Shown in pieces: positions 1 to 64,000 of a stretch of 64,000 bases of DNA. Source of the stretch: Clostridia bacterium. Its GTDB lineage: Bacteria > Bacillota > Clostridia > Christensenellales > CAG-917. The stretch lies in NCBI GenBank assembly GCA_017461985.1, contig JAFTSA010000001.1, positions 301 through 64,300 of the forward strand. The letters are read 5' to 3'. Position 1 is the stretch's first letter; each line of letters opens with the position of its first letter. Below the pieces are notes generated by a model. The model saw only the letters and a program-made list of their open reading frames with translations, did not search any database and was not told the DNA's origin. Position numbers and translations under genes: made by a program.

Positions 1-1530
1 GTTTTCAAGGATAACGAAGCGAATTATTATTACGGCGGCGAAAGATTTTGGTCTGATCAGTTAAGCGGCGGTGCTATCGGATGCGACGACGGCTCAAAGC
101 TTACCGTCCGTAATTGCCAAATTATCGGCAACAAGGCAGGGGTTGGCGGAGGTATCGGCGTAAGTATATCAAACGCGGATATCGAGGACTGCTATATAAC
201 CGAAAACAAGGCGATCCCCGAAACCGAGGATAAGCGAAGCGCATTTGGACTTGCAAGCAACCAAGGTCTTGGGGGCGCGATTTATCTCAACGGCGCAACG
301 AGCGTCACGATAGGTAATACCGAAATTCGCCATAATTATGCCGAAAACGCCATGAGCGCGATCTTCACAGACTATAATCCTTCCCTTGATTACAGCACTC
401 GCTCGGTGGATTTATTGTTCTGCACGATAGCGGAAAACACCTGTAAAACGGCAATGTCCGATTGTACCGGCTACGGCGAGGATAAATGGCTATGGTTTTC
501 GTGGTATCCCGACTTCTTTGATATAAGTTATCTCAACTACTACGGAAATTTGGTGGTTGATGAGCTATATGAAACCCACAACCCGAAAAACGAACAACCC
601 ACCGAGGAAAACGGATACAACTTTTTCGGCAGCGCAGCTCCTGCACAGTGGTACAACGAGGAAGGACATCTCGTACACGCCCCTACGGTTTCCACCGATT
701 TCATCAAGGAAAAGCTTGGTGACAGAAACTATTACGGCACGTTTACGGTAGGCGCAAACAACCACGAGGTAACCTTCAGGTTCTTTATGGACGGTGTTTG
801 CAAGGAAACCGTTGTTCTTCCTTCCGGCGTGAATCCTACGAGCCCTGCCTTTGAAAAGGTCGGCTATACGCTCACCGCTTGGACGCTTACCGAGGATTTT
901 GAGTATCAGGTAGACCGTTCCTTCATCGTCGGTAACAAGACGGAAAGCGTGGACTTTCACGCAGTATTCACCCCGAATACGTACACAGTTACCTATCACT
1001 TTGGCGAGGCGACGCAAGAAGTGGAGCAAACGTATGATACCAAACTTGTACCGCCTACACCACAAGAAAGAAGCGGATATAGATTTATCGGTTGGTTTAC
1101 CCAAGAAAATGGAAAGGGGGATAAGCTTGTGGTTGGTAGCAATTACGAGACGGCAAGCGATATTACCTTCTACGCATATTATGAGAAGGAATTTCCCGAA
1201 TTCTATGTTATAATTTCTGTTGTGGGCACTGTGCTTATTATAAGCGTTGCTGTTTTGGCTGGATTTGCGATTTATAGAAGAAAGCATCCGCACATGGTAC
1301 CTGCAACCGACTCTGGAGTACCGCTTCCCGAAGAAAAAGTATTACCTGATACGAGTATGCTTTCGCAACGTGAGAAGGAAGTGTTGGATTTGCTTTTACA
1401 AGGCAAGCAAAGAAATGAAATTGCGACAACCTTGTATATTAGCGAAAACACGGTAAAGAAAAATATTTCGAGCATTTACACGAAGCTTAACGTTTCGTCA
1501 AGGAACGAACTATTTGCTCTTTTCAAGTAA
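1..1530 (+). CDS. Membrane-tethered LuxR/GerE-type regulator with a large extracytoplasmic beta-helix and Flg_new-like repeat region (5-prime end outside window)
   Basis: Frame 1 is open from nt 1 (VFKDNEANYYYGGERFW..LSGGAIGCDDGSKLTVRNCQIIGNKAGVGGGIGV..LGGAIYLNG) into the tracked ORF 352..1530. Repeats GYTLTAWTLTEDF and GYRFIGWFTQENGKG are present. A single hydrophobic span FYVIISVVGTVLIISVAVLAGFAIY is followed by RRKH. The C-terminal HTH is LSQREKEVLDLLLQGKQRNEIATTLYISENTVKKNISSIYTKLNV. Confidence 0.8.
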   Translation, partial: VFKDNEANYYYGGERFWSDQLSGGAIGCDDGSKLTVRNCQIIGNKAGVGGGIGVSISNADIEDCYITENKAIPETEDKRSAFGLASNQGLGGAIYLNGATSVTIGNTEIRHNYAENAMSAIFTDYNPSLDYSTRSVDLLFCTIAENTCKTAMSDCTGYGEDKWLWFSWYPDFFDISYLNYYGNLVVDELYETHNPKNEQPTEENGYNFFGSAAPAQWYNEEGHLVHAPTVSTDFIKEKLGDRNYYGTFTVGANNHEVTFRFFMDGVCKETVVLPSGVNPTSPAFEKVGYTLTAWTLTEDFEYQVDRSFIVGNKTESVDFHAVFTPNTYTVTYHFGEATQEVEQTYDTKLVPPTPQERSGYRFIGWFTQENGKGDKLVVGSNYETASDITFYAYYEKEFPEFYVIISVVGTVLIISVAVLAGFAIYRRKHPHMVPATDSGVPLPEEKVLPDTSMLSQREKEVLDLLLQGKQRNEIATTLYISENTVKKNISSIYTKLNVSSRNELFALFK

Positions 1531-1555
1531 AACTGAATAACTAAAAGCGAGAAAA

Positions 1556-1584
1556 GTCCGATTTTATCAATCGGGCTTTTTTTT
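1556..1584 (+). terminator. Rho-independent terminator after the LuxR-type gene
   Basis: 8-bp stem gtccgatt / aatcgggc with a 5-nt loop, followed by T8. Confidence 0.75.
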
Positions 1585-1614
1585 GCGCGTAAAATTGTTA
1601 AAAAACTGCAGGTA

Positions 1615-1712
1615 TACCCGTTTGGGTAGGGTATTTTGGTCAAAAAGTACCCGTTTTTACCCGAAAAGTACCCGAACGGGTAATATGCTACCCATAGAGT
1701 CTCGAGTATAAT
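1615..1712 (+). promoter_or_regulatory. Array of TACCCG half-sites (two palindromes plus direct copies) ending at a TATAAT -10 box
   Basis: TACCCG at 1615, 1648, 1658 and 1669, and TACCCA at 1689. Inverted GGGTA at 1624 and 1629, and CGGGTA at 1677. Palindromes TACCCGTTTGGGTA (1615-1628) and TACCCGAACGGGTA (1669-1682). TATAAT at 1707-1712 with a poor -35 (tatgct). Confidence 0.6.
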
Positions 1713-1777
1713 TTTTGTAAAATATAGGTGTGCAAAAGAAGAAGACGGCAGGCCTAATCTTGAAAGGAGGGGAAACG

Positions 1778-2101
1778 ATGCTAAAAACAATAACAAAAAA
1801 AATCATAGATAGGTCTACGGATGAGTTTTTCAAATTTGAATTTCATTGCGATAGATGCGGAGCTGGATGGGAGAGTGATACGTATTGTTTCGAGCACGGA
1901 TTTCCCGAAAAGCTTACCGAAGGTGAACAAAGAGCAAAAAATATTATGTGGAAAGTTGAGCACGATGCGGCGTTAGAGCGAGCAAATTTGGAAGCAAGGT
2001 TAAGATTCAATCAATGCAATTCCTGCGGACGAATTATTTGCGACGAATGTTTTGCGATGGATGAAGACGAGGACTTATGTATTGATTGTGCAAAACAATA
2101 A
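1778..2101 (+). CDS. Small cysteine-rich zinc-ribbon-like protein, function unknown
   Basis: ATG at 1778 lies 7 nt after GGAGGGG. CxxC pairs: CDRC, CNSC, CDEC, CIDC. The tracked ORF start at 1730 lacks an RBS. Confidence 0.65.
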   Translation: MLKTITKKIIDRSTDEFFKFEFHCDRCGAGWESDTYCFEHGFPEKLTEGEQRAKNIMWKVEHDAALERANLEARLRFNQCNSCGRIICDECFAMDEDEDLCIDCAKQ

Positions 2102-2207
2102 AACATTTTGACTTTTAATTACGGAGTTAGAAAAGAACAATACAATGAAAGAATAAAAGAACCTTAACCCCCACCACAAATTTTAATTTATTATGGAGGA
2201 AACCTAA

Positions 2208-4109
2208 ATGAAAAAGAAAATAACATTATTTATAGCAATGATTATGGCACTGACGATGGCATTTTCACTCGCCGCTTGTAATGATAACACGGGTGGTGGC
2301 GGAGGACTTCCGCCTACACTTGAACAAGTGGTAGAAAAAGTGCAGGATATGCCGGTATCGACTGAAGAAAATGCGATAGAAAACGCAATTGGCGAAGTGT
2401 TTGGTGTAGACCTTAACCTTCCCGAAGGAAGTTATAACGCGCAAGTTTATACGGTAGGCAACGTGAGTGCATACGTTGTTACCGTTTCGGGGGCAAATAC
2501 AACGGCGACTGATTATTATAACAGCATAAAAGCAGAAATGCTTGCAAAAGGTTATATCGCAGAAGATTCCGAACTTGCGTTCTATAAGGTAGCAGGAACT
2601 GTGGTTTATTCGGTAAGCGTTGAAGCCGACGGGAACGACGTCATTATTTCAATGGGCGCAGCTTCACCTACCGCAACGCCCGGTGGCGAAACACCTGGTG
2701 GAACGACTCCGGGAGGGCAGACAGGGGGAGGAACTACCACGTGGCCCGCAAGTCAGATTCAAAGCATACTTGGATATGCACTCCCTCAATATACGGGACA
2801 AGCGGAAAGCTTCGTTGTAACGCCTTATACGGAGGGCGGAGTTGTCGGCGTGAGTGTTACCATAACTGGCGCAAACGCTGATGATATTGAGGCGTATATC
2901 GGCAACGTTGGCGTTTTTCGTGATAACGGATATTCAAGCGCAGGCAGTAACGTTTGGGTTAAAAGGTTGGACAACGGAGACAATCTTGTTATTCCTACGT
3001 ATACGCAAGGTGATTACGATGAAAACTTTAGACCGACAACCTTGTTTTTTATAGCGTATATCGAATCTAATACGGGTATTTATTCAAGTTGGCCGAGTAC
3101 GGATATTACCGCTAGTTTTGCGAGCGCAGGAGTACCTTCGTATGAAGGTGGAACGTCTTATGACTTTTCAGATACGGCAAGCAGTTACAACGATTTTGCC
3201 GACACATACGAATCTATCATTCAAGCGTATCAGATTGCGCAACAATACGGCGTTGTAGACGCTGAATTGGAGGCCCAGTATCAAGAAGCACTTGAACTTA
3301 TAGAGGAAGCAGAAAAGGTCCGTTCTAGCAGAATTACCGTTTACGGAACAAACGAAACCGAAAGACAGGCGTATATAACTAAAATTTTGGCATCGCCCGA
3401 TAGAAATAACGAAGAGAATTTTGTGTTGACAGGTAGTGACGAGTATTCAAGGCTTTATACATACTACACGACGGAGTATAAAATCAGCATAACTTTAAGC
3501 GACGTGGAAGACGGCAAATTGTATATCGATTTGTTGAGAGTTCCCACCTCGCTTTTAGAGGACGACGATTTACCTGTTGCGGCAAGTGCTTATACTCTGC
3601 CTCAAAATGTTAAAATAGTTTATGACGACGGTATTTATCAGTACGTAGCGTATAAAATCGGCGATGATTATTACGTAGGTAAACAATATCTTCCCGATTC
3701 TGACCTAGGACAATATTCATCAGGGATGATCGAACAGAAGTACTATAAGAAAAACGGCAACGTTTGGGATGTGTACACAATGGATATAGGCGATAGCGAT
3801 TGGGTTAAAGATACCGATTGGCAGGAAAACGATAGAACTTATCTTGAAGAAGATGTCTTTGATTTTATCGTTTGTATAGACGACGTTGAAGAAGCGGTGG
3901 AAATTGGAACGCAAACGGTTGCGGGTAAGAATTGTACCATTTACGAATTAGATACTGGCTATTATAGATCTGTTTATTACGTAGACGAAGAAAGCAATTT
4001 AATATATAAGTCGGAATTTTATTATGATACGTCGCTGGGTATGGCTTACGAAATAACGGAATTTATTACCGCAGTGACTTCGTTTGAGGACGTTGAATTA
4101 CCGCAATAA
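2208..4109 (+). CDS. Lipoprotein of unknown function (633 aa)
   Basis: GGAGG RBS. Signal peptide with lipobox FSLAAC. Gly/Thr/Pro linker PTATPGGETPGGTTPGGQTGGGTTTW. No recognisable catalytic motif. Confidence 0.75.
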   Translation: MKKKITLFIAMIMALTMAFSLAACNDNTGGGGGLPPTLEQVVEKVQDMPVSTEENAIENAIGEVFGVDLNLPEGSYNAQVYTVGNVSAYVVTVSGANTTATDYYNSIKAEMLAKGYIAEDSELAFYKVAGTVVYSVSVEADGNDVIISMGAASPTATPGGETPGGTTPGGQTGGGTTTWPASQIQSILGYALPQYTGQAESFVVTPYTEGGVVGVSVTITGANADDIEAYIGNVGVFRDNGYSSAGSNVWVKRLDNGDNLVIPTYTQGDYDENFRPTTLFFIAYIESNTGIYSSWPSTDITASFASAGVPSYEGGTSYDFSDTASSYNDFADTYESIIQAYQIAQQYGVVDAELEAQYQEALELIEEAEKVRSSRITVYGTNETERQAYITKILASPDRNNEENFVLTGSDEYSRLYTYYTTEYKISITLSDVEDGKLYIDLLRVPTSLLEDDDLPVAASAYTLPQNVKIVYDDGIYQYVAYKIGDDYYVGKQYLPDSDLGQYSSGMIEQKYYKKNGNVWDVYTMDIGDSDWVKDTDWQENDRTYLEEDVFDFIVCIDDVEEAVEIGTQTVAGKNCTIYELDTGYYRSVYYVDEESNLIYKSEFYYDTSLGMAYEITEFITAVTSFEDVELPQ

Positions 4110-4146
4110 AGAAAAAACAAAAATAAACGGAAAGGAGAAAACGACT

Positions 4147-5007
4147 ATGGCGAACAAACTTAGAAATAATTTGACTTATGTGTTTTGTGCAGGATTGGGG
4201 CTTTTGAACTTTATATTTTTGGCGTTTAATTACATAGCGTCGTTTGCGGAATACAGTTATGGAGGATACGGCAATTATTCGCAATCCTACGGCGTGAGCG
4301 GATATAAAGTTATGGATTTGTGGGAACTCAAATTCAGTGGAGTGATGAGTTCTATTATACAGATCTTCATTCTGTTGCTTGGCATTGCTTTGCTTGTTTG
4401 GGGCGTGCTGGGGCTTTTGAAGGCCTTTGGCGTTTTTGAAAAGTTCCCCGATAAGATTGGTAAATTAGAATCGAAGAAACTGGGTGAATTTGGACTTTTC
4501 GGTTTAGCAGGCCTTAACGTATTGCTCCTTATTTTCCTTATTATCTTAACGGCAACCAACACCGAAAAGAGTGAATACGGCTCGGCAGGTATCAAATTTT
4601 CCGCAGGTATCTTCATTGCACTTATCTTTACCGTAGGCTCAGTGGTTGCACTCAAAGTTTTGGGAAAGAAACTTCCTGCAACCGACGAAGGCGGAGAAAC
4701 CGTAACCTACGTTTGCGGAAAATGTGGCAAGAAAGCGAAAGCAAAGGATAAGTTCTGCAACGAATGCGGCGGCGAAATTGAAAAGAAAGTTGTGGTAAAA
4801 GAAGAATACGCTTGTGAAAAGTGTGGCAAAAAAGCGACAGCAAAGGATAAGTTCTGCAACGAATGCGGCGGAGCTGTCGTAGTAAAGAAAGAAGAACCAA
4901 AAGAAGAACCAAAAGAAGAAACGGCAACGATTGAAGACGTTGTTCCACAAGAAGAACCAAAAGAAGAAGAAACTGCAACGATTGAAGACGTTGTTCCACA
5001 AGAATAA
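4147..5007 (+). CDS. Polytopic membrane protein with two tandem C-terminal zinc ribbons and an acidic repeat tail
   Basis: ATG 4147 after AAGGAG. About 4 hydrophobic spans. The module CGKCGKKAKAKDKFCNECGG is duplicated as CEKCGKKATAKDKFCNECGG. The tail repeat is EEPKEE(E)TATIEDVVPQE x2. Confidence 0.7.
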   Translation: MANKLRNNLTYVFCAGLGLLNFIFLAFNYIASFAEYSYGGYGNYSQSYGVSGYKVMDLWELKFSGVMSSIIQIFILLLGIALLVWGVLGLLKAFGVFEKFPDKIGKLESKKLGEFGLFGLAGLNVLLLIFLIILTATNTEKSEYGSAGIKFSAGIFIALIFTVGSVVALKVLGKKLPATDEGGETVTYVCGKCGKKAKAKDKFCNECGGEIEKKVVVKEEYACEKCGKKATAKDKFCNECGGAVVVKKEEPKEEPKEETATIEDVVPQEEPKEEETATIEDVVPQE

Positions 5008-5106
5008 CTTAATCGGGGGGATAGAAAACTTTATCCCCCTAACGTACTGTAAAGCAAAGGATAACCAAAAGATTAAAAAGAAAAATAGAAAATGGAGGTA
5101 AAACCT

Positions 5107-8100
5107 ATGAAGAAGTTTTTCTCAATCATCCTTTTAGTGCTGATGGTGTGTTCGTTCACGTTGACAGCGTGTAATAACACCGATACGCCGCATACCTGTG
5201 AAAGCGTATGTCCCGTTTGTGGAAACTGTATGGACGAAGATTGCACGGATTCGGCTTGTAGCAACAAGTGTCAGGGGCATACTCCTGCACCCGGAACGCA
5301 TACCTGTGAAAGCGTATGTCCTATTTGTGGAAACTGTATGGACGAAACGTGTACAGAAGCCGAATGTGAAGAAAAGTGCGCAGGGCACGAGCAATCGGAA
5401 ATGGCAGCGGCGCAGTTCGTTGCAAACACGGCTAACTATTTGACGGACGCAAACGAAGGTATTTCGGCGGCAGCGGCGGCTCTCGGCGGAAGTATTGAAC
5501 TTTCGTATGAAGAACCTTTCTTCCCGATGGAAATCCCGATGTCGGCAAGTGCGGCCGCCAGTTCAAGCGGTGTAAAATCACTGTCGGCAAGAAAGTATAA
5601 CGTAGGCAATTCCATCGATCTTCTTTCGGACGCGGAGGATGAAAAGGAAGAAGAAATGATGCTGTGCGCAAAATGCGGACAAGTAGAAGTTCCCGTTTCC
5701 CAAAAGTATTGCGACGCTTGCAAAGCAGCAATGGGCGGACAAACTGCTCCTAAGAATTATTCTACGGGAAGTGCTATGGAGCAATACATAATTTTCAACT
5801 CGGTAGCGAGAAAGATTCAACTTATCGTTGGCGCAACCGAGTACTATACGGAATACGATTTCCCGTTCCCGAACGAAAATGAACTTGCTCTTATCGGCAC
5901 GATTAAGTTTGAAGGCGAATTCACCAAACTTCTCAAAGAAATCGAAGATTATGAGTTAAGTGCAGACGGGTTCTACGTTATCGAAGAACCTTACTACCAA
6001 GACGGCACGTTTAATCCAGATACGGGCGAAATTGACAAAGAGTTAGGCGGACAAACGCTTATCTACAAGAAAGTACGTGGGTTTAAGCTTGAGGGCAACA
6101 CGCTCATCACTTCGTCGTATACAATTTCTTATCAATATATGGACAACAACGAAGAATTGATAAGCGAAGAAGTATACGTAGAATATACGATGGACGGCAA
6201 CAACTTCTATTATGAAAAGTACAAAATGGTAGACGGTCAAAAAGTCGTTGTCGATATGTTCGATATCATTAAAGAGGAGCCTGACGAAAATTCAGTGGGC
6301 GACGTGTATTACGTGCAAATGACCCTGAGCCAAGCAGAAATTACGGGCGTTCCCGCCGTGTACTTTGAAGAAGCGATGGATATCGCAGAGCAATGGGACA
6401 AATATGTAAACGAAAAAATGGGCACGGGATACCATGCCGAAGTTCCTACCAAGGTTTACTTAAACGGTAAAATCCACAAGATAGACCGAGACGTAATGTA
6501 CGAAATGTACTACTTCCGCGACTACGACTATGCGGCGGCAGGCTACGAAAGCTCTTGCTACGTTTATCCAATCGAAAATTGGGAAGAATTCTATGGGGAA
6601 TATTTCTATGAATATACGCGTGGAAATTCCGCACCGTTGCCCGAAAGCTGGAAAAACGGCTTCGATACCAACTTGGGCGCAAACCTTGAAGGTATGATTG
6701 AAGATTCGTTGTACGGTAAGTATGCGGAAACTCTTGTGTATAGAGCAAGCGGAAACGTTCAAATGCCAGAGGAAGGGGCAAAATATTATCCGTTCCAACT
6801 TAAAGAATCCAGCGCAACGTTAGATATCAACGATTCTTATGAAATCATTGCAAGTTCTGCGGACGACGCTGTTTGGAGCGTGAGTTCGTCCAATGAAGAA
6901 GTTGCAACCGTGAGCGGTTTAACCGTTCAAGCGGGCAGCATGGAAGGCGAAGCGATTATTACCGTGCAACGTAATAATCTCGTTAGATATTTCTACGTGC
7001 TCGTTCGCAACAGACTCGTGACCGACAATCCCGAAGAAATGACTATCCGTTTAGGAACTACGGGGCACGCATTTTTCAATGCGTATAGCAATCAAAACGA
7101 CGTGATTGTATTCTCGTCCGATAACGAAGAAATCGTTACCATCGACGAAACGGGGTGGATTACCGCGCATAAGGAAGGCGCAACGGCGGTTTGGGCGGCT
7201 ACGCAAGACGGTGAAAGATTTGAAAAGATGTTCGTTCGCGTAGTCGGCAGTGCGGATATCGTATCGTTTTATCAACCGAACGAAGGCAGCGAGGACGTAA
7301 TTTCAACGTTGCACCTTTTGGGACTGGGCAAGATTTCCGTTACTTACGATACGGTTTTGAGCTTGGACACTGAATATTATTTGCTTTTCGAGGGCTTGGA
7401 CGAGGGCGGCTCGTTCTATCAAGACACTCCGATTAACGGGCTTCCGATTTATAATCTCCTCATCAACGGACGGAGTGCGGTGGAGCATCCCGACGTGACG
7501 GTTTCGCGCGTTTACGAGGAGTACCAAAACGATACGGGCGGCACCAATTCGCATTTCCTCAATAATTACCGCAGCGTAACCTTCCATACGGCGGGAACGT
7601 ACAAGTTTGAATTTTGGTATCAACACCAAGGCGGTGAATTTGTCGAAAGAGATACCAATCAATCCTCTTATTCCAATGGCATTCCCATGAAGAACGTCGT
7701 GATTTTGGAAATCAACGTGACGGTTGGCACTCCGTATCCGTACAGATACGACGCGACCACGCACACTTACTACGTTTCCGATTACGCAGGCTTGCTTGCG
7801 TGGTACGAAGCGCAACAGCTTAACAAGAGCACGAATCTCGTGCTTGAAGCGGACATCTATATGCCGACCGTCGCGTCGGAGTTCTTGTTTGACCTTGACG
7901 GGGACGGCGTAAACGAAAGCAACTGGGGGCTTGAAACGGAGCGTTATACGGGTACAATTGACGGCAACGGTAAATATATTCGAGGCTTAACAATGAATAT
8001 CGACGAGAGCGCGAATAACGGTGCGTACGTTGCTTTTGTGTCGCAGATGTTAAGCGGTGGCGTTATAAAGAACATTAATTTTGCGGACGGTCAAATAACA

Positions 8101-8733
8101 AGCCGTTATGTCAGCGGCGTCGTCGGTAGACTTGCCGGCGGTAAAGTTATCAACTGTACCAATGCGAATACCCTTGTCGCTTGGGACGTGGCATCGGGAA
8201 TCGTACTCGATATTTGGTTCAGCGGACAAATTGTTGCTTGCGTGAATTACGGCTCGATTACCTGCGAAAACGGTGACGCTTCCGGAATCGTTTGCGGCTA
8301 TTCGGTTACCGTTGGCACTTACGCTACGGTTGTCGGTTGTATAAACTACGGTAGCGTACAGGGAAATATTGCAGGTGGTATCGTACCCCGCGGTGCGAAT
8401 TGGAAGTTGTACGGCTGCGCCGATTTCGGAACGGTGACAGGAGAAACGTCGGGGAACGTGATTGCAAAACAGTCTCGGGGCGTAGGCTTGTACGGATGCG
8501 TCTATTCGTTAGACGAAGGCTTTAAGGTGTTAGAGCGATTGACAAATGAAAAAAATGCAACCGTTTCTGATATAGGCATAATAGAAGACGCGATTGAAGA
8601 ATTAAACGCGGCGATCGAGCAATGCAACGCAACGGGTGGCATAAAATGCAAGTACCGTTACGTTCTCAACACCAATCCCACGACCTCCGAAGCGTATCCT
8701 CTTATTCTTCAAGAAGTGACGGACGCACAATAG
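5107..8733 (+). CDS. Giant surface lipoprotein with duplicated Cys-rich modules, two Big_2-like Ig domains and a C-terminal GLUG-like repeat region
   Basis: GGAGG 8 nt upstream of ATG 5107. Lipobox LTACN. HTCESVCP(V/I)CGNCMDE..C..KC.GH occurs twice. Big_2-like segments: VWSVSSSNEEVATVSGLTVQA and VFSSDNEEIVTIDETGWITAHKEG. C-terminal repeats of the type GGVIKNINFADGQI..SGVVGRLAGGKVINCTN. Confidence 0.8.
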   Translation: MKKFFSIILLVLMVCSFTLTACNNTDTPHTCESVCPVCGNCMDEDCTDSACSNKCQGHTPAPGTHTCESVCPICGNCMDETCTEAECEEKCAGHEQSEMAAAQFVANTANYLTDANEGISAAAAALGGSIELSYEEPFFPMEIPMSASAAASSSGVKSLSARKYNVGNSIDLLSDAEDEKEEEMMLCAKCGQVEVPVSQKYCDACKAAMGGQTAPKNYSTGSAMEQYIIFNSVARKIQLIVGATEYYTEYDFPFPNENELALIGTIKFEGEFTKLLKEIEDYELSADGFYVIEEPYYQDGTFNPDTGEIDKELGGQTLIYKKVRGFKLEGNTLITSSYTISYQYMDNNEELISEEVYVEYTMDGNNFYYEKYKMVDGQKVVVDMFDIIKEEPDENSVGDVYYVQMTLSQAEITGVPAVYFEEAMDIAEQWDKYVNEKMGTGYHAEVPTKVYLNGKIHKIDRDVMYEMYYFRDYDYAAAGYESSCYVYPIENWEEFYGEYFYEYTRGNSAPLPESWKNGFDTNLGANLEGMIEDSLYGKYAETLVYRASGNVQMPEEGAKYYPFQLKESSATLDINDSYEIIASSADDAVWSVSSSNEEVATVSGLTVQAGSMEGEAIITVQRNNLVRYFYVLVRNRLVTDNPEEMTIRLGTTGHAFFNAYSNQNDVIVFSSDNEEIVTIDETGWITAHKEGATAVWAATQDGERFEKMFVRVVGSADIVSFYQPNEGSEDVISTLHLLGLGKISVTYDTVLSLDTEYYLLFEGLDEGGSFYQDTPINGLPIYNLLINGRSAVEHPDVTVSRVYEEYQNDTGGTNSHFLNNYRSVTFHTAGTYKFEFWYQHQGGEFVERDTNQSSYSNGIPMKNVVILEINVTVGTPYPYRYDATTHTYYVSDYAGLLAWYEAQQLNKSTNLVLEADIYMPTVASEFLFDLDGDGVNESNWGLETERYTGTIDGNGKYIRGLTMNIDESANNGAYVAFVSQMLSGGVIKNINFADGQITSRYVSGVVGRLAGGKVINCTNANTLVAWDVASGIVLDIWFSGQIVACVNYGSITCENGDASGIVCGYSVTVGTYATVVGCINYGSVQGNIAGGIVPRGANWKLYGCADFGTVTGETSGNVIAKQSRGVGLYGCVYSLDEGFKVLERLTNEKNATVSDIGIIEDAIEELNAAIEQCNATGGIKCKYRYVLNTNPTTSEAYPLILQEVTDAQ

Positions 8734-9470
8734 TAAATCTATGCAACAACAAAAAAAGCATACGAATTAGCGTAGACGCTTTGAACTAACAAAGAACGGC
8801 GGTGGGCTTCGGCTCACCGCTTGTTATGTTTAATTTGAAAAAAGTAAAACGAAAGATGTGGAAATTGATGGCACTAGCTTGATAAAAATTTAAACTCTCA
8901 AAATGAAAGTTAGGCGTGCGCTTGGATATATACAAGTAGATAATGACCGTGAACAAATAATACGTAAAGTGTCTACCGAAACACACGAAACAACTAGACT
9001 CTTTAAGGGTGGCACTGTAAAAACTAAATACTATAACTACGATATTTACGTCGTTATATAATAAAAGAGCATAACTCGCTTTTATGAATTATGCTCAATT
9101 ATCTAAACTTGTTATGCTAGTTTCAATTTCTTGCGACTAAAGCCAATTTATGTTATCTAAAATGTAAAATTTACAAAACATTACACATGGCGACAAAGAA
9201 ATATACTTTGTATATTAAAGTTGAATCGTTTAGCTCTTCGAATCTTACGCCAGGAACCGCCGAATTATTGGCGGTTTTATTTTTATGCTTTTTGGCGGTT
9301 TTTGCAGATATTAGACGCGTGGCGGTTTTTGTCTTTTTGTCTGAAATCAAAAAACAATAAAAATAAAATTGCATAAAAAAAAATCAAGCGCAAAAACGAT
9401 TTTGAAAACATATTGTGTTTGCGACCAAATTATGGTAAAATGTATGCAGAAATCAACAGGGAAGGTCATT

Positions 9471-10500
9471 ATGAGAGCAACATTGAAATTTTTGAGTGAA
9501 CAAAGTGGTTTGTCAATAGCTGCCATTTCTCTTATTCTCAATGACAAGCCTGTGCGAGTTTCGCCCGAAAAAAAGATTCTTGTCAAAAATTTGGCAAAAC
9601 AATACAACTATAAGCCAAATATGACGGCAGTTGCTTTGGTGACAAAAAAGACAAAGACGATTGGTTTGATTTTGCCAGACATAGTTAATCCGTTTTTTGC
9701 TGTTGTTGCAAGTGAAATTAATCAAAAATTTCACGAGGCAGGATACAACATTATTTTGTGCAACACCAACAACGACATCGATCTTGAGAATAAATATGCA
9801 GGTATGTTAGAAGAGAAGCAGCTTGAAGCGCTCATAATTTGTGCTTCAGACGAAAATCATCAATGCGACCTTAGTGGGTTCTATGATCAAAACATACCAG
9901 TCATTTTTTTTTGATAGATACTACGCAGATTCCAACTACATAGTGTCTATTGACAACACTGAAGGGGCGCGTCAGGCAGTCAAATATCTTATAGAAAATG
10001 GTCATCAAAACATAGCAATGATCACCGGCCCACTTAGTTATCGATCTGCAAGAACGCGTATTGATGGTTATAAGGAAGCCCTCGTAGAGGCGGGATTGCA
10101 GGTCAACGAAGACTATATCGTTGTAGGGGATTACACTTTCGACGGAGGCCAAAGGGCGGCGAAAATAATCGGCGAGTTTGATGAAGTGACTGCCGTGTTT
10201 GCAAGCAACGACCTTATGGCATACGGAGCAATGAAGGAATTTTCTGACAGCGGCAAAAATGTGCCAAATGATATTTCCATCGTCGGTTTTGACGATCTTA
10301 ATTTTTCACAAATGTTGCGCACACCCTTGACTTCTGTCAAACAAAATTTGAAAGAACTAGCAGAAAACGTTTTTGGTTTAACGATGCGCGCAATAAATGG
10401 TTACGTCGCGCCTACGCACAAGGTCGTTGCGACCAACCTGATAGAGCGTGACAGCGTAGTCAACCGAGAAAGCGTTCACAATATTTCAGCAGTTAAATAG
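9471..10500 (+). pseudogene. LacI-family transcriptional regulator interrupted by a +1 frameshift in a T9 homopolymer
   Basis: The N-terminal HTH (ATLKFLSEQSGLSIAAISLILND) and first sugar-binding lobe are in frame 3 (tracked ORF 9369..9914). The rest (DRYYADSNYIVSIDN..VGFDDLNFSQMLRTPLTSV) is in frame 1 (9841..10500). The switch is at T9, 9904-9912. Eight Ts would read PVIFFDRYY in one frame (~342 aa). Confidence 0.85.
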
Positions 10501-10547
10501 AATTGCAAACAGATCCGTTCAATAATTTGAGCGGATTTTTTTGGGTA

Positions 10548-10576
10548 TTGACAATGGTTTTGACTTGCAGTATAAT
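10548..10576 (+). promoter_or_regulatory. Consensus sigma-A promoter for the downstream transport/catabolic locus
   Basis: TTGACA (10548-10553), 17-nt spacer, TATAAT (10571-10576). Confidence 0.7.
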
Positions 10577-10648
10577 CAACGTGAGTAAAACCTTTTATCA
10601 ACGAGCAAACCTTTTTTGCGTAGGACGAAAAACTTATTTTTTTGGACT

Positions 10649-10664
10649 GGTAAAACGATTTATC
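10649..10664 (+). promoter_or_regulatory. Candidate LacI-family operator (CG-centred pseudo-palindrome)
   Basis: GGTAAAACGATTTATC. The half-sites match 6 of 8 positions around a central CG. It lies between the promoter and the TTG start at 10691. Confidence 0.4.
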
Positions 10665-10690
10665 AAACTTATAACAAGGGGGAGTCAAAA

Positions 10691-12154
10691 TTGAAAAAAT
10701 CTAAACTTTTCATTGCTACAATTGTTTTTGTTCTTTTGTTTTCGTTGACATTTGCACTTGTCGCTTGCGACGAAAAGGGCAACGATGAAGTGATAAACAA
10801 TGACAACGATACAACACCAGACGCACCACAATACACGGCTTCTGTCACTTATACGGGGAGTGGTTTGATTATCATGCCCGGCAAGGATAGACCCAGCTAT
10901 ACTGCGACTGTCCGTGGCGTTATCGTTGATGAAACAAGCGGGGAGCCCCTCATTTCACAATTGAAAATTTGGGATAAAGCAGAAAACTTGATTTATCGTA
11001 CGGTCACTGACTATCTTGGTAGATATGAACTTGTTCTCCCTGACGGTAGCTACGATATTGAATTTAGCCATGGTAGTGAATATGAAATTGAAGTGCTCCG
11101 TGATTACGTGGTGTACACAAACGGTTATTTTAAACTGCCCGACATTTCTTTGAAACGCCTGTATTCATTGCCCAACTGGTATGCAGGAGATCTCCACCAA
11201 CATAGTACGTACAGTGATGGAAAGGATTTGCCTAGCGAAGTCCTCAAATCAAATATTGCAGTGGGCATGTCATACGGAATTTTGTCAGACCACAACAGCG
11301 TCTATCAAGTGGTTGAGTGGCTTGCCGGAAACAGAATTTATATTGGTGAAGGCAGGAATTTCTTGGCAATTCAAGGCTGGGAAGTGACCACGTCCAGAGG
11401 ACACTATCAAGCAATCAATAGCAGAGAAATTTTCAATGCAACCGCATGGTCGGCAAGTGATATTTTGCGTATTGCCAATGATATTCGTCTGCAACCGAAT
11501 ACAATTGCTCAGATTAATCACCCCGGCCGTACCGATGATATGGGATTCATTGATTGGAATCTGGCAGGACGCTTTGACACTATTGAAGTGTGGAATGGCG
11601 TTTACGCTCCTCCTTATCTTAGTGGTACAAATAAGTCCAGTTATGAGAAATGGGTTGAACTTATGAACAAGGGAACAAGACTTGCAATCGTTGGCGGAAC
11701 GGATAACCACGGTGTCAACGGCACGCCTTATGCTCCTGATTCAAATGAACTCGAATGGATCAAGCGCAATACGTATTCCGGCTGTCCCAGAACCTACGTT
11801 TATACGGAAGACTATTCGTTGGATGGAGTCTTATCTGCGATTAAACAAGGAAACTCATTTATTACAAACGGGCCTTTGGTGTTTGCAAATCTCAACGGCA
11901 AGAGTTATGGCGAAACAGTAACGCTTGAAGAGAACATGCTTCTCAACTTTGACCTCAAGTCAAATGAAGCGTTGAAACAACTTAAGATTTATGTCAATGG
12001 CAAGCTTGTCAAGACAATAGACATTGCTGACGGAGCATTTACGTACGAAGGTACGCTTGAACTTGAAAACCTAAAATCTGGTGACTGGATTAACTTGCAA
12101 CTAAGTGGTGATTTTGCCGGATTTGCAGTGACCAACGCAATATTTATCGAATAA
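10691..12154 (+). CDS. Secreted lipoprotein with a CarboxypepD_reg-like domain and a PHP-type (CehA/McbA-like) metal-dependent phosphoesterase domain
   Basis: TTG start 6 nt after AAGGGGGAG. Lipobox FALVACDE. GRYELVLPDGSYDIEF is a beta-sandwich signature. PHP motifs GDLHQHSTYSDG, ILSDHNS, INHPGR and GGTDNHG. Confidence 0.75.
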   Translation: MKKSKLFIATIVFVLLFSLTFALVACDEKGNDEVINNDNDTTPDAPQYTASVTYTGSGLIIMPGKDRPSYTATVRGVIVDETSGEPLISQLKIWDKAENLIYRTVTDYLGRYELVLPDGSYDIEFSHGSEYEIEVLRDYVVYTNGYFKLPDISLKRLYSLPNWYAGDLHQHSTYSDGKDLPSEVLKSNIAVGMSYGILSDHNSVYQVVEWLAGNRIYIGEGRNFLAIQGWEVTTSRGHYQAINSREIFNATAWSASDILRIANDIRLQPNTIAQINHPGRTDDMGFIDWNLAGRFDTIEVWNGVYAPPYLSGTNKSSYEKWVELMNKGTRLAIVGGTDNHGVNGTPYAPDSNELEWIKRNTYSGCPRTYVYTEDYSLDGVLSAIKQGNSFITNGPLVFANLNGKSYGETVTLEENMLLNFDLKSNEALKQLKIYVNGKLVKTIDIADGAFTYEGTLELENLKSGDWINLQLSGDFAGFAVTNAIFIE

Positions 12155-12191
12155 AAAAACGATAATAAATTATACAACCCGGAGGTAAATT

Positions 12192-13085
12192 ATGAAAAAA
12201 ACAGCACTCTTATTGATCGTGATTTTGGCAGTTATGTGCGTCTTTGTAGCATGCGATGAGCCCAACCAACCCGATGGCCCTGCCGCACCTGGCGCAGATA
12301 TCGTGATCAACGACGTCAAAACAATGACAGCGGGAATCACCGCAGTGTATCAAAACGAGAACGGTGATTTTATTGCAACTCACCACTCAAAGTTTACGGT
12401 CATCGACGACGATTTCACCGTCAATGAACTTGTTCAACTTTTCTTTGACAAATCTTATGGCGTGACAGCGCTTGACCCCGACAGCAACGGCTCAACCGAT
12501 GAACTCTTCCTGTCCTACGGCGCATGGCCTGATATTACAGATATTTCTCTTCCTAATACAGGCGAAATGCAATGGGTTGTTCGCGACAGCGCATATCAAC
12601 TTGTTTCTGACACAACAGCATCAGTTGTCGACAATGCAGAATACTACTACAGCTACGAAAGCATCGACAACCCCGTGCCTTTCACTGCAAGCGATCTTTC
12701 AGCAGTTGCACCCGATGATGACAAGCCTTATTTCTACATAAACACAACTAGTGCAAAAACCGTAAAAATCACCATCAGCGCAGAAAAATCTGATAAGTCA
12801 ATTGCAACGTTGTTCAGTGGAACAGTTCAAATCACCGATGACGATTTGACAGTTGAAGAAGTCATCAAGAAAGTCTGCGACGAGAGAGGTATTCTTTACA
12901 GCATAAGCGGTGGATTCATCAACTCAATCGGCGAGTACGCAAACGACTTTGGTTCAGCATATGCATGGTGGTCAAGCGGATTTATGGTCAACGGAGAAGA
13001 ATATGTCAACTATGCAGGAGTCAACGAAGTGTTTGTCGGTGACGGAGCAGAGATTTACGTAAATTACAGATACGGCACATTCTAA
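12192..13085 (+). CDS. Lipoprotein with a DUF4430-like (transcobalamin-beta-like) C-terminal domain
   Basis: GGAGG RBS. Lipobox VFVACDE. The C-terminus LTVEEVIKKVCDERGILYSISGGFINSIGEY..WWSSGFMVNGEEYVNYAGVNEVFVGDGAEIYVNYRY fits the DUF4430 pattern as I recall it. Confidence 0.6.
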   Translation: MKKTALLLIVILAVMCVFVACDEPNQPDGPAAPGADIVINDVKTMTAGITAVYQNENGDFIATHHSKFTVIDDDFTVNELVQLFFDKSYGVTALDPDSNGSTDELFLSYGAWPDITDISLPNTGEMQWVVRDSAYQLVSDTTASVVDNAEYYYSYESIDNPVPFTASDLSAVAPDDDKPYFYINTTSAKTVKITISAEKSDKSIATLFSGTVQITDDDLTVEEVIKKVCDERGILYSISGGFINSIGEYANDFGSAYAWWSSGFMVNGEEYVNYAGVNEVFVGDGAEIYVNYRYGTF

Positions 13086-13172
13086 ACTAAAACTTGACTG
13101 TAATAAGCAAAAAAACACACAATCACGTCCATTGCCGACGACGGCATGGATGTGATTGATATGGAGAAAGAT

Positions 13173-14336
13173 ATGAAGAAGACCAAAATTTTATCTATAT
13201 TGTTGGTGCTTTGCATTATTTGTTCATGCATATTTGCACTGACAGCATGTTCTGATGAAGAGGAAGGAAAAGAATTTGACCCTACATCAGCAAAAATCGC
13301 ATTGCTTGTTAATGGGACACTTGGTGATAAATCATTCTTCGATTCAGCCAACGAGGGTCTAAAACAAATCAAGGCTGCATATCCCAACACAACCGTTAAG
13401 GCCATTGAAATGGGCAACGATAGCACAAAATATCGTAGTTTCGTGGATGATGCTTGCGAAGAATATGACATCATCATTATGGGAACGTGGCAAATGTACA
13501 ATCATATGTCATATGCGACTGTCGAATATCCTGACAAAAAATTTATCCTGTTTGATTATGCAGGCGATTTCTCTGATGGAAAAGGCGCAAACAACCTTTA
13601 TTCAATTGAATTTAAACAAAATCAAGTCGCATTCCTTGGCGGAGTTTTGGCAGCGCAAATCGTTGGCGATTCAAGTCTTGCTCTTTCAAACGGTTCAAAG
13701 CAAATTGGCTTTGTAGGTGGCGCTGACTCCCCGATTATCAAAGACTTCCTCGTAGGATTTATTGAAGGTGTCCATTATGCCGACCCTGACTTTGACCCTA
13801 CCAAGGCTGCAAACGATCCTGCAAATGCAAACAAAATAAAGGTGCAAAGCAGTTTTATAGGAACGTTCCTTGATCCTACAAGAGCAAAAGACCAAGCAAA
13901 CATCCTGTACGACATGGGATGTGACCTTGTTTTTGCTGCTGCATCACAAGCAGGACTCGGCGCGCTGGAAGCTGCTGTTGAAAACAACAAATATTATCTT
14001 GCTTGCGACTCAGATCAGATCAGACTTTTTGCAGATCAACCTGCAAAACAACGTCATATCGTGGCAAGTGTTCTCAAAAAGGTTGACGTTGCAATTTTCC
14101 GTGCTTTTGAAAAGATTGTCAATGGCGAAATGGAGTGGGGCACAAACGAAAGAGTTGGATTTGAAGAGGATTGCATCGGTTTCATCGGATACAACGCAGA
14201 CATTCCTCAAAGAATGATTGACGCTGTTGAAGAAGCAGAAGCAAAGCTTAGAGCAGGTCAAATTACAGTGACATCTGCAGTGGGAAGCAATGCGGATATG
14301 TCCATTGTTGACGGCATAATTTATTCTGCAAAATAG
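13173..14336 (+). CDS. BMP-family (PnrA/Med-like) ABC substrate-binding lipoprotein, nucleoside/riboside type
   Basis: ATG 13173 after GGAGAAAG. Lipobox FALTACSD. BMP-like segments IALLVNGTLGDKSFFDSA, IGFVGGADSPIIKDFLVGFIEG and ACDSDQ. Confidence 0.8.
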   Translation: MKKTKILSILLVLCIICSCIFALTACSDEEEGKEFDPTSAKIALLVNGTLGDKSFFDSANEGLKQIKAAYPNTTVKAIEMGNDSTKYRSFVDDACEEYDIIIMGTWQMYNHMSYATVEYPDKKFILFDYAGDFSDGKGANNLYSIEFKQNQVAFLGGVLAAQIVGDSSLALSNGSKQIGFVGGADSPIIKDFLVGFIEGVHYADPDFDPTKAANDPANANKIKVQSSFIGTFLDPTRAKDQANILYDMGCDLVFAAASQAGLGALEAAVENNKYYLACDSDQIRLFADQPAKQRHIVASVLKKVDVAIFRAFEKIVNGEMEWGTNERVGFEEDCIGFIGYNADIPQRMIDAVEEAEAKLRAGQITVTSAVGSNADMSIVDGIIYSAK

Positions 14337-14349
14337 CATTTATCAAAAT

Positions 14350-14380
14350 GACAGTGCCACAACTTTGATGTGGCACTGTC
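14350..14380 (+). other. Perfect 12-bp stem-loop directly after the binding-protein gene (intra-operon RNA element)
   Basis: gacagtgccaca-actttga-tgtggcactgtc. No T-run follows. Confidence 0.6.
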
Positions 14381-14560
14381 GTTCGATTGCCTTGTTGTTG
14401 AAAAGCAGAGCGAATGAAAATATATGAGTTGCAGTGCCTTGTCAACGAGGTTTGACAAAGCGTCGTTTAGAAGTGTTTTTGACGCAGTGCTTGAGCACAA
14501 CGGGTTATATCAGTCCGACGAAAGCCTTTCAGAGTTGAAGGCTTCGTCAGGGGGATAAAA

Positions 14561-16102
14561 ATGGACAACGTATTACAACTGGTAGGCATCGGAAGAGTTT
14601 ATGGCAATGGCATAGTTGCAAACCGTGACATCAATATCGAAGTTCGACGAGGAGAAATCCACGCAATTGTCGGCGAAAACGGCGCTGGAAAGTCCACTTT
14701 GATGGAGATAATTTACGGTATGGAGAAGCCGGATTCCGGACAGATGTTTGTCTACGGAAAGGAAGTCAATTTCTCATCTTCAATGGATGCCATTAAAATG
14801 AACATCGGCATGGTTCATCAACACTTTATGTTGGTGAATTCTTTGACGGTCGGAGAAAATCTTATCCTAAATACCCCAAAAAATACAATTATCAACAAGA
14901 GAAAAATTGCACAATTAACACAGGAATTGTGTGAAAAATATGGTTTCAATCTTGATGGTAATGCGGTTGTGAAAAACTTGTCCGTTGGCAATCAACAACA
15001 ACTTGAAATCTTAAAAGCACTATATAGGGGTGCGCAAATACTTATACTTGATGAGCCTACTGCCGTTCTTACTCCTCAAGAAACGGAGAAGCTCTTTGAG
15101 CAATTGAAAAATCTTAAAGAGAAAGGCCATACAATTTTGTTTATTTCTCACAAACTCAATGAAATAGTCGGCATATCTGACAGAATTTCTATACTTCGTC
15201 AGGGCACTATAGTTGACACATTTGAAACATCCACCGTTGACGTGTCACAACTTTCAAACCTCATAGTAGGAAGAGAGTTTAGCGAAAAGATTGAAAAGCC
15301 TGAAATAGAGCGAGGAGACGTGGTTTTGAGGGTTGACGGACTTTCATACGCCAATTCTCCCGTCAAGAAATTGCTTGACGACGTCAGTTTCACTGTGTCT
15401 AAAGGTGAAATCGTGGGATTGTGCGGTGTTGAGGGCAATGGACAAAGAGAACTCATACAAGCAATTACTGGCGCAATAAAAAATTACAGCGGAACGATTG
15501 AACTGTGTGGCGCGTCAGTCAAAGGCATAAGCAGAAAAAAATTGCGTGAAAGGGGTGTTGCTCACGTCCCCGAAGACAGAATTGCTGAAGGTTTGAGCAA
15601 AGATTCATCTATTGCGGATAACCTCATTTCTACGCTGTATATAAACGGGAAGTTTATTAAGCACAAGTTTTTCCTTGATAGAAAGACGATCAAAGAGTTT
15701 TCAGATGAGCAGATAGCAAAATATGAAATAAAAGCCAACGATTCCAACGACATTGTCGGCATGCTTTCCGGCGGAAACATGCAGAAAGTGGTTGTAGCCA
15801 GAGAATTTGAAGATGATCCTGTCTTTGCAGTCATTGATCAACCTACAAGAGGCGTTGACATCGGGGCGTCAAAAATTATTCGCGACAAAATAGTGGAGCT
15901 ACGTTGCAATGGATGCGCCGTGTTGCTCAATTCAGCAGATTTGTCAGAACTGTTGAATATCAGTGATAGAGTGCTGGTATTTTATAGCGGAAAAATAGTG
16001 GCAGACTTTGAAAATCTGACCGAAATAGACGAAGAGACGCTGGGCAGATATATGCTCGGACTTGACGATATGTTCAGAGATGAAAAAGATGGGCAAGAAT
16101 AA
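14561..16102 (+). CDS. Tandem-domain ABC ATPase (ribose/nucleoside importer type)
   Basis: Walker A GENGAGKST, signature LSVGNQQQ, Walker B ILILDEP. The second half has LSGGNMQK. Confidence 0.9.
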   Translation: MDNVLQLVGIGRVYGNGIVANRDINIEVRRGEIHAIVGENGAGKSTLMEIIYGMEKPDSGQMFVYGKEVNFSSSMDAIKMNIGMVHQHFMLVNSLTVGENLILNTPKNTIINKRKIAQLTQELCEKYGFNLDGNAVVKNLSVGNQQQLEILKALYRGAQILILDEPTAVLTPQETEKLFEQLKNLKEKGHTILFISHKLNEIVGISDRISILRQGTIVDTFETSTVDVSQLSNLIVGREFSEKIEKPEIERGDVVLRVDGLSYANSPVKKLLDDVSFTVSKGEIVGLCGVEGNGQRELIQAITGAIKNYSGTIELCGASVKGISRKKLRERGVAHVPEDRIAEGLSKDSSIADNLISTLYINGKFIKHKFFLDRKTIKEFSDEQIAKYEIKANDSNDIVGMLSGGNMQKVVVAREFEDDPVFAVIDQPTRGVDIGASKIIRDKIVELRCNGCAVLLNSADLSELLNISDRVLVFYSGKIVADFENLTEIDEETLGRYMLGLDDMFRDEKDGQE

Positions 16103-17231
16103 TTTCAAAATAATGTTGACAAATATGCGCGCTAAACTTCAGGCAAAACAAGCGTCAAAAAGCATATCAAAACGGGTTGAGTCAATAAGGATTCAAACCG
16201 AGTTGTTGCGCACCCTTGTGGCCGTTGTCATAGCCTTTGCCGTGGCGCTTATAATCATATTGTGCGTTAGCAAACAGCCTATGGAAGCGTTCAAATATCT
16301 TGTAATCGGGCCACTTATGAAACCAAGATATTTTAATCAGGTGCTAGTGCAGATGGTTCCTCTTGCGCTTACGGGCCTTGCTCTTGCAATTATGTTGAAG
16401 GCCGGACAATTTAATTTGGCTACGGAAGGATCATTTATTCTTGGTGGCGTGCTGGCGGCATTTTTTGCAATAAAAGTTGCGTTGCCTATGGGGATACACC
16501 CGATTTTGGCCATTATTTTCGGCATTATCGGAGGTGCGTTTATTTGTGTTGTTCCAGCGATATTGAAACTTTCTTTTGGCATATCCGAGATGGTCGTTTC
16601 TTTGATGATGAACTATATTGCTCTGCGTATAGGCAACACCATCATTAGAGGAGCGTTGCTGGATGAATCTGCAGGGATTCTTACCACAGAACAATTTCAC
16701 GAGACTGCGCAAATGCACACAATCCCAGTTGGCGAACTGGAAATTCAAGTGGCGCTAATCATTATGGTGATTGTAGTGGTAGGCTTTTATGTGTATTTAA
16801 GCAAGACACGCAGTGGATACGCCTTACAACTCAGCGGATTAAATGGAAAATTTTTGGCATTTTCAGGCATAGGCGCAAGTGGGTTGATCCTTGCTTCACA
16901 AATTATGGGTGGAGCAGTCGCCGGTGGCGCTGGCGCTATGTACACGCTCAGCAACCTTGAAAGATATGATCTTGTCAACACCTTCCCAAATAAAGGTTTT
17001 GACGGCATGATTGTCACAATACTTGCCCGCAACAATCCTCTTCTTGTGCCGATTGCAGCGTTTTTTCTTGCGTACGTAAGAGAGGGCGCAGAGATTATGT
17101 CAAGGCACACGGACGTTTCTGTGGAAATTATGTCTATTATACAAGGCGTAATAATTATCTTTGTGGCAGGTCAAGCATTATTCTCCAAGATGCAAAACAA
17201 ACGCATAATCAAGGAGGTCGCAAATGGATGA
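16089..17231 (+). CDS. ABC transporter permease (BPD_transp_2 type)
   Basis: Multi-span hydrophobic protein. ATG 16089 overlaps the ATPase stop. The tracked ORF starts at 16062. Confidence 0.8.
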   Translation: MGKNNFKIMLTNMRAKLQAKQASKSISKRVESIRIQTELLRTLVAVVIAFAVALIIILCVSKQPMEAFKYLVIGPLMKPRYFNQVLVQMVPLALTGLALAIMLKAGQFNLATEGSFILGGVLAAFFAIKVALPMGIHPILAIIFGIIGGAFICVVPAILKLSFGISEMVVSLMMNYIALRIGNTIIRGALLDESAGILTTEQFHETAQMHTIPVGELEIQVALIIMVIVVVGFYVYLSKTRSGYALQLSGLNGKFLAFSGIGASGLILASQIMGGAVAGGAGAMYTLSNLERYDLVNTFPNKGFDGMIVTILARNNPLLVPIAAFFLAYVREGAEIMSRHTDVSVEIMSIIQGVIIIFVAGQALFSKMQNKRIIKEVANG

Positions 17232-18228
17232 TTTTTTCAACATAATTTTTTCAAATGAATTTTTAGTTTCAATTTTGCGTTTGTCGACCCCGATATTGTT
17301 TGCTGCGTTAGGCGCGCTGATATCAAACAAAGCAGGCGTTGTCAACATCGGTTTGGAAGGAATAATGCTGTTTGCTGCGTTATTTGGTGTGTTGGGTTGC
17401 TCGTGGACGGGAAATTTGTTCGCAGGGGGATTGATAGGCGTTTTAATAGGCGCGTTTGTAAGCGCGTTGCTTGCGTTTTCAACCTTGTACTTAAAGTCTG
17501 ACACGATACTCACCGGCGTAGTCATAAACTTGGTCGGCGCAGGAGGCACAATATTCTTCCTTGAGGTTTTCACGGGGGATAAAAACGTGTCCACCTCTAT
17601 TGTAAGCGAAGTTTTCCCTACTCTTGAAATTGAGGCTATCAAAGACGTACCATTTATTGGGGGGCTACTCAGTGGGCACAACGTGCTGACGTGGGTTGCT
17701 ATTGCTCTTGCAATACTGTTGTGGTTTGTTGTCAACAAGACGCATTTTGGAATTAAACTTAAAGCAGTTGGAGAAAATCCCGTCGCAGCAAGCAGTTTGG
17801 GAATTCCCGTCAAAAATTATAGATTTATTGCGATTGTGCTGAGTGGCGTTTTAGCCTCTGTAGGCGGAATATTCTTGTCTATGGGATATGTTTCTTTCTT
17901 CGCATCGAATATGACTGCGGGAAGGGGATTTATTGCGTTGGCAGCAGAAGCTATGGCAATGGGAAATCCCCTATTCACGTTGCTGAGTAGTCTGCTATTT
18001 GGATTTATGTCAGCGCTTGCGATTGCATTTGGTTCAAGTGGCTTTATGGCCATATTTAATGAAATATTTGAAATGATGCCTTACGTGGCAACCATTGTTG
18101 CTTTGATCGTGTATGCAGTTATTGCCAAACAAAAAAACAAAATGAAAGAGGTAAAAAATGGAAAAAGCTTGGGAAAGGGAATACAAAATGATGTGCGACG
18201 CCGTCCCTCAGGTATTAGAAGAAGATGA
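17224..18228 (+). CDS. ABC transporter permease (second subunit)
   Basis: AGGAGG RBS. Multi-span hydrophobic protein overlapping the previous stop. The basic C-terminal tail runs 71 nt into the next gene. Confidence 0.8.
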   Translation: MDDFFNIIFSNEFLVSILRLSTPILFAALGALISNKAGVVNIGLEGIMLFAALFGVLGCSWTGNLFAGGLIGVLIGAFVSALLAFSTLYLKSDTILTGVVINLVGAGGTIFFLEVFTGDKNVSTSIVSEVFPTLEIEAIKDVPFIGGLLSGHNVLTWVAIALAILLWFVVNKTHFGIKLKAVGENPVAASSLGIPVKNYRFIAIVLSGVLASVGGIFLSMGYVSFFASNMTAGRGFIALAAEAMAMGNPLFTLLSSLLFGFMSALAIAFGSSGFMAIFNEIFEMMPYVATIVALIVYAVIAKQKNKMKEVKNGKSLGKGIQNDVRRRPSGIRRR

Positions 18229-19549
18229 ACAAGGATGGTTGTTTTCAGAAACTATAGAAAATCTTGACGACACGTTGCTCAAGATGAAGTGGAAGAGCAA
18301 TGTCCCAGGCTCAAACGCCCCAGAGAGAGTCATTATAGGCGCTATTGCAGACGTTGGCAATATGGGATATAATGTTTCTGAAGCAGAAAAACTTATTGAC
18401 GAGGGCTTGGAATATTACAAAAATAATGATATGCTTGGACTCAATAGGGTCACGTGGCGTATTTGGAATATCCTAAACAACGCTCCAAAGATTGAAGGAC
18501 ACGAATATTTTTCATATGCTGTTTATGATACGTTTGAAAAGTATAAGAACAAAATCAATCTTGACCTTACGTACGATAAGGTTGACAAAGACAGTCAGGA
18601 TTTTCTTGATAGAACATATTATGGCTGGTTGGCGCAAATTGTTGGAGGCGCAATCGGCACTGCCATTGAGGGCTACGTAACCGAGCAGATTGAAAAAGCA
18701 TTCGGCGATATAAATTCGTATGTAAGAACACCAAACACTTACAACGATGACATCACTTATGAGATCGCCTTTCTGGCTGCAGCCGCCCGAAAAGGAAGGG
18801 CAGTGACGTCTGCTGATATTGCAGAGGAGTGGGCTGCGCTTGTGCCTTTTGGATGGTCGGCAGAAGAGTGGGCGTTGAAAAACATAAAAAGCGGAATATA
18901 TCCACCAGAAAGTGGATATTTGAACAATCCTTATCGTGAATGGATTGGAGCGCAAATGCGTGGTGCGGTGTGCGGCATGGTTGCTCCGGGCAACCCGGTT
19001 TTGGCGGCGGAGTACGCATATAGAGATGGTGTAGTGTCGCACTATAATAATGGTGTCCTTGGAGAAATTTTCAATGCAGTTATGGTTTCACTCAGCTACG
19101 TCAAAAAAGATGTGCGAGAAATAGTGGAACTTGCAGTGGAAAGTTATCTTCCCCATGATAGCGAATATTATGGCGTGGTCAAGTTTGCCCTCAATAATTG
19201 CAAAAAGTGCAGTGACTGGAGAACGGCATGGGAGCCTGTAAGAGAAAAATATAAGAGATACAACTGGATTCACGCATATCCAAATGCAGCGTCCGAGGTT
19301 ATTTCTCTGTGGTTCGGCAACGGCGACTTTGACAAAACGATGAACATTTCTTCAATGATCGGATACGACGTTGATTGCAATGCGGCACAAATTGCGACTA
19401 TAATAGGTATAATCAGCAAGGAAAACGCAATGGACGAACGATGGACAAAGCCCATTGGCGACGTACTTAAAACGTATTTGAGAAAATATAAGGAAATAAG
19501 CATTAGATCACTCGCTCAACAGACCGTGGATATTAGCAAAAAAATGTAG
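18158..19549 (+). CDS. ADP-ribosylglycohydrolase-family protein (463 aa)
   Basis: AAAGAGG RBS. Motifs VGGAIGTAIEGY and IGYDVDCNAAQIATIIG resemble the GDALG and DTDTNAA metal-site motifs of the family. Confidence 0.7.
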   Translation: MEKAWEREYKMMCDAVPQVLEEDEQGWLFSETIENLDDTLLKMKWKSNVPGSNAPERVIIGAIADVGNMGYNVSEAEKLIDEGLEYYKNNDMLGLNRVTWRIWNILNNAPKIEGHEYFSYAVYDTFEKYKNKINLDLTYDKVDKDSQDFLDRTYYGWLAQIVGGAIGTAIEGYVTEQIEKAFGDINSYVRTPNTYNDDITYEIAFLAAAARKGRAVTSADIAEEWAALVPFGWSAEEWALKNIKSGIYPPESGYLNNPYREWIGAQMRGAVCGMVAPGNPVLAAEYAYRDGVVSHYNNGVLGEIFNAVMVSLSYVKKDVREIVELAVESYLPHDSEYYGVVKFALNNCKKCSDWRTAWEPVREKYKRYNWIHAYPNAASEVISLWFGNGDFDKTMNISSMIGYDVDCNAAQIATIIGIISKENAMDERWTKPIGDVLKTYLRKYKEISIRSLAQQTVDISKKM

Positions 19550-19557
19550 AGGGAAAT

Positions 19558-20466
19558 ATGCATATGAAGAGAATTTTTGTAATGGGCAGCATGAATATGG
19601 ACATCGTTTTTGAGGTTGAAGGTCTTCCAAAAAATGGCGAAACCATTAATGCTAAAGACTTGCTTGTCAATCCGGGAGGAAAAGGAGCAAACCAAGCAGT
19701 TGCTGCAGCTAAACAAAACGTAGCGGTGACCATGTTGGGCGCAATTGGGAATGACCAGTTTGGCGAACAATTTCTGGCCGAGCTTAAAAACGTCGGGATA
19801 AATGCGCAATTTGTGACCAGAAAAGATTGTAGAACAGGTGTCGCAGGGGTGTTGCTACATCAAGGAGACAATCGAATAATGGTGTATGGCGGTGCAAATT
19901 CAGTCTATAGCTTTGAGGATTTTGCAGATATTTTAACCAAAAATGCTGAAAAAGGAGACATATTTGTAACACAACTTGAAACCAACATTGACGTCGTTTG
20001 TAAGGGATTGAAATTAGCAAAAGAGCTTGGCATGACAACAATTCTCAATCCTGCTCCGGCATCACAACAAATTGTTTCTGCGTTAAAATATTGCGACATC
20101 GTAATTCCAAACGAAATAGAAGCCGAAGTTCTTACAGGAATCCTTCCTTGCAAAGAAAACTACGCTGAGTTGCGTGATAAGTTTAAAAAACTTGGAGCGT
20201 CTTGTGTGATTATTACTTGTGGAAACAACGGAAGCGTGTATTTAAGTGACGATATTGAGCTCTTTGGCGCTTACGAGGTTGACGCCGTTGACACGACTGC
20301 TGCAGGAGATACGTATATCGGAGTTTTGTCTGCCAGTCTTGCAAAGGGCTATTCCATCAGGGATGCCATAAAGTATGCCACAGCGGCATCTGCAATCGCT
20401 GTCACTCGCAAGGGCGCGCAACGTTCTATACCCATGGAAAAAGAAGTGCAAGAATTTCTTAAATAA
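19558..20466 (+). CDS. rbsK: Ribokinase (PfkB family)
   Basis: NPGGKGANQAVAAAK and DTTAAGDTYIGVL motifs, 302 aa. Confidence 0.85.
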   Translation: MHMKRIFVMGSMNMDIVFEVEGLPKNGETINAKDLLVNPGGKGANQAVAAAKQNVAVTMLGAIGNDQFGEQFLAELKNVGINAQFVTRKDCRTGVAGVLLHQGDNRIMVYGGANSVYSFEDFADILTKNAEKGDIFVTQLETNIDVVCKGLKLAKELGMTTILNPAPASQQIVSALKYCDIVIPNEIEAEVLTGILPCKENYAELRDKFKKLGASCVIITCGNNGSVYLSDDIELFGAYEVDAVDTTAAGDTYIGVLSASLAKGYSIRDAIKYATAASAIAVTRKGAQRSIPMEKEVQEFLK

Positions 20467-20506
20467 AACACAATAAACAAGGAATATAAACTTTTTGTTT
20501 ACTATC

Positions 20507-20548
20507 AAATGGAAATCGTTCAAGCAGGAGCGGTTTCCATTTGTTTTT
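20507..20548 (+). terminator. Rho-independent terminator after rbsK
   Basis: aaatggaaatcg / cggtttccattt stem followed by gttttt. Confidence 0.7.
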
Positions 20549-20646
20549 CAAAATCAGATGGTTTTTTTGTTTGGTTGAAATTGATATGGGGTTGTGTTTT
20601 TGAGGAAGTGTGGTATAATGAGGGTAGTAAATGTTTGGAGTGGAGT

Positions 20647-21078
20647 ATGGTTGTCAAAGTCAAAAAGTTGATGGATAGTGCGGTGTTGCCCAAGTATGGC
20701 ACGGAGTTTTCTGCAGGGGCAGACCTTGTCAATGCGGGAGATAGTGTTGTTGTTGAGACTGGCAAGACAGTAATTGTTCACACCGGCATCTCAATGGAAA
20801 TCCCCGTAGGATACGTGGGGCTTGTGCACGCAAGAAGCGGTATGGCAACAAAGCGTGGGCTTGCACCTGCCAACAAGGTGGGCGTCATAGACAGCGACTA
20901 TCGTGGAGAAATTATGGTGGCTTTGCACAATCACGGCGACGAGGCTCAAACCGTTGAAATCGGTGAGAGAGTGGCGCAAATCATCATCGCTCCCTATGTG
21001 ACGGCAGACTTTGTTGAGGGTGACCTTGACGACACTGTTCGTGGCGATGGTGGCTTTGGCTCTACGGGCAGAAAATAA
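20647..21078 (+). CDS. dut: dUTP diphosphatase
   Basis: ATG 20647 after GGAGTGGAG. Motifs AGADL, RSGMATKRG, GVIDSDYRGEI and RGDGGFGSTG. Confidence 0.9.
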   Translation: MVVKVKKLMDSAVLPKYGTEFSAGADLVNAGDSVVVETGKTVIVHTGISMEIPVGYVGLVHARSGMATKRGLAPANKVGVIDSDYRGEIMVALHNHGDEAQTVEIGERVAQIIIAPYVTADFVEGDLDDTVRGDGGFGSTGRK

Positions 21079-21090
21079 CAGCGTATAAAG

Positions 21091-21114
21091 ACCGCCTGAA
21101 AGGGCGGTTTTTTT
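21091..21114 (+). terminator. Rho-independent terminator after dut
   Basis: accgcct-gaaa-gggcggt followed by T7. Confidence 0.8.
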
Positions 21115-21155
21115 GTGGAGAAAAGGTCATTTTCATTTAATAAATGAAATGAGTA

Positions 21156-21184
21156 TTGACAAAGTAGTTCAACATTGATATATT
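21156..21184 (+). promoter_or_regulatory. Sigma-A promoter of the tup operon
   Basis: TTGACA, 17-nt spacer, TATATT. Confidence 0.65.
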
Positions 21185-21209
21185 TTTATTATCGCGAAAG
21201 CGAAATACA

Positions 21210-21308
21210 ACATATCCGATCTTGCTCACCTAAGGCGTGCTGGGCTATGGAGTGCAAGGCGTTAGGGTATGGCGGGAAACGGCCATGCCTCCCATTGTGG
21301 AAAGGAGA
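21210..21308 (+). promoter_or_regulatory. Probable Moco/Tuco (molybdenum/tungsten cofactor) riboswitch
   Basis: The ~120-nt leader contains TCCGA, GGGAAACGG, GCCTCCC (21287-21293) and GGAAAGGAG (21299-21307, also the RBS). These resemble the conserved blocks of the Moco RNA motif as I recall it. It sits upstream of a tungstate/molybdate transporter. Confidence 0.55.
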
Positions 21309-21311
21309 ACT

Positions 21312-22253
21312 ATGAAAAAATTTACAGCTTTTGCACTGGTGCTTTTGCTGGTGCTTTCACTCGTCACGTTTGTGGCTTGCGATCCCGAAACCCCCGACAC
21401 CCCCGATGCACCCAAAGTGGTGAGAATCTCCACAACAACCTCTGTCAACGACAGTGGTCTTATGGCATATCTCCAACCTTACTTTGAAGCACAAACCGGC
21501 TATAAGTGGGAGATTTCCTCAGCAGGCACAGGCGCAGCAATCAACTCTGCAAAATACGGCAACGCAGACGTCATTCTTGTCCACAGCAAGTCACAAGAAG
21601 AAGCATTTGTTTCAGCAGGATTTGGCAGAAAAGTTGAAGGATACGATGCAGAAAGAGTGTCCTTTATGTACAACTACTTTGTTCTTGTAGGACCCACCGC
21701 AGACCCCGCAGGTGCAAGTGATGCAGAAGGTGTCAAGGCAGCATTCAGCGCAATCGCAACCGGCGAACACACCTTTATCTCCCGTGGTGACAAGAGTGGT
21801 ACACACACCGCAGAATTGAAACTTTGGGACGCATCTCTCGGCCTCACCAACGACCCCGCAACAAGCGCAACCTATACTTGGTACGTTTCAGCAGGTCAAG
21901 GTATGGGCGCATGCCTCACCATGGCAAACGAACAAGGTGGCTACTGCCTCACCGACAAAGCAACGTTCCTCTCATACAAGAATCACGCAGACGGTGACAA
22001 ACTCCCCGGCCTTTCAATCCTCTTTGAACAAGACGATGCAATGAAGAACACCTACTCAATGATTGCAGTCAACCCCGACGCACCTTTTGTTGACTCAGTC
22101 ACAGGGGAAGCACTTCCTGCAGGCACTGTCACCATTGACACCACCGCAGCAGACGTCTTCATCAACTGGATGAATAGCGAAACCGCACGCACTCTCATTG
22201 CACAATACGGCATTGAACAATACGGAGCATCCCTCTTTACAGTCATTGAATAA
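21312..22253 (+). CDS. tupA: Tungstate-type ABC substrate-binding lipoprotein
   Basis: AAAGGAG RBS. Lipobox TFVACD. ISTTTSVNDSGL (TTTS motif) and SRGDKSGTH. Confidence 0.8.
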   Translation: MKKFTAFALVLLLVLSLVTFVACDPETPDTPDAPKVVRISTTTSVNDSGLMAYLQPYFEAQTGYKWEISSAGTGAAINSAKYGNADVILVHSKSQEEAFVSAGFGRKVEGYDAERVSFMYNYFVLVGPTADPAGASDAEGVKAAFSAIATGEHTFISRGDKSGTHTAELKLWDASLGLTNDPATSATYTWYVSAGQGMGACLTMANEQGGYCLTDKATFLSYKNHADGDKLPGLSILFEQDDAMKNTYSMIAVNPDAPFVDSVTGEALPAGTVTIDTTAADVFINWMNSETARTLIAQYGIEQYGASLFTVIE

Positions 22254-22945
22254 TGAACGCATTTGAAAAAGCATGGGTCTTGGTGACAAGCCAAGACCCT
22301 ATGCTTCAAAACATCGTAAAGACCACCCTTGAAATGGCATTTTCAAGCTCGGCGATAGCACTTCTTTTAGGAGTGCTAATTGGGCTTGTTGTGGCATACA
22401 ACGATTTCCCCGGCAAGAAGATTGTAGTGGTGATTATGCGCACCCTGATGGGCTTGCCCCCTGTGGTTGTTGGCATAGTGGTGTATATTCTGTTTTCAGG
22501 CACAGGCCCCTTTGGACACTTGAAACTGATATACTCGGTGGACCTTATGATAATTGCGCAGGTGGTGCTCATCACACCTATTGTTGCAGGAATGACTGAA
22601 ACCTCACTTAGCCCCCTCGTTGACAGAATGCGCCCTACACTTAAGGGCCTCAACTTGTCCTTGCCAAAGAAAACCGCGCTGGTGCTTTTTGAAGGCAAAT
22701 ATCAACTGATTGCAGTGTATCTGTTTGCTTTTGCAAGGGCAATATCCGAAGTTGGAGCAATCCAAATCGTGGGTGGAAACATACTGAACAAAACCCGTAC
22801 AATGACCACAGCCATAGCCCTCAACTACAACACGGGTGACTTTTCGTTGGCAGTGGCGCTGGGCATAATTCTCCTTGCCATAGCCCTTGGCGTAAACTTG
22901 GTGGCAGGACTTTTGCAAATAGGATTGAAGAAGAGAAATGATTGA
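22253..22945 (+). CDS. tupB: Tungstate ABC transporter permease
   Basis: The start overlaps the tupA stop. 230-aa polytopic protein. Confidence 0.8.
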   Translation: MNAFEKAWVLVTSQDPMLQNIVKTTLEMAFSSSAIALLLGVLIGLVVAYNDFPGKKIVVVIMRTLMGLPPVVVGIVVYILFSGTGPFGHLKLIYSVDLMIIAQVVLITPIVAGMTETSLSPLVDRMRPTLKGLNLSLPKKTALVLFEGKYQLIAVYLFAFARAISEVGAIQIVGGNILNKTRTMTTAIALNYNTGDFSLAVALGIILLAIALGVNLVAGLLQIGLKKRND

Positions 22946-23609
22946 GATTACCGCACGAAAAAAATATGGTGACAGAGTTGTGCTTGACATTGACAAACTG
23001 CGCTTTGAAAAGGGCAGGGTTTACGCACTTATCGGCACAAACGGATCTGGCAAATCCACTCTTCTGCAAGCCCTTGCAAAGGTGATAGACTTCAAGGGTG
23101 ACGTGAAGGGATTGACCGGAAAGGACGTTGCATATATGCCTCAAAAGAGTTTTGCATTTTCAACCTCTGTGCTTGCAAACGTCACTGCACCTTGCCCCAT
23201 ACACCGCATTTTCACAGAGAGAGCAAAGGCAAAGCGACTGCTCAAATCCCTTGCCCTTGACCACCTTTCAAAGAAGAACGCATCACGTCTTTCGGGGGGT
23301 GAAACACAACGTGTTGCCCTTGCCAGAATGCTTGTTGCACCCCACGACTTTTTGCTCCTTGACGAGCCCTCCGCCTCTCTGGACGTGGAGTCAACCCTCA
23401 TCAGCGAGGAGGTGCTTATGGACTATCTTGAAAGGACAGGCTGCACCCTCATCTTTGCCACACACTCAATTGCACAAGCCAAACGACTGGCAGATGAAGT
23501 TATTGTGCTTGACGGCGGAAAGGTTGTTGAAAGAGGGTTCACAGACCAAGTGCTAGAAAACCCCGAAAACGACAAAACAAGGAGTTTTCTTGAACAATTC
23601 AACAGATAA
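22938..23609 (+). CDS. tupC: Tungstate ABC transporter ATP-binding protein
   Basis: GTNGSGKST, LSGGETQR and LLLDEP motifs. Confidence 0.8.
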   Translation: MIEITARKKYGDRVVLDIDKLRFEKGRVYALIGTNGSGKSTLLQALAKVIDFKGDVKGLTGKDVAYMPQKSFAFSTSVLANVTAPCPIHRIFTERAKAKRLLKSLALDHLSKKNASRLSGGETQRVALARMLVAPHDFLLLDEPSASLDVESTLISEEVLMDYLERTGCTLIFATHSIAQAKRLADEVIVLDGGKVVERGFTDQVLENPENDKTRSFLEQFNR

Positions 23610-23651
23610 AATCCTTGTTTTGCGAAATTACTCAAACAATAAGAGAAAAAC

Positions 23652-23677
23652 AAAAGGTGGCGATTGCCACCTTTTTT
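23652..23677. terminator. Bidirectional terminator between the convergent tup and moa operons
   Basis: A4-ggtggc-gatt-gccacc-T6. Confidence 0.8.
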
Positions 23678-23706
23678 GTTTTTGAAGATTGTAAATTTAA
23701 GTTGAT

Positions 23707-24144
23707 TTAATCCAAAATTTCAATGTCGTCACCGGGGCGGACAATGCCACCTTTCAGCACTTTTGTAAAGATACCTTCACGGGGCATAATGCACACGCCA
23801 ACCGCTCGTGCCACTTCGCAACCTTCGTGAGCGTGACACTTTTTGCCAATCTGTGTCACCTCGTGGATTGTTTCACCAATGCGGAGTTTTGTGCCTACGG
23901 GTAGGGTGTAAAGTTGGATGCCCTCTGTGGTGAAGTTTTCTGCAAACTTGCCTGTGCAAAGTCCGTCAATGCCATATTGTTTCATTTTGGCAATGGACTC
24001 CACTCCAAGAAGACTTATTTGACGATGCCAGTTTCCTGCGTGGGCATCACCTACGATGCCGTGGTCAACACGGCACTCAACTGCGTCAACGGGGTGTTTT
24101 GTTTCGCCTTTCTTTTCACTGATGTTTACTGCAACGATTTTCAT
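23707..24144 (-). CDS. MOSC domain protein
   Basis: GIVGDAHAGNWHRQISLL and PCHAHEGC-like segments typical of MOSC/YiiM-type proteins. It is the last gene of the moa operon. Confidence 0.7.
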   Translation of the reverse strand: MKIVAVNISEKKGETKHPVDAVECRVDHGIVGDAHAGNWHRQISLLGVESIAKMKQYGIDGLCTGKFAENFTTEGIQLYTLPVGTKLRIGETIHEVTQIGKKCHAHEGCEVARAVGVCIMPREGIFTKVLKGGIVRPGDDIEILD

Positions 24145-24145
24145 A

Positions 24146-24610
24146 TTATTCCCTCACAAAACGTCCGCTTTTGCCACCGTCTTTTTCGAGCAAACGGACT
24201 GATGATATTGTCATTGATTTGTCTGCTGCTTTCAGCATATCGTATATGGTGAGGAGGGCGGTGCTGACACCAACCATCGCCTCCATTTCAACCCCTGTTT
24301 TGCCCTCGCAAGCGGCGTATGACGTCACTTTGAGTCCGTCGCTTTCTTCCACAATATCAATTGACACTTTGTCAAGGTTCAAGTTGTGGCAGAGAGGGAT
24401 AAGTTCACTTGTCTTTTTTGCACCCATAATGCCTGCAATCTTTGCAGTTGCAATGACGTTGCCTTTGGGCGCGCCGTCGTGGAGAAGCGCCAGGACTTCG
24501 GGCTTCACAAAGATTTTGCCTTCCGCCTTTGCGTAGCGTTTTGTCACCGCTTTTTCTTCTACGGACACCATATTCACTTGTCCGTTGTTGTCAAGGTGAG
24601 TCAGTTCCAT
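24146..24610 (-). CDS. moaC: Cyclic pyranopterin monophosphate synthase
   Basis: LTHLDNNGQVNMVSV.., IPLCHNL and GVEMEAM motifs, 154 aa. Confidence 0.9.
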   Translation of the reverse strand: MELTHLDNNGQVNMVSVEEKAVTKRYAKAEGKIFVKPEVLALLHDGAPKGNVIATAKIAGIMGAKKTSELIPLCHNLNLDKVSIDIVEESDGLKVTSYAACEGKTGVEMEAMVGVSTALLTIYDMLKAADKSMTISSVRLLEKDGGKSGRFVRE

Positions 24611-25549
24611 TTATCCTCCTATATTGCCCATAGGTCTAGTTTGGGCGTCGGTTTCGTACATAGCGTGGCAAAGGGGCTTTTCCTTCACGACTTCGTCAAT
24701 GCGACGTGAAAGTGCGTCTTCGTCACAGAGATAATTTGTCAAATCATATTCCTTGTTTTCGTGGAGGCAGTTGAGCATTTTGCCGTCTGCGGTCACTCTC
24801 ACACGATTGCACTGAGAACAGAATTTGTGGGATTTTGGTGCGATGAACCCTATCTTCAAGCCGTCGGGGAAAGCATAAGTCCTGCAATTTCCGTCAGTGC
24901 CCACAAGGGTGAGGTTGTGCTTGCTTGTAAGGATGTCGCAAGAGATGAATTTGTCCTTTGCATAGGAGTAGGATGCCTCAAAGGGCATAAGTTCGATGAA
25001 GCGCACGTCCACGCCTTTTTCTGCGCCGAAAAGGGCAAAGTCATATATGCTGTCGTCATTGACACCTTTCATCAACACTGCATTGACTTTGACTTTGTCA
25101 AAACCTGCTTTGAGGGCAGTGTCAATGCCCCTCAGCGCATCCTCAAGATTGCCCCCTCTTGTGACGTCACGGTATACGTCCTTGTCAAGGCTGTCAAGAC
25201 TGACGTTCACCCTAGAAAATCCGCTTTCACGAAGGGTGTCGGCGTATTTAGGCAACAGCACCCCGTTGGTGGTGATGGCAAGGGTATCAAAGCCGATTTC
25301 TTCCAAGTTTCGTGCAAGGATGTCAAAGCCCTTTCTCACAAGAGGCTCACCCCCTGTGACGCGGAGTTTTTTCACCCCTTTTTGGTGAAACACTTGGGCA
25401 ATCAAGGTCAACTCCTCAATGGTGAGGATATGGCGGTGGTCCTTTTTGCACACGCCGTCCTCTCCCATACAATATTTGCACCTAAGGTTGCAAAGGTCGG
25501 TGATGGACAGACGCAGATATTCAATTTTTCTGCCGTAGGAGTCTAGCAC
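24611..25549 (-). CDS. moaA: GTP 3',8-cyclase (radical SAM)
   Basis: LRLSITDLCNLRCKYC cluster, TGGEPL, and C-terminal CSQCNRVRVTADG. Confidence 0.9.
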   Translation of the reverse strand: MLDSYGRKIEYLRLSITDLCNLRCKYCMGEDGVCKKDHRHILTIEELTLIAQVFHQKGVKKLRVTGGEPLVRKGFDILARNLEEIGFDTLAITTNGVLLPKYADTLRESGFSRVNVSLDSLDKDVYRDVTRGGNLEDALRGIDTALKAGFDKVKVNAVLMKGVNDDSIYDFALFGAEKGVDVRFIELMPFEASYSYAKDKFISCDILTSKHNLTLVGTDGNCRTYAFPDGLKIGFIAPKSHKFCSQCNRVRVTADGKMLNCLHENKEYDLTNYLCDEDALSRRIDEVVKEKPLCHAMYETDAQTRPMGNIGG

Positions 25550-27450
25550 TCAATCACCTCAATTTCGCCGGCAAGAGTATGGTCGTATCCGCCGAAGGAG
25601 TCCAGTTCATTTTTGAAATCATCGCTCTTCAAAAATGCGATGAGGTCTTGTATCTTTTTGTCTTTCAGTGAGTCGTATCTCACCAAAAAGTCGTAGCTTT
25701 CTTCTGCAAGAGGGGTGAAGGAAAGGCCAAAGGCCTTGCAGGCTGAAAGCACTGCAACACCTGTGTCAAATGCGCCACCTGCTATGCCTGCGGCAACTGC
25801 AAGGTGAGTGTTGAGCTCCTTGTCATATCCCACAATCTTGCTTGAAGGGATATTGTTGGTTTTTAGGTTGTAGTCCACAAGCAGTCTTGTGCCTGCCCCT
25901 GATTGACGGTTGGCAAAACGAAGACCCTTTTCTGCCACTTCACTGAGGGAGTGCACCTCTTCACCTTGACGGGTGAGGAAGCCTTGAATACGTTTGACAC
26001 ACTTGATAAGTGCCATTTTTTCACCTTTGAAATACTTTTTGACGTATGAAACGTTGTATTCACCGGTTTCGGTGTCAAGAAGGTGTATGGGCGCAACGTG
26101 GCAAGAGCCAGAAAGGAGGGCGGATATGCCTCCCATACTGCCAGTGTGTGATGAGGACGCAGGCAGATGGTTTGCAATGACGTCAACAAGCATATCGTGA
26201 CTGCCGATGAACACAAGGCGGTCTTTGATTTGTGACAGGGGTTTTAATAGTGTCACTTCAACTTCTGTGTCCTTTTCAATGCCCTCAACAAGACGAGGGA
26301 TTTCAAGCAGACCGTCCGCCTTGACAAAACTCATAACTGCCGCAGCACCTCTGTCAAGAGGGGTTGCCACCAGTTTGCCACCAACTTCACCAAGAGCAAC
26401 ACGGACAAATTCCTTTGCCTTGAATGAAGAAGTTGTGCGACGAGTGAGGATTGCCTTCACCTTTTCGGGGGCGGGGCACTTTTCACCGGTCAGTTTCGCA
26501 AGGAGAGGTTTCACCACAAGGGTGAAGACGATATATGCTGAAACAGGATATCCCGGCACGCCCACAACGGGTTTGTCGTCAATTTCACCAAGTATGGTAG
26601 GTTTGCCCGGCTTGATTGCAAGGCCGTGAAGGTGGACCTTGCCAAGTTTTTCAATGATGTGGACGGTGTAGTCCTTTGTGCCTGCAGAAGAGCCTGCATT
26701 GATGACCACTATGTCACACTCTTTGACCGCCTTTTTCACCGCCTCTTCAAGGAGTTTTTCATCGTCGGGCACAACGGGGAAGCGGATAGGCTCTCCGCCG
26801 TAGGTTTTTGTGAGAGCGGCAAAGACGTGGGAGTTTGACTCCATAAGTTTGCCCTTTTTGAGATTCGCGGTGTCATCAATCATTTCACCGCCCGTGGGGA
26901 TAAGTGCCACTTTTGGTGTCTTTGACACAAGGATTTCACCCTTTGTTGCGGACACGATGCATCCCATGTCTTCGGGGCGTATGCGATGAGAGGAGGGCAG
27001 GAGCATTTCGCAAGCGGACACGCTTTCGCCTACGACTCTCACGTGTTGCATTTGATGGGCGGGGGTGATTATTTCAACGATGCCGTCCTCTTTTTGCAGG
27101 ACGTCCTCAATCATAATGACTGCGTCAAAGCCGTCGCTGATTGCACCGCCCGTGTTGATATAGTTGAAATCCACTCCCTCACGGAGAGTGACAGGGGTTT
27201 TTTCAGTTGCACCAAGGGTGTTTTCTGCAAGGACTTCAATTCCGTCCATGGCGGCGGCATTATAAACAGGGTCGCAGAAGTCGGCATACACCGCCTTTGA
27301 AGTTATGCGACCAAGGCCTTCACTTGAAGGCACGACCTCATCGCCTAACCTTTCAAAGTTTGAAAGGTAGGACTCAAGTGCTGTCTCAAAATCGTTGTTT
27401 TCAATGTATCTTTTTCTGTCCATATCAGTCGTTGATGAAAAGGGAAACAT
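25543..27450 (-). CDS. moeA: MoeA-type molybdopterin metal transferase fused to a C-terminal periplasmic-binding-protein-like domain
   Basis: The MoeA N and MoCF domains (SSAGTKDY) are followed by ~230 aa with PBP-like character (IGSHDMLVD..RQSGAGTRLL). GAGGGTGA lies ~9 nt upstream of ATG 27450. An alternative start is at 27423. Confidence 0.75.
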   Translation of the reverse strand: MFPFSSTTDMDRKRYIENNDFETALESYLSNFERLGDEVVPSSEGLGRITSKAVYADFCDPVYNAAAMDGIEVLAENTLGATEKTPVTLREGVDFNYINTGGAISDGFDAVIMIEDVLQKEDGIVEIITPAHQMQHVRVVGESVSACEMLLPSSHRIRPEDMGCIVSATKGEILVSKTPKVALIPTGGEMIDDTANLKKGKLMESNSHVFAALTKTYGGEPIRFPVVPDDEKLLEEAVKKAVKECDIVVINAGSSAGTKDYTVHIIEKLGKVHLHGLAIKPGKPTILGEIDDKPVVGVPGYPVSAYIVFTLVVKPLLAKLTGEKCPAPEKVKAILTRRTTSSFKAKEFVRVALGEVGGKLVATPLDRGAAAVMSFVKADGLLEIPRLVEGIEKDTEVEVTLLKPLSQIKDRLVFIGSHDMLVDVIANHLPASSSHTGSMGGISALLSGSCHVAPIHLLDTETGEYNVSYVKKYFKGEKMALIKCVKRIQGFLTRQGEEVHSLSEVAEKGLRFANRQSGAGTRLLVDYNLKTNNIPSSKIVGYDKELNTHLAVAAGIAGGAFDTGVAVLSACKAFGLSFTPLAEESYDFLVRYDSLKDKKIQDLIAFLKSDDFKNELDSFGGYDHTLAGEIEVIEC

Positions 27451-28651
27451 TTATGCTGTCACCCTCGTTTATGCCCTCAGTGTTTTCATCTATGCGGGCA
27501 AATCCGTCCGCCTTTGCAATCACCGACATCATGCCGGATTTTGTAAAGAGAGGTGTTGCTTTCACGACCTCCTTTTCATAGGAAACAGACACGGGGATAA
27601 ATGAAAGTTTGCCAGGGGCAGAGGGGAAGTTGCGCTCCGCTTTTGCGGTTATTGTTTTCAAGTTGTTGTAGCCTGTGTGACGGTGATATGCTCCACCAAA
27701 AAGGTTTGAAAAAGTCATATATGCCGCCATAGGGTGACCGGGCAAACCAATGGCAATTTTGCCGTAGGCTTTTGCAAGGATTGTAGGCTTGCCGGGCTTC
27801 ACTGCAAGGCCGTGGAAAAGCACTTCACCGGCTTCAAGTAGAGTGGTGTAAGTGGCGTCTTTTTGACCTACTGAACTACCCCCTGAAAGGAGCACTACGT
27901 CTGCAAGGTCACAGGCCTCTTTCAGTGTGTCACGGAAGAGGGCCTTGTCGTCACGGATGCGACGGGCATACACCACTTTGCCAAAGGGACGAATTGCCCC
28001 AGAAAGAAGAGTTGTGTTTGTGTCACGGATTGCACCATCTCTGTACGGCTCGGTGACCGAGATAAGTTCATCACCAGTTGAGATGATGGCAAAACTCAAT
28101 GGGCGGAGAACCTCCACCTCACCAACACCGCAAGACGCAAGAAGTGAACATAAACGAGTGTTTAGCACGTCACCTTTGCGTGATAAAATGTCGTTTGTGT
28201 CAATATCTGCGCCTTTCACGATTACGTTTTCAAGATGAGATTGCGCTTTGTGCACTGCAAGAGTGTCGCCAAACACCTCGGCGTATTCGATCATCACGAC
28301 GGTGTCTGCGCCCTCAGGAATCATCCCCCCTGTTGGCACGTAAACCGCTTGATTTTCATCAACGGAAAGAGCGGTTGTTTCACCCATTTCCACACTGCCA
28401 ACAACGGTGAAAATAGATGGTGTACCATCACTTGCGCCAAGAGTGTTTGCGCTTTTCACTGCATATCCGTCCACCGTCGAGCGGGTGAAAGAGGGCACTG
28501 TTTCAGGGGATAAAATATCCTTTGCAACAATGCGTCCAAAAGCCTCCGAAAGTGCAATCCTTTCGGTGGGAACGGAGAGTATATTTTCAAGCATTTCAAT
28601 GCCGTCTTTTAGGGGAATTGCTTTGAAAAAATCCATCAGTTTCTTCCACAA
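27425..28651 (-). CDS. moeA: Molybdopterin molybdotransferase/tungstotransferase
   Basis: 408 aa. FTRSTVDGYAV, SGGSSVGQKD and AVKPGKP motifs. Confidence 0.85.
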   Translation of the reverse strand: MWKKLMDFFKAIPLKDGIEMLENILSVPTERIALSEAFGRIVAKDILSPETVPSFTRSTVDGYAVKSANTLGASDGTPSIFTVVGSVEMGETTALSVDENQAVYVPTGGMIPEGADTVVMIEYAEVFGDTLAVHKAQSHLENVIVKGADIDTNDILSRKGDVLNTRLCSLLASCGVGEVEVLRPLSFAIISTGDELISVTEPYRDGAIRDTNTTLLSGAIRPFGKVVYARRIRDDKALFRDTLKEACDLADVVLLSGGSSVGQKDATYTTLLEAGEVLFHGLAVKPGKPTILAKAYGKIAIGLPGHPMAAYMTFSNLFGGAYHRHTGYNNLKTITAKAERNFPSAPGKLSFIPVSVSYEKEVVKATPLFTKSGMMSVIAKADGFARIDENTEGINEGDSINVSLFIND

Positions 28652-29118
28652 TCTTTCACCTCTCCACGGACAAGGTCAATGGCGTGGAGAAGGGGTTTTT
28701 CTATTATTTCAAGAGATTCACTTGCGGCCTTAGGTGAGCCTGCAAGATTGACAATGAGAGATTGTCCTCTCACACCGCTGACACCACGGGAGAGCATAGC
28801 GTTTTTGGTATATTTGAGGCTTTCGTATCTTATGGCCTCGGCAATGCCAGGCACTTGTTTGTCAATGACTTCAAGGGTGGCTTCGGGGGTGACGTCACGA
28901 GGTGCAAGACCAGTGCCCCCTGAGGTGAGCACCAAGACTGCGCCGTCGTCAACCATACTGACGATAGCCTCTTTTATTGTGTCTTTGTCGTCGGGGACGA
29001 CTTTGTATTCTACATCAAAACCGCGGTTTGACAAAAAATCGCAAATGACAGGACCGCTTTTGTCTTCTCTTTCACCGTAAAACGAGCGGTCTGAACAAAC
29101 AATGACACCTGCTTTCAT
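28636..29118 (-). CDS. moaB: MogA/MoaB-type molybdopterin adenylyltransferase
   Basis: MKAGVIVCSDR start after GGAG. TSGGTGLAPRDVTPEA motif. The tracked ORF extends to 29166. Confidence 0.8.
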   Translation of the reverse strand: MKAGVIVCSDRSFYGEREDKSGPVICDFLSNRGFDVEYKVVPDDKDTIKEAIVSMVDDGAVLVLTSGGTGLAPRDVTPEATLEVIDKQVPGIAEAIRYESLKYTKNAMLSRGVSGVRGQSLIVNLAGSPKAASESLEIIEKPLLHAIDLVRGEVKDCGRN

Positions 29119-29145
29119 AAAAATCTCCAAAAAATTGATGTGTAT

Positions 29146-29174
29146 ATTATAACTCATAATATACAAATAATCAA
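29146..29174 (-). promoter_or_regulatory. Sigma-A promoter of the moa operon, with a short leader and no riboswitch
   Basis: The minus strand reads TTGATT, 17 nt, TATAAT. Only ~25 nt separate it from the ATG. Confidence 0.6.
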
Positions 29175-29309
29175 GACGGAATATGGATGAGAGGGACGAA
29201 TTGGGAAAAAATTGTAGTTGACAGAAGAGTTTGAGGCGGTTTTATGGAAAATGAAGGGCAGATAAATTTGTCCTCAGACCGCTCGCACACCTGCGGTGCG
29301 CATTGAAGA

Positions 29310-29338
29310 TTGACAATATCTTTTGAAAGGAGTATTAT
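29310..29338 (+). promoter_or_regulatory. Sigma-A promoter of the O-antigen-ligase-like gene
   Basis: TTGACA, 17 nt, TATTAT. The first ATG (29354) is only 15 nt downstream, so the true start codon is uncertain. Confidence 0.5.
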
Positions 29339-29353
29339 AGATATATCAAAACA

Positions 29354-30880
29354 ATGCTTGGAGAGTTTTTCTTTCAAGCAAAGTTGGTTATTATGGATAT
29401 TTTGCAAAAACTGAAAAAAGGAATTGCCCCTGTTGATAGTTTCGTCAAGAAATTTATCTACACCGATTATTATATGTGGCTTATTCTCGCCATCGTATTT
29501 ATCGGTTGGGTGGCAAGAAGTGCAACCTTTGGTTTTGTCGCGTTGATTTTGACCTCTTCTTTCGTATTGCTTTTTGCTGACGACATTCTCCCCCTCATTG
29601 CCAATATTTTGTCCGCGGTGCTTATGATATTCACGGACACCATTGACGCGTTTTTGTATTTGTGGCCCACCTTTATTCCCCTTGGACTTGCAATCGCAGT
29701 GTTTGTGGTGCGCAACGTGAGGATAAAGGTCAAAACCCCCGGCGAAAAATTCCATCTTGGCAAAATGTTTTTCCCTAGGCTTGCGGTGGCGCTTGCACTC
29801 CTTCTTGGTGGTGTTGGCGTTGTCAGTGGTGAAGGCTATCTTATGGCGCTCCCCAACACAATCGCCCTTGGCATAGGTGTCCTTGCGGTGTATCTTCTTG
29901 TCCGCAACTTCTTGAAGACAGGTGGAGACCTTGACCGCAGTGTTTATTTTGCAAAGATACTTGCATACGTAGGTATGGTGGTTGGCCTTCAACTGGTCGT
30001 CGCCATTGCAAGGACAGGTATTGCTCCTGCACACTGGGCAAGTGCATATTGGGATATCGGTTGGGGCAACCGCAACAACGTGGCAACATATCTCATCTTC
30101 ACCGCGCCTATGTGCCTCTTCCTCAGCACAAAGCACCGCTATGGTGTCATATATCTTTTGATGGCAGTGTTCCAATATTGCTGTCTTATCATGACCTTCT
30201 CCCGTGGTGGCATTCTCTTTGGTATGATTGCCATGGTGTTCGGCATCACTTTCACCATTTGGAAGGCAAAGGACAGAAAGCGTCAAGCAATTTACGTCGG
30301 CAGTGTGATTGCGGTGATGTTGTTGTTCTATCTTATCTTTATGGACAGCGTCAACGACGTCTTCAAGAGTTTGTTGTCCCGTGGCACAGGTCTTAGCGGA
30401 CGCGACCTTCTCTACGTTGAAGCGTGGGATCTCTTCAAGCAAAAACCCTTCCAAGGACACGGCCTCGGCTATATGGGCAACGGCCCCGGCGGAGTGCACG
30501 AAGCAATCAACCTTTACTGGTTCCACTCAACCTTCTTCCAAGTCATTGCTTGTATGGGTATCCTTGGCATCTTGGCATACGGCTACAACTACGTGGTGAA
30601 GTTTATGATTCTCCTCAAAAACTGGCGCAACAGCTTCAACCTCTTTGTCCTAGTGATTTTCATCGGCTTTGAAGGCTACTCAATGATGGACACCGGCACA
30701 ATGGTGCCTTTCCCCAATATGATGCTTGTTGCCATCTTGATGTGCGTGGTTGAAATGTTCACTTCAGACCGCGACACCGTCACCTTTGACAAACTGTGCA
30801 GGACAGAAGTTTACACCCGTGAAACCGCCCCTGCAGTTGAAGAAGAAAGCGGAGAAGAACTTGCCCCCACAGAGGCATAA
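29354..30880 (+). CDS. O-antigen ligase/polymerase (Wzy_C-like) polytopic membrane protein
   Basis: About 10 or more hydrophobic spans. FSRGGILFGMIAMVFG and WFHSTFFQVIACMGILGILAY segments. Confidence 0.7.
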   Translation: MLGEFFFQAKLVIMDILQKLKKGIAPVDSFVKKFIYTDYYMWLILAIVFIGWVARSATFGFVALILTSSFVLLFADDILPLIANILSAVLMIFTDTIDAFLYLWPTFIPLGLAIAVFVVRNVRIKVKTPGEKFHLGKMFFPRLAVALALLLGGVGVVSGEGYLMALPNTIALGIGVLAVYLLVRNFLKTGGDLDRSVYFAKILAYVGMVVGLQLVVAIARTGIAPAHWASAYWDIGWGNRNNVATYLIFTAPMCLFLSTKHRYGVIYLLMAVFQYCCLIMTFSRGGILFGMIAMVFGITFTIWKAKDRKRQAIYVGSVIAVMLLFYLIFMDSVNDVFKSLLSRGTGLSGRDLLYVEAWDLFKQKPFQGHGLGYMGNGPGGVHEAINLYWFHSTFFQVIACMGILGILAYGYNYVVKFMILLKNWRNSFNLFVLVIFIGFEGYSMMDTGTMVPFPNMMLVAILMCVVEMFTSDRDTVTFDKLCRTEVYTRETAPAVEEESGEELAPTEA

Positions 30881-30932
30881 TCAAGTCAAAACAAGACAAA
30901 AAAAGAAAACAATCAAAAACTCAATGAAAAAC

Positions 30933-30959
30933 AAAAAACCACCGCAATCGGTGGTTTTT
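30933..30959. terminator. Bidirectional terminator
   Basis: A6-ccaccg-caat-cggtgg-T5. Confidence 0.75.
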
Positions 30960-31002
30960 ATTTTGTATTTTGACACTTAAACTTGCTGTTTTGTGATTTT
31001 GT

Positions 31003-32622
31003 TTATTTCACGATGAATGCAACAACGCCGTCTTTTGGCACTGTTGCGGACACTTTTTTGCCCTTGATTGTGGCCTCGCCAACGATGTTTTTGAGGGTGA
31101 TTTCATCGCCAAATTTTGCGTTGACATAGTTGTCACCGACAAGGGTTTCAAGATTAAAATTCACCTTTTGTTTCAGTGCGGTCTTGTTGAAGAAACAGAT
31201 TGCAGTGCCGTCTTCAACGGGTTTTGCAAGGATGTCGACAGAGCCCTTTCTCACACGCTTTGCTTGCATACATTTGCTGTCTTGGTTGATGGCAATAAGG
31301 TCAGGATTGGTGACGATGTCTTTCACGGAGTCGGGCATTTTTCTAAGGTCATTGCCAAGGACAAGAGGTGCATTCATAAAGCACCACAGGGTGAAGTGTG
31401 ACAGGTTTTGATTGTAGGTGAGATTGCCGTTGCCCACTTCAAGCATATCGGGGTCATTGTAATGTCCTGCGTTTGCGTGGCGGTAGAGCCTTACGTTGCG
31501 CTCGTATATTATCTTGATCCAAGGCCACCAAGGACGGATGTCGGGGGTGGTGCGCCACATATTTCCTGCGGTTTTTCCCCAAAGCCAAGGTTTCCTGAAT
31601 CCCCATTCGCAGATTGAGAAGAGAATAGGTTTTTCCTCAGTGCCACTTTCACTTGCCACTCGTTTGGTCGCAGTCTTCAATGCCTTTGCCATACGGCGGT
31701 AGAGGAGGGTTGCGCTGTCAATTTTGTTGCCTACAGGGTTGTAGAGTTTGACCGTATTGTAGCCCTTTTTCATATCAACTGCCACTTGGAAACGTGCCGT
31801 CCAGTTGTAGTGTTTTTGACTGGGGATTTCAATTTCGTAAGGCACGCCGTTGACTTCGGCAATGAGATATTTTTCATATTGACCTTTCTTTCGCACGTTG
31901 ACAGTGAGGGCGTATTTGCCGTCCTCTTCAACAAAAACGTTGTTGAAAGTGAGTGAGCCTTTTCCGCCGTCAAGGCCGGACACGTATCTGCCTCCCTCTA
32001 CATGGCTGTCCTTCATAAATCTTGCAAGACCACCGAGGATTCCGTTGGAGCAGTTGTAGAAGGTGGAGTCCTTTGTGCCGAAAGGCGCAACGGTTATTCC
32101 ATAAACAAGAGGCGCGTACACGGGCAAGGGAATATTGTGGCAGAAGTCGTATTTGAAATACTCAATGCCCCACTTTGCAATGGTGTAGGCGTCTTGATCT
32201 TCGCGTCCTAGTGATGCAGGCAAATCCTCGCAGGTGAGAGTGCCGTTTGAGGAGTAGATTCCAAGCTTCAAACCCAGGTCGTTGACCTTTTTGGTGAGGG
32301 CAGGGATTCCACTAGCAAAAGCGATATAATCCCCGATTAGATCGCCGTTTTCGTCACGATTGTTGGAGTGCCAGCAGTCGTCGATATTGACGTAGACGTA
32401 GCCTGCGTCTTTGAGCCCTTTGTCCGCCATTGCTTTGGCTGTTTCATAGATGAGATCCTCAGTTATGTTGCCTCTAAAAGTGTTCCAACTTGACCAACCC
32501 ATAAGGGGTGTACGGCGGGAAACACTGTCATATTCGGGCACTTCGGGGACGGGTGCAACCGTCTTTGCGCCGAAGAGGGCGTTCTTCAAAAAACATATAG
32601 GACACATGCCGTTTCTTTTCAT
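31003..32622 (-). CDS. GH27 alpha-galactosidase-like enzyme with an internal beta-sandwich-like insertion
   Basis: PLMGWSSWNTF, YVNIDDCW, YFKYDFC and FSICEWG motifs. About 140 extra residues lie between the last two motifs. Confidence 0.8.
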   Translation of the reverse strand: MKRNGMCPICFLKNALFGAKTVAPVPEVPEYDSVSRRTPLMGWSSWNTFRGNITEDLIYETAKAMADKGLKDAGYVYVNIDDCWHSNNRDENGDLIGDYIAFASGIPALTKKVNDLGLKLGIYSSNGTLTCEDLPASLGREDQDAYTIAKWGIEYFKYDFCHNIPLPVYAPLVYGITVAPFGTKDSTFYNCSNGILGGLARFMKDSHVEGGRYVSGLDGGKGSLTFNNVFVEEDGKYALTVNVRKKGQYEKYLIAEVNGVPYEIEIPSQKHYNWTARFQVAVDMKKGYNTVKLYNPVGNKIDSATLLYRRMAKALKTATKRVASESGTEEKPILFSICEWGFRKPWLWGKTAGNMWRTTPDIRPWWPWIKIIYERNVRLYRHANAGHYNDPDMLEVGNGNLTYNQNLSHFTLWCFMNAPLVLGNDLRKMPDSVKDIVTNPDLIAINQDSKCMQAKRVRKGSVDILAKPVEDGTAICFFNKTALKQKVNFNLETLVGDNYVNAKFGDEITLKNIVGEATIKGKKVSATVPKDGVVAFIVK

Positions 32623-32791
32623 AATTCACCTCGCCTTATCATTTTAGCAAAAGCCAGTGGCAAAAACAAGTCCAAAGTGGAATAAGTGAACAAAACTCAC
32701 AAAAATGTAGGATTTTAGGGTAAAATGACTATTTACACAGACCGAATAAAATGCTATACTTTTTGTATAACAAAAAAGGGACGGTAGAATT

Positions 32792-34384
32792 ATGGGAAAA
32801 TACGTTATCGCTTACGACATCGGCACCACTGGTGTTAAGACTTGTCTTTTTGAAATTGAAAAGGACATCAAAATGCTTGCAGCAGCCAGTGAAGGATACA
32901 AACTTTACGTCCTTGACGGTGGCGGAGCGGAACAAGACCCCGATGAGTGGTGGGGTGCTATGCGCTCAACGACGGCAACCATCTTTTCAAAGGTTGACGT
33001 AAAGCCTGAAGAGGTTGAGGGCATATCTTTCTGCTCACAAGCACAAGGACTTGTCCTTGTGGACAAAGACGGCAACGCAATCCGCAGAGCATTCAGCTAT
33101 ATGGATCAACGCGCTCGCGAAGAAATTAAAGAGGGCATTGCATACGGCTTCCAAATTGCAGGGGGCAATGTCATGAAACTTCTCCCCTCATTGATGATAA
33201 CAGGGGCAGCACCTCTTTCAGTGAAGGACCCTGTGTGGAAATACAACTGGGTGAAGAAGCACGAGCCCGACAACTTCAAAAAAGTCCACAAGTGGCTTGA
33301 CGTCAAGGAATATCTCATTTGCCGTATGACAGGGGAGTTTGTCATGACTTACGACTCCGCTTTCGGCACAGAAATGTACGACTACAAGAAAAAGTGTTTC
33401 TCAAAGAAGATGTGCAAGATGTTTGGAGTTGACATCAATCACTTCCCTCGTCTTATTGCATCAACTGAGTGCGCAGGCACAGTCACCAAAAAGGCGGCAG
33501 AGGAACTTGGCCTTGCAGAAGGCATCAAGGTCTATGGCGGTGGTATGGACGCAAACCTTATCGGCGTAGGCGCAGGAAGCACAGGCCTTGGTGATACACA
33601 TATTTACAGCGGGACTTCAGGCTGGATTGGCACAATCACTGACAAGTCAGTGGTGGACGCAACTGCAATGATTGCAGCAACGGTTGCAGCAGAGGAAGGC
33701 AGATTCAATTACTTTGCAGAGCTTGAAACCTCGGGCAAGTGCTTTGAATGGGTGAAGGACCACCTTGCTCTTGACGAAATCGGCATTTATATCCGCAAGA
33801 CTGACGTGTCTGAGGACATTGAAAAGAAATATCTCAGTTTGTTCCAATATATGACAACAATTGTGGACGACATCCCTGCAGGCTGTGGCGGTGTCATCTT
33901 CACACCCTGGCTCCACGGCAATCGTTGTCCTTTTGAAGACCCCAACGCAAGAGGTATGTTCTTCAACATCTCCCTTGAAACAGGCAAGAGTGAACTTATC
34001 CGTGCAGTCCTTGAAGGCATCTGCTATCACAAACGTTGGATGCTTGAATCCTCTGCAAAGAAAGTCACCCCCAGTGATACAATCCGTTTTGTTGGCGGCG
34101 GTGCTCTCAGTGAATTCACTTGCCAACTGCTTGCAGACATAACAGGACACAGAATTGAAACAGTCAACAGCCCTCAAAACGTAGGAGCAGTTGGTGCAGC
34201 GGTGTGCGCAGGTGTCGGCGTTGGACTTATCCCCTCATTTGAAAAGGTCAAGGAGTTTATCCCTGCATCCAAGTCATTTGAGCCCAACCTTGAACTGAAA
34301 AAGGCAGTGTACGACAAGAACTTTGAAGTGTTCAAAAAACTCTACAAAGCCAACAAGGAAAACTTCGCACTCCTCAACAAATAA
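32792..34384 (+). CDS. FGGY-family carbohydrate kinase
   Basis: YVIAYDIGTTGVKTCLF N-terminus, and GGGA and GAVGAA segments, 530 aa. Confidence 0.8.
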   Translation: MGKYVIAYDIGTTGVKTCLFEIEKDIKMLAAASEGYKLYVLDGGGAEQDPDEWWGAMRSTTATIFSKVDVKPEEVEGISFCSQAQGLVLVDKDGNAIRRAFSYMDQRAREEIKEGIAYGFQIAGGNVMKLLPSLMITGAAPLSVKDPVWKYNWVKKHEPDNFKKVHKWLDVKEYLICRMTGEFVMTYDSAFGTEMYDYKKKCFSKKMCKMFGVDINHFPRLIASTECAGTVTKKAAEELGLAEGIKVYGGGMDANLIGVGAGSTGLGDTHIYSGTSGWIGTITDKSVVDATAMIAATVAAEEGRFNYFAELETSGKCFEWVKDHLALDEIGIYIRKTDVSEDIEKKYLSLFQYMTTIVDDIPAGCGGVIFTPWLHGNRCPFEDPNARGMFFNISLETGKSELIRAVLEGICYHKRWMLESSAKKVTPSDTIRFVGGGALSEFTCQLLADITGHRIETVNSPQNVGAVGAAVCAGVGVGLIPSFEKVKEFIPASKSFEPNLELKKAVYDKNFEVFKKLYKANKENFALLNK

Positions 34385-34428
34385 CGCATTAGAATACCAA
34401 AAACAAAGGCGGTTTGCCTTTTGAGAGT

Positions 34429-34460
34429 AAATTCCCACAATTCGTGGGAATTTATTTTTT
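34429..34460 (+). terminator. Rho-independent terminator after the kinase gene
   Basis: aaattcccac-aattc-gtgggaattt followed by a T-run. Confidence 0.8.
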
Positions 34461-34491
34461 CAATGAATATATTAATATAAAAAAGCAATCG

Positions 34492-34520
34492 TTGACATTT
34501 TTCAGTCATAGCATTATAAT
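34492..34520 (+). promoter_or_regulatory. Perfect consensus sigma-A promoter of guaA
   Basis: TTGACA, 17 nt, TATAAT. A 17-nt palindrome agcattataataatgct (34510-34526) spans the -10 box. Confidence 0.75.
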
Positions 34521-34546
34521 AATGCTATCATTTTTAGGAGTTTACT

Positions 34547-36076
34547 ATGAATCACGACGTACAAAAAATTATAGTCCTAGATTTCGGCGGTCAGTATAAA
34601 GAACTCATCGCAAGAAAAGTCCGTGCACTCAAAGTTATGAGTGTCATTATGTCTGGCGACACCCCCATCGAGCGTATCCAAAAGGAAAACCCCATTGGTA
34701 TTATCCTCACCGGCGGTCCTCACAGCGTGTATAAGGAAGACTCTCTCCACGCAGACAAGGCACTCTTTGACCTTGGCGTGCCCGTCCTCGGCATTTGCTA
34801 TGGCATGCAATTTATGGCGCACTCCCTTGGTGGCGAAGTTGCTCCCTGCGCAATCAGTGAGTACGGCAAGACAAAGACCACCATTGACACAAACTCCTTG
34901 CTTTATAAGGGTATAGACACAACAACAAACACCCTTATGAATCACACCGATTTCGTCAAGCGTATCCCCGAAGGATTCGTGGTGACAGGTCACACCAAAA
35001 ATTGCCCCGTTGCTTCAATGGAATGCCCTGAAAGAAAACTCTATGCAGTGCAATATCACCCCGAAGCAGACCTCAGTGAAAGCGGACTTGACGTCATCCG
35101 CAACTTCCTCTACGAGGTTTGTGGCGCAGTCGGCGACTATACAATCGGTGATTTCATTGACAAAGAAATCCAAAGAATCCGCGAGCAAGTTGGCGACAAG
35201 CACGTAGTGCTTGGTTTGAGCGGTGGTGTTGACAGCTCAGTCACCGCAGCAATTTTGGAGCGCGCAATCCCCGACCAAGTGACTTGCATCTTTGTTAACC
35301 ACGGCATGATGAGAAAACACGAACCAGAAGAAGTTGAGGCAGCATTTAGAGGCAAGCACCTGAAGTTTGTCCACGTCAATGCAGAAAAGAGATTCCTTGA
35401 CAGGCTGAAAGGCGTCACCGACCCCGAACAAAAACGCATTATAATCGGTGAGGAATTCGTCCGTGTGTTTGAAGAAGAAAGTGCAGAATATGAAGGCAGT
35501 TTCCTTGCTCAAGGCACAATCTATCCCGACGTCGTTGAAAGCGGACACGCCAGTGGCGCAGTCATCAAGAGTCACCACAACGTGGGCGGACTCCCCAAAG
35601 AAACCAAGTTTGTAGGACTTGTTGAGCCTCTCCGCACCTTGTTCAAAGACGAAGTGAGAGAACTCGGTGTCCTTCTTGGTCTTCCTGAGGAATACGTATC
35701 TCGTCAACCTTTCCCCGGCCCCGGCCTTGGCGTGAGATGTATCGGTGAGCTGACAAAGGACCGTCTTGATATCCTTCGTGACGCAGACTATATATATAGA
35801 GAAGAACTGAAAAACGCAGGCCTCAAGTTTGACCAATATTTTGCTGTCCTCACCAGTATGCGCTCAGTTGGTGTCAAGGGTGACGGCAGAACGTACGGCT
35901 ATGTTGTTGCACTTCGTGCAATCCACACAACAGACTTTATGACATGTGAATACGCACATATCCCTTATGACGTCCTTGACAAAATCACTTCCCGCATAGT
36001 CAACGAAGTGAAGGGTGTCGGCAGAATCGTCTACGACATCACCGGCAAACCTCCTGCGACCATTGAGTGGGAATAG
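34547..36076 (+). CDS. guaA: GMP synthase (glutamine-hydrolysing)
   Basis: GATase domain (GICYGMQ, HPE) and the ATP-PPase loop LGLSGGVDSSV, 509 aa. Confidence 0.95.
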   Translation: MNHDVQKIIVLDFGGQYKELIARKVRALKVMSVIMSGDTPIERIQKENPIGIILTGGPHSVYKEDSLHADKALFDLGVPVLGICYGMQFMAHSLGGEVAPCAISEYGKTKTTIDTNSLLYKGIDTTTNTLMNHTDFVKRIPEGFVVTGHTKNCPVASMECPERKLYAVQYHPEADLSESGLDVIRNFLYEVCGAVGDYTIGDFIDKEIQRIREQVGDKHVVLGLSGGVDSSVTAAILERAIPDQVTCIFVNHGMMRKHEPEEVEAAFRGKHLKFVHVNAEKRFLDRLKGVTDPEQKRIIIGEEFVRVFEEESAEYEGSFLAQGTIYPDVVESGHASGAVIKSHHNVGGLPKETKFVGLVEPLRTLFKDEVRELGVLLGLPEEYVSRQPFPGPGLGVRCIGELTKDRLDILRDADYIYREELKNAGLKFDQYFAVLTSMRSVGVKGDGRTYGYVVALRAIHTTDFMTCEYAHIPYDVLDKITSRIVNEVKGVGRIVYDITGKPPATIEWE

Positions 36077-36139
36077 GCATTTGCTGAGCAAACGCAATTA
36101 AATCCACAAATGTGGATTTGACTGAAGAAATCACCATTT

Positions 36140-36169
36140 CACCTATGAGTTTCTCATAGGTGTATTTTT
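36140..36169 (+). terminator. Rho-independent terminator/attenuator between guaA and the ABC-F gene
   Basis: cacctatgag-ttt-ctcataggtg followed by tattttt. It is preceded by a second hairpin at 36100-36119. Confidence 0.7.
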
Positions 36170-36195
36170 GAAGAGAGATAGAATTTAGGAGTGGT

Positions 36196-38091
36196 ATGCA
36201 GTACAAAATCATAAACGGCGCGGTTTCCTATGACGGAAATATGGTGCTGGAAAACATCGATTTTGAAATAAATGACCGTGAGAAAATAGCCGTCATTGGA
36301 AGAAACGGCTGCGGTAAAACCACACTCCTTAAGGCTATTATGGGGGAGGTTGACCTTGAAGAAGGCACAGGTGAAAACGCTCTGCAAGTGATAAAGAGTG
36401 GTCGCCCTGAGATTGCATATCTCCGTCAAACTCCCTTTGACAATGAAAACGAGTTGATGATTGACGAGGTGCGCAAGGTGTTCCGTCATCTCATCGCAAT
36501 GGAAGAGAAGCTAGCCCGCTTGGTTGAAGAAATGCAGGTGCATAGCGATGAAAAAATCGCCCTTGAATACAGCAATTTGAACGACAGATTCATATCCCTT
36601 GGTGGCCTCACCTACAAAAAGGAATATGAAACTATGATACGCAAGTTCAACTTCACAAAAGAGGACGAAATGAAGCCTGTCAGTGAGTTTTCCGGCGGTC
36701 AAAGGACAAAGATATCCTTCATCAAAATGCTTTTGTCAAAGCCCGACGTTTTGCTCCTTGACGAGCCCACAAACCACCTCGACATTGAAACAATCGAGTG
36801 GCTTGAGGACTATCTCAAATCCTACAAGTCCGCCCTTGTCATCGTATCCCACGACCGTATGTTCCTCAACAAAATCGTGGACAAGGTCTATGAAATAGAG
36901 TGGGGTGAAACAAGGTGCTACAAGGGGGACTATTCCTCCTTTGAAAAGCAAAAGCGTGCTCTTCATGAAAAGCAACAGAAGGATCACGACCTGCAAAGGG
37001 CAGAGATTGAAAGGCTCACTAGACTTATTGAAAGATTCCGCTATAAGGCCACAAAAGCAAGTATGGTGCAGTCCAAAATCAAACTCATTGAAAAGATGCA
37101 GATTGTGGACGCTCCTGACAGATACGACACCCGCACCTTTAGGGCAAACACCGAGCCAAAAGTGGTAAGTTCTCGTCAAGTGCTGAACGTAAATAACCTT
37201 GTCATTGGCTATGACAAACCCCTTGCAAAGGTGTCTTTCAACCTTGAAAAAGGTCAACGGCTTGGCATCATCGGTGGCAACGGAGTGGGCAAATCCACCC
37301 TTGTGAAAACCATTATGGGAAAGGTGAAAGCCCTTGATGGCACCTATCAATTTGGCTACAACACGGACGTAAGATACTTCGACCAACAACTGGCACAAAT
37401 CACCGGTGATAGCACAATATTTGAAAGTTTCTCAAATGAATATCCCTTTATGAGTGACACCGAAGTGCGCAGGGCACTGGGGGCATTCCAGTTTACGGGA
37501 GAGGACGTTTTCAAGTCATTGTCAACCCTGTCAGGGGGAGAAAAAGTGCGACTTACACTTTGCAAAATCCTCCACTCACGCCCCAACGTTTTGGTTCTTG
37601 ATGAGCCAACAAACCACCTTGACATCGTGGGCAAGGAAACCCTTGAAACAATGCTTGGCGACTATCAAGGCACCTTGATTTTTGTGTCCCACGACAGATA
37701 TTTTGTGTCAAAACTTGCAGACAGACTTTTGGTGTTTGAAGGGGATAAGGCAACTTTTTATCCTATGACTTACAGTGAATATGAACTGACCAAAAAGCCT
37801 GTTGAAGAGGTCAAGCAAGAGGGTGTAAAGACTGGCGGAAAGAAATATTATTCACCTTCAAGAGAAAGAAACAAAATGCAAAAGAGGGCGGAAAAACTTG
37901 AAACTCTCATTGCAGAAATTGATGAAAAACTGACCGCACTGAACGATGAAATGAACTCCCCAGACGTGTTTTCAAACTACGTTAAGGTGGGTGAAATCCA
38001 AAGTGAAATTGACAGTCTTTCAAACACTCAATCTCAATATATGGACGAGTGGGCGGAACTTCTTGACAAGTTGTCTGCCGTTGAAGAATAA
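36196..38091 (+). CDS. ABC-F family ATPase (translation-factor type) with a C-terminal coiled-coil extension
   Basis: GRNGCGKTT / FSGGQRTK and GGNGVGKST / LSGGEKVR. No transmembrane domain, 631 aa. Confidence 0.85.
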   Translation: MQYKIINGAVSYDGNMVLENIDFEINDREKIAVIGRNGCGKTTLLKAIMGEVDLEEGTGENALQVIKSGRPEIAYLRQTPFDNENELMIDEVRKVFRHLIAMEEKLARLVEEMQVHSDEKIALEYSNLNDRFISLGGLTYKKEYETMIRKFNFTKEDEMKPVSEFSGGQRTKISFIKMLLSKPDVLLLDEPTNHLDIETIEWLEDYLKSYKSALVIVSHDRMFLNKIVDKVYEIEWGETRCYKGDYSSFEKQKRALHEKQQKDHDLQRAEIERLTRLIERFRYKATKASMVQSKIKLIEKMQIVDAPDRYDTRTFRANTEPKVVSSRQVLNVNNLVIGYDKPLAKVSFNLEKGQRLGIIGGNGVGKSTLVKTIMGKVKALDGTYQFGYNTDVRYFDQQLAQITGDSTIFESFSNEYPFMSDTEVRRALGAFQFTGEDVFKSLSTLSGGEKVRLTLCKILHSRPNVLVLDEPTNHLDIVGKETLETMLGDYQGTLIFVSHDRYFVSKLADRLLVFEGDKATFYPMTYSEYELTKKPVEEVKQEGVKTGGKKYYSPSRERNKMQKRAEKLETLIAEIDEKLTALNDEMNSPDVFSNYVKVGEIQSEIDSLSNTQSQYMDEWAELLDKLSAVEE

Positions 38092-38124
38092 CTGCTAAAT
38101 CAACAAAACAAACACTTTACAAAC

Positions 38125-38160
38125 AAAAAACCGACGGATAAACGTCGGTTTTTGTTTTTT
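38125..38160. terminator. Bidirectional terminator
   Basis: A-run, ccgacg-gataaa-cgtcgg, T-run. Confidence 0.75.
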
Positions 38161-38199
38161 ATCATTTTTGGTTGTGCGTTTGGTTGAGGTGTGTTTTTG

Positions 38200-39174
38200 T
38201 CAATCAAAGTTGTCGGTGAGGTAGATGCCGATGTGCTCCTTGCCTCTTACGTTGTCGGCGCAGTTGCGTGCATTGAAGTAAAGGCGAAGGTTGTCCTCAC
38301 ACTTCACAAGGTTGCAAGCATACACGTATTGCTTCATCCAGTTTTTGTTTTTGCCCTTTGTGACGGTGGGGGCAAGAAACATCTTTTTGTGGGTGAAGTT
38401 GATGCCGTCATCTGACACAAGAAGCATAATGGTTGAGTGGGATTTGCCACCCTTTTTGTAGATGCCGTTTTGAAGACCTATATAGCAATCGTTGAGCTCA
38501 TACACCTTGATACAACCGGCGCACAAATTCAAATATTCATTGTTTTTGTCGGGGGAGATGATAGGTGTGGTGGCAGGCACAAAACCGCCGTCCAGTCTGT
38601 CGCTTTCCGCATAGGAAATATGAGTGGGCTCAGAGAAACTGCAATCGGTGATATAGGTGAGGCCGGCAGAGAAATACAAGCGATATTTGTCACCGACTTT
38701 TATAAGGTGAGGGTTTGAAACCGACGTGCCAAGACGGCTTGTCATATAGGGCATATTCCCCTTGATGATAGGGGTGGGGGTTGTCCAAGAAATCAAGTCC
38801 TTTGAAGTGGTGAGATAAATCTCTGAAAACCACTTTCCGCCCACAAGGGATATTGCCTTTTTGAAGAGGGACTGGGTTTGCTCATAGTAGAGGTAATAGG
38901 TGCCGTCAACGTAGACGCAGTCGGGGCGCATGGCACGGGGCAAGACGTGAGATGTCCTTGTCCAGTGTATACCGTCATCACTGGTGAAGAGGAACACTCC
39001 AAGAAGTCCGTGACAAAACAGATGCCACTTGCCGTCGTGGGTATTCTCGGGGGTGAGGACTGAGGGGTCTGCGATGACAGGGCTCACCCCAAAGCAGCGT
39101 ATGACGGGATTGTCCTCGTAAAGGTGAAAGTCTTTGTCCAAAAATTGTTGGAGAGTAAGGTCAAGTTTTTTCAT
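38200..39174 (-). CDS. Beta-propeller glycoside-hydrolase-like protein (GH43/GH32/GH130 superfamily resemblance)
   Basis: NPVI..ADPSVL..DGKWHLFCHG, DGIHWTR and DGTYYLYYE repeats are typical of 5-bladed propeller glycosidases. The family was not resolved by eye. Confidence 0.45.
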   Translation of the reverse strand: MKKLDLTLQQFLDKDFHLYEDNPVIRCFGVSPVIADPSVLTPENTHDGKWHLFCHGLLGVFLFTSDDGIHWTRTSHVLPRAMRPDCVYVDGTYYLYYEQTQSLFKKAISLVGGKWFSEIYLTTSKDLISWTTPTPIIKGNMPYMTSRLGTSVSNPHLIKVGDKYRLYFSAGLTYITDCSFSEPTHISYAESDRLDGGFVPATTPIISPDKNNEYLNLCAGCIKVYELNDCYIGLQNGIYKKGGKSHSTIMLLVSDDGINFTHKKMFLAPTVTKGKNKNWMKQYVYACNLVKCEDNLRLYFNARNCADNVRGKEHIGIYLTDNFD

Positions 39175-39210
39175 AATGCTAGAAAAAACGCACCTTGCAG
39201 TGCGTTTAAA

Positions 39211-39933
39211 TTATTTGGTTGTGAGATACATTTTCAGCACTTCTTCAGTCTTTTCAATTTCACGACTGCAAATCTTCAGCGCGCCAAGATATTTTTTCAG
39301 CCCTGTCCAAAGTGCTTTTATCATCAAGACGTCACGGCTGTCAAGAGCGGCGGCAAATGCTTCGAGCATAAGCATAAGCTCTCCACGAGCATTTTTGTCT
39401 TGTACGGTTTCGTTGACTGTTTTGACGATTGCCACAAGGATATTTTTCACTTGCTCGCCAAGGCCAGAGGGGGCAAAGTCCACTGTGCGCTCAACCAAAA
39501 CTTGCTCTTCCTTGATGCCGTTGACCACCATATTCACAAGGGCGTACTTGAAGGGCTCAACCACCTTTGACACAAAGAGGTCAAGGCTTTCTTGTCCGGT
39601 GGTGGCAGGGAAGTAGTTTCTTGTGAAGGATAAGAGGTCCATACTGCCTGCGTCCATTTCAACAAGCATACCCATGATGAGGGCAACAAATTGCTTGTCG
39701 TTTTTAGGAAGACGGAGCACGTTGTGCTCACCCACCTTTTGGAGGGCTTTACGCTTTTCGGTTTGATAGTCAAAACCCTTGTTGACGTGGCCGAGGACTG
39801 TCCTAAACTCGGGATAGAAAGCAAGACACTTCAAAAGTTCCTTCACCTTTTTGTCGGCAAGGATAAGGTTGACTGTCTGCAACTCGTCGATGATGCTTAC
39901 AAGGGCGGCTACGCCTTCGCCAGAATATGCCAT
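39211..39933 (-). CDS. Hypothetical, probably all-helical cytoplasmic protein (240 aa)
   Basis: Long ORF co-oriented with the propeller gene and 36 nt upstream of it. No motif recognised. Confidence 0.55.
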   Translation of the reverse strand: MAYSGEGVAALVSIIDELQTVNLILADKKVKELLKCLAFYPEFRTVLGHVNKGFDYQTEKRKALQKVGEHNVLRLPKNDKQFVALIMGMLVEMDAGSMDLLSFTRNYFPATTGQESLDLFVSKVVEPFKYALVNMVVNGIKEEQVLVERTVDFAPSGLGEQVKNILVAIVKTVNETVQDKNARGELMLMLEAFAAALDSRDVLMIKALWTGLKKYLGALKICSREIEKTEEVLKMYLTTK

Positions 39934-40189
39934 AAAAAACTCCTTTTCTTGATTATATCAAGGATTCATCACAAAATCAATTATAAAATAAGGAGGAAAA
40001 GGGGAGAAAACACAAAAATCAGCGGATTTTGTGGGGTTTCAACGCGCACGCACGCCCTCCCACGCCCTTGCGCAGTACGTCCGCGCATATAGGCACTTGT
40101 ATTTTTCATCACTATGTTGTAATATTATTTGTATCAATAGTGATTGGTTCCTTGAAAAATCTACCCAAAGCACAAAATATAAGTGGAAT

Positions 40190-41944
40190 ATGAAGACTAT
40201 AAAAACTATGAAGAATAAAAGAATAATTTTGGTTGTAGCGGTGGTGTTGCTCCTTGCAATGACCGCAACAACCCTTTATGGATGCAATCTGTTTGGATTT
40301 GGACTCCTCGGCGAGGCGGACCTCATCGAAGTTATGAACAATTTGGCGGTGAGAATGTTCGTTGGAGACGGACTCTCCATCAACATTTGGCTTGACAACC
40401 CCGAAGCACTTGGGCTCTTCGACCAACCTGCATACTTGCCCACTCCCATTTTTGACAAGGCAACATATGAGGCGAATATGGCAAGCCTTGGTGAAATTGT
40501 GGACGCCTTCAAACAATTCGACTACGACAAGTTGTCGGTGGTCGGCAAGCGGGACTACGACACGGTGGTCAACTATTTCAACACCTTTTCAAAGTACGGC
40601 AATTTCTACTATCTTGACAACCGTGACTATATCGGTGTCAACGGTGGCTGGAACGTTATGATTCCGCTGTATCTTGACAAACTGGCTTTCAAGACAGAAA
40701 ACGACGTCAAAAACTGGATTTCACTGGCAGAGCAAACTGAAACCGCTTTCAAGGAATACGCAAGATTTGAAGAAGAAGTGCTTATCCCCGCAGGATACGG
40801 TCGCACAAAATCCAATTATCTTGACATTGCAGTGCAATGCGATTTGATGACAGAGGTTGACACGGACAGTGGAGAACACTTTTTGCTCACTTTGTTCAAA
40901 GAAAAACTTGATAGAGTGGACTTTTTGACAGATGATCAAAAGGCAGAATACATCTTGACAGCAGATGACGCCATTGACAAACTTATTTTGGCATATCAAA
41001 CCCTTGCGGACGAAGTGACGGTTTTTGCTGAAACCGCTCCTGCAGAAAGCAAACCTCTCTCAGCCTATCAAGAGGGCAAGGCGTATTATGAACTTTTGTT
41101 CCTTGACAATGCATCAACCAGTGACAGCGTTGATATGGCATACGAAAATTTGAAGGCCGCTTTCAATGAAACCCTTGCAGAGGCAAGAGCACTCCAAGCG
41201 CAACTCCCCGACGGATTCACCTTGGAGCCCAAGATGTCAATGGAAGACCTCAAGGGATATTACAATATCTTAAAGAGCAAATACACCGAGGATTTCCCCG
41301 CATTGAGTGAAGATATCCCCGATGCAACCTTCCACAAAGTGCCCGAGGCTATGAGTGAAGTTTACAATCCTGCAGCCTACTTCATGTCCGCCGTGGACAG
41401 CACTTCCGCTCCCGAAACAATCTACATCAACGAGGGCAACACGGGGGGATACGTCGGCTTTGACATCATCTCTCACGAGGGCATTCCCGGTCATATGCTA
41501 CAACACGCCTACTTCAAGTCATCGGGTGCAAATATGCTCCGCACCTTGCTGGCCTACACTGGCTACGCAGAGGGTTGGGCGTCCTACGTGCAATACTATT
41601 CAACCAAATATTACGAGGGCAGTGAAACAGAAAAACTTGCCTATGAGGCAGAGAGCCTTTTCACAAAAGCAAGTATGTATCTCTACACCCTCATCGACAT
41701 CGAAATCAACTACTACGGAAGGACAAAAGAGTATCTTTCAACTCACGAAGTCTACTCGCTGATTTTCAGCGATTATATGTATGAATATATGATTGCAAAC
41801 CCCGCAGTCTATTCCAGCTACGGCTACGGCAACTACAAAATGGAAGCATTGCGGGACTCCTTTGAAGGCACCGACCTAGAATTCCACACCGCTGTGCTCA
41901 CCGTTGGACCCACCACTTACGAAATCCTTGCAAGATACATTTAG
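40190..41944 (+). CDS. DUF885-family lipoprotein (metallopeptidase-like)
   Basis: Signal peptide with lipobox LYGCN. ISHEGIPGHMLQH matches the DUF885 HE..PGH..Q motif. Confidence 0.75.
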   Translation: MKTIKTMKNKRIILVVAVVLLLAMTATTLYGCNLFGFGLLGEADLIEVMNNLAVRMFVGDGLSINIWLDNPEALGLFDQPAYLPTPIFDKATYEANMASLGEIVDAFKQFDYDKLSVVGKRDYDTVVNYFNTFSKYGNFYYLDNRDYIGVNGGWNVMIPLYLDKLAFKTENDVKNWISLAEQTETAFKEYARFEEEVLIPAGYGRTKSNYLDIAVQCDLMTEVDTDSGEHFLLTLFKEKLDRVDFLTDDQKAEYILTADDAIDKLILAYQTLADEVTVFAETAPAESKPLSAYQEGKAYYELLFLDNASTSDSVDMAYENLKAAFNETLAEARALQAQLPDGFTLEPKMSMEDLKGYYNILKSKYTEDFPALSEDIPDATFHKVPEAMSEVYNPAAYFMSAVDSTSAPETIYINEGNTGGYVGFDIISHEGIPGHMLQHAYFKSSGANMLRTLLAYTGYAEGWASYVQYYSTKYYEGSETEKLAYEAESLFTKASMYLYTLIDIEINYYGRTKEYLSTHEVYSLIFSDYMYEYMIANPAVYSSYGYGNYKMEALRDSFEGTDLEFHTAVLTVGPTTYEILARYI

Positions 41945-41953
41945 GAGAAAATT

Positions 41954-44008
41954 ATGTCACGATTTGGACTGAAAACAGAGCCTATCAACCCGTCACAAAC
42001 CTATGTGAAAAACGGCGTGAGATTGAGTGTCATCACCCCCAGAATACTTCGTGTTGAAAGGAGTGCTGACGGGGTGTTTGAAGACCGTCCCACACAAATG
42101 GTTTTTGAGCGTAATTTTGCAAATCCGCAGTTTAGTGTCATAGAAAACGGCAATAAAGTGACGATTTTGACAAAACAAAAGGAGTTTTCAGTTGACCTGA
42201 ACACCCTTTCCGTCAGTGTGAAAAAGGACGGAAAGTGGGTGTCCTCACACAGCGGCAAAAACCTGAAAGGCACGGCGCGCACCCTTGATTTTTCTTGGGG
42301 CAGATGGCAACTTCAAACGTTGAGAGTGAAACTTGGCAAAGGCATCTTTTCAACAAGCGGTGTCACTGAAATTGACGACAGCAAGTCCTATATTCTTCTT
42401 GAAGACGGAAACGTGTTGGGCAGAAAAAAGGGCACCGTTGACAAATACGTTTTTGCCTTTGACGACGACTATCTTGGAGGGCTCAAAGAGTTTTACTCCT
42501 TGACAGGGGCAACCCCCGTCCTCCCCAAATATTCACTCGGCAACTGGTGGTCAAGATACCACGCATACACTCAAGAGGAATACACCTCTCTTATGGACAA
42601 ATTCATTGAGAAGGAAATCCCCTTGACCGTTGCCACCATTGATATGGACTGGCACCTTGTACATAACCTGCCCAAAGACGTGAAGAAGGAACATTTCGCA
42701 ATTCAAGGCGTTGGTTGGACAGGGTACACTTTTGACAAAAATCTCTTTCCTGACTACAAGCAGTTTTTCAAGGATTTGAAGAGCAAAGGTCTTGCAATAA
42801 CAATGAATCTGCACCCTCGCGACGGAGTGAGATATTTTGAGGATCAATATGAGGATATGGCGAGGGCAAACGGCATTGACCCCTTAACAAAAAAGACTGT
42901 GCCTTTTGACTGCACCGACCTCAACTTTATGAATTCCTATTTTGACTATCTCCACCACCCCTATGAAGAGGACGGCGTGGACTTTTGGTGGATTGACTGG
43001 CAACAGGGCACAAAGTCAAAACTGAAAGGATTTGACCCTCTTTGGGCGCTCAATCATTATCACACTTTGGACAGCGGACGTGACGGACGCACTCCTCTCA
43101 TTTTGTCAAGGTATGCAGGCATAGGCTCACACCGTTATCCTTTAGGATTTTCTGGTGACACCTTTGTGAGGTGGTCAAGCCTGAAACTGCAACCCTATTT
43201 CACCGCAAACGCATCAAACGTGGGCTATACTTGGTGGTCCCACGACATCGGCGGACACGTGGCAGGCAAGGGAGATGGTGAGCTATACACAAGATGGGTG
43301 CAATTTGGCACGTTTTCACCTATCAACCGCTTGCACTCCAACAATTTGTCTTGGAGCAAGGAGCCTTGGCTGTATGGTGACAGGGCAGAAAAGATTTCAA
43401 CTGACTTTTTGAGGTTGAGACATAGACTTTTGCCGTATCTGTACACTGCAAATATCCGCACTGCAAGGGACGGCGAGCCTCTTGTTGCACCTATGTATTA
43501 TCGTGACAACTCACCCCTTGCATATAGGGCAAAAAATCAATACTATTTTGGCAGTGAATTGCTTGTTGCGCCGGTGGTGACAAAGATGAAACCGGACGGC
43601 TATTCCGTCACTGACGTATATCTCCCAGAAGGCAAGTGGACGGACTTCTTCACCGGTGAAATTTACCGTGGCGGAAGGGTGTACAAAATGCGAACTCCCT
43701 TGGATAGAATGCCTGTTTTTGCAAAAGCAGGGGCAATTATCCCTATGATTGCAAAGCGTGACGGCAACAGCCAAAAGTTTGACTCTCTTGAGGTCAAAGT
43801 GTATGCAGGGGAGGGTGAATATCGTATGTTTGATGAGGGCGGTTTCACCGATTTCAAACTGACTGAAATTGAGGGCGGTTATCTTCTCACAATCAACGAC
43901 GACAACAACCCTCAAAAGGCGGACTACAAGGTGACCTTTGTGGATAGAGAAGAGGAAACGGTTATTCTTGAAAAAGGTCAAAAACAGGTCACTTTCCAAA
44001 GGAAGTAA
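41954..44008 (+). CDS. GH31 alpha-glycosidase
   Basis: DFWWIDWQQG, WWSHDIGGH and MPVFAKAGAIIP motifs, 684 aa. Confidence 0.8.
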   Translation: MSRFGLKTEPINPSQTYVKNGVRLSVITPRILRVERSADGVFEDRPTQMVFERNFANPQFSVIENGNKVTILTKQKEFSVDLNTLSVSVKKDGKWVSSHSGKNLKGTARTLDFSWGRWQLQTLRVKLGKGIFSTSGVTEIDDSKSYILLEDGNVLGRKKGTVDKYVFAFDDDYLGGLKEFYSLTGATPVLPKYSLGNWWSRYHAYTQEEYTSLMDKFIEKEIPLTVATIDMDWHLVHNLPKDVKKEHFAIQGVGWTGYTFDKNLFPDYKQFFKDLKSKGLAITMNLHPRDGVRYFEDQYEDMARANGIDPLTKKTVPFDCTDLNFMNSYFDYLHHPYEEDGVDFWWIDWQQGTKSKLKGFDPLWALNHYHTLDSGRDGRTPLILSRYAGIGSHRYPLGFSGDTFVRWSSLKLQPYFTANASNVGYTWWSHDIGGHVAGKGDGELYTRWVQFGTFSPINRLHSNNLSWSKEPWLYGDRAEKISTDFLRLRHRLLPYLYTANIRTARDGEPLVAPMYYRDNSPLAYRAKNQYYFGSELLVAPVVTKMKPDGYSVTDVYLPEGKWTDFFTGEIYRGGRVYKMRTPLDRMPVFAKAGAIIPMIAKRDGNSQKFDSLEVKVYAGEGEYRMFDEGGFTDFKLTEIEGGYLLTINDDNNPQKADYKVTFVDREEETVILEKGQKQVTFQRK

Positions 44009-44027
44009 AAATTGTGGCGAAATTTGC

Positions 44028-44056
44028 TTGACATCTCTTTTTAGATTTATTAATAT
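44028..44056 (+). promoter_or_regulatory. Sigma-A promoter of rplM-rpsI
   Basis: TTGACA, 17 nt, TAATAT. A ~90-nt leader follows. Confidence 0.6.
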
Positions 44057-44152
44057 ATACAAGCATATTTTTGAATATATTTGCGAGGAGAACTAGCCCC
44101 TTGAATCGCAATTGACATATAGCAAATACTAAAATAATTTCGGAGGTCCATC

Positions 44153-44593
44153 ATGGCCAATAACAAATCATACATGGCAAAGCCCGGTGAAGTGGAAAGC
44201 AAGTGGTATGTTGTTGACGCATCAGGTATGGTGCTCGGCAGACTCGCATCACAAGTTGCTTCAATCCTCAAAGGCAAAAACAAGCCCGAATACACTCCCC
44301 ACGTCGACTGTGGCGACCACGTTATCATAATCAACTGCGAAAAAGTCGTTCTCACTGGCAAGAAGTTGGAAGACAAGTACTATCGTTATCACACCGGTTA
44401 TATCGGCGGTCTCAAGGAAGTTCAATACAAGAAACTTATGAACGAGAAACCGGAATTTGCTGTTTACAAGGCAGTCAAAGGCATGCTCCCCAAGAACACT
44501 CTCGGCGCAGCAATGCTCAAGAAACTCCGTGTCTATCAAGGCAGTGAACACAATCATCAAGCACAATGCCCTACAGTGCTTGAACTCAAGTAA
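44153..44593 (+). CDS. rplM: 50S ribosomal protein L13
   Basis: [36 protein letters not shown]. Confidence 0.95.
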
Positions 44594-44604
44594 TGAGGTG
44601 AATT

Positions 44605-45021
44605 ATGGCAACTAAGAAAGCAGCAGCAAAAAAGGTTCAATATCTCGGCACCGGCAGACGTAAGAAGGCAATCGCACGCGTTCGCCTTATCCCCGGTGAA
44701 GGCAATATCACAATCAACAAGAGAACATTCGAAGATTATTTCCCCGTTGACACAATGAGAATGATCGTCGAACAACCTCTCGTCCTCACCGCAACCAAAG
44801 ACAAGTTTGACGTCGTCGTCAACGTTTATGGTGGTGGCATGACCGGCCAAGCAGGCGCAATCCGTCACGGCATTGCAAGAGCACTCTGTGTTGCAGACAC
44901 CGAAGCATACAGAAGCGCACTTAAGAAAGCTGGCTATCTCACACGTGACCCCCGTGCAAAAGAACGTAAGAAATACGGTCTCCATAAAGCACGTAAGGCA
45001 CCTCAATTCTCAAAGCGTTAA
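44605..45021 (+). CDS. rpsI: 30S ribosomal protein S9
   Basis: [12 protein letters not shown].., [19 protein letters not shown] and C-terminal RKAPQFSKR. Confidence 0.95.
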
Positions 45022-45037
45022 TCGCAGCAAGACAATC

Positions 45038-45068
45038 AAAAAACTCCAACTTCGGTTGGAGTTTTTTT
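45038..45068 (+). terminator. Rho-independent terminator after rpsI
   Basis: actccaac-ttcg-gttggagt followed by T7. Confidence 0.85.
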
Positions 45069-45165
45069 GTGTCTTGCTTTATATATAATGAAAAATAAAA
45101 AACTAAAATTATAGAAATATAGTAAACGTGTGCGCGTGCTCACTCGCGCGTGCGCGACAAATATC

Positions 45166-45500
45166 AAAAATTTTGGGGCAGGGAAAGGAAAATCTGCACC
45201 TTGAAAAAGCAATTTTTGATGAAAACTTAAATATTTTTTGAGAGAATTATTGAAAAATTTTTAGGAAGAAAAAGTTTTTTCTAAGCTTAAAAATATTTTT
45301 TTTAGCCGAAGAAAAAAATTTTTTCAAGTTTGAAATCCTCAAAAAGCACACAAAAACAACAAAAAACAAAAATAAAAAAATTGATTTTTGTAAGGTTTTT
45401 AAGAGAAAAAACGGAAAATTTTTGCTGAAAAACCCGCTAAAAAAGTAAAAATTTTGGGCAAAATTCAGTGAATAAAATGCTTAAAAAACTCAATTTTTTA
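45166..45500. repeat. Degenerate array of palindromic A(4-8)/T(4-8) tracts at ~16-25 bp spacing
   Basis: Examples are caaaaattttgggg, gaaaaagcaatttttg, taaatattttttg, gaaaaatttttag, gaaaaagttttttc, taaaaatatttttttta, gaaaaaaattttttc, aaaaaaattgatttttg, ggaaaatttttgc, gtaaaaattttgggc and taaaaaactcaatttttta. AAAAATTTTGGG(G)CA occurs twice (45166 and 45447). Confidence 0.7.
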
Positions 45501-45894
45501 TGAATAAAAGAGGGCATTTGGTGTATGTAGGGGCGTATATGCACACAATATTCCGTATGTTATAAAATTATACGCATATTTATTCATTCATTCACTTTGC
45601 CAAATTAAAGTGATAAATTAAAAAATGGGCGCTTTTGGCAAAAAGTCATCTTTTCACACCGCTTGAATATATAAAGATATACGCATACACGCGCGAAGAG
45701 GGGAAGGGATGGATTAATTATGCAATTAAAATTGATAAAAAATTAATTTTTTGTTAAAAATCATTTGCCATATCGGCAGTGTGCGTTTATAATGTAGATA
45801 ATTTCATTTGAAATGGAGTAGTATACTCCTTTCAGTGAAATCCAAATTCAGTCCAATAAAAAAGGATAATATTTACTCTATGGAGGTAACAACA

Positions 45895-48519
45895 ATGAAG
45901 CAAAGAAAACTCATCGCTGTTGTAGCAATTGTTTTGGTTCTTGTTCTTTGCGCAAGCGTCTTCGTGGCATGTAATAAAGACGAAGATCCTCGCTACTTGG
46001 CAACAACAAAGACCTACAAGACCTACGCATCATCTTTCGCTACATCATGGAACGTCCTTGACTATGAAACATCTGACCAAGGTGACATGTTCTCATATTC
46101 ATCATCAGGCTTCTATGAATTCGACTATAAGTTTGACGAAAATGGTGACGTTGTTGATGGACAATTCACAATCGTGCCCGTTATGGCATCAGATTATCCC
46201 ACCGACATCACAGCAGAAATCGCAGCAGAACCCGACAACGATTATCTCTTTGACGAAGAAGACACTGGTTATGCATGGTACATCCCTGTCCGCAAAGGCA
46301 TGACATGGGACAATGGCGATCCTATCGAACTCGAAGACTGGATCTACTCCATGAAGGAACAACTTAACCCCTTGTTCATGAACTATCGTGCAGACAGCTA
46401 TTACAGCAGCAGTACAGTCATCCACAATGCAAAGAACTATCTCTACAGTGGCAAGACCATCATGGCAAGTGATGACGGCCTCATCGCCGCAATCAACGGT
46501 GGAGCAGACTTCTACTTCAGCCCCGCAGCATCCAACTATCTCTTTGGACCTTATGGCGGTCTCGCATCAAGCTACGGAATCCTTCCTACATTTGATTCTC
46601 TCTACAATGACTACTTTGTTGTGACCTATGAAGAACAAGCAGCAGCAGCATGGGAAGCAGGCGAAGACCTTGCAGACGGCGCTATCAAGAAGGCAGATTA
46701 CGACACCCTCGAAGCATTTACACAAGCATACGTTGACTACAAGTTCACCGGTGCAGGCGCATCACCACTGCGTGCAGCAATCAGTGAAGTCTACACAATC
46801 ATCGACACACTTACTCCCGTAGAAGAAGGCACAGCAGCAGGTTACTATCTCGTGACAGATGAACTTCTTGCAGCACTCGATGCAGTTTCACAAGGTTTCT
46901 TCGGCGGCAACTATGGTTGGGCAATGTGCAGCTACATCGGTCAATATCCTGAAACCACTTTTGATCAAGTTGGTCTTAGAACAATTGACGATGGCGAACG
47001 CTACGGCCTCATCCTCATCCTCGATGTTCCTTATGTTGACAATGGTTCACACTTCGTTTGGGCATATGACTTCGGCGGCAACTGGCTCGTCAAGCCCGAT
47101 GTCTATGAAGCATGCAAAGTTGCTCCCGCAGACGGAAGCGAACTCTGGACAAGCACATACGGCACATCAATCGAAACATCACCTTCATACGGCCCCTACA
47201 AACTCACCGCATATCAAACCGGTAAGTACTATGAATTCTCAAAGAACGATGCATGGTTTGGTTACAGCATCCCTGAACTTTCAGAAGGCTACTATGAAAC
47301 AGACAAGATCCAATGCTCATTGATGGAAGAATGGGACACCGCATGGATGGCATTCCAAAAGGGTGACCTCGCAGGCATCGGCATGGACGTTAAGATCGCA
47401 GACGAATACAAGACATCAGCACGTGCATACTTCACTCCTGATGACTATGTCAACACCGTCCAAATCCAAACATCAATCGCAGCAGAACCCGATGACGGCA
47501 TCGCAAAAGAAATCCTCCTCAACACCAAGTTCAGAAAGGCACTCTCACTTGCAATTGACCGTGTTGAATATGCAAAACAATGCACCACATCATCACTGGC
47601 AGGCTTTGGTATCTACAACAGCATGCACTACTATGATGTTGAAAACGGTGGCGTCTATCGTAACACCGACATCGCAAAACAAGTTATCTGTGACGTTTAT
47701 GCAGTTGATGTGAACGATTATGATTCACTTGATGATGCATATGCAGCAGTCGTCGGCTACGACCTCGCACTTGCAAAGCAACTCGTTGCTGAAGCAATCG
47801 CAGAAGAAATCGCAGCAGGCACAATCAAGGCAACTGATGTCCTCGACATCACTTACGGCTCATCAGTTGATAGTGAAGCAGCACGTCGTCCTTACAACTT
47901 CTTGAAGGCAGCATGGGAAAAGATCTTTGAAGGCACACAATTTGCAGGCACTGGCTTCGTCTTCAACTATGACGGAACACACGGTGACGCATATGCAAAC
48001 GACTTCAAGGCAGGCCAATACGAAGTCCTCTCAGCAGGTTGGTCCGGCGCAGCATGGGATCCTTTCTACTTCATGATGGCATACATCCACGATGATTACA
48101 GATACGCACAAGGTTGGGATCCTAGAACTGTCAAAGTCACAGTCACCCTCAACAACGTTGACCCTGAAACAGGCGAATGGCTTGGTGAAGGCAATGGCGA
48201 AACCGCATCATTCACAATGGATGCACTCACAATGTGGGAAGAACTTTACGAAGGCACATGGGCAGAAGGCGAATGCAACGTTGAAAACCGCCTCCTCATC
48301 CTCGGCGCACTCGAAAAGACAGTCCTTGAATCATACTGCTCAATCCCCGTTACATACAGCTTTGGTGCAGCACTCCGCAGCTATCAAATCGAAGCATTCA
48401 CCGACACATACAACACATTCATGGGTTGGGGCGGCATCAAGTACTACAGCTACAACTACAACGATGGCGACTGGGCAAGATACGTTGACAGCCAAAACGG
48501 TCAACTCAACTACAAATAA
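45895..48519 (+). CDS. Oversized family-5 (Opp/Dpp-type) ABC substrate-binding lipoprotein (~874 aa)
   Basis: GGAGG RBS. Lipobox VFVACNKDE. SBP_bac_5-like block YIPVRKGMTWDNGDPIELEDWIYSM and YYEFSKNDAWFGY. Very acidic, with strongly biased codons. Confidence 0.8.
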   Translation: MKQRKLIAVVAIVLVLVLCASVFVACNKDEDPRYLATTKTYKTYASSFATSWNVLDYETSDQGDMFSYSSSGFYEFDYKFDENGDVVDGQFTIVPVMASDYPTDITAEIAAEPDNDYLFDEEDTGYAWYIPVRKGMTWDNGDPIELEDWIYSMKEQLNPLFMNYRADSYYSSSTVIHNAKNYLYSGKTIMASDDGLIAAINGGADFYFSPAASNYLFGPYGGLASSYGILPTFDSLYNDYFVVTYEEQAAAAWEAGEDLADGAIKKADYDTLEAFTQAYVDYKFTGAGASPLRAAISEVYTIIDTLTPVEEGTAAGYYLVTDELLAALDAVSQGFFGGNYGWAMCSYIGQYPETTFDQVGLRTIDDGERYGLILILDVPYVDNGSHFVWAYDFGGNWLVKPDVYEACKVAPADGSELWTSTYGTSIETSPSYGPYKLTAYQTGKYYEFSKNDAWFGYSIPELSEGYYETDKIQCSLMEEWDTAWMAFQKGDLAGIGMDVKIADEYKTSARAYFTPDDYVNTVQIQTSIAAEPDDGIAKEILLNTKFRKALSLAIDRVEYAKQCTTSSLAGFGIYNSMHYYDVENGGVYRNTDIAKQVICDVYAVDVNDYDSLDDAYAAVVGYDLALAKQLVAEAIAEEIAAGTIKATDVLDITYGSSVDSEAARRPYNFLKAAWEKIFEGTQFAGTGFVFNYDGTHGDAYANDFKAGQYEVLSAGWSGAAWDPFYFMMAYIHDDYRYAQGWDPRTVKVTVTLNNVDPETGEWLGEGNGETASFTMDALTMWEELYEGTWAEGECNVENRLLILGALEKTVLESYCSIPVTYSFGAALRSYQIEAFTDTYNTFMGWGGIKYYSYNYNDGDWARYVDSQNGQLNYK

Positions 48520-48586
48520 GTCTTTGATTTGGAACTAAGAGCAAACTCTTAACCCAAGCATGATTTATAATCAAGCGATGAAATAT

Positions 48587-48610
48587 GCTACTCCGCGAAA
48601 GCGGAGTAGC
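48587..48610 (+). other. Perfect 10-bp GAAA-tetraloop hairpin after the binding-protein gene
   Basis: gctactccgc-gaaa-gcggagtagc. No T-run follows. Confidence 0.6.
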
Positions 48611-48716
48611 ACACATCGTTTAAAAGGATATTTTTTCAAAAGCCGCAAGGCAGTTATTTTTTTGTTTGGCGACTTTTGAAAAAATATCAATCGAACAAAA
48701 GCAATAGGAGACAACA

Positions 48717-49661
48717 ATGATTAAATACACTATAAAAAGATTTTGCTTGATGTTATTTACATTGTTTTCCATTATGACAATCTGCTTCGTGCTGATTAAG
48801 TCACTTCCTTTGGTTGTTGACGTGGGATTGGGCAAAGATGCCGAATTCTTGGAAGGTATCATTGAAGCACGTGGCTATAGAAAGCCGGTTATGGAACAGT
48901 ATGTCACATATCTTGGAAGAATTTTCCAAGGTGACTTTGGTGTTGGTATTAATATGGAAAAGGGAACATATGTCCTCGACAACTTCCTTCAAAGACTTCC
49001 CGCAACCATGATTATCAACATTTACGCAATGTTGATTTCAGTGCCTGTTGGCCTTGGTCTCGGCATCTTTGCAGCACTGAAAAAGAACAAGTGGCAAGAC
49101 CAAGTCATTTCAACCGGCGTTATGATTTTCATCTCAGTGCCCAGCTATGTTTACGCATTCTTGGTGCAATATTTGCTTTGCTTCAAGGGAGGACTTCCTT
49201 TGCAGATGAAAAACGGAACGGACTGGCTAAGTTGGGATATGTTTGTGTCTGTCCTTGCGCCTGTTTTGTCGCTGTCCTTTGGTACAATTGCGGGCTTTGC
49301 GAGATATACAAGAGCAGAGCTCACCGAAGTGCTCACAAGTGACTTTATGCTCCTTGCACGCACAAAGGGTTTGACCAGAGGTCAAGCAACCATCCGTCAC
49401 GCACTCCGCAACGCAATGGTCCCCATCTTCCCCATGATTATTGGTGAATTTGTTGGCATCATTGGTGGCTCACTGATCATTGAACAAATCTTCGGTGTCC
49501 CCGGCGTTGGCAGATTGTATCTTAACTCAATCACAACTTTGGACTATGACTACTTTATGTTCTTGTCCATGTTCTATACAGCGATAGGTCTTGCAGCCGG
49601 TATCCTTGTTGACTTGAGCTATGGCTTTATTGATCCTAGAATTAGAATGGGGGCGAAATAA
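48717..49661 (+). CDS. OppB/DppB-type ABC permease
   Basis: AGGAG RBS. EAA-like region LLARTKGLTRGQATIRHALRNA. Confidence 0.85.
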   Translation: MIKYTIKRFCLMLFTLFSIMTICFVLIKSLPLVVDVGLGKDAEFLEGIIEARGYRKPVMEQYVTYLGRIFQGDFGVGINMEKGTYVLDNFLQRLPATMIINIYAMLISVPVGLGLGIFAALKKNKWQDQVISTGVMIFISVPSYVYAFLVQYLLCFKGGLPLQMKNGTDWLSWDMFVSVLAPVLSLSFGTIAGFARYTRAELTEVLTSDFMLLARTKGLTRGQATIRHALRNAMVPIFPMIIGEFVGIIGGSLIIEQIFGVPGVGRLYLNSITTLDYDYFMFLSMFYTAIGLAAGILVDLSYGFIDPRIRMGAK

Positions 49662-49663
49662 TT

Positions 49664-51304
49664 ATGGAAAGAACTGAATACGTAATCAATAAGTCTTCAT
49701 TTGAATTTGTCAACCTTGACAGCAACATCCATGACAACAAACTTGACACCAAGCCTGTTGGTTATCTTCGTGATGCTCTCCGCCGTTTTGCAAAAAACAA
49801 AGGCTCTGTGGTTGCAGCAGGAATCATTTTGATCCTTGTTTTGTTTGCAATCATCGCACCTATGGCATCAGATTATACTGTTTCTTTCAGAGACCCTTAT
49901 TTTAGAACAACTCTTCCCATCTGCACCGCAGCAAAGAACAATCCCAATATGGATTTCTGGGATGGTTGCTCGGAAGTTGAGCTTGCTCAAACCACATTTG
50001 AACTTTACTACGGCATCAACGTAGAATCAGGTCAAGAAGCGGTCAAGCGCGGAGAATATACCGTCCGTCAAGTCACAAGAGAGTTGAAAAACAACAAGAC
50101 AAGAGTGGACAATTTGTACACCTTCCGACTTAACTCTTACTACAAGGTGGGTGCATACTACAAGAACTTGACCCTTGAAGAATATCGTTCAATTCAAGAA
50201 TATCAAGACAGAACAGGCAAGCAAGTGCTTTATCCCGTTGTTGCAAAGAAAGAACGTGTCACCGCACTTCTTGACCAACTTGATCCCAGCACCGCATCAT
50301 CAAAGACATATATCAACGATGACGGCAACTTCTGGTATAAGGTCAAGATCTCATCAAAAGCACCTTACACTCCCACAGCGGTCTTTGATGAAAATGGCAA
50401 CTACATAAACAACTACGCAGTTGATCCTACCTCAGACAAGGACTTGTACACAAGCAAGATGCTTGTTGAGGGCGACACCAAACAATATCTCTACGGCATC
50501 AAAAACCAAAATGGTTTTGAAGTGAGAATCAACTACTATGAATACTTCTGCTATGTTCACTATATGGCAGGGGACGGCATTGAATCTCCTCACTTCATTT
50601 TCGGCACAAATGGTGACGGACAAGACATCTTCACATGCCTTGCAGCAGGTGCAAGATTCAGCTTCTTGTTGGCAATTCTTGTTTCAATCATCAACCTCAC
50701 ACTGGGCGCAATCTACGGCGCAATCGAAGGTTACTATGGCGGTCTTGCAGATATCTGCATGGAAAGAATTTCAGACATCTTGGGCGCAATCCCTATGATG
50801 ATCGTCCTCACCCTTGTCAGATTGCAACTTTCAAACAAGACAGATATTCCTTCACAGGACATCGCCCTTGTTTCAATGATCATATCCTTCCTGGCAACTG
50901 GTTGGATTGGCATGGCATCAAGCGTCCGTATGCAATTCTACCGTTTCAAGAATCAGGAATATGTCCTCGCTGCACGCACTCTTGGCGCAAGAGACAGACG
51001 CATCATCTTGAAACATATCTTGCCCAACAGCTTGGGAACACTCATCACAGGATCAGTCCTTGTCATTCCTGGTGTTATGTTCAGTGAATCATCATTGGCA
51101 TACCTGGGCATTTTGGACCTTTCAACCTCAACGTCAACCTCAATCGGTGTGTTGCTGGCAAACGGCCAACCCTACTTGACAACATATCCTCACGTCATTT
51201 TGTTCCCCGCATTGTTCATCTCATTGTTGATGCTGTCATTCAACCTGTTCGGCAATGGTCTTAGAGACGCATTCAACCCGCAACTTAGAGGATCGGAGGG
51301 CTAA
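49664..51304 (+). CDS. OppC/DppC-type ABC permease with a ~250-aa extracytoplasmic insertion after TM1
   Basis: N-terminal RRFAKNKGSVVAAGIILILV, a ~250-aa hydrophilic segment, then the conserved core (AARTLGARDRRIILKHILPN). 546 aa, against roughly 300 as I recall for this family. Confidence 0.8.
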   Translation: MERTEYVINKSSFEFVNLDSNIHDNKLDTKPVGYLRDALRRFAKNKGSVVAAGIILILVLFAIIAPMASDYTVSFRDPYFRTTLPICTAAKNNPNMDFWDGCSEVELAQTTFELYYGINVESGQEAVKRGEYTVRQVTRELKNNKTRVDNLYTFRLNSYYKVGAYYKNLTLEEYRSIQEYQDRTGKQVLYPVVAKKERVTALLDQLDPSTASSKTYINDDGNFWYKVKISSKAPYTPTAVFDENGNYINNYAVDPTSDKDLYTSKMLVEGDTKQYLYGIKNQNGFEVRINYYEYFCYVHYMAGDGIESPHFIFGTNGDGQDIFTCLAAGARFSFLLAILVSIINLTLGAIYGAIEGYYGGLADICMERISDILGAIPMMIVLTLVRLQLSNKTDIPSQDIALVSMIISFLATGWIGMASSVRMQFYRFKNQEYVLAARTLGARDRRIILKHILPNSLGTLITGSVLVIPGVMFSESSLAYLGILDLSTSTSTSIGVLLANGQPYLTTYPHVILFPALFISLLMLSFNLFGNGLRDAFNPQLRGSEG

Positions 51305-51307
51305 ACT

Positions 51308-53491
51308 ATGGAAAAGAAACTTGAAGTCAAAAACCTTAGAATATCTTTCCGTACTGACGCAGGCAAAGTTCAAGCTGTCCGTGGCATAGACTTTGACCTC
51401 TACAAGGGTGAAACCCTTGCAATCGTTGGCGAATCCGGTTCAGGAAAGTCAGTCACAAACAAAGCTATCATCGGCATTTCAGCACCCAACGCAATCATTG
51501 AAAGTGGTGAAATCCTTTATGATGGTATGGACCTTCTTCAAATCAGTGAAGACGATTTCCACAAACTTCGTGGCGACAAGATTGCAATGATCTTCCAAGA
51601 TCCTTTGTCAGCACTGGACCCCATCAACCGCATCGGTATGCAACTTACCGAAGCAATGATCCTTAAAAACCGCGCAAACAGACGCGAATCAAGAAGGCTG
51701 TTCAACCGCACAATTAAGAATCTTTGCACAGCAATGAACGGTGCAATGGGCGTTGACGCAAACAGCGAACAAGGCAAGATCAACAAGCAAAAAATCACCG
51801 ACTTTAACACCTTTGAGAAACTCCATCTCAAGCTTGAAGGCGCATACAACGAAGCACACACCAATGCAAGCCTTGCAATCGAAGATATTGAAGACCTCCT
51901 TTTCCACATTGAGAAGAAGGCTGTCAGTGACTTCGGCGCAGAAAAGAGCAACATCATCCGTGCAGCAAAGAAGTCTGTTCACGAATATGTCTGTTCAGAC
52001 AAAGTTGTTGCACTGGCAGAGGCATTTAAGGAAGCATCAAAGGGTTGCACAAGAGCAAAGGACTATACCCCTTGTGTCGAACCTTTGAAGGCACTCCTTG
52101 AAGAATTGAAGGAAGGAGCAGCCAAGCTGTCCCCCAACTACTTTGCATTGGCATACTTCCTCACCTTTGGCAAGGAAGAACTTCCCAAACTGCCCACTGA
52201 TGAGCTCAATGTCTATCTCCGTAGATACCTTGACGACAACTTCATGCTCGCTTTCATCGAAGATGAAAAGAAGGGTTTGATTTATTCACGTGAATGTTCA
52301 CTGGACAACAGAGCAGAAGCTATCGCAACCATCCAATCATTGAGAGATGTGTTCACAGCAGAAACCCTGGACAAGAAGGCATGCAAAGCAGCTGCAAAAC
52401 AAATGACAGATGCAGTTGCAAAGGCAATCGACAAGCTCGCTCTTGTTAAGGATTCAACAGCATACACCTTTAAGGCAAGTCTTAATCGCGCAATCAACAC
52501 ATATTTCACAGCAGGTCCTTCAAACGCAAAAGAAGAAAAGCGTTTCAACAAGGAAAAGAAGAAATATGACAAGATCATTGCAAAGGGCAAGACACCTGAT
52601 TACTCAGTTATCCCTGCAAGAATCATCGACATCGACATCGCAAAGGAAAATATCCTTCATGTCATCGACAAGGTCACAGCTGCATTTAAGACTGCAATTG
52701 ACAATCGTGACAACTACGATGCAGACAAAGAAGCAGTGGCAATGATTGACTTCCTCAAAGAAAAGGCACAAGCAGTTGCATACCGCGTCACAAAGCGTAT
52801 CGCAAAGAGCAAGGCCCTGAAACTTATGGAAGAAGTGGGCATTGCAGAACCTAAGAAGAGATATCGTCAATATCCTTTCCAATTCTCAGGTGGTATGCGT
52901 CAACGTATCGTCATCGCAATTGCACTTGCTGCAAACCCTGACATCCTCATCTGTGACGAACCTACAACCGCTCTTGACGTGACAATTCAAGCACAAATCC
53001 TTGAACTCATCAACAAGATCAAGAGAGAAAGAAATTTGTCCATCATCTTCATCACCCACGACCTCGGCGTTGTGGCAAACATGGCTGACCGTATTGCAGT
53101 TATGTACGCAGGCAAGATTGTTGAAACTGGCACATCAGAAGATGTCTTCTATTCACCTGCACACCCCTATACATGGGCACTTCTTTCATCAATGCCTGAC
53201 CTTGACACCAATGAGAAGTTGGAAGCCATCCCCGGCACACCTCCCAATATGATCTATCCTCCCAAGGGAGATGCATTTGCAGCACGTAATAAGTATGCAA
53301 TGAAGATCGATTTCGAGTTGCAACCTCCCATGTTCAAGATCAGCGATACACACTCTGCTGCAACTTGGCTTTTGCACCCCGATGCACCCAAAGTGGAATT
53401 GCCCAAGGCAATCTCTGCACGTATCGAACGCATGAAGACAAAGAATAACATCGGAGCAGAACCCCAAAATACTGAAGAAGGAGAAAACTGA
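51308..53491 (+). CDS. OppD-type ABC ATPase with a ~365-aa insertion between the Q-loop and the ABC signature
   Basis: GESGSGKS (aa 41-48) and MIFQDP (aa 94-99). FSGGMRQR appears only at aa 526, then ILICDEPTTALD. C-terminal oligopeptide-ATPase tail PAHPYTWALL. Confidence 0.85.
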   Translation: MEKKLEVKNLRISFRTDAGKVQAVRGIDFDLYKGETLAIVGESGSGKSVTNKAIIGISAPNAIIESGEILYDGMDLLQISEDDFHKLRGDKIAMIFQDPLSALDPINRIGMQLTEAMILKNRANRRESRRLFNRTIKNLCTAMNGAMGVDANSEQGKINKQKITDFNTFEKLHLKLEGAYNEAHTNASLAIEDIEDLLFHIEKKAVSDFGAEKSNIIRAAKKSVHEYVCSDKVVALAEAFKEASKGCTRAKDYTPCVEPLKALLEELKEGAAKLSPNYFALAYFLTFGKEELPKLPTDELNVYLRRYLDDNFMLAFIEDEKKGLIYSRECSLDNRAEAIATIQSLRDVFTAETLDKKACKAAAKQMTDAVAKAIDKLALVKDSTAYTFKASLNRAINTYFTAGPSNAKEEKRFNKEKKKYDKIIAKGKTPDYSVIPARIIDIDIAKENILHVIDKVTAAFKTAIDNRDNYDADKEAVAMIDFLKEKAQAVAYRVTKRIAKSKALKLMEEVGIAEPKKRYRQYPFQFSGGMRQRIVIAIALAANPDILICDEPTTALDVTIQAQILELINKIKRERNLSIIFITHDLGVVANMADRIAVMYAGKIVETGTSEDVFYSPAHPYTWALLSSMPDLDTNEKLEAIPGTPPNMIYPPKGDAFAARNKYAMKIDFELQPPMFKISDTHSAATWLLHPDAPKVELPKAISARIERMKTKNNIGAEPQNTEEGEN

Positions 53492-53493
53492 TT

Positions 53494-54792
53494 ATGAGTG
53501 AAATTTTGAACGAACAAGAAGTCCTTCTCCAAGAAGAAACAGTTGAAGCAACCCCCGAAAAGCGCGAAATCAGTGATGAAGTGCTTTTGAAGGTTGAAAA
53601 TCTTTGCCAATTCTTCAAGCTTGGTCAATCCACATTGAAGGCAGTCAACAACGTCAGTTTTGAGGTCAAAAAGGGCGAAGTTTTCGGTTTGGTTGGCGAA
53701 TCCGGTTGTGGCAAAACCACAACAGGCAGAAGCATTATCAAACTCTACAACTGCACATCAGGCAATGTCTATTTTGACGGCAAGAGAATTTGCGCAGGCA
53801 CTGGTTCATACAAAGACACCAAAAAGGCAGCCTTCAAAGAAGTTGTTGATGCATACAAGTCAAAAGATGCAGACAAAGCAACAAAGAAGGCCGCTCTTGA
53901 CAAATATCTTGCAGTAGCCAAAGAAGAAAACGCAAAAATTAAAGCCGCAAAACACGACCAAAAGAAGTGTGACAAGGACTACGCAAAGCAAAAGATTGCA
54001 GAAGTTAAGGCTGAATATCTCCCCAAACTCAAAGAGATGGACAAGAAATCTCCTGAGTATAAGGAAACTCTCAAAAACTTCTTGAAGGAATATCGTCTTG
54101 CAAGCAAGGAACGTTTGGTCACCAAGATCCAAATGGTCTTCCAAGATCCTATCGCATCCCTTGACCCCCGTATGACCGTCAAAGAAATCATCGCAGAAGG
54201 TCTTATCATCAAGGGTATCCGTGACAAGAAAGTCATCGAAGAAAAGGTCTATGAAGTCCTTGAAAAGGTCGGCCTTGTCAGAGAACACGCAGGCAGATAT
54301 CCTCACGAATTCTCCGGCGGTCAAAGACAACGTATCGGTGTGGCACGTTCAATCATCATGAACCCCAAGCTCATCATCGCAGACGAACCTGTCAGTGCTC
54401 TTGACGTGTCAATTCAAGCACAGGTCATCAACCTCTTGAACGACCTTCGTCATGAACTTGGCCTCACAATTCTCTTCATCGCCCACGACCTTTCAGTTGT
54501 CAAATACTTCTCAGATCGTATCGCAGTTATGTATTTCGGCAATATGGTTGAATTGACCACCTCAGAAGAGCTGTTCAAGCATCCTCTGCATCCTTATACA
54601 AGATCATTGTTGTCAGCAATTCCTCTTCCTGACCCTATTTATGAAAAGAAGAGAGAACGTATTGTCTACAATCCTCTTGCTGATCACGACTACTCAGTGG
54701 ACAAGCCTACACTTCGCGAAGTGGCTCCTGGACACTTTGTTTCTTGCAACGACGCAGAGTTCAAGAAATATCAAGAGATTCTCGCAAAATAA
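53494..54792 (+). CDS. OppF-type ABC ATPase with a ~90-aa lysine-rich insertion before the Q-loop
   Basis: GESGCGKTT (aa 68-76), FDGKRI (aa ~94), then a K/A/E-rich stretch up to MVFQDP (aa 214-219). FSGGQRQR, and a PLHPYTRSLL tail. Confidence 0.85.
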   Translation: MSEILNEQEVLLQEETVEATPEKREISDEVLLKVENLCQFFKLGQSTLKAVNNVSFEVKKGEVFGLVGESGCGKTTTGRSIIKLYNCTSGNVYFDGKRICAGTGSYKDTKKAAFKEVVDAYKSKDADKATKKAALDKYLAVAKEENAKIKAAKHDQKKCDKDYAKQKIAEVKAEYLPKLKEMDKKSPEYKETLKNFLKEYRLASKERLVTKIQMVFQDPIASLDPRMTVKEIIAEGLIIKGIRDKKVIEEKVYEVLEKVGLVREHAGRYPHEFSGGQRQRIGVARSIIMNPKLIIADEPVSALDVSIQAQVINLLNDLRHELGLTILFIAHDLSVVKYFSDRIAVMYFGNMVELTTSEELFKHPLHPYTRSLLSAIPLPDPIYEKKRERIVYNPLADHDYSVDKPTLREVAPGHFVSCNDAEFKKYQEILAK

Positions 54793-54794
54793 CA

Positions 54795-55211
54795 GTGGAC
54801 AAAGCAAAGAAAACACTTATAACATATTTGATTACCATCGCAGTTGCCGCCGTCTTGATGATTGGCGTCAGCGCGTTGCGTGGGGCATTTTCAGTGGCGC
54901 TCACCCAAAAGGAAGCAATACAATGTGCCTGTGATGCATTCTTTGTTGTTGGCATGGTATATCTGTGTGCAGGAGGCGTTATGTGGGCTTCCAGAAAGGG
55001 CACCTTCGACGGATTGGGATACTCCTTTTCATTGTTGAAACAACGCTATACCAAAAACAAAAGAAATTGGCAAAACGAAGAATCCTTTTATGACTACAAA
55101 GAACGTAAGGCAGAAAAGAAAAAGGAAAAGAGAAGCAACCATTTGGTGATCATCGGCGGAATCTTTGTTATCGTTGCAGCAATACTTCTTGTGGTATTCT
55201 ACTATGCATAA
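54795..55211 (+). CDS. Small membrane protein (DUF3899-like), start uncertain
   Basis: Two or three hydrophobic spans flank a basic loop KRNWQNEESFYDYKERKAEKKKEKR. The start is either GTG 54795 or the tracked ATG 54744, which overlaps the ATPase gene. Confidence 0.55.
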   Translation: MDKAKKTLITYLITIAVAAVLMIGVSALRGAFSVALTQKEAIQCACDAFFVVGMVYLCAGGVMWASRKGTFDGLGYSFSLLKQRYTKNKRNWQNEESFYDYKERKAEKKKEKRSNHLVIIGGIFVIVAAILLVVFYYA

Positions 55212-55228
55212 AGATTGAAAGCACAATC

Positions 55229-55257
55229 AGCGGACACGAAAGTGTCCGCTTTTTTTT
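55229..55257 (+). terminator. Rho-independent terminator ending the Opp-like operon
   Basis: agcggacac-gaaa-gtgtccgct followed by T8. Confidence 0.85.
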
Positions 55258-55423
55258 GTTCGTAATCCGCGAGCAAAAACACATTAAAATCTTGAAACAA
55301 GGGAAATAATCAACAAAAGAAAAAGATTTGTCATTTATTTGCACAAATTATCACACAAATTTGCTTTAGCGCTTTACTTTCTTAAAGAAAAAGTGTAAAA
55401 TATAGGTATAAATGAGGCAACCT

Positions 55424-55750
55424 ATGAATCTTTTTGAAATCTTTGCAAAACTTAATACCGCTGAAGAAGTAGAAGCATTTTTTGACGATCTCTGCACCTA
55501 TGCAGAAATCGAAAAAATGGAGCAACGTGTAGAAGCCGCACAAATGTTCCTTGACGGCGCAACCTACAATCAAGTCATACAAAAAACAGAAATATCATCT
55601 GCAACATTGTCCCGTGTGTCACGTTGTATACGTCACGGAAGCGGCGGCTATAGCGATATTCTCCGCAGACTTGTGGCAGAGCAAAGAGCGGCCGCAGAGG
55701 GCGCAGAAGAGGCCACTGAACCTGCAACAGAAGAAGGCGCAGAGGAATAA
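55424..55750 (+). CDS. YerC/YecD (TrpR-like) family protein with an acidic Ala/Glu tail
   Basis: GAGG 6 nt before ATG 55424. LCTYAEIEKMEQRVEAAQMFLDGATYNQVIQKTEISSATLSRVSRCIRHGSGGY. Confidence 0.75.
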   Translation: MNLFEIFAKLNTAEEVEAFFDDLCTYAEIEKMEQRVEAAQMFLDGATYNQVIQKTEISSATLSRVSRCIRHGSGGYSDILRRLVAEQRAAAEGAEEATEPATEEGAEE

Positions 55751-55827
55751 TCATAAAACAACAGAATACGACAAAATCCACCGTGCAACCGAAAGGATGT
55801 GCGGTTTTTTTGTTGCAAAATTTTGGT

Positions 55828-58104
55828 ATGCAATCAGGTTTGAGAAAGAAAAAAAGACAACGGGCATACCTTGTCAGCCCCTACGTAGCACTCAGGTATA
55901 CGGCGGAGTTTCTGTTGATGATATTGTTTTTTTCAACAGGTAAGACTGGCTTTGCCCTTGCGCTAGGATTGTTTGCAGGGCTAACTTTTGCACGGCAAAA
56001 TCTCATCATCACAGCTCCTATGTTTGTGGTGGCAGGCATGGTGTTTTTGGACAGTTGGTGGACTATGATGTTTCTTGCAGTTCCACCTGTTGTTTTTGCC
56101 GTTTTATATTTCCTGTACACCCGTTTCAAAAAGAACGTGCCTGTGTGGGCGGTGGTGTTTTGCACCTTGATTTCCGCCCTTGCTGAAAGCGTCACAAGGC
56201 TATTGCTTTTTGGTGATGGACTGCGATTTGCACTGACTGTTGTGCTGTCAGTTGTTTTTGCTTTATGTTGCACAAACGCCTGTTATGCAGTGCTAATCAG
56301 AGGTATAAAGTGCCGATTTACGCTGGATGAACATATTTGCACTGCAATCTTTGCGGTGGCATTTGCATACGCTTGCCACGGTGTCAGTGTGTATGGTTTC
56401 AACCTATATTTCCTCATTTTGCCCTTTGTGATAATGTGCTTTGCCTACGGCGGAAGTGGTCGAAATGCCATACTTGTCAGTGTATTGTTTTCCTTGGGCG
56501 CAGTCCTAAATAGCTTTAATTTTTCTTTGGTCGGTGTCAGTGTGTTGCTGGGGTTTATAGTGACTGCGCTCACCTCATTTCATAGGTTTATTCCTGCCGT
56601 GTCTATGGCGGTTTTGATGATAGGATTTTGGCTTTTGAAGATAGGTGACCTTGGCTATCAAGGGGCGGTGATGACGCTCATTGGTGGATTTGCCTACGGC
56701 TTTTTGCCGAGAGATATAAGGAGCAAATTCCCTCGCCCATCAAGGGATAAAGCGGAGTCACTTTGCGCCATGGTCAATCGTGACAGGACAAATCTTTCAA
56801 ATAGATTGTTGTCTGTCAGTGACGTGTTTTTGGATCTTGCCGAGCAACTTGACGATGAGGACAATGACAAAAATCCATACACCGCGAAACGGCTGTCAAA
56901 GGAGATTGCCAAAAACTATTGTGGCAAGTGCAGTGAGCGGCAAAAGTGTTTTTCCGCTCTTGGTGGTGACACCTCGTCTGTCCTTGAAGGAATGTGCGAA
57001 GCCACGCTCACAAGAAACAAAGCAACCATACTTGACGTGCCCAACTTTATTTCGTCTAGGTGCATCAAAACCCACAACCTCATCTCAGTCATCAACAACG
57101 CCGGCGAAGCATACAAATCAAAGATTGCAGGAAGCCGTGAGCTTTTCAATTGCAAGAAGACAATGTCCGCCCAGTTTGCTGGTATGTCGTTGGTGCTTGA
57201 ATCTCTGTCAAAGGAGTGTGGCAAAAACCTCACCTTTGGAGGTGACGTGGAAGAGCGCATTGAAAACGAGCTGATGAAACACAACATCGTTGCCACCGAA
57301 ACTGTTGTGGCAGGAAAGGGCGCATCGTCACGGGTTGCCCTCACTGTCCGTGACGTAGATGTTGAAAAGACCATGCTGACAAAAACTGTATCCAACTGTC
57401 TTCAAAACCCCTACGTCATTGAAAAAGTCACAGACCGCGGAGAGGAAAAGACTGTACATTTGGTGACAGCGCCTGTCTTTCAAGTGGCATATGGCGTTGC
57501 GGAAAAACGCCGTGACGGCGAAGAGGTGTCGGGGGATAGCATGGCAGTGCTTTCACCCTCTATGAACAAGCGGATATTTGCCTTGTCAGATGGCATGGGC
57601 AGTGGTGAAAAGGCCTCTATTGCCTCAAAAAAATCTTTAAGCATGATTGAGAATTTCTATCGCGCAGGCTTTGAGGAGGGGTTGATATTGTCCCTTGTCA
57701 ATCAACTTTTGTGCCTTGTCAGTGAGGATAATTTTTCCGCCCTTGATATTGCAGTGGTTGACCTTGCCCTCGGCGGTGTTGACGTCATCAAAATGGGGGC
57801 AGCCTCAGGGTTTATCTTGCGAAAATCCGCAGTGGAAGTGTTGCGTGCAGATACCCCACCCCTTGGCATAGTGGACAGAATTGCGCCCACAACCGCAAGA
57901 CACCAACTGTATGACGGGGATATGCTCGTCCTTGCCACGGACGGAGTGGTTGATGCTCTCGGTGAAAACGGTGTTGTGGACGTTGTGGACGAGGCTCACA
58001 CCACAAATCCTCAAACCTTGGCGGACAAACTTCTTCTTGGGGCGCTATCCCGTGGGGCGGAAGACGACTGCACGGTTTTGGTATTGCGCATCCTTGCAAT
58101 ATGA
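55828..58104 (+). CDS. spoIIE: Stage II sporulation protein E (membrane PP2C phosphatase)
   Basis: About 10 N-terminal TM spans. C-terminal PP2C motifs SGDSMAV, LSDGMGSGEKA, ATDGVVDA and DDCTVLVLRI. Confidence 0.85.
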   Translation: MQSGLRKKKRQRAYLVSPYVALRYTAEFLLMILFFSTGKTGFALALGLFAGLTFARQNLIITAPMFVVAGMVFLDSWWTMMFLAVPPVVFAVLYFLYTRFKKNVPVWAVVFCTLISALAESVTRLLLFGDGLRFALTVVLSVVFALCCTNACYAVLIRGIKCRFTLDEHICTAIFAVAFAYACHGVSVYGFNLYFLILPFVIMCFAYGGSGRNAILVSVLFSLGAVLNSFNFSLVGVSVLLGFIVTALTSFHRFIPAVSMAVLMIGFWLLKIGDLGYQGAVMTLIGGFAYGFLPRDIRSKFPRPSRDKAESLCAMVNRDRTNLSNRLLSVSDVFLDLAEQLDDEDNDKNPYTAKRLSKEIAKNYCGKCSERQKCFSALGGDTSSVLEGMCEATLTRNKATILDVPNFISSRCIKTHNLISVINNAGEAYKSKIAGSRELFNCKKTMSAQFAGMSLVLESLSKECGKNLTFGGDVEERIENELMKHNIVATETVVAGKGASSRVALTVRDVDVEKTMLTKTVSNCLQNPYVIEKVTDRGEEKTVHLVTAPVFQVAYGVAEKRRDGEEVSGDSMAVLSPSMNKRIFALSDGMGSGEKASIASKKSLSMIENFYRAGFEEGLILSLVNQLLCLVSEDNFSALDIAVVDLALGGVDVIKMGAASGFILRKSAVEVLRADTPPLGIVDRIAPTTARHQLYDGDMLVLATDGVVDALGENGVVDVVDEAHTTNPQTLADKLLLGALSRGAEDDCTVLVLRILAI

Positions 58105-58252
58105 ACGAAATTCAAAAGTAATTAAAATTATTTTTGGAAAAATTTTTCAGCGTTCTATTTGGCTAAAATTTTGATTTTGCTGTTTTTATAGTGTCAAAAT
58201 CACCCACACGTACGCACGTGCACGTCAATTTGTCATAGACAAATTTGAGAAA

Positions 58253-59575
58253 GTGGTTTATACTTACTATATGGCTTGCAAAATCGTGCTGAATGCACAA
58301 TATCTAAAAACAAACAAAATCGCACTTGCCCTGTCCGGGGGCAGAGATTCAATGGCGTTGGCTCATATCTTGAAAAGTATGGGCGCGCCTTTTTTTGCAG
58401 TCAATTTTGACCACGGAATCCGTGGGGCAGAGTCCAAAAAGGACAGCGAATTTGTATGTGACTGGTGTTTGAAAAATGGGATAGAGTGTGTCAGCATTGC
58501 CTTTGACACTCCTTCATACGCAAGAGAAAAGGGTATGACCATTGAGCAAGCGGGCAGAGAGTTGAGATATTTCCACCTTGACCGCCTTGTAGAAGAGGGA
58601 AAATGTGACCTTGTTGCCTTGGCTCACCACAAAGACGACCAAGCGGAAACCTTGATTATGCGTATCATCCGCGGCACAGGTGTCCGTGGGCTTAGAGGTA
58701 TGAGCGAGGTGAATGGTCATTACGTCCGTCCCCTTATCAATTACACCCGTGAAGACATCAACGAATACGTCAAGGAAAACGATATTCCTTACGTTGAGGA
58801 CAGCACCAACACCGACGACACATACACAAGAAACTTCATCCGCAAGGAAATGGCAGTGCTGAAAGAAAGATTCCCCTCTCTTGATGAATCCCTTGCGCGT
58901 CTTTCACGAAACGCCAGTGAAATTGACGACTATCTTCTCGGCAAAGTGGGTGAAATAGCGGTTGTTGACGGAGAGTGCAATATGCCCCTCACCGACCTAA
59001 ACACCCCTGCCGTAGCCAAAAGAAAAATACTCTGCATTTTTGAAAAGTTGGGAGTAAGACAAGACGTTGAAGAAAGACATTATCCTTTGATATTTGACCT
59101 TGCAAGTGCAGAAAACGGCAAGAAGTTGAGCCTTCCTCACGGCATTGAGGTGCACAAGGACGGAGAAAATCTTGTTTTCAGCGCTGTTGTAAACCCTAGC
59201 AATATTGACGAAATCCCCTTTGAAAAGAAGTCTGTTGAGGGCGTCATCACAGTCACTCCCACTGACAAACTTCAGTTTGAAGAGGGTGAACTCATAATTG
59301 ACCTTAATAAAATCCCAAAGACGGCGGTGCTTCGTCACCCTCGTGAAAAGGATAGAATCCACAAATTCGGTGGGGGAAGCAAGAGCCTAGGCGACTTTTT
59401 GACAGACAAAAAAGTGCCTTTGAGGAAAAGAGCAGACCTTGTTGTCTGCGCCTCTGCACCCAGTGGATATAAAAACTCAAACCAAGTGCTTTTTGTCCTA
59501 GGAGTGGAAATCTCCGCCGACGTGAAGGTTGAGGACGGAAGTGATATGGCAAAAATCTCAAAACCAAACAAATAA
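58253..59575 (+). CDS. tilS: tRNA(Ile)-lysidine synthetase
   Basis: PP-loop ALSGGRDSMAL, followed by hpt as in Bacillus. The start is either GTG 58253 or ATG 58271. Confidence 0.85.
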   Translation: MVYTYYMACKIVLNAQYLKTNKIALALSGGRDSMALAHILKSMGAPFFAVNFDHGIRGAESKKDSEFVCDWCLKNGIECVSIAFDTPSYAREKGMTIEQAGRELRYFHLDRLVEEGKCDLVALAHHKDDQAETLIMRIIRGTGVRGLRGMSEVNGHYVRPLINYTREDINEYVKENDIPYVEDSTNTDDTYTRNFIRKEMAVLKERFPSLDESLARLSRNASEIDDYLLGKVGEIAVVDGECNMPLTDLNTPAVAKRKILCIFEKLGVRQDVEERHYPLIFDLASAENGKKLSLPHGIEVHKDGENLVFSAVVNPSNIDEIPFEKKSVEGVITVTPTDKLQFEEGELIIDLNKIPKTAVLRHPREKDRIHKFGGGSKSLGDFLTDKKVPLRKRADLVVCASAPSGYKNSNQVLFVLGVEISADVKVEDGSDMAKISKPNK

Positions 59576-59596
59576 TACAACCGAAAAAGGTGAACT

Positions 59597-60145
59597 ATGC
59601 AATACGGAAAAGACGTGGCAAAAATACTTGTGACAAGGGAAGAAATCCAAAAGAGAATTGCGGAACTTGCAGATGAAATCAACCGTGACTATAAAGGCAA
59701 GGAATACACCCTTGTGGTCACCCTGCGCGGAGCGGTGCCTTTCTTTGCAGATTTGTTCTGCAAACTGACAGGCAACAAAGTTGACTGCGACTTCATTGCT
59801 GTGTCCAGCTACGGCGCAACAACTGAAAGCACAGGTGAAGTGCGCATGTCAAAGGACTTGTCATCACCCATCAAGGGCAAGCACATCATCATCGTTGAAG
59901 ACATCATCGATACAGGCATAACCCTCAGTTATCTTAAGAAACTCTTTGAAGCAAGAGAGCCTGCATCAGTCAAAGTTTGCTCACTTCTTGACAAGCCTTC
60001 AAGACGTGAAGTGGAGGTTGAGGGAGATTACGTAGGCTTCACAATCCCCAACGAATTTGTCATCGGCTACGGTCTTGACTATGACCAAAAGTATCGCAAC
60101 TATCCCGACATTTGCGTGCTTGCACCTGAGGTATACGGTGGTTGA
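59597..60145 (+). CDS. hpt: Hypoxanthine phosphoribosyltransferase
   Basis: PRPP motif IIIVEDIIDTGITL, 182 aa. Confidence 0.9.
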   Translation: MQYGKDVAKILVTREEIQKRIAELADEINRDYKGKEYTLVVTLRGAVPFFADLFCKLTGNKVDCDFIAVSSYGATTESTGEVRMSKDLSSPIKGKHIIIVEDIIDTGITLSYLKKLFEAREPASVKVCSLLDKPSRREVEVEGDYVGFTIPNEFVIGYGLDYDQKYRNYPDICVLAPEVYGG

Positions 60146-61484
60146 TCACAAAAAACTGACAAAGCTGGCGTCCTTCTTTCCTGAAGGCAAACCCCTCTAC
60201 GCAGTGGGTGGATACGTCCGTGATAGGCTCCTAGGCATGGAGTGTCACGACGTTGACGTATGCGCAGAATTGACAGTTGACGAAGTCAAACAAGCACTTA
60301 AACATACCGATTTTGTTGTTTCAGACAAAAACTTGCGTGTTGGCACGGTGGTCATTTCAGGACGTGGATTGTCCATTGAATACACCACTTTCAGGACGGA
60401 CAGTTATCCTGACGGCAGTGGAACTCATACACCTTCAGAGGTGACTTTCACCGATGACATCAAGGTGGACGCACTCCGCCGTGACTTTGGCGCGAACGCC
60501 ATTTATCTTGACATTGTCAAGGATGAAATTGTCGATCCTCTTGGCAGAGTTGATGACGTAAAAAACAGGATTATCAAAACCGCAGACGACCCCGACCGCG
60601 TGTTTTCGGCAGACGGACATCGTATTCTCCGCATGGTGAGATTTGCTTGCGAACTGGGTTTTGAAATTGACAAAGACACTTTTGCCAGTGCCAAAAAATA
60701 TGCAAGTCAAGTGAAGGACTTGACCGTTGAAAGGATATATCAAGAACTTGACAGAATCTTTGTGGCGGACACTCGTCACCCTGAACTTAATCTCACTGAC
60801 GCTCATCACAGAGGGCTGAAACTTCTTGACGAACTGGGCTTGATGGAGGAATTGCTCCCTGCGGTCAACGCCTTGAAAGGCCTTGAACAAAACCCCAAAT
60901 ATCACCTCTACGATGCTTACGAGCATACCCTTGAAGCCTTCAAGGCATCAAAGCCTAACGTGAGGTGGGCAACCCTTCTGCACGACATAGGCAAACGCCC
61001 TTGTCAGGACAAGTACGGCAACACCTACGTCCACGCATCAGTGGGTGCTGATATGGCAAAGGATATCCTTGCCTACTACAAAATGCCCAAGCAAAAGGCA
61101 AAGAGAGTGTATGACCTTGTGTTCAACCATATGGTCAACATCAACCGCAATATGTCAAAGGCCAAACTGGACTGGTTTGTGGCAGAGCATGCAGGGATAG
61201 CCAGTGACCTTGCCGACCTCATCGATGCGGACACCTATGGTGCAATGGGGGCATATCCCGAAGAAAATTTCGTAAGAGAAACACTGAATCAACTTATAGA
61301 AGAAAACGCACCTCTTTCTGTCAAAGATTTGCCTGTCACAGGCCGTGACCTCATTGATATGGGGGTTGAGGACAGAGATAGAGGTATGATGCTGTACGAA
61401 CTGTGGCGTGAGTGCATAATGAACCCCGCACTGCGCACAAGAGAAAAAGCCTTGCAGTACGTGGCAAAAAGGAGTGGAAAATGA
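60138..61484 (+). CDS. cca: CCA-adding tRNA nucleotidyltransferase with an HD domain
   Basis: GTG 60138 lies 6 nt after GAGG and overlaps the hpt stop. GGYVRDRLLG, RRDFGANAIY and LLHDIGK motifs. Confidence 0.8.
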   Translation: MVDHKKLTKLASFFPEGKPLYAVGGYVRDRLLGMECHDVDVCAELTVDEVKQALKHTDFVVSDKNLRVGTVVISGRGLSIEYTTFRTDSYPDGSGTHTPSEVTFTDDIKVDALRRDFGANAIYLDIVKDEIVDPLGRVDDVKNRIIKTADDPDRVFSADGHRILRMVRFACELGFEIDKDTFASAKKYASQVKDLTVERIYQELDRIFVADTRHPELNLTDAHHRGLKLLDELGLMEELLPAVNALKGLEQNPKYHLYDAYEHTLEAFKASKPNVRWATLLHDIGKRPCQDKYGNTYVHASVGADMAKDILAYYKMPKQKAKRVYDLVFNHMVNINRNMSKAKLDWFVAEHAGIASDLADLIDADTYGAMGAYPEENFVRETLNQLIEENAPLSVKDLPVTGRDLIDMGVEDRDRGMMLYELWRECIMNPALRTREKALQYVAKRSGK

Positions 61485-62794
61485 CAACAGAACAATATCT
61501 CATCATAAGCATTGTCGTGTCCGTAGTGCTTGCCGTCATCGGCATAGCGGTGGGGATTTTGATTTTCCTCAAAACAAAGAAAAACGCAGGCGGTCAAGGT
61601 GTTGACACCGAAAAACTGGCAGAAGACGTCAAAAAGGATATGGCCACCACCATCAAAATTGAAAATAGTATGTTGACAGGGGCAGTAAACGCTCAAGCCT
61701 CTGCAACTAAGGATATGACAGGACGTATCGACCTGTTTATGCAAGACGTCACAAGAAAACTTGACGACTTGAAGGCGGAAAACACCAAAAACCTTTTGGC
61801 GATCAAGGAGGACAACGCGCGTCAACTTGAAGCCGTCCGCAAGGATAATGAAAAGCAACTTGAAAAGATGAGAGAAACCGTGGACGAAAAGTTGTCCGCA
61901 AATCTTGAACAACGTTTCAATCAATCCTTTAAGTTGGTTGGTGAAAGACTGACTGAAATCAACAACACCTTCAATGCACTTCAAGGATTGCAACACGACG
62001 TCAACGACCTGAACAAGATTTTCAAAAACGTGAAAACCCGTGGCACTTGGGGTGAAGTTTCACTTGAAAGCTTGCTTTCTCAAATCCTCACCGAGGACCA
62101 ATATGGCAAACAAGTCAAGGTGAGAAGAGGTGAAGACACCAGAGTTGACTTTGCCATCAAATTGCCCGGCAAGGGTGAGGGCACTGTCTATTTGCCCATT
62201 GATGCAAAGTTCCCCATAGAGGACTATGAGCGACTTGTGGACGCATCAGTTGAAGGGGATAGCGCAGTGGTTGAAGCCTGCGCAAAGGCCCTTGGTGAGG
62301 CAGTGCTCAAGCAAGCACGTTCGATAAGAGACAAGTATATCGCACCTCCTGCAACCACTGATTTTGCAGTGATGTATCTCCCTGTCGAGGGGTTGTATGC
62401 AGAGGTGGTGAGAAGGACAGACCTTCTCAGCAAATTGCAAACCGAGTGCAAAGTTGTGGTGGCAGGACCTACCACACTTTCAGCACTTCTCAACAGTTTG
62501 CGTATGGGATTCAGGTCCGTGGCAATTGAAAAGAAGAGCAAGGAAATCTCCAAACTTCTCGTTCAATTCCAAAAGGATTTTGAGATGTTCAGCAAGTATC
62601 TTTCCAAGCTGAAAGACAACGTTGGCACAATCCAAAAGACCATCGACAACGCTCAATCCAAGAGTGACAAGATCGGTGCAAAACTTGCAAAGGTCACCAA
62701 GATTGAAGTCAGTGACGAAGTGAGCCTTCTTGATGGTTTTTCAGAAACAACAGAAATAATTGAAGCGTCAGAGGAATTTGACACGGAGGAATAA
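61481..62794 (+). CDS. rmuC: RmuC-family DNA recombination/nuclease protein
   Basis: ATGA overlap with the cca stop. N-terminal TM, a long coiled coil, and a nuclease-like core VDFAIKLPG..YLPIDAKFPIEDY. Confidence 0.8.
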   Translation: MTTEQYLIISIVVSVVLAVIGIAVGILIFLKTKKNAGGQGVDTEKLAEDVKKDMATTIKIENSMLTGAVNAQASATKDMTGRIDLFMQDVTRKLDDLKAENTKNLLAIKEDNARQLEAVRKDNEKQLEKMRETVDEKLSANLEQRFNQSFKLVGERLTEINNTFNALQGLQHDVNDLNKIFKNVKTRGTWGEVSLESLLSQILTEDQYGKQVKVRRGEDTRVDFAIKLPGKGEGTVYLPIDAKFPIEDYERLVDASVEGDSAVVEACAKALGEAVLKQARSIRDKYIAPPATTDFAVMYLPVEGLYAEVVRRTDLLSKLQTECKVVVAGPTTLSALLNSLRMGFRSVAIEKKSKEISKLLVQFQKDFEMFSKYLSKLKDNVGTIQKTIDNAQSKSDKIGAKLAKVTKIEVSDEVSLLDGFSETTEIIEASEEFDTEE

Positions 62795-63589
62795 ATGAAG
62801 GCAGATTTTCATTTGCACACCACCGCAAGTGACGGAAGTTTGACTCCGTCACAGGTTGTGGAATGGGCAAAAGGGACAGGGCTTGAAGTCATCGCAATCA
62901 CTGATCACGACAGCGTTAGTGGACTTGACGAGGCCATCAAACGAGGCAAGGAACTGGGGGTGAGAGTCATACCCGGGATTGAGATTTCAAGCTTCTCAAG
63001 TTGCGAAATCCACGTTTTAGGATACAATTTTGACTACAAAAACCCCGATTTCAAGCAAGACCTTGCAAAAGTTCAAGGAATGAGAAAGGAAAGAAACGGC
63101 GCAATTTTGAAGCGTCTCGCGGAACTAGGCATGCCCCTTTCCTTCACCGCAGAAATGGACGGAATAGGCAGACTGCACATGGCAAAAGAGATGGTTGAAA
63201 AGGGATATGCAAAGGACGTCAACGATGCTTTTGAAAGATATCTTGGACCAAAAGGAAAAGCCTATCAAGAGATAAAGCGCACCACACCTATGGACGCAGT
63301 CAAACTCATCAAAAAGTACGGAGGAGTGGCGTCACTTGCTCACCCCAAAAAGTATTTGCTTGACAAAAAACTTGACCTTCTTGTGGGGGGACTGAAAGCC
63401 CACGGACTTGACGGCATCGAGGTGGAGTATCCTAGATACACCGACTACGACAAGGCAGAGTTTAGACAAATCGCAAGAAAGTACGGCTTGGTTTGTACAG
63501 GTGGCAGCGACTTCCACGGAGACGAAGACAAGGACTTCCAAGTCAACCCCGACAAGAGCACGTTGAGGGCACTGGGAATAAGATATTAA
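62795..63589 (+). CDS. PHP-domain phosphoesterase (TrpH/YciV-like)
   Basis: Starts the nucleotide after the rmuC stop. DFHLHTTASDGSLTP, AITDHD and GGSDFHG motifs. Confidence 0.8.
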   Translation: MKADFHLHTTASDGSLTPSQVVEWAKGTGLEVIAITDHDSVSGLDEAIKRGKELGVRVIPGIEISSFSSCEIHVLGYNFDYKNPDFKQDLAKVQGMRKERNGAILKRLAELGMPLSFTAEMDGIGRLHMAKEMVEKGYAKDVNDAFERYLGPKGKAYQEIKRTTPMDAVKLIKKYGGVASLAHPKKYLLDKKLDLLVGGLKAHGLDGIEVEYPRYTDYDKAEFRQIARKYGLVCTGGSDFHGDEDKDFQVNPDKSTLRALGIRY

Positions 63590-63611
63590 GTCGTATCAAA
63601 ACTGCAACAAG

Positions 63612-63641
63612 ACGCATACTATCGGTATGCGTTTTATTTTT
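63612..63641 (+). terminator. Rho-independent terminator
   Basis: acgcatac-tatcg-gtatgcgt followed by ttttattttt. Confidence 0.75.
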
Positions 63642-63692
63642 GTCAAAAAAACGTTGTTGTCAACCTTGCTCACTCTTTTCATAGTATGTTGT

Positions 63693-64000
63693 ATGAGCAG
63701 TGTTTTTGATGACAATTCAGTAGCAAGAGGTGAAAGCCCAAAAGTGGGGCTCATCGCTTCCTTCTACACTTATTACGGCGACAGCGGTGAAAACAGAAAG
63801 CACAACGTGGCCCTTGCGGTGAGCAAAATAGATGGCACGGTTTTAGCCCCTGAAGAGGAGTTTTCCTTCAATGACGTGGTTGGCCCTCGCAGAGAAGAGA
63901 GAGGGTTCAAAACGGCATATATTATACAAGACGGTCAGTTTGTTGAGGGTGTTGGAGGAGGAGTGTGTCAAGTGTCCACCACACTTTACAATGCGGTGCT
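63693..64000 (+). CDS. VanW-family protein (partial, continues past the window end; start uncertain, 63627-63693)
   Basis: The frame is open to nt 64000. FSFNDVVGPRREERGFKTAYIIQDGQFVEGVGGGVCQVSTTLYNAV is the VanW core. The upstream in-frame hydrophobic LLSTLLTLFIVCC suggests a membrane anchor. Confidence 0.75.
   Translation, partial: MSSVFDDNSVARGESPKVGLIASFYTYYGDSGENRKHNVALAVSKIDGTVLAPEEEFSFNDVVGPRREERGFKTAYIIQDGQFVEGVGGGVCQVSTTLYNAV

What the first reader, a model, noticed from the sequence alone, without database searches (positions are those of the whole stretch)
51680..52780. About 365-residue insertion inside the nucleotide-binding domain of the OppD-type ATPase
Walker A (aa 41-48) and the Q-loop MIFQDP (aa 94-99) are normal. 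The ABC signature FSGGMRQR appears only at aa 526. In Opp/Dpp ATPases as I recall them, the gap is about 60 residues.

The inserted segment is Lys/Ala/Glu-rich, probably helical, with several Cys. It lies where the helical subdomain contacts the permease coupling helices. Enlarged OppD/OppF are known from Mollicutes. Here the insertion occurs in a genome that encodes spoIIE, and the partner ATPase has a different, smaller insertion.

The insert could be a regulatory or scaffolding domain of unknown function.
Basis: partly seen in the sequence, partly recalled or inferred. Interest (0 to 1): 0.58.

Follow-up and report, generated by a model that had tools for sequence, protein, structure and literature searches.

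The report
Giant helical insert in OppD ATPase
The ATPase of a peptide importer from an uncultured gut Clostridia bacterium carries a real, conserved 375-residue all-helical domain with no match among solved structures, inserted next to the point where the ATPase touches the membrane subunit; it is the largest form of an insertion hot spot for which I found no published description, and its function is untested.

Summary
OppD (51308-53491, 727 aa) is one ORF with Walker A at aa 41-48, Q-loop at 94-99 and signature at 526-533. Residues 118-492 (nt 51659-52783) replace a roughly 5-residue loop of canonical OppD.

It is not an artefact. The same uninterrupted architecture occurs in every locus long enough to span all three motifs, among 24 independently assembled gut Clostridia species. 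The insert is under purifying selection (dN/dS 0.10-0.16).

AlphaFold2 gives a confident all-alpha domain (pLDDT 95, pTM 0.83). It has no Pfam, NCBIfam or PDB match.

The insert consists of two modules that each occur alone in related OppDs. It is the largest form of an insertion hot spot (0 to about 400 residues) in an Opp clade that lacks the C-terminal Fe-S cysteines.

The Mollicute comparison holds only in part. The Mycoplasma mycoides-type OppD is enlarged at a different site, between Walker A and the Q-loop, which is where this window's OppF is enlarged.

Across 33 operons OppD grows only after the Q-loop helix and OppF only before the Q-loop, and the two sizes co-vary. By standard head-to-tail geometry both inserts flank one ATP site.

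I propose, as an inference, a paired accessory module that tunes that site or stabilises the assembly. This is a new variant of a known kind, with function unproven.

The parts
45808..48519 (+). Giant substrate-binding lipoprotein (SBP_bac_5, 903 aa from the TTG start). The likely true start is the ATG at 45895, giving MKQRK...FVAC with a lipobox.
   Evidence: Pfam PF00496 E=4.9e-26. Sequence read. Homologous operons have SBPs of 700-947 aa.
48717..49661 (+). OppB permease (314 aa)
   Evidence: PF00528 and PF19300
49664..51304 (+). OppC permease (546 aa) with about 200-250 extra residues between the N-terminal TM helix and the permease core
   Evidence: OppC_N matches aa 34-79 and BPD_transp_1 matches aa 349-542. 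NCBIfam Opp3C aligns aa 305-542 to profile positions 103-328.
51308..53491 (+). OppD ATPase, 727 aa, one continuous ORF
   Evidence: The exact sequence is present on 2 public contigs, the longest 394,633 bp.
51428..51451 (+). OppD Walker A (aa 41-48)
51587..51604 (+). OppD Q-loop MIFQDP (aa 94-99)
51626..51658 (+). Helix after the Q-loop (aa 107-117). It carries E115, the equivalent of DppD E114, which forms a salt bridge with DppB at the coupling-helix-mediated contact. The helix runs on without a break into the insert.
   Evidence: Alignment offset query 5-129 = DppD 4-128. PMC12136057. AF2 helix 106-146.
51659..52192 (+). Insert, N module (aa 118-295): an Arg/Lys-rich outgoing stalk helix followed by a helical sub-bundle. 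This module occurs alone in the 538-aa and 614-aa OppD classes.
   Evidence: An HMM of the insert matches 538-aa relatives at HMM positions 1-162 and P0184 at positions 2-217. AF2 helices listed.
52193..52783 (+). Insert, C module (aa 296-492). It holds the most conserved motifs (YLDDNFML.FI, KDS.AYTF, GKTPDY) and the return helix IDFLKEKAQAVAY. This module occurs alone in OppD classes of about 512-611 aa, mostly 564-599 aa.
   Evidence: HMM positions ~180-374 match relatives of 512-611 aa, with E as low as 4.6e-52. Invariant columns.
52883..52906 (+). OppD ABC signature FSGGMRQR (aa 526-533)
53120..53305 (+). OppD C-terminal oligo_HPY region (aa 605-666) without the four Cys of the [4Fe-4S] site
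   Evidence: PF08352. No Cys after the PYT motif. The Cys ligands in E. coli DppD/F are given in PMC12136057.
53494..54792 (+). OppF ATPase (432 aa)
   Evidence: PF00005 and PF08352. NCBI accession MBQ9107243.1, 'MAG: Clostridia bacterium'.
53785..54108 (+). OppF insert (about aa 98-205), rich in Lys/Ala/Glu/Asp, lying between Walker A and the Q-loop. Length varies among relatives. Conserved core motif AK.DQK.CDK.Y.
   Evidence: Alignment of 21 OppF sequences. Walker A to Q-loop distance is 146 here, against 49 in an insert-less relative.
54795..55211 (+). Small DUF3899 membrane protein encoded directly after oppF, conserved across this Opp clade. It may be a sixth component. The ORF tool starts it at the TTG at 54744; the GTG at 54795 directly follows the oppF stop codon.
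   Evidence: PF13038 E=1.2e-18. The same gene follows oppF in L025, L029, L030, L031, L034 and L037.

Best explanation
SHOWN. The segment is a genuine, inherited domain of about 44 kDa. It is all alpha-helical and made of two modules. It is inserted into the loop of OppD's alpha-helical subdomain that follows the helix carrying E115. It leaves and re-enters the nucleotide-binding domain through two long helices that continue the domain's own helices. It is the largest form of a length-variable insertion hot spot (0 to about 400 residues) in an Opp clade that lacks the C-terminal Fe-S cysteines. In that clade OppD expands only at this site, and its partner OppF expands only between Walker A and the Q-loop.

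INFERRED MECHANISM.
1. The helical subdomain rotates by about 20 degrees against the RecA core during the transport cycle, so the insert must swing with it as a rigid outrigger.
2. In the canonical head-to-tail dimer, OppF's Walker A and beta-subdomain face OppD's signature and helical subdomain. The two inserts should therefore lie around the same composite ATP site. In E. coli Dpp, one ATP analogue is bound, to DppF, in the inward-facing state.
3. I propose that the OppD and OppF inserts form a paired cytoplasmic accessory module that tunes closure or opening of that site, or that stabilises the OppB-OppD-OppF assembly in a clade lacking the Fe-S clusters that other Opp/Dpp systems need for stability.

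No step of the mechanism has been tested.
For: Real and conserved:
- One ORF with the same motif spacing in every related locus that spans all three motifs (22 of 24 species).
- The insert is 34-78% identical among these, against 81-96% for the core C-terminal half.
- dN/dS is 0.10-0.155 in the insert.
- 49 near-invariant positions, mostly aromatic or aliphatic.

Folded:
- AF2 on aa 106-497 with a 46-sequence alignment gives pLDDT 95.2 and pTM 0.83. It predicts 13 helical segments, including helices of 40, 49, 53 and 38 residues.
- In the full-length model, helix 106-146 is continuous from the nucleotide-binding domain into the insert.

Position:
- E115 is equivalent to DppD E114, which forms a salt bridge with DppB K243 (PMC12136057).
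- The same paper reports the ~20 degree rotation of the helical subdomain and a single ATP analogue bound to DppF.

Modular hot spot:
- Among the 119 closest core relatives, 49 have no insert (Q-loop to signature 61-68) and 70 have distances of 138-326.
- The N module and the C module each occur alone.

Complementarity and co-variation:
- In 33 operons the OppD Walker A to Q-loop distance is always 53, and the OppF Q-loop to signature distance is always 59.
- The insert sizes correlate. Spearman rho is 0.60 (p=2e-4) on raw data and 0.86 (p=8e-4) on 11 class-collapsed points.
- An operon in the same core clade with no OppD insert also has no OppF insert (L033).

Loss of Fe-S cysteines across the clade: 114 of 119 relatives have no Cys after the PYT motif.

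Precedent: the helical subdomain is a regulatory surface in another transporter, where MlaB binds the helical subdomain of MlaF (PMC7367683).
Against: - No model or structure of the complex exists. I had no coordinates, so the proximity of the two inserts rests on textbook dimer geometry.
- The size correlation is not corrected for phylogeny.
- There are exceptions. L021 keeps the full OppD insert with only about +28 residues in OppF. L025 has about +45 residues in OppF and no OppD insert.
- Close relatives work with no insert, or with either module alone, so the insert is not needed for basic transport.
- Insert-less members of the clade also lack the Fe-S cysteines, so the insert cannot be the general replacement for the cluster.
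- The insert evolves about 10 times faster in dN than the core.
Confidence: 0.4

Rival explanations
1. The insert is a docking platform. It recruits a cytoplasmic partner to the importer, such as a peptidase, a regulator or another transporter complex, and does not itself tune the ATP site.
For: - It is a large, well-folded helical domain with conserved loops (GKTPDY.V.P, KDS.AYTF, PNYF) that could form a binding surface.
- Its fast, lineage-specific evolution and modular gain and loss fit changeable protein-protein interactions.
- In some related loci peptidase genes lie near the operon: M3 in L034, M32 in L029, M29 and TldD/PmbA in L032.
Against: - No conserved neighbouring gene other than DUF3899 accompanies the operon.
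- DUF3899 is present whatever the insert class.
- This reading does not explain why OppF expands in step at the complementary site.
Confidence: 0.2
2. The insert is a sensor or anchor at the membrane surface. This basic helical domain lies under the inner leaflet and binds anionic lipids, coupling transporter activity to membrane state, in the way ionic-strength gating works in OpuA.
For: - The insert is basic while the core is not. The insert has pI 8.7 and net charge +6; the core has pI 6.1. Of 28 full-length homologues, 24 have pI above 8.
- The outgoing stalk 'LKNRANRRESRR' has net charge +5, with K120 and R129 invariant.
- The stalk emerges 3 residues after a residue that contacts the membrane subunit.
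Against: - A few homologues are neutral or acidic: P0072 has pI 4.96, P0037 6.6 and P0009 6.8.
- No amphipathic membrane-binding helix was identified.
- The orientation relative to the membrane could not be checked without coordinates.
Confidence: 0.15
3. The insert is a tolerated expansion segment. It is a permissive surface loop that has accreted helical material with no specific function beyond folding.
For: - Insert length ranges from 0 to about 400 residues among proteins whose cores are 70-84% identical.
- Classes are interleaved on the core tree.
- Many classes are low-complexity Lys/Glu-rich helices.
- Insert-less relatives exist in similar operons.
Against: - dN/dS is 0.10-0.155 over 375 residues, and the full length is retained at only 34-40% identity.
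- 49 near-invariant positions include polar ones.
- The globular fold is predicted with high confidence.
- OppF expands in step.
Confidence: 0.15
4. The insert is an artefact: misassembly, a frameshift, a fusion of two genes, or a mobile element or intein inserted in the gene.
For: - Many database homologues are truncated or start inside the insert.
- One homologue, P0028, is chimeric.
Against: - The ORF is continuous with the same architecture in every related locus that spans all three motifs (22 of 24 independent assemblies).
- The exact protein is found on 2 contigs.
- The truncated NCBI protein P0007 is an annotation start-site artefact, because the upstream frame reads MEKKLEVKNL...GESGSGKS without a stop.
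- The two halves align to a single nucleotide-binding domain.
- There is no intein or Hint domain and no other Pfam hit, and the fold is all-alpha.
- GC content is uniform across the region.
Confidence: 0.01

Closest known systems
Canonical OppD/DppD ATPases of Opp/Dpp type I ABC importers (E. coli OppD 8z21_C, DppD 8z1v_C; M. tuberculosis OppD 8j5q_D)
   Same: - All nucleotide-binding motifs are present in the same order.
- The oligo_HPY C-terminal region is present.
- The operon has two permeases, a second ATPase and a cluster-C binding protein.
- The core aligns end to end with E=3.9e-118.
   Different: - 375 residues are inserted after the helix carrying E115 (Q-loop to signature 432 instead of 61).
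- The four Cys of the C-terminal [4Fe-4S] site, which E. coli Dpp and M. tuberculosis Opp need for stability, are absent (PMC12136057).
- The binding protein and OppC are much larger.
Mollicute-type OppD and OppF (NCBIfam NF043079 MMSYN1_0167, 561 positions; NF043078 MMSYN1_0168, 649 positions)
   Same: - These are the best-scoring NCBIfam models for this OppD (452 bits) and OppF (410 bits), so the cores are the nearest named relatives.
- Both are enlarged ATPases.
- The OppF insert lies at the same site, between Walker A and the Q-loop.
   Different: - Scores fall below the curated cut-offs of 740 and 800 bits.
- The Mollicute OppD is enlarged between Walker A and the Q-loop, not after the Q-loop helix.
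- The insert alone has no detectable similarity to these models.
Sister OppD classes of the same clade, with shorter inserts at the same site (uncultured Clostridia/Oscillospiraceae 538-614 aa; Treponema sp. 448 aa; Tenericutes bacterium 475 aa; Candidatus Izimaplasma 482 aa)
   Same: - The insertion point is the same and the cores are 70-84% identical.
- The 538-aa class shares the N module, and classes of about 512-611 aa share the C module.
- Operon type is the same, including the DUF3899 gene.
   Different: - They carry one module or neither.
- The Treponema, Tenericutes and Izimaplasma inserts are Lys/Glu-rich, coiled-coil-like segments with no similarity to this insert.
- None of these has been studied, as far as the literature searches show.
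SMC/Rad50/RecN-type ABC ATPases, and the helical 'arm' of ABCF proteins such as EttA (analogy recalled from general knowledge)
   Same: The topology is the same. A helical element is inserted in the nucleotide-binding domain between the Q-loop and the signature motif, so the Walker A half and the signature/Walker B half are far apart in sequence.
   Different: - Those are soluble proteins acting on DNA or ribosomes.
- SMC and Rad50 inserts are two-stranded antiparallel coiled coils with a hinge or hook.
- Here AF2 predicts a multi-helix bundle on a transporter subunit.
- The Pfam SMC_N match is below threshold (21.9 against 40 bits).
MlaB bound to MlaF (a STAS-domain regulator binding the helical subdomain of an ABC ATPase; PMC7367683)
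   Same: An accessory element sits on the helical subdomain, far from the ATP site, and is proposed to regulate ATPase stability and function through helical-subdomain movement.
   Different: - MlaB is a separate alpha/beta STAS protein acting in trans.
- Here the element is a covalently inserted all-alpha domain.
- No sequence or fold relationship was found.

Membership tests
Opp/Dpp-type ABC importer ATPase (OppD) | Walker A, Q-loop, signature, Walker B, D-loop and H-loop in canonical order within one polypeptide; Pfam ABC_tran above the gathering score | tested here: met
   Motifs at aa 41-48, 94-99, 526-533, 546-552, 554-557 and 582-587. PF00005 scores 96.1 bits against a cut-off of 25.
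Opp/Dpp-type ABC importer ATPase (OppD) | C-terminal oligo_HPY region (PF08352) | tested here: met
   52.7 bits against a cut-off of 27.1, at aa 605-666
Opp/Dpp-type ABC importer ATPase (OppD) | Operon with two BPD_transp_1 permeases (one with OppC_N), a second ATPase and an SBP_bac_5 binding protein | tested here: met
   The same gene order is found in the related loci.
Opp/Dpp-type ABC importer ATPase (OppD) | Four-Cys [4Fe-4S] site in the C-terminal domain (present in E. coli DppD/DppF and M. tuberculosis OppD; not universal) | tested here: not met
   OppD has no Cys and OppF has one Cys after the PYT motif. 114 of 119 clade members have none.
Opp/Dpp-type ABC importer ATPase (OppD) | ATP-driven peptide import | not testable with these tools
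The substrate of the 903-aa binding protein is unknown.
Mollicute-type OppD (NCBIfam NF043079, equivalog) | Score at or above the curated cut-off (740 bits) | tested here: not met
   452 bits
Mollicute-type OppD (NCBIfam NF043079, equivalog) | Extra region at the same position in the nucleotide-binding domain | tested here: not met
   OppD aa 5-73 match profile positions 2-70, aa 82-129 match 298-345, and aa 493-710 match 338-556. The model's extra ~225 positions therefore precede the Q-loop.
SMC/Rad50-type ABC ATPases | SMC_N profile above the gathering score; a two-stranded antiparallel coiled coil between the two halves of the nucleotide-binding domain | tested here: not met
   SMC_N scores 21.9 bits against a cut-off of 40. 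AF2 predicts 13 helical segments with several short ones and conserved loops, not a long two-stranded coil.
Known regulatory domains of ABC importer ATPases (MalK/TOBE-type, MetN C2/NIL, CBS) | C-terminal appendage matching the corresponding Pfam family | tested here: not met
   The domain is internal, not C-terminal. It has no Pfam hit better than E=0.16 and no NCBIfam hit better than E=0.077.
Intein or mobile-element insertion | Hint/intein or endonuclease domain, splice-junction residues, patchy distribution unrelated to host phylogeny | tested here: not met
   No such Pfam match. The fold is all-alpha. The window's near relatives with the two-module insert group together on the core tree. 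Composition is uniform across the region.

The most novel reading that the evidence does not exclude
The OppD insert (after the Q-loop helix) and the OppF insert (before the Q-loop) together form a previously unrecognised kind of cytoplasmic control module on a type I ABC importer. The module would be an inter-subunit clamp or lever on one of the two ATP sites, built by insertion into the nucleotide-binding domains themselves rather than by the C-terminal regulatory domains known so far. Its helical fold would have no solved counterpart.
Probability: 0.2. Interest if true: 0.7.

Novelty: new variant of a known kind. Interest (0 to 1): 0.5.

Why it matters
The known ways of regulating or stabilising ABC importers from the cytoplasm use C-terminal appendages (MalK, MetN, ModC, CBS domains, or the Fe-S domain of Opp/Dpp) or separate proteins (MlaB, EIIAGlc).

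Here a domain of about 44 kDa is inserted directly into the mobile helical subdomain, three residues from a residue that contacts the membrane subunit. The partner ATPase grows in step at the complementary site.

If the two inserts act together, this would be a new way to make the two ATP sites of a heterodimeric importer unequal, or to hold the complex together without Fe-S clusters. That could matter for anaerobic gut bacteria.

In practical terms, the domain is a candidate new family, with 257 clusters at 50% identity and no Pfam model. Public annotation mishandles these genes by truncating starts and omitting OppF. The variable-length series, from 0 to about 400 residues on nearly identical cores, is a natural deletion series for experiments.

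Tried and rejected

2. Sequence libraries on the insert alone. Pfam gave a best E of 0.16. NCBIfam gave nothing at E<=0.01 and only an unrelated regulator at E=0.077. A profile search of PDB sequences gave 0 hits at E<=10.

3. Homology to the Mollicute inserts. This was rejected for OppD because the site differs and no similarity was found.

4. Internal duplication (N module against C module), and homology of either module to the OppF insert. hhalign probabilities were below 1%.

5. A Cys-based metal site. This was rejected because the Cys residues are not conserved.

6. A split gene, suggested by database proteins that start at 'MILKN'. This was rejected as an annotation artefact.

7. The insert as a replacement for the lost Fe-S cluster. 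This was weakened because insert-less clade members also lack the Cys residues.

8. Literature. Four searches found no paper describing this insertion.

9. Model coordinates are not exposed by the tools. Shape, the distance between the insert's termini and surface patches could not be measured.
Full report
**Anatomy of the locus**

The finding lies in a five-gene opp-type operon on the + strand:
- a 903-aa SBP_bac_5 lipoprotein (45808-48519)
- OppB (48717-49661)
- a 546-aa OppC (49664-51304)
- OppD (51308-53491, 727 aa)
- OppF (53494-54792, 432 aa)

These are followed by a small DUF3899 membrane protein, a Trp-repressor-family gene and SpoIIE. GC content is even across the region.

**Checking the observation**

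OppD has Walker A at aa 41-48, the Q-loop MIFQDP at 94-99, the signature FSGGMRQR at 526-533, Walker B at 546-552 and the H-loop at 582-587.

Against solved structures, aa 3-117 align to M. tuberculosis OppD residues 3-116, and aa 493-685 align to residues 122-316. The two halves therefore belong to one nucleotide-binding domain. Residues 118-492 (nt 51659-52783) replace a loop of about five residues.

In 46 insert-less close relatives the distance from Q-loop to signature is 61, and in three more it is 65-68; here it is 432.

**Artefact or real?**

A search with the insert alone found 36 proteins among 5.8 billion, all OppD-like proteins of uncultured Clostridia.

A scan of one genome per species found the insert in 24 species, all MAGs from animal guts, at 34-78% identity over its whole length. 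In every locus long enough to span all three motifs (22 of 24), one ORF runs from Walker A through the Q-loop and the insert to the signature, with the same spacing.

The exact window protein occurs on two public contigs. The partner OppF is NCBI MBQ9107243.1, from a 'Clostridia bacterium' MAG.

Between the window and its five nearest relatives, the insert has dN/dS of 0.10-0.155, against 0.04-0.08 for the core. Forty-nine insert positions are at least 95% conserved across 24 sequences, and most are aromatic or aliphatic.

Several database homologues start inside the insert. For one of them (P0007, NCBI) the upstream frame reads MEKKLEVKNL...GESGSGKS... without a stop, so the truncation is an annotation error. 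Misassembly, frameshift and gene fusion are excluded.

**Structure**

AlphaFold2 on the full protein gave a confident insert but a poor core, because most aligned homologues lack the N-terminal half.

A second run covered aa 106-497 with 46 homologues. It gave mean pLDDT 95.2 and pTM 0.83. The domain is all-alpha, with helices of 40, 49, 53 and 38 residues plus shorter ones and several conserved loops.

In the full-length model the helix that follows the Q-loop (from aa 106) runs on without a break to aa 146. The last insert helix (aa 472-491) leads into the helix that precedes the signature motif.

**Where it sits**

The window OppD aligns to E. coli DppD with an offset of one residue (query 5-129 = DppD 4-128). 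E115 therefore corresponds to DppD E114.

In the cryo-EM structure of DppBCDF, that residue forms a salt bridge with DppB K243 in the DppB-DppD contact, which is mediated by the coupling helix (PMC12136057). The insert begins three residues later.

The same paper reports three further points:
- the helical subdomain rotates by about 20 degrees between the inward- and outward-facing states
- in the inward-facing state a single ATP analogue is bound, to DppF
- both ATPases carry a C-terminal [4Fe-4S] cluster needed for complex stability

**Wider family**

A profile of the insert, scored against 1.84 billion representative proteins, found 257 hits at E<=0.001. In every full-length hit the domain begins at residue 117-125 of an OppD-type ATPase. 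The domain therefore exists only in this context.

I then searched with the insert deleted. The 119 closest core relatives are 70-84% identical on the core. All have a Walker A to Q-loop distance of 53, but their Q-loop to signature distances vary: 61-68 in 49 proteins and 138-326 in 70.

An HMM of the window insert sorts these relatives into classes:
- The 538-aa class and one 614-aa protein carry the N module (HMM positions 1-162 and 2-217).
- Classes of about 512-611 aa, mostly 564-599 aa, carry the start of the stalk helix plus the C module (HMM positions about 180-374).
- The classes of 424-497 aa have inserts that do not match; most are Lys/Glu-rich and coiled-coil-like. These include Treponema, a 'Tenericutes bacterium' and Izimaplasma. 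A few 555-586-aa proteins also do not match.

The window's 375-residue insert is thus the two-module maximum of an insertion hot spot. The two modules are unrelated to each other and to the OppF insert.

On a neighbour-joining tree of the cores the classes are interleaved. This suggests repeated gain and loss, although such a conserved core gives little resolution.

**The Mollicute comparison**

The best NCBIfam models for OppD and OppF are the Mycoplasma mycoides models NF043079 (561 positions) and NF043078 (649 positions). Both scores are below the curated cut-offs.

I mapped pieces of OppD onto NF043079. Residues 5-73 match profile positions 2-70, residues 82-129 (the Q-loop and the helix after it) match positions 298-345, and residues 493-710 match positions 338-556. 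The Mollicute OppD is therefore enlarged between Walker A and the Q-loop, not where this OppD is enlarged.

The window's OppF is enlarged at that Mollicute site.

**A pattern that bears on mechanism**

In 33 operons (the window, the related loci and eight sister-class operons), the OppD Walker A to Q-loop distance is always 53. The OppF Q-loop to signature distance is always 59. OppD grows only after the Q-loop helix, and OppF grows only before the Q-loop.

The two insert sizes correlate. Spearman rho is 0.60 (p=2e-4) on all operons and 0.86 (p=8e-4) on 11 class-collapsed points. These values are not corrected for phylogeny.

One operon of the same core clade has no OppD insert and no OppF insert (L033). 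Another has +237 residues in OppD and +164 in OppF (L036). Exceptions exist: L021 has the full OppD insert and only about +28 in OppF, and L025 has no OppD insert and about +45 in OppF.

By the established head-to-tail geometry of ABC dimers, the Walker A and beta-subdomain of one subunit face the signature and helical subdomain of the other. On that basis both inserts should lie around the composite site formed by OppF's Walker A and OppD's signature.

This leads to my preferred, unproven mechanism. The two inserts form a paired accessory module, rigidly tied to the moving helical subdomain, that tunes that ATP site or stabilises the assembly.

**Rival explanations**

- A docking platform for a cytoplasmic partner.
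- A membrane-surface sensor. The insert has pI 8.7 against 6.1 for the core, is basic in 24 of 28 homologues, and has an Arg-rich stalk.
- A tolerated expansion segment.

Loss of the Fe-S cysteines is clade-wide (114 of 119 relatives) and includes insert-less members. The insert is therefore not the general substitute for the cluster.

**Verdict**

The feature is real and well folded, and in four literature searches I found no description of it. It is a new variant of a known kind: an OppD ATPase with a candidate new inserted domain family at a previously unremarked hot spot. It is not a new kind of system. Function and mechanism remain to be tested.

Noticed in passing
window 54795-55211 (the ORF tool starts it at the TTG at 54744): A DUF3899 small membrane protein (PF13038, E=1.2e-18) is encoded directly after oppF. 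The same gene follows oppF in related operons of every OppD insert class examined (L025, L029, L030, L031, L034, L037). It may be an unrecognised sixth component of this Opp clade.
   Followed up: partly
window 53120-53488 (OppD C-terminal region) and 54550-54789 (OppF C-terminal region): The four Cys that bind the [4Fe-4S] cluster in E. coli DppD/DppF and M. tuberculosis OppD are absent. In those systems the cluster is needed for complex stability. Here 114 of the 119 closest OppD relatives have no Cys in this region.
   Followed up: partly
window 49664-51304 (OppC) and 45808-48519 (binding protein): OppC has about 200-250 extra residues between its first TM helix (OppC_N, aa 34-79) and the permease core (aa 305/349 onward). 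This stretch is presumably extracytoplasmic. The binding protein has 903 aa, where the matched profile models span about 500-560 positions. Both enlargements are found across nearly all of the clade and do not depend on the ATPase inserts. One operon with no ATPase inserts (L033) has a 385-aa OppC.
   Followed up: partly
L032 5653-7851 and 7852-9306 (NCBI GCA_034094095.1): Public annotation mishandles these genes. OppD is annotated from an internal Met (616 aa, lacking Walker A) although the ORF is continuous from MEKKLEVKNL. The 484-aa OppF ORF next to it is not called at all. Many database entries for this family are truncated in a similar way.
   Followed up: yes
window 51308-53491 compared with L001-L004 and L006: Synonymous divergence is about 3 times lower in the conserved core (dS 0.38-0.71) than in the insert (dS 1.2-2.0) of the same gene. 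Possible causes are codon constraint, saturation in the insert, or recombination homogenising the core. This was not resolved.
   Followed up: no
NCBIfam NF043079 and NF043078 compared with window OppD and OppF: In the Mycoplasma mycoides models, both OppD and OppF are enlarged between Walker A and the Q-loop. The OppF model also has about 30 extra positions after the Q-loop helix (aa 237 maps to profile 429, aa 240 to 461).
   Followed up: partly
P0028 (517 aa, ENA), a homologue: This protein is chimeric. It begins as OppD with the start of the insert, then switches to an unrelated sequence carrying PF18376 and PF22700. It is probably an assembly chimera.
   Followed up: no
window 55412-55750 and 55783-58104: A Trp-repressor-family gene (PF01371, E=4.4e-22) and SpoIIE (PF07228 and PF19732) lie downstream. 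An ORF of SpoIIE-like size (758-824 aa) lies at the same downstream position in the nearest relatives (L001, L002, L004), but not in more distant ones.
   Followed up: partly
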